Positions 1 to 64,000 of a stretch of DNA of 64,000 bases are shown here, piece after piece. Under the pieces are notes generated by a model, which was not told where the DNA came from, ran no database searches, and saw only the letters and a list, made by a program, of their open reading frames with translations. Position numbers and translations under genes: made by a program. Within the stretch, counting starts at the first letter, position 1. The number at the start of each line of letters is the position of its first letter. Source of the DNA: Escherichia coli (GTDB taxonomy: Bacteria; Pseudomonadota; Gammaproteobacteria; Enterobacterales; Enterobacteriaceae); the NCBI RefSeq assembly GCF_022846255.1, contig NZ_AP025682.1. One strand, written 5' to 3'.

Positions 1-1026
1 AGCCGGGTTATTGAGCGGCCCTTTTTTGTCGATGATGCGAATACAGGCTTCGTGGGTGCGAATGGTCACTTTTTCGATATCTGCCGCCGTTTTGCCTGCT
101 GCCTGCATCTGTTCATAGAGCGTCATCGCTGCTTCAACTGCCGTCTGGGAGTGGAACTCCGCCGGAAAGGAGATTTTGAACAGCACATTTTCCATGACGT
201 AAGAACCGTACGGACGCTGGAAGCGGAACGACTCACCTTTAAAGGAGACGTCGTAGAAACCCCACACCGGCGCGGTCAGAGCTGACGGGTAACCCATTTC
301 GCCCGTTTTCGCCATCAGCGCCAGACGTACCGCGCGGGACGTGGCATCGCCCGCCGCCCAGGATTTACGCGTACCGGTGTTCGGTGCATGACGATAAGTG
401 CGCAGCGACTGTCCGTCTACCCATGCCAGCGAAACGGCGTTGAGAATTTCCTCGCGGGTCAGGCCGAGCATTTCGGCGACCACGGCGGTGGAAGCCACTT
501 TCACTAACAGAACGTGGTCGAGACCAACGCGGTTAAAGGAGTTTTCCAGCGCGATGCAGCCCTGAATTTCATGGGCTTTGATCATTGCGGTCAGCACCTG
601 TTTCATGGTCAACGGCGCTTTGCCGCTGGCGATCGCGTTGCGCGAAAGCCAGTCCGCCGTTGCCAGAATGCCGCCGAGGTTGTCGGAAGGATGCCCCCAC
701 TCCGCCGCCAGCCAGGTATCGTTGAAATCGAGCCAACGGATCATCGCGCCAATGTTAAATGCCGCCTGGACGGGGTCGAGCTGAAACTGAGTTCCGGGAA
801 CGCGCACGCCGTTGGGTACGACGGTGCCGGGGACAATTGGCCCCAGCAGTTTTTTACAGGCCGGATATTCGAGAGCTTCCAGACCGCAGCCGAGCGTGTC
901 GAGCAGGCAGTAATGTGCGGTGTCGTAGGCTACTCTGGAGCTGATTTCGTAGTTCATCACGTAATCGACGATATCAACGATTTCACGATCAAATTCCGGG
1001 CGAATGTTGTTGATTTGAGCTGACAT
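1..1026 (-). CDS. prpD: 2-methylcitrate dehydratase, N-terminal part; gene runs off the window start
   Basis: Minus-strand translation from ATG at 1024-1026 reads [30 protein letters not shown]..., recognisable PrpD; position directly downstream of prpC; plus-strand ORFs in the track here are antisense artefacts. Confidence 0.9.
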
Positions 1027-1059
1027 TGGGTACGTTTCCTTATTGTTATTCGTAGAGGT

Positions 1060-2229
1060 TTACTGGCGCTTATCCAGCGCGACAAACTGGCGGTCTTCCG
1101 GTCCAACGTAATTGGCGGAAGGACGGATAATTTTGTTGTCCTGACGTTGTTCGATAATGTGCGCCGCCCAGCCAGTGACGCGGGCGATAACAAACAGTGG
1201 TGTGAACATCTCGGTGGGAACACCCATCATGTTGTAGGAAACAGCGGAGAACCAGTCGAGATTGGGGAACATCTTTTTGCTCTCCCACATCACTGTTTCC
1301 AGGCGATCGGCGATGTTGTACATCTTCAGCGAGCCGCCTTCCTGCGAGAGCTGCTTTGCCACGCGTTTGATCACCTGGTGGCGCGGGTCGGCGATGGTAT
1401 AAACCGGATGCCCAAAACCAATGACCACTTCTTTGTTTTCCACCCGCTTACGGATATCAGCTTCGGCTTCGCCCGGCGTTTCGTAGCGTTGCTGGATCTC
1501 CAGCGACACTTCATTCGCCCCGCCGTGTTTCGGCCCGCGCAGTGCGCCAATCGCGCCAATAATGGCGGAATACATATCAGAGCCAGTGCCCGCAATCACC
1601 CGGCTGGTAAAGGTGGAAGCGTTAAACTCGTGTTCGGCGTACAGCACCAGCGAGATATGCATCGCCTTTTCCCAGCTTTGCGACGGCTTTTCGCCGTGCA
1701 GCAGATGCAGGAAGTGACCGCCGATAGAGTCGTCATCAGTTTCCGGCTGGATGCGTTCGCCGTTGTGGCTGTAGTGATACCAGTAGAGAAGAATCGAACT
1801 AAGTGACGCCAGCAGTTTGTCGGCAATATCCCGCGCACCAGAAACAGTGTGCCCCTCTTTTTCTGGCAGCGTGCAGCCGAGCGCGGAAACGCCGGTGCGC
1901 ATAACATCCATCGGGTGTGACGCCGCCGGTAAGGCTTCCAGCACGGTACGCACGTTAGCCGGTAAACCACGCTGGGCTTTCAGTTTCGTTTTGTAGGCGG
2001 CGAGTTCGTCACGGGTTGGCAGTTTGCCGTGGATCAGCAGGTGCGCCACTTCTTCAAATTCACAATGTTCCGCCAGATCAAGAATATCGTAGCCACGGTA
2101 ATGCAGGTCGTTGCCGCTTTTACCCACGGTGCAGAGCGCCGTATTGCCCGCCGGAACGCCGGAAAGTGCCACCGATTTTTTCGGTTTAATGACATGGGTA
2201 CTGTTTTGCAGGATCGTTGTGTCGCTCAT
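1060..2229 (-). CDS. prpC: 2-methylcitrate synthase
   Basis: 389-aa ORF with citrate-synthase family sequence; prpBCD gene order. Confidence 0.95.
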
Positions 2230-2269
2230 ATTGTCCTCGTCATTGTTATCATTTGTAGGGTCGAGATTG

Positions 2270-2360
2270 TTGTCGGATGCGACGCTATGCGTCTTATCCG
2301 ACCTACAGTTCAGTTCACCTCGTAGGCCTGATAAGTCGCGTCAGCGGCGCATCAGGCATC
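2270..2360. repeat. REP/BIME-like palindromic units in prpB-prpC intergenic region
   Basis: GTCGGATGCGACGC...GCGTCTTATCCGACCTAC and GTAGGCCTGATAAGTCGCG...CGCATCAGGC motifs typical of enterobacterial REP sequences. Confidence 0.7.
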
Positions 2361-2388
2361 GGTTGTCGAATACAACCAACGGGCGTTT

Positions 2389-3279
2389 TTATTTCACCTG
2401 ACCACGGGCAAACAGGTCGTCGAGCTTCTCTTCGTACTGGTAGTAGTTGATGCTTTCGTACAGCTCGTTGCGGGTCTGCATGGTGTCGATGACGCTTTTC
2501 TGTGTGCCTTCCTGACGCAGGATGTTGTAGACATGTTCAGCGGCGCGGTTCATGGCGCGAAACGCTGAAAGCGGGTAGAGCGCCATTGCGACATGGGCGC
2601 TGCGTAATTCGTCGGTGGTAAACAGCGGTGTTGCGCCAAATTCGGTAATGTTGGCGAGGATCGGCACCTGCACCGCATCGGCAAACTGGCGATACATGGT
2701 GAGTTCGGTAATCGCCTCCGGGAACAGCATTTCGGCACCCGCTTCAACATAGGCCTCCGCTCGTTCGATTGCCGCATCCAGCCCCTCTACCGCCAGCGCA
2801 TCGGTGCGCGCCATGATCACAAAATCAGGATCGGTTTTCGCATCCACCGCCGCGCAGATCCGATCCACCATCTCTTCTTTCGAGACGATCGCTTTATTCG
2901 GACGATGACCGCAGCGTTTCGCACCAACCTGATCTTCAATATGCAATCCTGCCGCACCGGCTTTAATCATTGATTTCACCGTACGCGCCACGTTAAAGGC
3001 TGAAGAACCAAAACCGATATCCGCATCCACCAGCAGCGGCAGCGAACAAACGTCGGTAATACGGCGAATGTCAGTCAGCACATCATCAAGAGTAGAAATA
3101 CCGAGATCGGGCAGCCCCAGCGATCCTGCCGCCACGCCACCGCCGGAGAGATAAATCGCCTGATATCCGGCACGCTGCGCCAACAGCGCATGGTTGGCGT
3201 TAATGGTGCCAACAATTTGCAACGGGGTTTCTTTGCTAAGTGCAGCGCGAAACGCTTTACCTGGAGAGTGTAGAGACAT
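2389..3279 (-). CDS. prpB: 2-methylisocitrate lyase
   Basis: 296-aa ORF, PEP-mutase/isocitrate-lyase family sequence; upstream of prpC on the same strand. Confidence 0.95.
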
Positions 3280-3325
3280 AGCCCATCCTTTGTTATCAAC
3301 TTGTTATTTGCGTTGATAAACACAA

Positions 3326-3341
3326 AGCAAGGGGTGTGCCA
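3326..3341 (-). promoter_or_regulatory. sigma54 (-24/-12) promoter for prpBCD
   Basis: Minus strand reads TGGCAC-ACCCC-TTGCT, matching the TGGCAC-N5-TTGCW consensus, about 45 bp upstream of the prpB start; PrpR is a sigma54-dependent activator. Confidence 0.6.
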
Positions 3342-3505
3342 CAATTGACTGAATAAAATTAAATGTTTAATTTCAATGAGTTAAAGATAAATTCATGAAG
3401 TAATCCGCAAATATGCGTTTCAGTTAACGTTTCAGGCAATGTTTCACCGCGTTTCATTGCAACAATTATGAAACAAGGCTAAACCCAATATTCGGTTTCT
3501 TAACT

Positions 3506-5104
3506 TTGCGGTGCGCTATGGCACATCCACCACGGCTGAATGACGACAAACCGGTTATCTGGACGGTATCTGTAACGCGGCTGTTCGAGTTATTTCGCGA
3601 TATCAGCCTCGAGTTTGATCACCTGGCGAATATCACCCCTATCCAGCTTGGCTTTGAAAAAGCGGTGACCTACATCCGCAAGAAACTGGCAAACGAACGC
3701 TGCGACGCCATCATCGCTGCTGGCTCTAACGGCGCATATCTTAAAAGCCGCCTGTCAGTGCCAGTTATTTTGATTAAACCGAGCGGCTACGATGTGTTAC
3801 AGGCACTGGCAAAAGCCGGAAAACTCACCTCTTCTATCGGCGTTGTCACCTATCAGGAAACCATTCCAGCGCTGGTGGCGTTTCAAAAGACCTTTAATTT
3901 GCGCCTCGACCAACGTAGTTACATCACCGAAGAAGACGCCCGCGGGCAAATCAATGAGTTGAAAGCCAACGGCACCGAAGCGGTGGTCGGCGCGGGGCTG
4001 ATTACCGATCTGGCAGAAGAAGCCGGAATGACCGGAATTTTTATCTATTCCGCCGCCACCGTGCGCCAGGCGTTCAGCGATGCGCTGGATATGACGCGCA
4101 TGTCTCTACGGCATAACACTCACGATGCCACCCGCAACGCCCTGCGTACTCGTTACGTGCTGGGCGATATGCTCGGTCAATCACCACAGATGGAACAGGT
4201 GCGGCAGACTATTTTGCTGTATGCCCGCTCCAGTGCGGCGGTGTTGATTGAGGGGGAAACGGGGACGGGCAAAGAGCTGGCGGCCCAGGCGATTCATCGG
4301 GAATATTTTGCCCGCCACGATGCGCGACAGGGCAAAAAGTCACATCCGTTTGTTGCCGTCAACTGCGGGGCGATTGCCGAATCGCTGCTGGAAGCAGAGC
4401 TGTTTGGCTATGAGGAAGGGGCGTTCACCGGCTCGCGACGCGGAGGTCGCGCCGGGCTGTTCGAAATTGCCCACGGCGGTACGCTGTTTCTGGATGAGAT
4501 TGGCGAAATGCCGCTACCTTTGCAGACTCGCCTGTTACGGGTGCTGGAAGAAAAAGAGGTCACCCGCGTCGGCGGGCATCAGCCTGTTCCGGTGGATGTG
4601 CGGGTCATTAGCGCCACTCACTGCAATCTGGAAGAAGATATGCAGCAAGGGCAGTTTCGCCGTGACCTGTTTTATCGGCTGAGTATTTTACGCCTGCAAC
4701 TGCCGCCGCTACGCGAGCGGGTGGCGGATATTCTGCCGCTGGCGGAAAGCTTTTTGAAAGTGTCTCTGGCGGCGCTCTCCGCCCCGTTTTCTGCCGCATT
4801 ACGCCAGGGGTTACAGGCAAGTGAAACTGTGCTGCTGCGCTACGACTGGCCGGGCAATATTCGAGAACTGCGCAATATGATGGAGCGACTGGCGCTGTTT
4901 TTAAGTGTGGAACCGACGCCGGATTTAACGCCGCAATTTTTGCAGCTGCTACTGCCGGAACTGGCACGCAAGTCGGCGAAGACTCCCATTCCAGGCTTGC
5001 TGACAGCACAACAGGCACTGGAGAAATTTAATGGCGATAAGACAGCAGCGGCGAATTATTTAGGTATCAGCCGAACGACGTTCTGGCGGCGGCTGAAAAG
5101 CTGA
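3506..5104 (+). CDS. prpR: sigma54-dependent transcriptional activator of propionate catabolism (true start possibly at 3518, MAHPPRLN...)
   Basis: 532-aa ORF with AAA+ sigma54-interaction motifs ([13 protein letters not shown]) and C-terminal HTH; divergent from prpB. Confidence 0.9.
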
Positions 5105-5204
5105 ACTGCCGAATGCAGCGCGAACGCTTTATCCGGCATAAATTTCAATAGATGATGATCACCGATAAACTTACGCATCGGGGATGTTTACATAGGATTC
5201 AGAA

Positions 5205-5480
5205 TTACTTCTTCTTATAAATATTTGCCGTGCCGTGGATCTTATTGTCAGTTTGACCAGAGGTCAGTACCAACACATCAGCCCCTTTTTCATCGGCTTT
5301 TTTGATCAAATCTTCTTTCGCATCTGCGGTCGACATTTCATTACTGGTTGAAATATCACCTATTTTTTCATATTGCGATGCAACCTTTTCAAATTCCGCT
5401 TTGGTCATTAATTCTGCGGCATAGACATTGGTAACGGCAAACGCTAACGCACCGACTAACATTTTAGAGATTATTTTCAT
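5205..5480 (-). CDS. yahO: small periplasmic stress-induced protein (DUF1471/YahO family)
   Basis: 91-aa ORF with N-terminal signal peptide; conserved position beside prpR. Confidence 0.8.
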
Positions 5481-5626
5481 ATTACGGCTCCAGAGTTGTT
5501 ATCACACTATCACCCACCCACATTATTGGGTTGATTAATAATTAGTTCAGTCAGGGCATAAACGCCAGTAACCGGAAATAAGACACTTTGTGATCTCTCT
5601 CGCACCCGATTATTTTTGGTAGAAAT

Positions 5627-6301
5627 ATGATGAAGTTACTTCACTTATTTATGGATGAAATCACTATGGATCCTTTGCACGCCGTTTACCTGACCGTAGG
5701 ATTGTTCGTGATTACTTTTTTTAATCCGGGAGCCAATCTCTTTGTGGTAGTACAAACCAGCCTGGCTTCCGGTCGACGCGCAGGGGTGTTGACCGGGCTG
5801 GGCGTGGCGCTGGGCGATGCATTTTATTCCGGGTTGGGTTTGTTTGGTCTTGCAACGCTAATTACGCAGTGTGAGGAGATTTTTTCGCTTATCAGAATCG
5901 TCGGCGGTGCTTATCTTTTATGGTTTGCGTGGTGTAGTAGCATGCGCCGCCACTCAACACCGCAAATGAGCACACTACAACAACCGATTAGCGCCCCCTG
6001 GTATGTCTTTTTCCGCCGTGGATTAATTACCGATCTCTCTAACCCGCAAACCGTTTTATTTTTTATCAGTATTTTCTCAGTAACATTACATGCCGAAACA
6101 CCAACATGGGCACGATTAATGGCCTGGGCGGGGATTGTGCTCGCATCAATTATCTGGCGAGTCTTTCTTAGTCAGGCGTTTTCTTTGCCCGCAGTGCGTC
6201 GTGCTTATGGGCGTATGCAACGCGTTGCCAGTTGGGTTATTGGTGCAATTATTGGTGTATTCGCGCTACGCCTGATTTACGAAGGGGTGACGCAGCGGTG
6301 A
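5627..6301 (+). CDS. yahN: LysE/RhtB-family amino-acid exporter
   Basis: 224-aa hydrophobic ORF with multiple predicted TM segments; conserved synteny. Confidence 0.8.
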   Translation: MMKLLHLFMDEITMDPLHAVYLTVGLFVITFFNPGANLFVVVQTSLASGRRAGVLTGLGVALGDAFYSGLGLFGLATLITQCEEIFSLIRIVGGAYLLWFAWCSSMRRHSTPQMSTLQQPISAPWYVFFRRGLITDLSNPQTVLFFISIFSVTLHAETPTWARLMAWAGIVLASIIWRVFLSQAFSLPAVRRAYGRMQRVASWVIGAIIGVFALRLIYEGVTQR

Positions 6302-6317
6302 GCAGATAATTTACTCT

Positions 6318-6563
6318 CTACGTAATCAACCTGATTTGCCGAATCCCAACCATCGGCGATGATAGCCCCCGTAATGCGTGGTCCTTATTTCCGATAAGTT
6401 TACTTGAGTCTTTAGCTTCCCATTTCAGCCCACTCTCCCCTGTGTGGGCTTTTTTCATTGTTCTGACCCGTCCTGAATAGCCAAACAATGGCAATGTTCC
6501 ACTTTGCAGGGATGATAATAAGGGGATCTGATTCAGAAAAGTTTTGAAAAGTTGGACCGCCAT
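6318..6563 (-). CDS. yahM: small protein YahM (81 aa from internal Met)
   Basis: Position and length match yahM synteny between yahN and yahK; no sequence-level confirmation possible. Confidence 0.4.
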   Translation of the reverse strand: MAVQLFKTFLNQIPLLSSLQSGTLPLFGYSGRVRTMKKAHTGESGLKWEAKDSSKLIGNKDHALRGLSSPMVGIRQIRLIT

Positions 6564-7184
6564 CGAGGCCTCGAACCCCGTACCATACAACAATCCTGGT
6601 TGTCGTCTGCTCTTCCTGATGAGCTAATGGCGGTTTTTGATATGAGCCTTACAACATATTTTCTGTCAGGCTTGAGTGCGATGCGTAAGATACAGAAAAG
6701 ACCCCACACAAACATGATGGAATTATGATTTTTTTCATATGAATGTCAACCCACACATTCACAAAACATCTGTATGAGAACATTTTTTATACACCATATA
6801 GCTGCGAAACCACTACTGGTGCTTTTTTAAGCGAAACTCCGCCGTTCACAACAAAATATCGGCGAAAAAGGAGGGGGAATGCCATTTGGCATACAGATAC
6901 ACAGATGAAATGATGACCTGCTTTGCGATTCACTCTCTGGTGGAATAACAACTTGCAGGTGGCTCTCTTAAATAAAAATAAACGTCGCAGATAATAAAGC
7001 TCTGATTAAACCATACACTATCAGAAATCGCTCATAACTAACGTGTAAAGTAGTGGAGTTAATTTAACAATCTGAATTTACGCTATAGGTTTACCACTAC
7101 TTTGATATTATTTCGCTCTCCTTAACTAAAAAGTTAAGTGGAGCGAAGTTAATATGTTAAACCACAGGATGTTTATTAATTTTT

Positions 7185-8234
7185 TCAGTCTGTTAGTGTG
7201 CGATTATCGATAACAAAACGATATTTCACATCACCACGCAGCATTCGCTCATAGGCTTCATTAATTTGATCGGCCCGAATCATCTCTATATCAGCCACGA
7301 TGCCATGTTCGGCGCAAAAATCGAGCATCTCCTGAGTTTCTGGAATGCCGCCAATCATAGAACCAGCTATCGCGCGGCGTTTCATGATCAGGTTGAAAAC
7401 TTCCGGGGATTTATGCGGTGTCGCAGGCGCACCAACCAGCGTTATGGTGCCATCGCGCTTCAGCAAGGTGGTAAAATCGTCGAGATTATGTGGCGCAGCT
7501 ACTGTATTCAAAATGAAATCGAAACTCTTCACATGAGCCGCCATCTCATCGGCATTGCGTGAGTTAACAACTTCATCGGCCCCCAGGGCTTTTGCCGCTT
7601 CGCGTTTTGACTCAGAAGTGGTAAATGCCACCACATGCGCCCCCATCGCGTGGGCCAGTTTAATCCCCATATGTCCCAGACCGCCGATGCCGACCACGCC
7701 CACTTTTTTACCCGGCCCGGCCTGCCAGTGGCGTAGCGGCGAGTACGTGGTGATTCCTGCACACAATAAAGGAGCCACCGCCGCCAGCTGCTCTTGCGGG
7801 TGACGAATACGCAGAACATATCGCTCATGAACGACGATCTGTTGTGAGTAGCCGCCCAGAGTATGGCCCGGTTCATCCGGTGTCGGCGAGTTATAGGTTC
7901 CGGTCATGTGATCACAGTAGTTTTCCAGCCCATCTTCACACTCTTCGCAATGTTTACAACTGTCGACAATGCAGCCGACACCAACCAGATCGCCCGGCGC
8001 ATGTTTTTCTACCTGATCACCAACGGCTACCACGCGCCCCACAATTTCATGACCCGGCACGCAGGGGTAAACCGTCCCCGCCCACTCCGAACGGACCTGG
8101 TGGAGATCGGAATGGCAGACGCCACAGTAAGCGATTTCGATTTTGACATCATGCGGTCCCGGTTCACGCCGGGTGATATCCATCGGTTCAAGGGGTTGTT
8201 TAGCGGAATATGCACCAACAGCTTTGATCTTCAT
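7185..8234 (-). CDS. yahK: NADPH-dependent aldehyde reductase, zinc-containing alcohol dehydrogenase family
   Basis: 349-aa ORF with GHEIVG zinc-ADH motif and GIGGLG Rossmann motif. Confidence 0.9.
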   Translation of the reverse strand: MKIKAVGAYSAKQPLEPMDITRREPGPHDVKIEIAYCGVCHSDLHQVRSEWAGTVYPCVPGHEIVGRVVAVGDQVEKHAPGDLVGVGCIVDSCKHCEECEDGLENYCDHMTGTYNSPTPDEPGHTLGGYSQQIVVHERYVLRIRHPQEQLAAVAPLLCAGITTYSPLRHWQAGPGKKVGVVGIGGLGHMGIKLAHAMGAHVVAFTTSESKREAAKALGADEVVNSRNADEMAAHVKSFDFILNTVAAPHNLDDFTTLLKRDGTITLVGAPATPHKSPEVFNLIMKRRAIAGSMIGGIPETQEMLDFCAEHGIVADIEMIRADQINEAYERMLRGDVKYRFVIDNRTLTD

Positions 8235-8320
8235 TGTGTTTACTCCTGATTAGCTATGTGTATTTGGCGATGCCTGATATGTCATCGCGGCAAAACGCGT
8301 CCATTGAATATAGCCAATAT

Positions 8321-9277
8321 TTAAACCACCCGATCCAGCCCCAACATGCCGCGAGCCTGAATGAAACAGAGCAGCAACGTTCCCCATAAGGCCATCGTCA
8401 GGTAGGGGCTTATACCGAGAATATTGAAGCCGCTTTCAATAATTTGCAGAAGAAACAGCGCCAGCACCATACCAATTATCCGCCCGCTGCCGCCGTCCGG
8501 ATTAACCCCGCCGAGTACTGCCGCGAGGATTGACACCAGCAAGTACGATTCGCCATAAGAGGCCTTAGCCGAGTTGAGTTTCGACATCATCAAAAATGCC
8601 GCTACCGCACAAAGCAAGGCGGAAATGACATACACCCATATCAGCACCCGACGAGTGTTAATACCGGAGTAAAGTGTTGCTCGTTCGTTAGAACCAATCA
8701 GATAAATGGCTTTACCGAGCGGCGTTTTCTCCAGCAATATCCACAGCCCCAGCGCCACTGCGGTAAACAACCACATCGGTAGCGGAATACCGAACCACTG
8801 TGCATGATTCAACCACAGCACCCATGAGGGATAATTGGCAATGGCGCTACCGCCTGTCACCAGAATATTTACCCCTTTGAGCAACGTCATCATCCCAAGC
8901 GTTGCAAGAATTGGCGACACTCGAATACCAGCAATCAATACGCCGTTACATAAACCGATTATCACCGCCGCGCCAGCGCCTGCCAGTAACGTAGCGACAA
9001 CCGTAGCAATACCCGGTGGATACTGAGTCGCCACCCACGCCATCACCAGTGAACAGGCGTTAGCAGTGGCTATAATTGACAAGTTAATGCCACCGCAAAG
9101 CATGGTCACCGCCATAGCCAACGCCAGAATGCCCAGCACGGGCATTTGCGAAGCGACGGACTGGAAATTACTTATCGACCAGAAAATCTCCGGCATAGTA
9201 ATGCTGAAGGCGGCAACAGTTAGCACCAGCAGGCCGATCAAGTAAAACTCAACGTTATTACGCCACGATTTTTTCAT
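8321..9277 (-). CDS. ABC transporter permease (RbsC/LsrD-like); start taken at MKKSW, ORF extends to 9307
   Basis: Highly hydrophobic 318-328 aa ORF; 4-bp overlap with upstream permease. Confidence 0.8.
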   Translation of the reverse strand: MKKSWRNNVEFYLIGLLVLTVAAFSITMPEIFWSISNFQSVASQMPVLGILALAMAVTMLCGGINLSIIATANACSLVMAWVATQYPPGIATVVATLLAGAGAAVIIGLCNGVLIAGIRVSPILATLGMMTLLKGVNILVTGGSAIANYPSWVLWLNHAQWFGIPLPMWLFTAVALGLWILLEKTPLGKAIYLIGSNERATLYSGINTRRVLIWVYVISALLCAVAAFLMMSKLNSAKASYGESYLLVSILAAVLGGVNPDGGSGRIIGMVLALFLLQIIESGFNILGISPYLTMALWGTLLLCFIQARGMLGLDRVV

Positions 9278-10245
9278 AGCAGACTCCGGTTCTGATGCTG
9301 ACTCCACGCCGTGGCGCTAATGCTGGCAACGATGATGATGCCAGTGATCAATGTTTGCCAGTAAGACGAGACTCCCAATAAATTTAGCCCGTTTTGCATC
9401 ACTGCCAACAACACCACGCCGAGCAAAGTACCGGTTAACGTGCCGCGCCCGCCGAGCAAACTAGTGCCGCCAAGCACCACCGCAGCCAGTACTGTCAGCT
9501 CATAACCCAGAAGAGAATCGGGGGCGACAGTCATCACCGTCCACGACTGCACTACACCCGCAGCACCAGACATCAATCCCATATAGCCATAGACGAAAAG
9601 TTGCAGTTTCAGCACACTAAAGCCGATGCGACTGGCTGATTCGCGGTTCCCGCCAAGGGCATAAATTTTGCGCCCTACACTGGTGAAATTCATGATAAAC
9701 GCTGTTAGCAGCACCACCGTAATCATGGCGATCAGCGGTAGACCAAGGCCATAGTCATAGCCATCAGCATCGGTGTACTTGAACAACATAACCCCCTGCT
9801 CAAACCACGGCGGAAAGTCGTACAGCCACACACCTTTACTCAACCATAACAGCAGGCCATAGAAAATATTCAGCGTCGAGATAGTGATGATGATAGAAGG
9901 CACCCGTAGGCGATTAACCAGTAAGGCGTTAATTAAGCCAAGTAAAATGCCGATGCCGCCCGCCAGTGCAAACGCGACAGCAAAGTTACCACCCATTTTT
10001 TGCAGCAACAGCACCATGCCGTATTGCGCAATGATGGTCATTGCTGGAAACGAAATATCAATTCCACCGGAAATCAACACCACAAACAAACCACAGGCGA
10101 GAATAGTCAACATGGCATAGTTATTGGCGAGATCGTACAAATTACCGAATGTCAGAAACTCGTCGCTGCGCCAGGCAAGGCCGACAAACAGCCCCACAAT
10201 CAGTAATGCCAGCCAGAATTCATGACGTTTTTTCAGTTCAGCCAT
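9274..10245 (-). CDS. ABC transporter permease (RbsC/LsrC-like)
   Basis: 323-aa hydrophobic ORF; overlaps the ATPase gene by 8 bp. Confidence 0.8.
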   Translation of the reverse strand: MAELKKRHEFWLALLIVGLFVGLAWRSDEFLTFGNLYDLANNYAMLTILACGLFVVLISGGIDISFPAMTIIAQYGMVLLLQKMGGNFAVAFALAGGIGILLGLINALLVNRLRVPSIIITISTLNIFYGLLLWLSKGVWLYDFPPWFEQGVMLFKYTDADGYDYGLGLPLIAMITVVLLTAFIMNFTSVGRKIYALGGNRESASRIGFSVLKLQLFVYGYMGLMSGAAGVVQSWTVMTVAPDSLLGYELTVLAAVVLGGTSLLGGRGTLTGTLLGVVLLAVMQNGLNLLGVSSYWQTLITGIIIVASISATAWSQHQNRSLL

Positions 10246-11737
10246 TTACCACCTCCGCAATCCTGGCCTGAGAACTGCTGTCAGGCAGGAAGCTATGGGT
10301 GATCTGACCTTTTTGCATTACCAAAATCCGGTGGCTTTGATACCACGCTTCTTCAATTTCATCGCAGATCATCAATACCGCAATGCCATGAGCCGCCAGA
10401 TCGCTGATAATGCCGTATATTCCTGCTTTGTTGGCGATATCAACACCGACTGTCGGGCTATCGAGAATCAACAGTCGTGGCCCAATCGCCAGCCATTTGG
10501 CGATCGATACTCGCTGCGCGTTACCACCAGAAAGCGTATTCACCGGGAGATGTGGGTCAGAGACTTTGATGGTCAATGCCTTGATTAGCCTGTCCACCAG
10601 GTCACGCACTTTAGCTTCACTCAGAAAGCCGAAGCGATCTTTTACCTTGTGAAAAACAGTGCTAATGATGTTGTCTTCAATAGATTGCGCCATCACCAAA
10701 CCGCGCGACATGCGATCTTCCGAAACATAACCAATACCGTGGCGGATGGCGTCCTGGTTACTATGCAGTGTAACCGGCTGACCGTTGATGAGGATCTCGC
10801 CAGCATCCGGTCGGGTCATACCAAACAGACTCAGACATAATTCCGTGCGCCCCGCACCAAGCAGGCCAATAATCGACACCACTTCGCCCGCTTCCACCCG
10901 CAAGTTAATATTTTGATATTCCCCATGACGACTTAAATTACGCACCTCCAGCACTGGGATGCTGGATTTTCCCTGCCACAACTCTCGTACCTGATATTCA
11001 AACTCCTGGCCGGTCATCAGGAAACCGAGTTGTTTTGTGGTCATCTCTGCAGCCGGAAAGGTCCCGACCAGCTCACCATCTTTCAGCACTGAAATACGGT
11101 CGGAAACTTCCATCACCTCTTCCAGACGATGACTGACGAAGACCACGCAGATCCCGCGTTCCCGCAATTGATGCACCACCTGTAATAACCCTTGCACTTC
11201 CTGATGGGTCAGCGAAGCGGTTGGTTCATCCATCACAATCAACCGTGCGTCCTGCGCCAGTGCACGGCAAATTGCCACCAGCTGACAGCGGGCAATTGAA
11301 AGCTCAGAAACGAGCGTATCCAGTGGCAATGTGACGTTAACACTGGTCATTGCCGCCTGCGCCACCTCACGCAGACGACGTCGGTTAACAAACAGACCGT
11401 GGTGATAGTGATTCACGGCGATATTCTCCCAGACACTCAGGTTAGGAAATAAAGAGAGGTCCTGATAAATCACCTGAATCCCCTGCGCCACCGAAGCGGC
11501 GGGTGTCAGCTTTGACCAGTTTTTCCCACCAAGCGTAATTTCCGCTCCCTCATCCGGGCGATAAACACCGGACATAATTTTAATCAACGTCGATTTACCA
11601 CAGCCGTTTTGCCCGGCAAGGCAGTGCACTTCACCCGACATAAAGTCGAGAGAAACATCGCGCAGCGCTCGCGTGGCATGAAACGTTTTGTTGATATGAC
11701 GAAGGGAAAGGAAGGTTTCCATAACATCCCCTGGCAA
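10238..11737 (-). CDS. sugar ABC transporter ATP-binding protein with duplicated ABC domains (RbsA/LsrA-like)
   Basis: Two Walker A motifs (GQNGCGKST, GLLGAGRTE) and signature-like LSGGNAQR in one 499-aa ORF. Confidence 0.9.
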   Translation of the reverse strand: MPGDVMETFLSLRHINKTFHATRALRDVSLDFMSGEVHCLAGQNGCGKSTLIKIMSGVYRPDEGAEITLGGKNWSKLTPAASVAQGIQVIYQDLSLFPNLSVWENIAVNHYHHGLFVNRRRLREVAQAAMTSVNVTLPLDTLVSELSIARCQLVAICRALAQDARLIVMDEPTASLTHQEVQGLLQVVHQLRERGICVVFVSHRLEEVMEVSDRISVLKDGELVGTFPAAEMTTKQLGFLMTGQEFEYQVRELWQGKSSIPVLEVRNLSRHGEYQNINLRVEAGEVVSIIGLLGAGRTELCLSLFGMTRPDAGEILINGQPVTLHSNQDAIRHGIGYVSEDRMSRGLVMAQSIEDNIISTVFHKVKDRFGFLSEAKVRDLVDRLIKALTIKVSDPHLPVNTLSGGNAQRVSIAKWLAIGPRLLILDSPTVGVDIANKAGIYGIISDLAAHGIAVLMICDEIEEAWYQSHRILVMQKGQITHSFLPDSSSQARIAEVVNG

Positions 11738-11770
11738 TAAGAATCGGGGCTTTCGCCCCGAAGAAATGGA

Positions 11771-12757
11771 TTAATAAAGTGAGTCGATATTGTCTTTGTT
11801 GACCAGTAATACCTTATGGAAACGGATAATTCGCTTATCCATATCTACGTCGGCCTTCCCCAGATTCTGCATTTCTAATCCAGGTTTGATCTCTTCACCC
11901 TTCAGCAACGTGCTGGCGACGGCTGCGAGTGCGTAACCTGCAGAGGCCGGATCGTAAGTAATCCCTTCGGTGATATCACCACTTTTAATCAGTGATGCCG
12001 CCTGTGAAGGAATCATCATGCCATAGACTGCGACTTTATTTTTCGCCCGTTTCTCTTTCACTGCACGTCCCGCGCCAATCGGACCGTTTGAACCAAAGGA
12101 GACAACCGCTTTCAAGTCAGGATAGGTTTTCATCAGGTCCAGTGTGGTACGACGTGAGTCATCCACACTCTCGGCAACCGGCATGCGGCGGGTAACTTCA
12201 TGCATATCCGGGTAATGCTCTTTCTGGTATTTCACCAGCAAGTCAGCCCATAAGTTATGCTGCGGCACGGTCAAACTACCCACGTAAATCACATAGCCGC
12301 CCTTGCCACCCATGCGTTTCGCCATATGTTCAACATATTCAGCGGCAAATTTTTCGTTATCAATGATTTCGATATCCCAGTTAGCACTTAGCTGACCGGG
12401 GGATTCGTTGGTCAGAACCACAATTCCGGCATCTCGCGCTTTTTTGAATACCGGTTCCAGCACGTTGGCATCGTTTGGCACAATTGTAATTGCATTAACC
12501 TTACGGGCGATTAAATCCTCAATAATTTTAACTTGTTGCGGAGCATCAGTACTTGAAGGCCCCACCTGTGACGCATTAACACCAAAGGCTTTACCCGCCT
12601 CAACCACACCTTCGCCCATGCGATTAAACCACGGCATACCATCGACTTTAGAGATATTCACCACGACTTTTTCCGCTGCCTGGAGCGGCGCAGAAATTAG
12701 CGCAGCGCCTAATAACAGCGAAGACACCATATTGATAACAAAACGTTTATTCATCAT
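11771..12757 (-). CDS. periplasmic substrate-binding protein, type I sugar-binding fold (LsrB/RbsB-like)
   Basis: 328-aa ORF with signal peptide and PBP-type motifs; first gene of the ABC operon. Confidence 0.8.
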   Translation of the reverse strand: MMNKRFVINMVSSLLLGAALISAPLQAAEKVVVNISKVDGMPWFNRMGEGVVEAGKAFGVNASQVGPSSTDAPQQVKIIEDLIARKVNAITIVPNDANVLEPVFKKARDAGIVVLTNESPGQLSANWDIEIIDNEKFAAEYVEHMAKRMGGKGGYVIYVGSLTVPQHNLWADLLVKYQKEHYPDMHEVTRRMPVAESVDDSRRTTLDLMKTYPDLKAVVSFGSNGPIGAGRAVKEKRAKNKVAVYGMMIPSQAASLIKSGDITEGITYDPASAGYALAAVASTLLKGEEIKPGLEMQNLGKADVDMDKRIIRFHKVLLVNKDNIDSLY

Positions 12758-13007
12758 TTCAGCCTCATTGCAGGGTAGTCAGGAAGTGTTCGCCCAAATT
12801 AGCGCGCTGGAGAGAATAAGAATTTTCGAATATTTTTATGCAGAATAAACAGCCCTATTTCAGGCAGCTATTAAAAATTTGGTTATAAATATGGACAAAA
12901 CGGGCAGCAACAATAAGTGTGATAATCATCACGTAAAAAACAGCAAAATAAACAAAATTAGCGATACTTTATGTTTGTGAGCTTATTTCGCGTAGAAAAA
13001 TAGTTAT

Positions 13008-13418
13008 CTACACAACGTCAATAAGGGCATATTCTTCAAAGATAACGTCCATTTCGGGTGAATAGCATCCTTCTGCCTGGAAAAAACGACGGTGTTCATT
13101 ACGCCAATATTCAAGACTGAGGTCACCTTCACCTTCCTTACGGGCAAGCTCTGCGGTGACATCAGAAAAGCGCAGTAAATGCAGGCCAATCACTCTGATA
13201 ACACAGACAGGCTCACCACGGCTATTTTCTACAATCTTATACTCACCAATCAGCGGAAATGCGTTGTCTTCAATACATCCCGCCAGCGAACCACAGGAAG
13301 CTGTTTTAACACCAGTCGCAATCAACGTTGCGAGGTGATCGGCCAACGCTGCTGAATCGCCAAAAGTACAAAAGGAAGCATGGGGATATTTTTGTGAGAT
13401 TTTTTCTTTTATGGTCAT
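13008..13418 (-). CDS. ASCH/PUA-like domain protein (possible acyl-nucleoside amidohydrolase-like); ORF extends to 13448
   Basis: 136-146 aa ORF between the ABC importer and yahJ; assignment by my recollection of the ASCH fold, not verified. Confidence 0.4.
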   Translation of the reverse strand: MTIKEKISQKYPHASFCTFGDSAALADHLATLIATGVKTASCGSLAGCIEDNAFPLIGEYKIVENSRGEPVCVIRVIGLHLLRFSDVTAELARKEGEGDLSLEYWRNEHRRFFQAEGCYSPEMDVIFEEYALIDVV

Positions 13419-13717
13419 GAGAATATTTTCGCGATTACGGAAAAACAAATCACATCTTAATTACTGTTGATAACCATCAGCAAGAAGATCATTGGTTTTT
13501 CGATGCTTAATCTTTTTTATCCGAAGCAGGTCACATTTATGGCTTGATAAATATCTTTGTTAAAACTCACTTTTGTGTATTTCTCTCAAATAATCCCCTG
13601 GAAATTACGCCCGGAGATTATAAAGTTCAGGATCATTCATTAGCAAACCATTGCTGCCCCACTCCCTGGGGCTTTAAATCTCTTACTGTTCACCATTGCA
13701 GGCGTTTCAAATGCGTA

Positions 13718-15100
13718 TCAACCTGCCACGCTCCCCCACACCAGTTGCCCTTTATGGAACGTTGCGGTTCTCGGCGAGATACGCGCCACCGCCTCGGCGG
13801 AACAGGAGGCGTCCACCAGCACAAAGCTGGCGTCATCCTGCGCTTTAGGCCACACGCGCTCGCCTTTTTCGTTGAGCGGCAATACATCGCCAGTGGCTAA
13901 AAACAGCGAGCGGGAGAGGTTCTGTTCGTTAGGACGAATATAGAGCTGCGCGTACAGATTGGCTTTTTCCAGCATGTCGCCCAGGCCGTAAGGCGACCAG
14001 TGGTCGATAACGCTGTCGGTGCCGGTCATCACTTTTACGCCTTTGTCGTGCAACTGTTTGAGCGGCATATGCAGCGTGCCAATCGGTACCGTCGAGGCGA
14101 TAGAAATTTGCTGCGCCGCCATCCGGTGCGCCAGTTCATCTACCTGTTGTTCGTTGAGCGTTGCCAGCGCGAAGGCGTGGCTGATGGTCAGCTTGCCCTT
14201 CAGCTGTGGCGTTTTCTCTACCGTTTCAACCATATAATTGATGGCTGCCACGCCTGCCGGAGTGGTTTCGTGCAGGTGAATATCGACGCCTTTGTCGTAG
14301 TCCAGCGCAATCTGGAACATGGTGTCGAGGGATTTTTCCATCGCGCCATCGACACTGGTCGGGTCCAGCCCGCCGACGTAATGCGCGCCCGCCTGCATTG
14401 CTTCACGCATTAAAGGTTCCGATTTCGACAGCAGCAAACCGTGCTGCGGGAAGGCGACAATTTCACACTCGAAGCCCGCCTGACGTCGCGCCAGCACCGA
14501 CTGCAAATTTTGCAGATTTTTCAGGCCGGAAACCGGTTCGATATTGCAGTGGCTGCGGGCAATGGTGGTGCCTTTTGACTGCAATAAATCGATCAGTTTT
14601 TCCGCCCGTTCCTGAGTATATGGTTGCAGCTCCGGCAGCATTTTCTGCTCGAGTTTGATCATGTCCTGGATAGTGGTGCCTGCCGGACGATTGAGCGAGC
14701 GCCACGGCCCGCCGTAGAAGGTTTTATCGAGATGAATATGCATGTCGCGGGTGGTGGGCAGCATCAGCTTACCGCCAGCGTCATAGTGCGGCAGCGTGGC
14801 GTCCGGATGCTGCTTGTTCTCGCGCAGGGCAACAATTTTACCGTCCTGAATCTCCACGGTCTGGCGCGCCGTGCGGGTCTGTACCGCCACGCCATTTTCG
14901 TAGTCAAAACCGGTTTCCAGCAGCACGTTATCGAGATAGTAATGCGGGTCAGTGATTTTCATGGTGTTGTTCGCTTCGCAGTTTAGGGTGCCAGCTACCC
15001 CCGCATGGGCGAGCGGCACTGAGGGACCAAACAGCGCGGCGGCGGTAACCATCTTACCGCTCTGGCTCAGAAATTCACGGCGGCTATTGTTTTCTTTCAT
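13718..15100 (-). CDS. yahJ: Tat-exported amidohydrolase-superfamily deaminase
   Basis: 460-aa ORF with twin-arginine-like N-terminus (SRREFLSQSG) and HxH metal-binding motifs of amidohydrolases. Confidence 0.85.
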   Translation of the reverse strand: MKENNSRREFLSQSGKMVTAAALFGPSVPLAHAGVAGTLNCEANNTMKITDPHYYLDNVLLETGFDYENGVAVQTRTARQTVEIQDGKIVALRENKQHPDATLPHYDAGGKLMLPTTRDMHIHLDKTFYGGPWRSLNRPAGTTIQDMIKLEQKMLPELQPYTQERAEKLIDLLQSKGTTIARSHCNIEPVSGLKNLQNLQSVLARRQAGFECEIVAFPQHGLLLSKSEPLMREAMQAGAHYVGGLDPTSVDGAMEKSLDTMFQIALDYDKGVDIHLHETTPAGVAAINYMVETVEKTPQLKGKLTISHAFALATLNEQQVDELAHRMAAQQISIASTVPIGTLHMPLKQLHDKGVKVMTGTDSVIDHWSPYGLGDMLEKANLYAQLYIRPNEQNLSRSLFLATGDVLPLNEKGERVWPKAQDDASFVLVDASCSAEAVARISPRTATFHKGQLVWGSVAG

Positions 15101-15109
15101 CTTACGTCC

Positions 15110-16060
15110 TTAGGTTTTAATAATATGGGTGCCCGTTTCGCCGCGTAGCGCCGCAGGCAGGCATTCCGGCGTGGTGATAATCACTTCTTTGCCGCCTTGT
15201 TCCAGGAACGTCAGGCTGGCGATGATTTTTGGCAACATGCTGCCAGGTGGGAAATGCCCTTCCTGCATATAGCGGGTCATGGTGGCAATATCTACGCGAT
15301 CCAGCGCCTGCTGCTGCGGTTTGCCAAAGTGAATACACACTTTTTCGACGCCAGTGGTGATCACCAGAATGTCGGCGTGAATTTCGCGAGCCAGTAGCGC
15401 GGTAGAGAAATCTTTGTCGATAACCGCGTCCACGCTTTGGTAATCCCCCGCGTCAGTACGCACTACCGGAATTCCGCCGCCGCCCGCGCCAATCACCACA
15501 AAGCCTTGTTGGATCAGCGCCTTAATGGCAGGTGCTTCGACAATACGTTTCGGTTCCGGCGAGGCGACCACGCGGCGATAGCCCCGTCCGGCATCTTCAA
15601 CAAAACGCCAGTCAGGGTTTGCCTTTTGTAGTTCGTCACGCTGGCTTTCATTAAAGAATGCGCCAATGGGTTTGGTGGGATGAGCAAAACCCGGATCGTT
15701 TTTATCCACTTCCACCTGGGTCACCACGGTGACGGCTTTTTTCTCGCCATGACGCGCCAGTCGGTTGTTCAGCGCCTGCTGGATCAGATAGCCAATGCCA
15801 CCTTGCGTATCCGCCACACAGTTCGCCAGCGGCGTTAAGGGCAGCCCTTCGCGCTCGTGGGCAATCTCCGCGCGGCGTAAATCCAGCCCGACCTGCGGCC
15901 CGTTGCCGTGGGTCAGCACAATGTCGTAATCGGAAGCCAGCATTTCCAGCACCGTATCGGCCACGGCTTTCACCGCCTCCGCCTGATGCTCAATCGACTG
16001 GCTGGCGTTATCTTTGATAATGCTGTTGCCACCAATGGCAACGACCACAAGTTCTTTCAT
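15110..16060 (-). CDS. yahI: carbamate kinase paralogue
   Basis: 316-aa ORF beginning MKELVVVAIGGNSI..., carbamate kinase/amino-acid kinase family. Confidence 0.9.
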   Translation of the reverse strand: MKELVVVAIGGNSIIKDNASQSIEHQAEAVKAVADTVLEMLASDYDIVLTHGNGPQVGLDLRRAEIAHEREGLPLTPLANCVADTQGGIGYLIQQALNNRLARHGEKKAVTVVTQVEVDKNDPGFAHPTKPIGAFFNESQRDELQKANPDWRFVEDAGRGYRRVVASPEPKRIVEAPAIKALIQQGFVVIGAGGGGIPVVRTDAGDYQSVDAVIDKDFSTALLAREIHADILVITTGVEKVCIHFGKPQQQALDRVDIATMTRYMQEGHFPPGSMLPKIIASLTFLEQGGKEVIITTPECLPAALRGETGTHIIKT

Positions 16061-16104
16061 GTTGTTATGTCCGCGACAGAGGGTGATGGGGTTATGACCA
16101 ACGC

Positions 16105-16285
16105 CAGACTGCCTGATGCGCTACGCTTATCAGGCCTACAGATTCTTGCGCCACTCGTAGGCCGGATAAGGCGTTCACGCCGCATCCGGCTGTGGTGGCC
16201 AATGCCTGAAGCGCCACGCTTATCAGGCCTACAGATTTCCGCGCCATTCGTAGGCCGGATAAGGCGTTCACGCCGCATCCGGCAG
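16105..16285. repeat. cluster of REP (BIME) palindromic units
   Basis: Two near-identical copies of CTTATCAGGCCTACAGATT...CGTAGGCCGGATAAGGCGTTCACGCCGCATCCGGC between yahG stop and yahI start. Confidence 0.8.
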
Positions 16286-16306
16286 AAACAACGCGCACTT
16301 TACAGA

Positions 16307-17725
16307 TCAGACGCCGTAACGTTCGCACCAGCCAAAAATGGCTTTCTCGAAGCAGGCGAAGGGTGGATGCACAATGCCCGCGCCAATCATGCCGACGCCC
16401 GCATCTTTATGGGCGATGGCGGTGTTGATCACTGGCAGAATGCCGCTGCTACCCACGCGGGTGATGTCGATTGCCGACGGAACGCCCATAAAACCGAGCA
16501 GCGGAATGGTGACGTTGGGGTTTTCGCCAAGGGTGATTTCACGCATCTGACGGGAGAAATCGATAGCCTCTTCCACCGTGCCACCCACCAGCGCGACGAT
16601 CGCGGGCGCGGTCGCCATCGCAAATCCGCCGATACCGTAGGTTTCGGTGATGGCGCTGTCGCCAATATCCAGCCCTGAATCTTCCGGCTTATAACCGGCA
16701 AACATCGGGCCGATGACCTGCTGCGCCGGGCCGGTAAACCACTGCCCCGGCAGGCCGCTGACCCGCAGGCCGAACTCGACGCCGTTACGCGCCATGGTGG
16801 TCACCACGGTGCTGTATTCGATGCCGTGCGCCGCATCCATCGCCGCTTTACACATCGCCATCCACGTCGGGCCGGAGAAGTAGTCGCTGCTGGCGACAAA
16901 CTCAAACACTTCGCGCTGTTGCTCGACGGAATAACCTGCCTGAATAATCCCCGGCGTCAGCGCCTGAATCAGCAGCGTCGTCCCGGCGTTATTGCGGTTA
17001 TGGCATTCATCGCCCATATGCAGCGCCTGCGCCAGCATTAAGCGCAGATCGATTTCGCCGATAATTTTCATCGCGTCGCGCAGCATGGGTCCCTGCACAT
17101 CGCGCATCCAGTTGAGGCGGTCGATCACGCTCTGGTCGTTAGCGCCCATACGCAAAATCTTCGCCATCTGCTCGCTCATGTTGGTATAAGCGACGTTGCC
17201 ATAGGTTTTGTTTTTCACGATGTGCATAAACATCGAGGCCGAGGTGACGCCCGCCATCGATCCCACACAGTCGTGCTCGTGGCACGGCGAGAAGGTGATC
17301 TCCCCGGAAGCCGCCAGCTCAGCCGCCTCGTCGAGATCTTTCGCCAGTCCTTCAAACACCAGCGCTCCGGTGACCGCGCCTTTCATCGCGCCGCACATTT
17401 TTTCCCAGGTGACCGGCGGCCCGGCGTGAAGAATGGTTTTCGGCGTCATGCCCGGCACCACGTTAATCGCCTGATCAAAACCAATCAGCACCGGATGCGA
17501 CTGGATAATGCGCTCCAGCGCCTGCTGGTTAGCGGCGGTGATTTTGTCCGCCAGCGGCGAATCGGCAATGTTGTCCAGTGCCTGCACCACCTGCATATTG
17601 CCCTGCCCCGGCGGCGTCCAGTCGAGTTGGGTCACTTCTACATGCTGCTTTTTCAGATCATCGCTAAACATGGCGATACCGACGTTAATAACGTTCAACG
17701 GTTGGCTAAACAGTGACTGGCTCAT
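16307..17725 (-). CDS. yahG: DUF1116 protein, YlbE paralogue
   Basis: 472-aa ORF in conserved yahEFG order. Confidence 0.8.
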   Translation of the reverse strand: MSQSLFSQPLNVINVGIAMFSDDLKKQHVEVTQLDWTPPGQGNMQVVQALDNIADSPLADKITAANQQALERIIQSHPVLIGFDQAINVVPGMTPKTILHAGPPVTWEKMCGAMKGAVTGALVFEGLAKDLDEAAELAASGEITFSPCHEHDCVGSMAGVTSASMFMHIVKNKTYGNVAYTNMSEQMAKILRMGANDQSVIDRLNWMRDVQGPMLRDAMKIIGEIDLRLMLAQALHMGDECHNRNNAGTTLLIQALTPGIIQAGYSVEQQREVFEFVASSDYFSGPTWMAMCKAAMDAAHGIEYSTVVTTMARNGVEFGLRVSGLPGQWFTGPAQQVIGPMFAGYKPEDSGLDIGDSAITETYGIGGFAMATAPAIVALVGGTVEEAIDFSRQMREITLGENPNVTIPLLGFMGVPSAIDITRVGSSGILPVINTAIAHKDAGVGMIGAGIVHPPFACFEKAIFGWCERYGV

Positions 17726-19272
17726 CAGGCTTCCTCCCCTTTGCAGATAAATTCACGCGCCAGCAATCCGGTATTGGTGCTGCTGCTCGCCAGAATCACT
17801 CCGGCATCAAGCAGCATCTGGCTTTGTTGTTCTAATGATGGCGTATCGAGATCGGTGCCCAGCACATAGGCGAGAATGATCAACTCGCGTCCTTCGGCAG
17901 CGGCGATCGCTTTCGCTTCTTTGATCGCCTCGATGGTGGAACCGACCGGATCTTCATGCGATCCAAATCCGAGCACAAAATCCATCACGATCACCGCCAC
18001 TTCTGGATCGCGCGCTTCTTCGATCAAGCGGCTGATACGGTTGGTCGGGTCAATCATTGGATGCGGCTTGCCGTTGGTGAAGTCATCATCGCCAAAATCG
18101 AGGAAGGTGTGTTTGATGCTGCGGTTGATATCTTGCAGGCGGAATTCAGGATCGGGCTGGATATTGCTGTAGACATCGCCATGTTTTTCCATCACCGCGA
18201 ACAGGGTTTCGTCACACAGCGTACCGCCGCAGAACAGACCACGAATGTATTTCTGCTGCGGTTGCAGACGCGCACGCACATCCGCAATCAACGGCTGGTT
18301 AAGCGTATGCAGGTCGAGATGTTCTTGTTTCACGCCGGAGAGCATCACCGCTTTCAATGCCGCCTCTTTGCTGCCGCGAGCAAACTGTAGCCCCTGCTCA
18401 TCCACTGGCGTTTCGCCACGACCGAGGAAGCAGGCCACCACTGGCTTGCGGCAGGCGCGTGCGCGTTCCAGCACTTTGCGGGCCACCGCAGGCGCAGGCG
18501 GTTTGGAGATAAGCACAATGATTTCAGTTTGCGGATCGTTTTCCAGCATCCCGATGGCATCGAGCATCATCAGGCCACCGATTTTCTCGCTCAGGTCGCG
18601 CCCGCCGGTGCCGATCAGTTGTGAAACGCCGCCACCAAATTCATGGATACGGACGCTCAATTCCTGGCTGCCGGTGCCAGATGCGCCAACAATACCGATG
18701 TTGCCGCGACGCACGGCGTTACCAAAGCAGAGCGCCGCGCCGTTGATAATCGCCGTGCCGCAGTCTGGCCCCATCATCAGCAGCCCTTTTTCATGGGCCA
18801 ACTGTTTGAGCGCCAGTTCATCTTCAACTGAGACATTATCGGAAAACAGCATCACGTTGAGGTCATTTTGCAGCGCCTGACGCGCTTCGCGAGCGGCAAA
18901 CAGACCGTTGACCGAAATCACTGCCAGGTTACTTTCCGGGATATGCTTTTTGGCGCTGGCAATAGTGCCGTAACGCGCCTCGTGCGAGCCGCTTTGCGCT
19001 TTGGTGTTGAACAGTTCTTCAATCTCCGCCAGCAACTGCTCGTTGTCCACACCCGATTTACCATTGATGACAATCATCAGGTCGCCGTTTTTCGCCTGCT
19101 CCAGCTCCGGCGTCAGCAGTCCTAAATTCTTCAACACGCCTTTGTTCATTTCGGTCGCCATCGCCACAAATGCCTGCTCGACGCCGTCGAGTTTATTTGC
19201 ACGCGTGGAGATAGACATCAGCGAGACAGAATCAAAATAGGTATTCGGTTTAATGACTATTTTAACTGACAT
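17725..19272 (-). CDS. yahF: FdrA-like protein with succinyl-CoA-synthetase-alpha-type CoA-binding fold
   Basis: 515-aa ORF; 1-bp overlap with yahG and 11-bp overlap with yahE. Confidence 0.85.
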   Translation of the reverse strand: MSVKIVIKPNTYFDSVSLMSISTRANKLDGVEQAFVAMATEMNKGVLKNLGLLTPELEQAKNGDLMIVINGKSGVDNEQLLAEIEELFNTKAQSGSHEARYGTIASAKKHIPESNLAVISVNGLFAAREARQALQNDLNVMLFSDNVSVEDELALKQLAHEKGLLMMGPDCGTAIINGAALCFGNAVRRGNIGIVGASGTGSQELSVRIHEFGGGVSQLIGTGGRDLSEKIGGLMMLDAIGMLENDPQTEIIVLISKPPAPAVARKVLERARACRKPVVACFLGRGETPVDEQGLQFARGSKEAALKAVMLSGVKQEHLDLHTLNQPLIADVRARLQPQQKYIRGLFCGGTLCDETLFAVMEKHGDVYSNIQPDPEFRLQDINRSIKHTFLDFGDDDFTNGKPHPMIDPTNRISRLIEEARDPEVAVIVMDFVLGFGSHEDPVGSTIEAIKEAKAIAAAEGRELIILAYVLGTDLDTPSLEQQSQMLLDAGVILASSSTNTGLLAREFICKGEEA

Positions 19273-20125
19273 AATTCCCTCCGTAGGTTTGACTCAGCGC
19301 ACAACCATCGGCCATGCCATACAGCATGTCGCAGCCGGAACTGGAGCCAATATGTTTAATTTTTTCTATTGCCTGAGTTGCGTTCCCAGGGATGTCATAA
19401 ATAATGTTGTGAATAAAACGATGAATATTTTCCCGGCAGCGTTGTTGTAATGCGGCTTCCAGCGTGATGGCACTTAATAACGTGGTATTATTTCTGCCGC
19501 GTTGCAAACCGAGATAAAATTCCTCTTTGTATTTTTCCGCCGGATGTCCGGAAATAAATAAAATAAGTACCAGTCCGGTCAGATAATCATCGGCTGATGG
19601 CGTAAGGCCAATCCCTAAGCCCATCATACTGGCGACTGCTGAGGCGATATTTTGTTTATCGTTTACGGCCTGAATAACTGCCCGTCGTTTAATATGTAGT
19701 TCTTTATTTAACGCCTGATAAAACGGATTATCGCCGCGATAATTAAACAGGGTTTCATTTTCCCCCAGGTGCTGATGAATAATGTCGTGCCACTGTTGCC
19801 AGGCGATAAGGTGAAAATTCACAGCGGTCATTTGCAAGGTTGGGGACAGCCAACGCCGACAACGACTCATCTCTATATGAAGATGTTGACCAACCGTAAT
19901 GCCTTGATCGTCAAACTGAACCTTATCACCATGCCGGAACAGACCATTAAAGTGAGTGAGTGCCAACCGACAACTGTTTGGCGCATTGTCGTACTCTTCA
20001 CAAAGCAGCGTTAGCAACTGCTGGCGAGCCGGGAGTGCGATATTTACCGCTCTGGCAAAGACCTGTTCAACCTGTCCTTGCCCCCGCTGCGCCAGAAAAT
20101 CAGCATCCGCAGTTAGCGCCCACAC
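19262..20125 (-). CDS. yahE: DUF2877 protein, YlbF paralogue
   Basis: 287-aa ORF in conserved synteny. Confidence 0.75.
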   Translation of the reverse strand: MWALTADADFLAQRGQGQVEQVFARAVNIALPARQQLLTLLCEEYDNAPNSCRLALTHFNGLFRHGDKVQFDDQGITVGQHLHIEMSRCRRWLSPTLQMTAVNFHLIAWQQWHDIIHQHLGENETLFNYRGDNPFYQALNKELHIKRRAVIQAVNDKQNIASAVASMMGLGIGLTPSADDYLTGLVLILFISGHPAEKYKEEFYLGLQRGRNNTTLLSAITLEAALQQRCRENIHRFIHNIIYDIPGNATQAIEKIKHIGSSSGCDMLYGMADGCALSQTYGGNYVS

Positions 20126-20164
20126 ACACCGTTTTTCTGGTGTGTTGATAGCAAGCCTCCCGGT

Positions 20165-64000: not shown

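Follow-up and report, generated by a model that had tools for sequence, protein, structure and literature searches.

The prpR-prpB gap and its surroundings

The stretch of Escherichia coli DNA examined here (NZ_AP025682.1; 64 kb, hereafter the window) opens inside the prp operon. In its left part, the first 1026 nt of prpD are followed by prpC and prpB, from which prpR diverges (Table 1), and from prpR the gene order runs on through yah, bet, ykg and rcl genes to fdeC. PrpR, PrpB and PrpC all score above the cut-offs of their NCBIfam equivalog models, with 1007, 557 and 717 bits, respectively. The initial annotation took PrpR to be a sigma-54 enhancer-binding protein, and its domain content bears this out. 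It consists of a PrpR_N sensor, an AAA+ sigma-54 interaction domain (PF00158, 1.1e-65), an AAA lid and HTH_8, and the GAFTGS loop that contacts sigma-54 is found at residue 301. This domain content, like the sequence elements, their positions and their conservation described below, is a direct observation. 2-Methylcitrate, the product of PrpC, is given the role of PrpR co-activator in the literature.

The region between prpR and prpB had been described as a divergent control region at 3280-3505. The divergent arrangement stands, while the extent had to be revised. Because the start of prpR is the ATG at 3518 (giving the 528 aa annotated in E. coli) rather than the TTG at 3506, the gap covers 3280-3517, or 238 bp. 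In the same way, the promoter said to drive prpBCD indeed has prpB, prpC and prpD downstream of it, but the operon is prpBCDE. Of 5,426 complete E. coli genomes, 5,218 contain the gap; nine of the matches are to records that carry the label of a plasmid and not of a chromosome. One match, in E. coli SCPM-O-B-9504, ends at the window equivalent of 3322 (3321/3322), with an IS1A transposase gene about 60 bp beyond, in the place of prpB. As prpR is annotated as a truncated pseudogene in that strain, the prp system has apparently been knocked out there by natural events.

Table 1. Features of the prp locus in window coordinates, with the number of variable alignment columns among nine E. coli alleles.
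Feature	Position	Strand	Description	Variable columns
prpD, 5' part	1-1026	-	2-methylcitrate dehydratase; continues past the left edge of the window	
prpC	1060-2229	-	2-methylcitrate synthase	
prpB	2389-3279	-	2-methylisocitrate lyase; first gene of the operon	
prpB leader	3280-3314	-	36 nt counting +1; AGGA Shine-Dalgarno sequence at 3289-3286, 6 nt before the ATG	1/35
Direct repeat TGTTA-N6-TGTTA, candidate ArcA-P operator	3291-3306	+	TGTTATCAACTTGTTA; 11 bp centre to centre	0/16
Predicted transcription start (+1)	3315	-	12 nt past the C of GC; uncertainty about 2 nt	
Segment -11 to +1				4/11
Sigma-54 core promoter of prpBCDE	3326-3342	-	GTGGCACACCCCTTGCT, which is TGGCACACCCCTTGCT plus the preceding G	GG/GC, 0/4; other core positions, 1/12 (inside N5)
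Variable AT-rich spacer, enhancer to core	3342-3414		presumed IHF bending region	14/73
PrpR enhancer (UAS)	3416-3475		five half-sites of the CGTTTCA/TGAAACG type	hexamer positions, 0/30
PrpR half-sites CGTTTCA	3416-3422, 3428-3434, 3450-3456	+		
PrpR half-site TGTTTCA	3440-3446	+		
PrpR half-site TGAAACA	3469-3475	+		
Palindrome GTTTCAT-N10-ATGAAAC	3451-3474		formed by one pair of half-sites	
prpR	3518-5104	+	sigma-54 enhancer-binding protein, 528 aa	

Taken as a whole, the window is identical to none of the 5,426 complete E. coli genomes. The best agreement is 98.4% over the first 25 kb, and the best whole-window matches mostly come from wildlife (quail, marmot and native Australian rodents), which suggests that the DNA comes from a less-sampled E. 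coli lineage. Two blocks outside the prp locus vary between strains. About 7 kb from betA to ykgG (31599-37615) carry a tyrosine invertase, a LuxR-type regulator, a gene without a Pfam match and an autotransporter, and correspond to the known ipbA(fimX)-hyxR-hyxA-hyxB island. With a coverage of at least 80%, this island occurs in 1,533 of the 5,426 genomes and is missing from the otherwise closest one, strain Q5. Between yahK and yahJ, a block of four genes for an ABC transporter of the sugar/autoinducer-2 type occupies 8321-12757. It is annotated in the same place in strain Q5 and missing in CFSAN061771, where yahL and yahM lie on the other side of yahK, and this part of the yah locus is a variable region.

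The sigma-54 promoter of prpBCDE and its enhancer

The sequence that had been proposed as a sigma-54 promoter is present exactly as claimed. The minus strand reads TGGCACACCCCTTGCT from 3341 to 3326, with GG at 3340-3339 and GC at 3328-3327 in the canonical 10-bp offset of the -24 and -12 elements. All 11 specified positions of TGGCAC-N5-TTGCW are matched. The core also lies where a promoter of prpB should lie, since sequence, strand and distance all fit, the ATG of prpB being 46 nt downstream of the core end. This is the sole perfect match to the pattern on either strand of the window, a uniqueness that is only weakly beyond chance at that scale, with 0.14 perfect matches expected and at least one found in 13 of 100 shuffled sequences. 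Within the 238-bp gap and in the orientation of prpB, about 2.6e-4 perfect matches are expected. Allowing one mismatch adds two further sites in the window, TTGCACTCGTATTGCA at 29715-29730 (minus strand) and TTGCACTCTCTTTGCA at 46091-46106 (plus strand). In both of them TG replaces the invariant GG, so that binding of sigma-54 there is unlikely.

The start of transcription is predicted at 3315. It was placed by the convention of Bonocora 2015 and reproduces the distance of 36 to prpB given there. A mapped start for prpB was not found in the accessible literature. Scanning 3200-3600 revealed neither a sigma-70-like promoter nor a terminator at threshold, and hence the promoter of prpR itself was not located.

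Upstream of the core lies a cluster of sequences that would serve as the PrpR enhancer. Five TGAAAC/GTTTCA hexamers fall within 60 bp (3417-3474), as compared to 52 in the whole window, and their centres are at -104, -116, -128, -138 and -156 relative to the predicted start. These hexamers were recovered from the sequence independently and agree with the published PrpR enhancer, CGTTTCATGAAACG, as quoted by Hartman 2016 (PMC4987338) from Palacios & Escalante-Semerena 2004. Neither the window nor any of the Escherichia alleles examined has this palindrome in its contiguous form. It is contiguous in Citrobacter (C. werkmanii, L004, and Citrobacter FP75, L005) and in the Salmonella-like loci (L095/L189). 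At the homologous position Escherichia has direct half-sites arranged as GTGAAAC-N5-CTGAAACG-N5-CTGAAACG (3416-3446 in the window). The distal palindrome GTTTCAT-N10-ATGAAAC shows no change across Escherichia, Citrobacter and the Salmonella-like loci. PrpR would presumably occupy particular half-sites within this cluster, and the different layouts might be related to the published report that the E. coli PprpB cassette is about 3-fold weaker than that of Salmonella.

The stretch between enhancer and core is rich in AT (75-85% over 3340-3399) and is where IHF would be expected to bend the DNA. It holds three overlapping one-mismatch matches to the IHF consensus, at 3357-3369 (plus), 3360-3372 (minus) and 3371-3383 (plus), and no perfect one; an IHF site may lie among these positions. 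The spacer differs in length between genera and is unalignable among them, and Citrobacter carries a 19-bp insertion in it. An imperfect 19-nt palindrome (3345-3384; 79% complementary, 2-nt centre) overlaps the IHF-like matches in the window and is not kept in Citrobacter or the Salmonella-like loci. As to CRP, the literature places its site over the PrpR operator. The best consensus match in the gap has 7 of 10 positions, and because about 220 equally good sites occur in the window, a CRP site is not resolvable above chance.

Do these elements persist where the locus has diverged? The comparison covered 12 loci in which prpB is divergent from prpR: the window, K-12, E. albertii, two of Citrobacter, two Salmonella-like, two of Photorhabdus and three of Burkholderiales. 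Every one of them has a TGGCA[CT]-N5-TTGC[AT] core on the prpB strand that ends 39-48 nt ahead of the ATG, and every one has between two and six TGAAAC/GTTTCA hexamers at -60 to -220. The GG and GC of the core are invariant in all 12 and in nine E. coli alleles. Across Escherichia, Citrobacter and the Salmonella-like loci, conservation extends to the distal palindrome and the half-sites next to it, to the core, and to a portion of the leader. Natural variation in E. coli avoids the promoter elements as well. Among the nine alleles, 1 of 66 columns varies within the elements and 22 of 172 elsewhere (Fisher p = 0.006, to be read purely as a description, since the alleles are related by phylogeny), and the leader is better conserved than the spacer (Table 1).

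A scan of a genome collection for PrpR gave 80 loci, 13 of which are true orthologues, the rest being mostly generic AAA+ matches; the 13 include neither E. coli nor Salmonella. Searching metagenomes with the published Salmonella 18-mer alone returned 120 loci, mostly by chance, with four true Salmonella-like prp loci among them, and the Salmonella core combined with the Escherichia leader box gave no match in metagenomes. Five of the PrpR orthologues (L007-L010 and L013) are without a divergent prpB. In Herbaspirillum autotrophicum (L013, 2134-2500) the divergent gene looks acnD-like on the basis of its N-terminal sequence alone, and a sigma-54 core, TGGCACGCTGATTGCT, and three hexamers lie ahead of it. 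In the two Massilia loci (L008, L009) PrpR neighbours a membrane-protein gene with hexamers nearby, and no comparable promoter was seen near the PrpR orthologue in L007 or L010.

The sigma-54 promoter of prpBCDE is already known and has experimental backing. In K-12, GTGGCACACCCCTTGCT is the in vivo sigma-54 ChIP-seq peak OS01, 17-fold above threshold, and its start was predicted to lie 36 bp from prpB; at that time, in 2015, the K-12 prpB promoter was flagged as 'predicted' in EcoCyc (Bonocora 2015, PMC4591121). The prpR/prpB gap also contains a gSELEX peak obtained in vitro with RpoN holoenzyme (Shimada 2021, PMC8743547). For Salmonella, a ChIP-chip site, TGGCATAGCCTTTGCTTT, was reported at the homologous position, and prpBCDE is one of four operons that were experimentally shown to depend on sigma-54 (Samuels 2013, PMC3844500). 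Comparing expression in an rpoN mutant, which had been suggested as a check on the proposed promoter, was thus published already for Salmonella, with prpBCDE expressed 45-fold higher in the wild type when measured with a promiscuous activator (Samuels 2013, PMC3844500). A requirement for prpR, ntrA (rpoN) and ihf in Salmonella is credited by citing papers to Palacios & Escalante-Semerena 2000, and the requirements for PrpR with 2-methylcitrate, sigma-54, IHF and CRP are summarised in reviews and other papers. Occupancy by sigma-54, the need for rpoN, PrpR and IHF, the 2-methylcitrate signal and the effect of CRP thus come from the literature on DNA that is identical (K-12) or homologous (Salmonella), and would extend to the window by analogy.

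With the enhancer cluster 100-160 bp upstream, the gene of the activator adjoining and no sigma-70-like promoter detected, we consider it almost certain that the site is the sigma-54-dependent promoter of prpBCDE within a standard enhancer-dependent control region. The other possibility to be weighed is that sigma-54 occupies the core without driving prpB, which would instead be transcribed from an unrecognised sigma-70 promoter. Bonocora 2015 (PMC4591121) regarded many of the novel E. coli sigma-54 sites as likely non-functional, and the core match alone, at the level of the whole window, has a p of about 0.13. Against a non-driving site speak the 45-fold dependence of Salmonella prpBCDE on rpoN (PMC3844500), the conservation of the position and orientation of the core across two proteobacterial classes, and the adjoining cognate activator gene and enhancer, together with the failure to find a sigma-70-like promoter. 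It therefore seems very improbable that prpB is transcribed from elsewhere.

For the sigma-54 promoter, the most likely sequence of events is that of the standard enhancer-dependent pathway. The sigma-54 RNA polymerase would sit at the -24/-12 core (3342-3326, minus strand) in a stable closed complex. PrpR, made from the divergent gene, would bind the CGTTTCA/TGAAACG half-sites centred 104-156 bp upstream, and IHF would bend the AT-rich spacer so that PrpR can reach the polymerase. When propionate is converted to 2-methylcitrate via PrpE and PrpC, this ligand would activate the AAA+ ATPase of PrpR, whose GAFTGS loop would then remodel sigma-54 and open the promoter. Transcription would start near 3315 and leave a 36-nt leader before prpB, with cAMP-CRP presumably adding catabolite control.

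A direct repeat in the prpB leader

The leader between the predicted start and prpB contains the direct repeat TGTTA-N6-TGTTA, the one item at this locus that could add to present knowledge. It is the single match in 64 kb, where 0.07 are expected, and all the DNA compared (1.38 Mb) holds 16 matches, the copies in prp leaders included. In the loci of E. albertii and Citrobacter and in the Salmonella-like ones, both TGTTA half-sites are kept around a 6-nt spacer that changes. In the Salmonella-like leader, TAACAATTTACTAACA, the half-sites and their 11-bp spacing are retained, and one arm of an inverted repeat and an IHF consensus that are present in the window are lost. The 11-bp repeat is found in seven of seven leaders from Enterobacteriaceae, a pair spaced by 22 bp in both leaders from Photorhabdus, and neither in the three from Burkholderiales. 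ArcA is not known outside the gamma-proteobacteria, and the phylogenetic pattern of the repeat fits such a distribution.

Phosphorylated ArcA recognises direct repeats of TGTTA with an 11-bp spacing, and additional repeats can follow at 11 or 22 bp (Park & Kiley 2014, PMC4173790). The leader repeat has this form, with two TGTTA-core direct repeats 11 bp apart from centre to centre, and against the ArcA consensus string it matches at 12 of 20 positions. Some published data touch on the same regulator. Park 2013 reported a predicted ArcA box scoring 15 bits or more 'upstream of prpR', without coordinates, and found prpR to be de-repressed 2.9-fold in an arcA mutant; no ArcA ChIP-seq peak was seen at the prp locus. 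In anaerobic Salmonella, propionate alone induces prpR, and prpB and prpC need nitrate as well (Shelton 2022). Our literature search found no link between ArcA and the prpB promoter, and no paper that places the Park 2013 box over the prpB leader or ties it to the sigma-54 promoter.

Tentatively, then, the repeat may be a working ArcA-P operator a short way downstream of the sigma-54 start, at which ArcA-P would keep the polymerase at PprpB from opening the promoter or escaping from it. Support for this hypothesis is moderate, with the missing ChIP peak and the closeness of the Shine-Dalgarno sequence counting against it. If true, it would explain why prpB and prpC of Salmonella need nitrate.

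The conserved block at 3291-3319 admits other explanations. It might be an IHF site used in activation, given that TATCAACTTGTTA at 3294-3306 (plus strand) is the sole perfect match to the IHF consensus WATCAANNNNTTR in the gap, or it might form an RNA hairpin that affects mRNA stability or translation, as the leader also holds an exact 8-bp inverted repeat, TTATCAAC-N11-GTTGATAA. The IHF match, however, lies downstream of the start and not between enhancer and core, and the Salmonella-like loci retain TAACA-N6-TAACA but have neither the IHF consensus nor the left arm of the inverted repeat. A hairpin is unlikely because its left arm straddles the predicted +1 and the leader folds no better than shuffled sequence (z = 0.13). 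An RNA element in the gap or leader was rejected on these grounds together with the lack of a match to any Rfam family at E up to 1. An IHF site or hairpin in place of an ArcA-type operator is thus improbable.

A stronger contender is that the repeat binds no protein and was kept as a ribosome-loading region or translational enhancer next to the Shine-Dalgarno sequence. The repeat ends 1 nt from AGGA, A/U-rich leaders favour translation, the Photorhabdus leaders have AATAACAA directly before the Shine-Dalgarno sequence, and the ArcA ChIP-seq data of Park 2013 are without a peak at the prp locus. On the other hand, half-sites that are invariant around a changing 6-nt spacer are typical of a protein that binds repeats, and the exact motif is rare, occurring once in 64 kb, and absent from Burkholderiales leaders. 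A purely translational role is quite conceivable, if somewhat short of probable.

The prp promoter among known systems

The main value of the prpBCDE promoter described here lies in its correct annotation. Among sigma-54 promoters that serve functions other than nitrogen metabolism it is a standard example, and it underlies the propionate-inducible pPro expression vectors and propionate biosensors. For engineering and for the reading of variants, the comparative map serves as a blueprint of which bases are constrained, how the enhancer layout of Escherichia differs from that of Salmonella and Citrobacter, and where the spacer is free to vary. Should ArcA act at the leader, the redox state of the quinone pool would be tied directly to a sigma-54 promoter, and prpBCDE itself, besides prpR, would be dependent on respiration. 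This would offer a mechanism for respiration-dependent use of propionate in the inflamed gut.

The closest parallel to the leader repeat is the ArcA-P operator of icdA P1, which consists of TGTTA direct repeats with the same 11-bp spacing, two of them downstream of the start (PMC4173790). Two perfect TGTTA cores with that spacing are found in the prp leader at +10 to +25. Unlike icdA P1, where three repeats accompany a sigma-70 promoter and a footprint has been demonstrated, prpB has a sigma-54 promoter, and its candidate operator is read from sequence and lacks a ChIP-seq peak.

The prpBCDE operon of Salmonella enterica LT2 shares with the window a divergent prpR, the distal GTTTCAT-N10-ATGAAAC palindrome, an AT-rich spacer and the TAACA-N6-TAACA repeat in the leader. 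Its sigma-54 core is TGGCATAGCCTTTGCT rather than GTGGCACACCCCTTGCT and lies 47 nt ahead of the ATG, much as in the window (46 nt). The Salmonella-like and Citrobacter loci have the contiguous CGTTTCATGAAACG where Escherichia has direct half-sites, and the Salmonella spacer exceeds that of the window by about 20 bp and cannot be aligned with it. According to the literature, the Salmonella prpR-PprpB system is about 3-fold stronger than that of E. coli when both are used in E. coli hosts.

The K-12 prpB promoter (OS01, and the PprpB/prpR cassette of the pPro vectors) is likewise close. Its 17-nt core and enhancer block are identical to those of the window, and the 238-bp gap and the predicted 36-nt leader have the same lengths. 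The two gaps differ by nine substitutions (96.2% identity), seven of which fall in the spacer, one at -5 and one between the enhancer and prpR, leaving the elements untouched.

Classical sigma-54 promoters that use an enhancer and IHF, such as nifH with NifA and Pu with XylR, combine a -24/-12 core, activator sites 100-200 bp upstream, a bendable AT-rich stretch and an AAA+ activator with a GAFTGA-type loop. The prp spacer differs from theirs in having no clear consensus IHF site. The prp promoter has the core, the upstream activator sites, the AT-rich spacer and the AAA+ activator loop in common with this type, and a further difference lies in its sensor: PrpR_N responds to 2-methylcitrate, whereas the classical systems respond to phosphorylation or aromatics.

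Follow-up and report, generated by a model that had tools for sequence, protein, structure and literature searches.

The analysed window, a stretch of 64,000 nucleotides of Escherichia coli DNA, carries the yahK-yahN region in the reverse of the K-12 order: prpB (2389-3279, minus strand), prpR (3506-5104, plus strand), yahO (5205-5480, minus strand), yahN, the interval under study, yahK and then ABC-transporter permeases. In comparison to the yahK-yahL-xtpA-yahM-yahN locus of MG1655 (b0325-b0328, b4845), the gene order and orientation agree. The yahK, xtpA, yahM and yahN genes are intact and show 93-98% protein or 96-97.5% nucleotide identity, and the hairpin at the 3′ side of yahK is alike in the two genomes. 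Beyond yahK, MG1655 has yahJ, whereas the window has an ABC-transporter permease. This outer region (window 8321-11737, minus strand) shows variation unrelated to that of yahL: the window, strain A0 34/86 and the two divergent Escherichia lineages L004 and L007 have a ribose-type ABC transporter there, while yahJ is found in K-12 and in the yahL-less strain ABU 83972 (L013 3929-5140), which keeps a short remnant ORF between yahK and yahJ. The features of the interval and its borders are collected in Table 1.

Table 1. Features of the yahN-yahK interval and its flanking genes (positions in the window)
Feature	Position	Strand	Remarks
yahN, LysE-family exporter	5627..6301	+	224-aa ORF; 97.2% identity to K-12 yahN
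yahM, intact	6318..6563	-	81 aa; 75/81 residues identical to K-12 YahM, no gaps; annotated yahM in closest genomes
Probable intrinsic terminator of yahN	6427..6457	+	GCCCACA...TGTGGGC then T6; inside yahM, opposite strand
xtpA, small protein, leaderless mRNA	6533..6715	-	60 aa; 59/60 residues identical to K-12 XtpA (b4845)
tRNA-like sequence inside the xtpA ORF	6553..6633	-	ARAGORN: tRNA-Ser(gga)
Sigma-70 promoter of xtpA	6722..6749	-	TTGACA, 16 nt, CATAAT; 11/12 consensus match
Deletion junction (very probable)	6962..6963	.	K-12 carries 835 extra bp here
Former yahK-yahL intergenic region (yahK 3′ UTR and former yahL upstream sequence)	6963..7184	-	aligns to K-12, L002 4935-5170
Perfect 10-bp inverted repeat, haplotype-specific	7047..7103	-	inverted repeat I5
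Conserved hairpin, yahK mRNA 3′ end	7112..7147	-	inverted repeat I1
yahK, NADPH-dependent aldehyde reductase	7185..8234	-	349-aa ORF; 97.5% nucleotide identity to K-12; annotated in strain 104 (L001)

The first-pass annotation of this DNA had described an interval of about 620 bp with no ORF above 91 aa. Both figures were reproduced: 621 bp separate yahK from the start of yahM at 6563, and the longest frame, of 91 aa (6318-6593, minus strand), is yahM itself, extended upstream beyond the 81 aa that begin at its ATG (6563). The apparently empty spacer nevertheless holds known small features, namely xtpA, the tRNA-like sequence and the 3′-end hairpin of yahK; xtpA and its internal tRNA-like sequence had been missed at the first pass. 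In Muto et al. 2022, as cited in RegulonDB v12 (PMC10767902), xtpA is a leaderless small-protein gene containing a tRNA-like sequence, and in the window a 60-aa ORF likewise reads through such a sequence. From the spacing of the promoter, the first transcribed base is predicted to be the A of the xtpA ATG (6715), and the K-12 "yahM 5′ UTR" cloned by Adams et al. 2021 (PMC7815308) starts at ATGTTTGTGTGGGG, which corresponds to the window from 6715 downward. The tRNA-like sequence is identical between the window and K-12, and the start codon of yahM sits in its 3′ end. ARAGORN assigns it a cloverleaf, but the Rfam tRNA covariance model gave no match at E ≤ 1 when 5400-8400 was scanned, and no paper linking yahM to the term "tRNA-like" was found in the searchable literature. 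The Term-seq data of Adams et al. 2021 (PMC7815308) place a K-12 3′ end at 345390 (+) inside the tRNA-like sequence in all three growth conditions and a strong Rho termination region (Rho score 6.2) inside yahM at 345585; therefore, xtpA/yahM transcription is attenuated within this element in K-12. Position 345390 corresponds to about 6577 of the window (minus strand), which directly precedes the T-arm and is 14 nt away from the yahM start on its upstream side. On the opposite strand, the terminator candidate of yahN folds at −13.7 kcal/mol (z −2.8) and was missed by a simple consensus terminator scan. Rfam gave a single hit, a near-match to the unrelated family "Betaproteobacteria toxic sRNA" at 6407-6457 (E 0.64, sub-threshold), which was rejected as a family assignment, as it reflects the shape of a terminator.

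At the other end of the interval, 38 nt after the yahK stop codon, lies a hairpin with 16-nt arms (7112-7127 and 7132-7147, 88% complementary) and a 4-nt loop, matching within one base the imperfect hairpin that had been noticed at 7112-7146. Its predicted fold of −20.6 kcal/mol (z −7.5) was matched by none of 200 shuffles, and the hairpin also folds in K-12 (−22.3), L007 (−22.1) and L004 (−19.0 kcal/mol); it is conserved in all the lineages compared. Standard pairs occupied 95% of the pair cells, versus 40-50% in slid controls, and one pair is found as U-A, C-G and U-G. The covariation in these four sequences was not significant (378 of 500 shuffles reached the value). The window hairpin has a 2x2 internal loop where K-12 has a bulge. 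It also carries a 2-bp deletion that is common to strain A0 34/86, which has yahL, and this small deletion is therefore older than the loss of yahL. In K-12, Term-seq 3′ ends were mapped at 344011 and 344013 (+), 3-5 nt after the hairpin at 343971-344008 (Adams et al. 2021, PMC7815308, Supplementary files 1-3), and a bicyclomycin-sensitive Rho termination region at 344049, 36 nt downstream (Rho score 3.6, p 1.8e-5; PMC7815308). The equivalent positions in the window are 7107 and 7109 for the 3′ ends and about 7072 for the Rho region, all on the minus strand. No U-tract follows the hairpin (tail sequence AAAUAAUAU / AAAUAAUAUCAAAG), and a scan of 6200-7300 for the consensus of intrinsic terminators returned none. 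Read against the canonical features of an intrinsic terminator on the minus strand, a stable G+C-containing stem-loop after the stop codon is present and the U run is lacking.

Between these two sets of elements, the 271-aa yahL gene of K-12 is absent. The first-pass annotation, recalling a gene of roughly 270 aa, had suspected as much; K-12 carries yahL exactly here, and the sequence comparison found no counterpart in the window. In the pairwise BLAST alignment with MG1655, 96.3% identity over 6202-6962 breaks without overlap, and identity is back from 6963 at 92%; the alignment did not show the same short interval in K-12 with yahL lying elsewhere. The distance from yahN to yahK is 883 bp in the window versus 1733 bp in MG1655. 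The 835-bp block found only in K-12 (L002 5171-6005) comprises yahL (L002 5177-5992) together with the 6 bp that precede its ATG and the 13 bp that follow its stop codon; on the upstream side, the end-point immediately follows AAGAGAG, the putative ribosome-binding site of yahL. No foreign DNA was present at 6962|6963. Microhomology at the junction amounted to 0 bp, neither direct nor inverted repeats at the block ends were significant (p 0.07-1.0, best local alignment), the block has no terminal inverted repeats (p = 1.0), and the junction itself shows neither a repeat nor a structure. None of the marks of a mobile-element scar that were looked for (target-site duplication or direct repeats, terminal inverted repeats, occurrence at multiple loci or on mobile replicons) was found. 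The retained spacer (6963-7184) differs from its K-12 equivalent by 12 mismatches and three gaps of 11, 2 and 1 bp. Against yahL-carrying E. coli in general, it shows 9-12 substitutions and 2-3 indels in 222 bp, the flanking genes being less diverged (2-4%), and some of its states are common to the outgroup L004. This divergence is compatible with relaxed constraint after the loss of yahL or with an old recombination tract.

Two Escherichia lineages that are more distant, L007 and L004/L009, also have yahL at this position between yahK and yahN, as divergent alleles with 87% and 79% aa identity, respectively. The synonymous divergence (dS) of yahK is 0.09 between the window and K-12, 0.16 between either of them and L007, and 0.62-0.63 between either of them and L004, and on these values L007 and L004 are outgroups to the pair. 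For yahL itself, dS between K-12 and L004 is 0.665, practically the same as that of yahK, and dN/dS is 0.17-0.20; the gene has thus diverged vertically together with its neighbour and is a real gene under purifying selection. The homology between K-12 and L004 is continuous across the right-hand boundary of the block, and the flanks of the empty haplotype are 2-4% diverged from yahL-carrying E. coli versus 11-23% from L004. These comparisons, resting on two divergent lineages as outgroups, indicate that yahL is ancestral: the locus already contained it before E. coli separated from at least two more divergent Escherichia lineages. A single derived deletion is the parsimonious reading. A search of species-representative genomes with an exact 21-mer from the spacer had two hits, a divergent "E. 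coli" representative and a metagenome-assembled contig, and is uninformative for E. albertii, E. fergusonii and E. marmotae.

Homologues of YahL were found in Escherichia only, Pfam returned sub-threshold matches only, NCBIfam and PADLOC returned none, and no relative was found in the PDB. An AlphaFold2 model built with eight close homologues reached a pLDDT of 45.6 and was unusable. The gene is best described from its sequence as an Escherichia-restricted protein-coding gene of uncharacterised function that is under purifying selection. It has also been broken independently elsewhere, by an internal stop codon in APEC37 (L012 2175-2990) and by an IS1 insertion in NT1N31 (H31, NZ_CP075480.1). 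A truncated 210-aa allele occurs in L014 (4001-4633) and L015, and several clusters of 168-182-aa fragments exist, with dN/dS between intact copies still at about 0.2. Despite its loss in some genomes and its damage in others, yahL has been subject to purifying selection (dN/dS about 0.2) from a time that predates the split of E. coli from its sister lineages.

The distribution of the empty site was determined in 5426 complete E. coli genomes with a 140-bp probe centred on the junction. The contiguous empty junction was found in 1072 of them (approximately 20%), and every yahL-carrying genome split the probe exactly at 70|71. The yahL block was detected in 4076 genomes, invariably between yahK and xtpA; its plasmid matches were F-primes of K-12 or mislabelled chromosomes, and tblastn found no yahL homologue in phages. 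Across the interval, identity to the window is 98-99.8% for genomes without yahL and 95.2% for the best yahL-carrying genome, and all the yahL-less genomes examined have the 11-bp deletion and the linked substitutions in common. They appear to form one haplotype clade of single origin that includes ABU 83972, presumably B2/ST73, and MNCRE44, presumably ST131. No paper linking yahL to phylogroup B2 was found in the searchable literature. The retained interval is single-copy, with a median of one place per genome. Dispersed palindromic repeats of the REP/BIME or ERIC type, which require many copies, were ruled out on this count.

The explanation that accounts best for the locus as a whole, and that we regard as very probable, is that yahL was lost from the window by a derived, clean deletion of 835 bp at 6962|6963. 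A single event in the ancestor of one haplotype clade would have removed the gene, by illegitimate non-homologous end joining or by a replication error, since there are no repeats, no mobile element and no inserted sequence. It would have left both neighbouring functional units intact: the yahK 3′ region on one side and, on the other, yahM together with xtpA, including the xtpA promoter and the tRNA-like sequence within the leaderless ORF. An artefact of assembly or sequencing is refuted by the occurrence of an identical junction in 1072 independently finished genomes, and its probability is negligible. In the opposite polarity, the site without yahL in the window would be ancestral, and K-12-type lineages would have gained the gene by insertion of a compact one-gene cassette. 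This reading draws on the boundaries that hug the ORF and on the low G+C content (39%) and missing family assignment of yahL. With end-points spread evenly over the two intergenic regions (about 250 bp), such a tight fit would arise by coincidence in about 0.2% of cases, and the pattern is more suggestive of a cassette boundary than of random breakage; the tentative reason we offer is that deletions harming the flanking elements were selected against. However, a G+C content of about 40% extends across the whole interval rather than yahL alone, target-site duplications and terminal repeats are absent, and both outgroup lineages have yahL at this site, with K-12 and L004 homologous through the boundary. 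The equal dS of yahL and yahK speaks for vertical co-divergence and contradicts a transfer of the locus from E. coli to L004/L007, and the flanks of the empty site coalesce with those of yahL-carrying E. coli far more recently than with L004. An insertion is thus largely refuted and seems highly improbable. We assign a marginally lower probability still to the idea, raised in the first-pass annotation as a "deletion or insertion scar", that the removal or insertion of yahL left the hairpin-forming repeats behind, for example as mobile-element ends or a recombination site. The repeats do lie within the shortened interval, and the perfect 10-bp repeat occurs only in the yahL-less haplotype, alongside the 11-bp deletion. 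They are situated 85-185 bp from the junction, however, the nearest arm being 85 bp away from a structureless 6962|6963. The block has no flanking repeats and the interval is single-copy; for the hairpin at 7112-7147, which is present in all the yahL-carrying lineages, the proposal is refuted.

The roles of the two structures near yahK were weighed separately from the deletion. As for the conserved hairpin, the best reading is that it defines and protects the 3′ end of the yahK mRNA, as judged from 3′-end data obtained in K-12. Rho would terminate the transcript some tens of nucleotides downstream of the hairpin, and exonucleases would then trim the mRNA back to it; this is the most likely route in the window strain as well. 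The arrangement resembles Rho-dependent terminators with an upstream protective stem-loop: K-12 likewise has a hairpin without a U-tract, 3′ ends a few nucleotides after it and a bicyclomycin-sensitive region downstream. At such terminators, the mature 3′ end of the transcript is reportedly set by the stem-loop (Dar and Sorek 2018; Adams et al. 2021). The main competing possibility is that the hairpin acts as a non-canonical or bidirectional intrinsic terminator rather than as an exonuclease stop after Rho-dependent termination. A strong, conserved stem-loop 38 nt after the yahK stop codon, with K-12 RNA 3′ ends 3-5 nt downstream, would suit such a terminator, and the tail on the opposite strand is somewhat richer in U. 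Against it stand the tail AAAUAAUAU without a U-tract, the empty consensus scan, the Rho termination region 36 nt downstream in K-12 and the fact that Rho-terminated transcripts are typically trimmed back by 3′-to-5′ exonucleases (Adams et al. 2021, PMC7815308). We consider intrinsic termination unlikely, although it keeps the most weight among the alternatives discussed here. The earlier suggestion that the repeats may be a terminator for yahK is supported, with qualifications, for the hairpin at 7112-7147: it is conserved among Escherichia lineages and K-12 3′ ends lie 3-5 nt after it, but the canonical U-tract is missing and a Rho region lies just downstream. As for the second structure, AAAGTAGTGG at 7047-7056 pairs with CCACTACTTT at 7094-7103 (10 of 10 positions complementary, 37-nt loop), within one base of the inverted-repeat pair that had been placed near 7046 and 7095. 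When the 883 bp were shuffled with dinucleotide composition preserved, 5.7% of the shuffles contained a perfect inverted repeat of at least 10 bp with a loop of at most 60 nt, and the z score of the 7047-7103 fold was −3.0 on the minus and −1.8 on the plus strand. The repeat is absent from K-12, A0 34/86, L007 and L004, and the changes that produced it in the yahL-less haplotype were two deletions (11 bp and 1 bp) and about six substitutions; the equivalent segments of K-12 and A0 34/86 do not fold (z −0.8 and +1.2). It is probably fortuitous, being only marginally beyond chance, and would be a by-product of later small mutations in the yahL-less haplotype. The repeat might instead be functional, as a replacement insulator or terminator selected after the loss of yahL against read-through from yahK into xtpA-yahM, or it might be a product of quasipalindrome template switching. 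In favour of this, about eight changes clustered within 77 bp gave a perfect 10-bp stem in a segment that had not folded before, the stem covers the counterpart of the Rho termination region of K-12, and the sole variant seen (C to T in ABU 83972) retains a G-U pair on the yahK-sense strand. The chance expectation and the weak z scores given above count against such a role, as do the AT-rich 37-nt loop and the absence of a U-tract. Several of the "new" states also occur in the outgroup L004 and may be ancestral or recombined rather than selected. On balance, we hold a function or a template-switching origin to be quite unlikely, well below the chances of intrinsic termination at the conserved hairpin.

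The tRNA-like sequence has relatives in the ileZ-argN-argO cluster of lambdoid and Stx phages. The middle (argN) element of phiP27, between ileZ and argO, is homologous to it (85%, E 1e-17), and the window sequence is a degenerate copy of the element at this position. In comparison to the argN-position elements of phiP27 and of a prophage-like plasmid, the first 40 nt, the T-arm and the acceptor end are almost identical, and differences are confined to the anticodon/variable region. ARAGORN calls no tRNA in the phage homologues, and NCBI labels the plasmid copy "tRNA-OTHER" (the loci compared were window 6553-6633, minus strand, L016 1501-1582 and L008 3001-3081). Unlike the phage cluster, the sequence in the window stands alone, without ileZ or argO, and is read within a protein-coding leaderless mRNA. 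The similarity suggests that the sequence under xtpA and the yahM start codon is of phage origin. A much broader history can be imagined, in which the whole low-G+C yahK-yahN segment (yahL, xtpA and yahM) is an eroding relic of an ancient lambdoid-phage region whose sole recognisable trace is the degenerate middle tRNA of ileZ-argN-argO. In such a history, xtpA and yahM would have been born on the relic and the deletion of yahL would be a further step of decay, after which the yahK 3′ region would have been remodelled by the 10-bp repeat, re-insulating yahK from xtpA-yahM. We regard this scenario as speculative and doubtful.

Returning to the very probable deletion, the loss of yahL is an ordinary, widespread, derived gene-loss polymorphism, and the features surrounding it have already been described for K-12. 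The gene is dispensable: approximately 20% of complete E. coli genomes, extraintestinal pathogenic and ST131-type strains among them, have lost it outright. The locus reveals no new kind of system and its significance is small; the presence or absence of yahL can serve as a simple lineage marker and is useful for y-ome annotation. The junction is identical to that of the window in other yahL-less genomes, e.g., strain 104 (NZ_CP029164.1), ABU 83972 (NC_017631.1) and MNCRE44, where the NCBI annotation pipeline places only yahM between yahN and yahK. By annotation, yahM is frameshifted in strain 104 (L001 3017-3261) and ABU 83972 (L013 1928-2171), whereas it is intact in the window, and it may be decaying too in the yahL-less clade.

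Follow-up and report, generated by a model that had tools for sequence, protein, structure and literature searches.

How does the repeat cluster between yahG and yahI bear on the genes around it? It might divide the yah genes into separate transcripts, encode a small protein, act on the chromosome itself, or adjust the RNA of a single operon. The window, that is, the whole stretch of 64,000 nucleotides of Escherichia coli DNA analyzed here, contains the prp-yah region, reversed relative to K-12. The genes in question all lie on the minus strand: yahJ (13718-15100), yahI (15110-16060), yahG (16307-17725), and yahF (17725-19272). The explanation that we favor as a whole, at a probability of roughly 0.6, is that the cluster is an allele of the K-12 element REP23, that it is non-coding, and that it tunes the yah mRNA within one operon.

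Between 13718 and 20125, YahG belongs to the Pfam family AllG (oxamate carbamoyltransferase subunit), YahF to the FdrA family, and YahI to the carbamate kinase family. Judged by these families, the yah cluster resembles a paralogous set of oxamate carbamoyltransferase and carbamate kinase genes, to which the amidohydrolase YahJ has been added. We know of no phenotype for the yah genes.

A REP array in the yahG-yahI spacer

REP units are defined as imperfect palindromes of 30 to 40 nt with a conserved GTAG at the foot (PMC3333891). We ran a REP consensus search over the window with a motif made up of the head GTAGGCCKGATAAG (at most 2 mismatches), a gap of 2 to 16 nt, and the tail GCATCMGGC (at most 1 mismatch). 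This mismatch-count scan returns exactly six palindromic units in the 64-kb window, of which four lie between yahG and yahI and the other two in the prpB-prpC spacer; ten shuffled versions of the window yield no unit. All six begin with GTAGG, measure 29 to 36 nt as delimited here, and are extragenic, lying in spacers between genes. A preliminary description of this DNA had placed a REP/BIME cluster at 16105-16285; these coordinates are right to within a few bases, and the cluster lies wholly inside the yahG-yahI spacer.

Four REP palindromic units fill this 246-nt spacer (16061-16306) and span 16111-16283. On the yah strand they follow one another in alternating orientation (Y-, Z2+, Y-, Z2+), forming two 93-nt tandem units. 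The yahG stop codon (16307-16309) is separated by 23 nt (16284-16306, minus strand) from the first Y-type unit (16250-16283, plus strand), which has its GTAG on the plus strand, so that the yah mRNA carries the complement. A 17-nt linker (16233-16249), lying between the Y and Z2 tails with their GTAG/CTAC ends, leads to a variant Z2-type unit (16204-16232, minus strand) with one T.T stem mismatch and a change in the loop. The two 93-nt units are joined by a short linker, TGTGGTGGCCAA plus the terminal base of Z2 (16191-16203). The second Y-type unit (16157-16190, plus strand) is identical to the first and is followed by the 17-nt linker of the second unit (16140-16156) and by a consensus copy of the Z2-type unit (16111-16139, minus strand). 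The last 50 nt (16061-16110, minus strand), which include the C-rich stretch CATAACCCCATCACCCTCTGTC, end at the ATG of yahI, whose start is at 16060; this spacer has a constant length of 50 nt in every repeat-bearing allele examined.

Independent repeat searches recover the same arrangement. Tandem Repeats Finder reports 16110-16283 with a period of 93 nt (1.9 copies, 92% matches, score of 306), and a repeat search finds two 81-nt copies within the array at 93% identity. In RNA of the yah strand, each of the four units folds into a stable hairpin of about -13 to -21 kcal/mol. In order of transcription, the values are -21.3 (z of -4.1), -13.4, -21.5, and -12.9 kcal/mol. The folded stems carry the irregularities of their types: the Y units have a mismatch inside the stem, and the Z2 units a bulge of 2 nt. 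The whole-spacer RNA fold, at -108.8 kcal/mol compared with -95 kcal/mol for shuffles (z of -2.95), is only moderately better than expected.

BIME-2 elements combine y and z2 units in inverse orientation, in multiple tandem copies whose number varies among strains (PMC3333891). The alternating Y/Z2 order, the 93-nt tandem period, and a copy number that differs among strains identify the yahG-yahI array as a BIME-2, and it is almost certainly the window strain's allele of K-12 REP23, the locus of the doubtful gene "yahH". The observation is thus correct but ordinary, since the array is already known under these names (REP23/yahH, BIME-2); a review of the E. coli y-ome words it as "yahH (filled with REP23 sites)" (PMC11551758). 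REP is the commonest hairpin repeat between the genes of E. coli, and the sequence is accordingly dispersed in the species: a 401-nt query around the array matches a median of at least 32 places per genome in 5425 of 5426 E. coli genomes.

Transcription across the array

As yahE, yahF, and yahG overlap mutually and yahI and yahJ are only 9 nt apart, the cluster has just one real gap, the yahG-yahI spacer. A consensus scan for terminator-like sites (a hairpin followed by a U run) on the minus strand finds none in 15000-17500 or in 12500-21600, and the sequence 3' of each array unit is linker without a T run. Similarly, a consensus scan detects no sigma-70-like promoter on the minus strand in the spacer or in all of yahD to yahJ, so that yahIJ appears dependent on read-through. 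We therefore rejected an intrinsic terminator in the spacer and, as far as a sigma-70 consensus scan can show, a separate promoter for yahI. In O157, sense transcription runs through the array, and yahDEFGIJ has been suggested as a possible operon (Neuhaus et al. 2016, PMC4765031). With no terminator-like site, no internal sigma-70-like promoter, and a single real gap, one yahDEFGIJ transcript is best supported, and the earlier proposal that the array partitions the yah cluster as a terminator finds no support in these results. Published supplements (the REP325 preprint, Term-seq, and a 3'-end-mapping paper) contain no REP23 3' end or Rho site among the entries listed; the DESeq base means among the entries listed are 104 for yahD, 33 for yahE, 151 for yahF, and 147 for yahG.

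We consider it an even proposition that the array serves yah expression as a stabilizer of the yahDEFG mRNA combined with a partial attenuator, a role that we propose by analogy with REP325. The array would be transcribed within one polycistronic yahDEFGIJ RNA, in which the four hairpins would block 3'-to-5' exonucleases and the yahDEFG part would consequently outlast the yahIJ part. The hairpins may add a modest, partly Rho-assisted attenuation of read-through into yahIJ, and the expected outcome would be yahDEFG expression above that of yahIJ, with no hard operon boundary. At REP325, located between yjdM and yjdN, deleting the array reduces yjdM mRNA and increases yjdN about 10-fold, an effect that depends partly on Rho, and across 146 REP-containing tandem gene pairs expression favors the upstream gene (bioRxiv 10.64898/2026.03.23.713779). 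The same study reports no detectable Rho dependence for REP325 fragments of 2 and 4 hairpins, and finds that REPs genome-wide do not lengthen mRNA half-lives and have strongly context-dependent effects. The proposal that REP arrays tune the expression of neighboring genes has already been published in general form.

The second REP element of the window bears on the same question. The preliminary description had noticed a REP pair at 2270-2360 in the prpB-prpC spacer, and the motif scan indeed places two units at 2272-2357. The first to be met by the prp mRNA is a Z1-like unit (2322-2357, plus strand; RNA hairpin of -16.3 kcal/mol), followed by a Y variant beginning GTAGGTCGGAT (2272-2306, minus strand; -19.2 kcal/mol). 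Together they make up one 93-nt-type unit of K-12 REP25, within the operon prpBCDE. The position of this pair inside the prp cluster supports the reading in which the yah array tunes rather than cuts. No sigma-70-like site was found in 1-4000 by the consensus scan. An exact sigma-54-type match, TGGCACACCCCTTGCT, is present at 3326-3341 on the minus strand. It precedes the prpB start codon by about 47 nt, as expected for the known PrpR-dependent promoter; over the whole window, sigma-54-type matches are no more numerous than chance predicts.

Could the array nevertheless be a true operon boundary, ending the yahDEFG transcript while yahIJ is transcribed separately? That it occupies the only large gap in the yah cluster, that expression is about 10-fold lower downstream of REP325, and that some REPs coincide with intrinsic terminators would fit such a boundary. 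However, none of the units is followed by a U run, the minus strand has no terminator-like site in the region scanned, and yahI has no sigma-70-like promoter of its own. Further, sense transcription and ribosome footprints cross the array of O157, for which the operon yahDEFGIJ was suggested (PMC4765031), and the equivalent prpB-prpC array is internal to the prp cluster, where the only promoter-like match found is the sigma-54-type site upstream of prpB. On this evidence we regard a boundary as very improbable, and we retain the reading of one transcript modulated by its hairpins.

Two further features of the prp-yah region were noted beside these. A degenerate single Y-like unit, GCCGAATGCAGCGCGAACGCTTTATCCGGC, lies at 5106-5138 (plus strand), 2 nt after the prpR stop codon, with an RNA fold of -13.9 kcal/mol. 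It comes from a permissive Rfam scan, occupies the position of K-12 REP24, and does not appear in the preliminary description. The REP23 and REP25 arrays differ in unit types and linkers, and in each the repeat length is exactly 93 nt, or 31 codons.

The distance between yahG and the array differs among alleles, with 23 nt between the stop codon and the first unit in the window compared with 13 nt of different sequence in K-12-type alleles. Ribosome stalling by a REP reportedly requires the REP to lie within about 15 nt of the stop codon, as Liang et al. are said to have described in 2015. Stalling of this kind may apply to K-12-type alleles, and it probably does not operate in the allele of the window.

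Downstream of yahJ, the preliminary description had joined yahIJ, the ABC genes, and yahK into one transcript. This grouping has no support: the ABC genes are an accessory insertion, and an ASCH-domain ORF and a promoter-like site stand between them and yahJ. The stretch 8321-13448, between yahJ and yahK, holds a sugar ABC transporter operon (binding protein, 11771-12757; ATPase, 10238-11737; permeases, 9274-10245 and 8321-9307) and, next to yahJ, the ASCH-domain ORF (13008-13448). Just downstream of yahJ, a sigma-70-like site at 13617-13646 on the minus strand (TTGCTA, 18 nt, TATAAT; 10 of 12 matches) could, by its sequence, start ASCH/ABC transcription independently of yahIJ. The ABC genes and the ASCH-domain ORF are absent from K-12 and also from strain Combat2C1, although the repeat allele of Combat2C1 is identical to that of the window. 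Positions 7000-16400 are covered over at least 80% in about 2200 of the 5426 genomes, and no full-length match exceeds 98.7% identity, a pattern suggestive of mosaicism at this locus.

Unit number and reading frames across E. coli

To compare alleles, complete E. coli genomes were searched with the two yahG-yahI flanks only, and representative loci were read; unit counts per genome were derived from the match span in a rank-spread sample of 57 genomes. Alleles with 0, 1, 2, 3, 4, and 5 Y-Z2 units were read directly in other strains. No unit is present in 7 of the 57 genomes (the allele type of O166:H15), and a single unit in 25 (SCU-176 and LR1). Two units, as in the window, Combat2C1, and OV2, occur in 3 of the 57, three units in 1 (UPEC957C), four in 15 (K-12), and five in 6 (O157). 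The allele of Combat2C1 is 100% identical to that of the window over 401 nt around the array. The window allele equals the SCU-176 allele with one extra 93-nt unit, and this extra unit, characterized by the Z2 stem mismatch and the linker TTGGCCACCACA, is present twice in UPEC957C, pointing to amplification in place. Recombination or slippage between the 93-nt units would shift the unit number and give rise to the alleles of 0 to 5.

Two of the alleles call for separate description. The laboratory strain OV2 (NZ_CP195020.1, 339920-340895) retains K-12 units 1 and 4 only; this strain is apparently of K-12 descent, and the change would amount to a two-unit loss of 186 nt on the timescale of laboratory culture, provided that the repeat was not collapsed in the assembly. 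The repeat-free allele has a 65-nt sequence that is single-copy in 655 of 5426 genomes (about 12%) and contains an 11-bp hairpin (CCCTTCTCCC...GGGGAGAGGG). In O166:H15 JNE21-009, a unique segment of about 50 nt substitutes for the array and its immediate flanks, so that this is not a simple empty site. Another dispersed repeat in this allele was considered and rejected, given that the 65-nt sequence is single-copy in the 655 genomes.

We tallied the variation among 13 distinct units from seven alleles, a small sample. Variable sites make up 13 of 29 linker positions compared with 8 of 64 positions in the palindromic units (Fisher p=0.001; 13 units), and 4 of the 8 variable sites in the palindromic units make up two pairs of compensatory changes in the inner stem of Y. 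Over the codon positions of the YahH frame, the 21 variable sites are distributed 6/8/7, with no third-position excess. From these patterns we judge that the array behaves as a structured non-coding repeat, varying in a way unlike a protein.

The main rival to a regulatory role is that the array is a neutral passenger. In this view the REP-associated transposase or slippage during replication seeded and amplified it, its unit number drifts, and it has no selected effect on yah expression. A neutral repeat would also be expected to show alleles of 0 to 5 units at the same site, the replacement of the array by unique non-repeat sequence in about 12% of genomes, and the apparent loss of two units in OV2; the lack of Rho dependence of short REP fragments and of any general REP effect on half-life points the same way. 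However, the palindromic units show much stronger conservation than the linkers, their stem changes are compensatory, and REP-containing tandem gene pairs across the genome show upstream-biased expression. The first of these objections is limited, as unit conservation could instead reflect the needs of repeat propagation rather than yah regulation. We regard neutrality as less likely than tuning, of which it is the strongest competitor.

If the array does tune the yah mRNA, its unit number (0 to 5) might act as a heritable, quickly mutable dial of the ratio of the transferase-like subunits YahEFG to the YahI kinase and the YahJ amidohydrolase, an idea that we hold to be rather doubtful. Were it true, lineages would differ in flux through the yah pathway with no changes in coding sequences or promoters. 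The natural series of 0- to 5-unit alleles at one locus offers a test bed for the tuning of neighboring genes by REPs.

The array is also crossed by three open reading frames, which the preliminary description had called artefactual. All three exist. A 78-aa ORF (16092-16328, minus strand) is in the frame that RefSeq names YahH in K-12 and O157, and a 73-aa ORF starting MRRERLIRP (16057-16278, minus strand) is in the frame of X002/"yahH" of Neuhaus et al.; two overlapping frames on the same strand thus both bear the name YahH, that of RefSeq reading VNALSGL/MAQESVGL and that of Neuhaus et al. MRRERLIRP. The third, a 256-aa ORF (15908-16678, plus strand), runs antisense to yahI, the array, and yahG; it has no family match, and we judge it to be an artefact. 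The array sits in the middle of this ORF, not at its start as had been described. Across the 174-nt core of the array, three of the six frames contain no stop codon; together with the missing codon-position bias and the compensatory stem changes, this indicates that the ORFs are most readily understood as by-products of a repeat free of stops, in agreement with the original suspicion.

We weighed against this the proposal that the array encodes a true small repeat protein, YahH, the locus being an element of DNA, RNA, and protein with a "triple function" (Neuhaus et al. 2016). In O157 EDL933, ribosome footprints cover a 465-nt ORF with an RPKM of 56 and a ribosomal coverage value of 0.64 (PMC4765031), the YahH protein is still annotated by RefSeq in K-12 and O157, and a 93-nt unit corresponds to 31 codons, so that the reading frame survives the gain or loss of units. 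However, different sources give the name to two different frames, and the ORF is missing wherever the array is missing, in about 12% of genomes, its length following the number of units. One-base deletions in K-12 and O157 shift the frame of the array ORF, the ORFs over the array match no Pfam family, and no mass-spectrometry peptide is listed for X002 (PMC4765031). The footprint reads were mapped with Bowtie defaults (PMC4765031), and the repeat occurs at about 30 or more places per genome; misassigned reads or RNase-resistant hairpins could therefore lie behind the footprints. Given also the codon-position tally, we rejected a protein-coding yahH, which we consider extremely improbable.

The main value of the finding lies in annotation. 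The three ORFs over 16057-16678, both "YahH" frames included, should not be called genes, and the yahG-yahI and prpB-prpC spacers deserve repeat features, as homologues of REP23 and REP25, in addition to the degenerate REP24 at 5106-5138.

Comparison with known repeat and RNA elements

Of all Rfam families, only naRNA4 (RF02564), which describes a Y-linker-Z unit, reaches its gathering score in the window. It matches 16160-16229 on the plus strand with 64.1 bits (gathering score, 59.5; E=5e-9). Of the array linkers, which are 17 and 12 nt long, the 12-nt linker aligns to the linker of this model. The yah sense strand scores 47.8 bits against the same model, under the gathering score. A separate naRNA4 gene at the array was rejected, as the repeat alone accounts for the match, which runs antisense to the operon. 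A weak sigma-70-like site at 15994-16021 (plus strand, 9 of 12 matches) lies inside the 5' end of yahI and points into the array; it is the one plus-strand promoter-like site seen near the array, compared with 1.1 expected by chance, and is probably meaningless.

This match raises the possibility that the array acts mainly at the level of DNA or the nucleoid, either as a gyrase-binding BIME-2 or through an HU-bound naRNA4-like RNA. Reports cited in PMC3333891 and PMC4765031 describe binding of gyrase, Pol I, and IHF to BIMEs, HU is bound by naRNA4 in vitro, and the match to the array exceeds the gathering score. Opposed to this are the orientation of the above-threshold match, antisense to the yah genes, and the chance-level frequency of plus-strand promoter-like sites near the array. 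Moreover, the REP325 study disputes a role of naRNA4 in nucleoid compaction (bioRxiv 10.64898/2026.03.23.713779): nucleoid size is unchanged by REP325 deletion or overexpression, and REP-REP contacts were not found. We consider such a principal role improbable; it is compatible with the tuning of yah mRNA and does not exclude it.

Set beside known elements, the hairpins of the array share with intrinsic terminators the G+C-rich stem-loops at the 3' end of a gene, and differ from them in having no U run, which in terminators follows the stem. The REP325/naRNA4 array is closer, as it too consists of alternating tandem Y/Z2 units between genes of the same orientation. It has, however, 12 hairpins compared with 4 in the window, and its Rho dependence, itself partial, appeared only when all 12 were present. 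Unlike in REP325, the match in the Rfam orientation is antisense to the operon in the window.

The prpB-prpC pair differs from the yahG-yahI array in its unit types, combining a Z1-like unit with the GTAGGTCGGAT variant of Y in place of Y and Z2. With K-12 REP25 it shares the two unit types, the 15-nt linker, and the flanks, but REP25 has four 93-nt units and the window one. The pair resembles BIME-1 in joining a unit of Z1 length to a Y-like unit in inverse orientation. BIME-1, in contrast, has a long linker with an IHF site and is single-copy, whereas the prp element has a 15-nt linker and is amplified four-fold in tandem in K-12. By the definitions of PMC3333891, the short linker and the tandem amplification make the prp element an atypical BIME rather than a BIME-1.

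The yahG-yahI array is set apart from BIME-1 by its Z2 units, which take the place of Z1, and its closest counterpart is K-12 REP23 itself. The array of the window and REP23 of MG1655 agree in genomic position, in the order and orientation of the Y and Z2 units, in the 93-nt period, and in the 50-nt spacer before yahI. They differ in size, with 4 units, 8 hairpins, and a 421-nt spacer in MG1655 compared with 2 units, 4 hairpins, and 246 nt in the window, and in the one Z2 unit with a stem mismatch that, unlike K-12 REP23, the array of the window carries.
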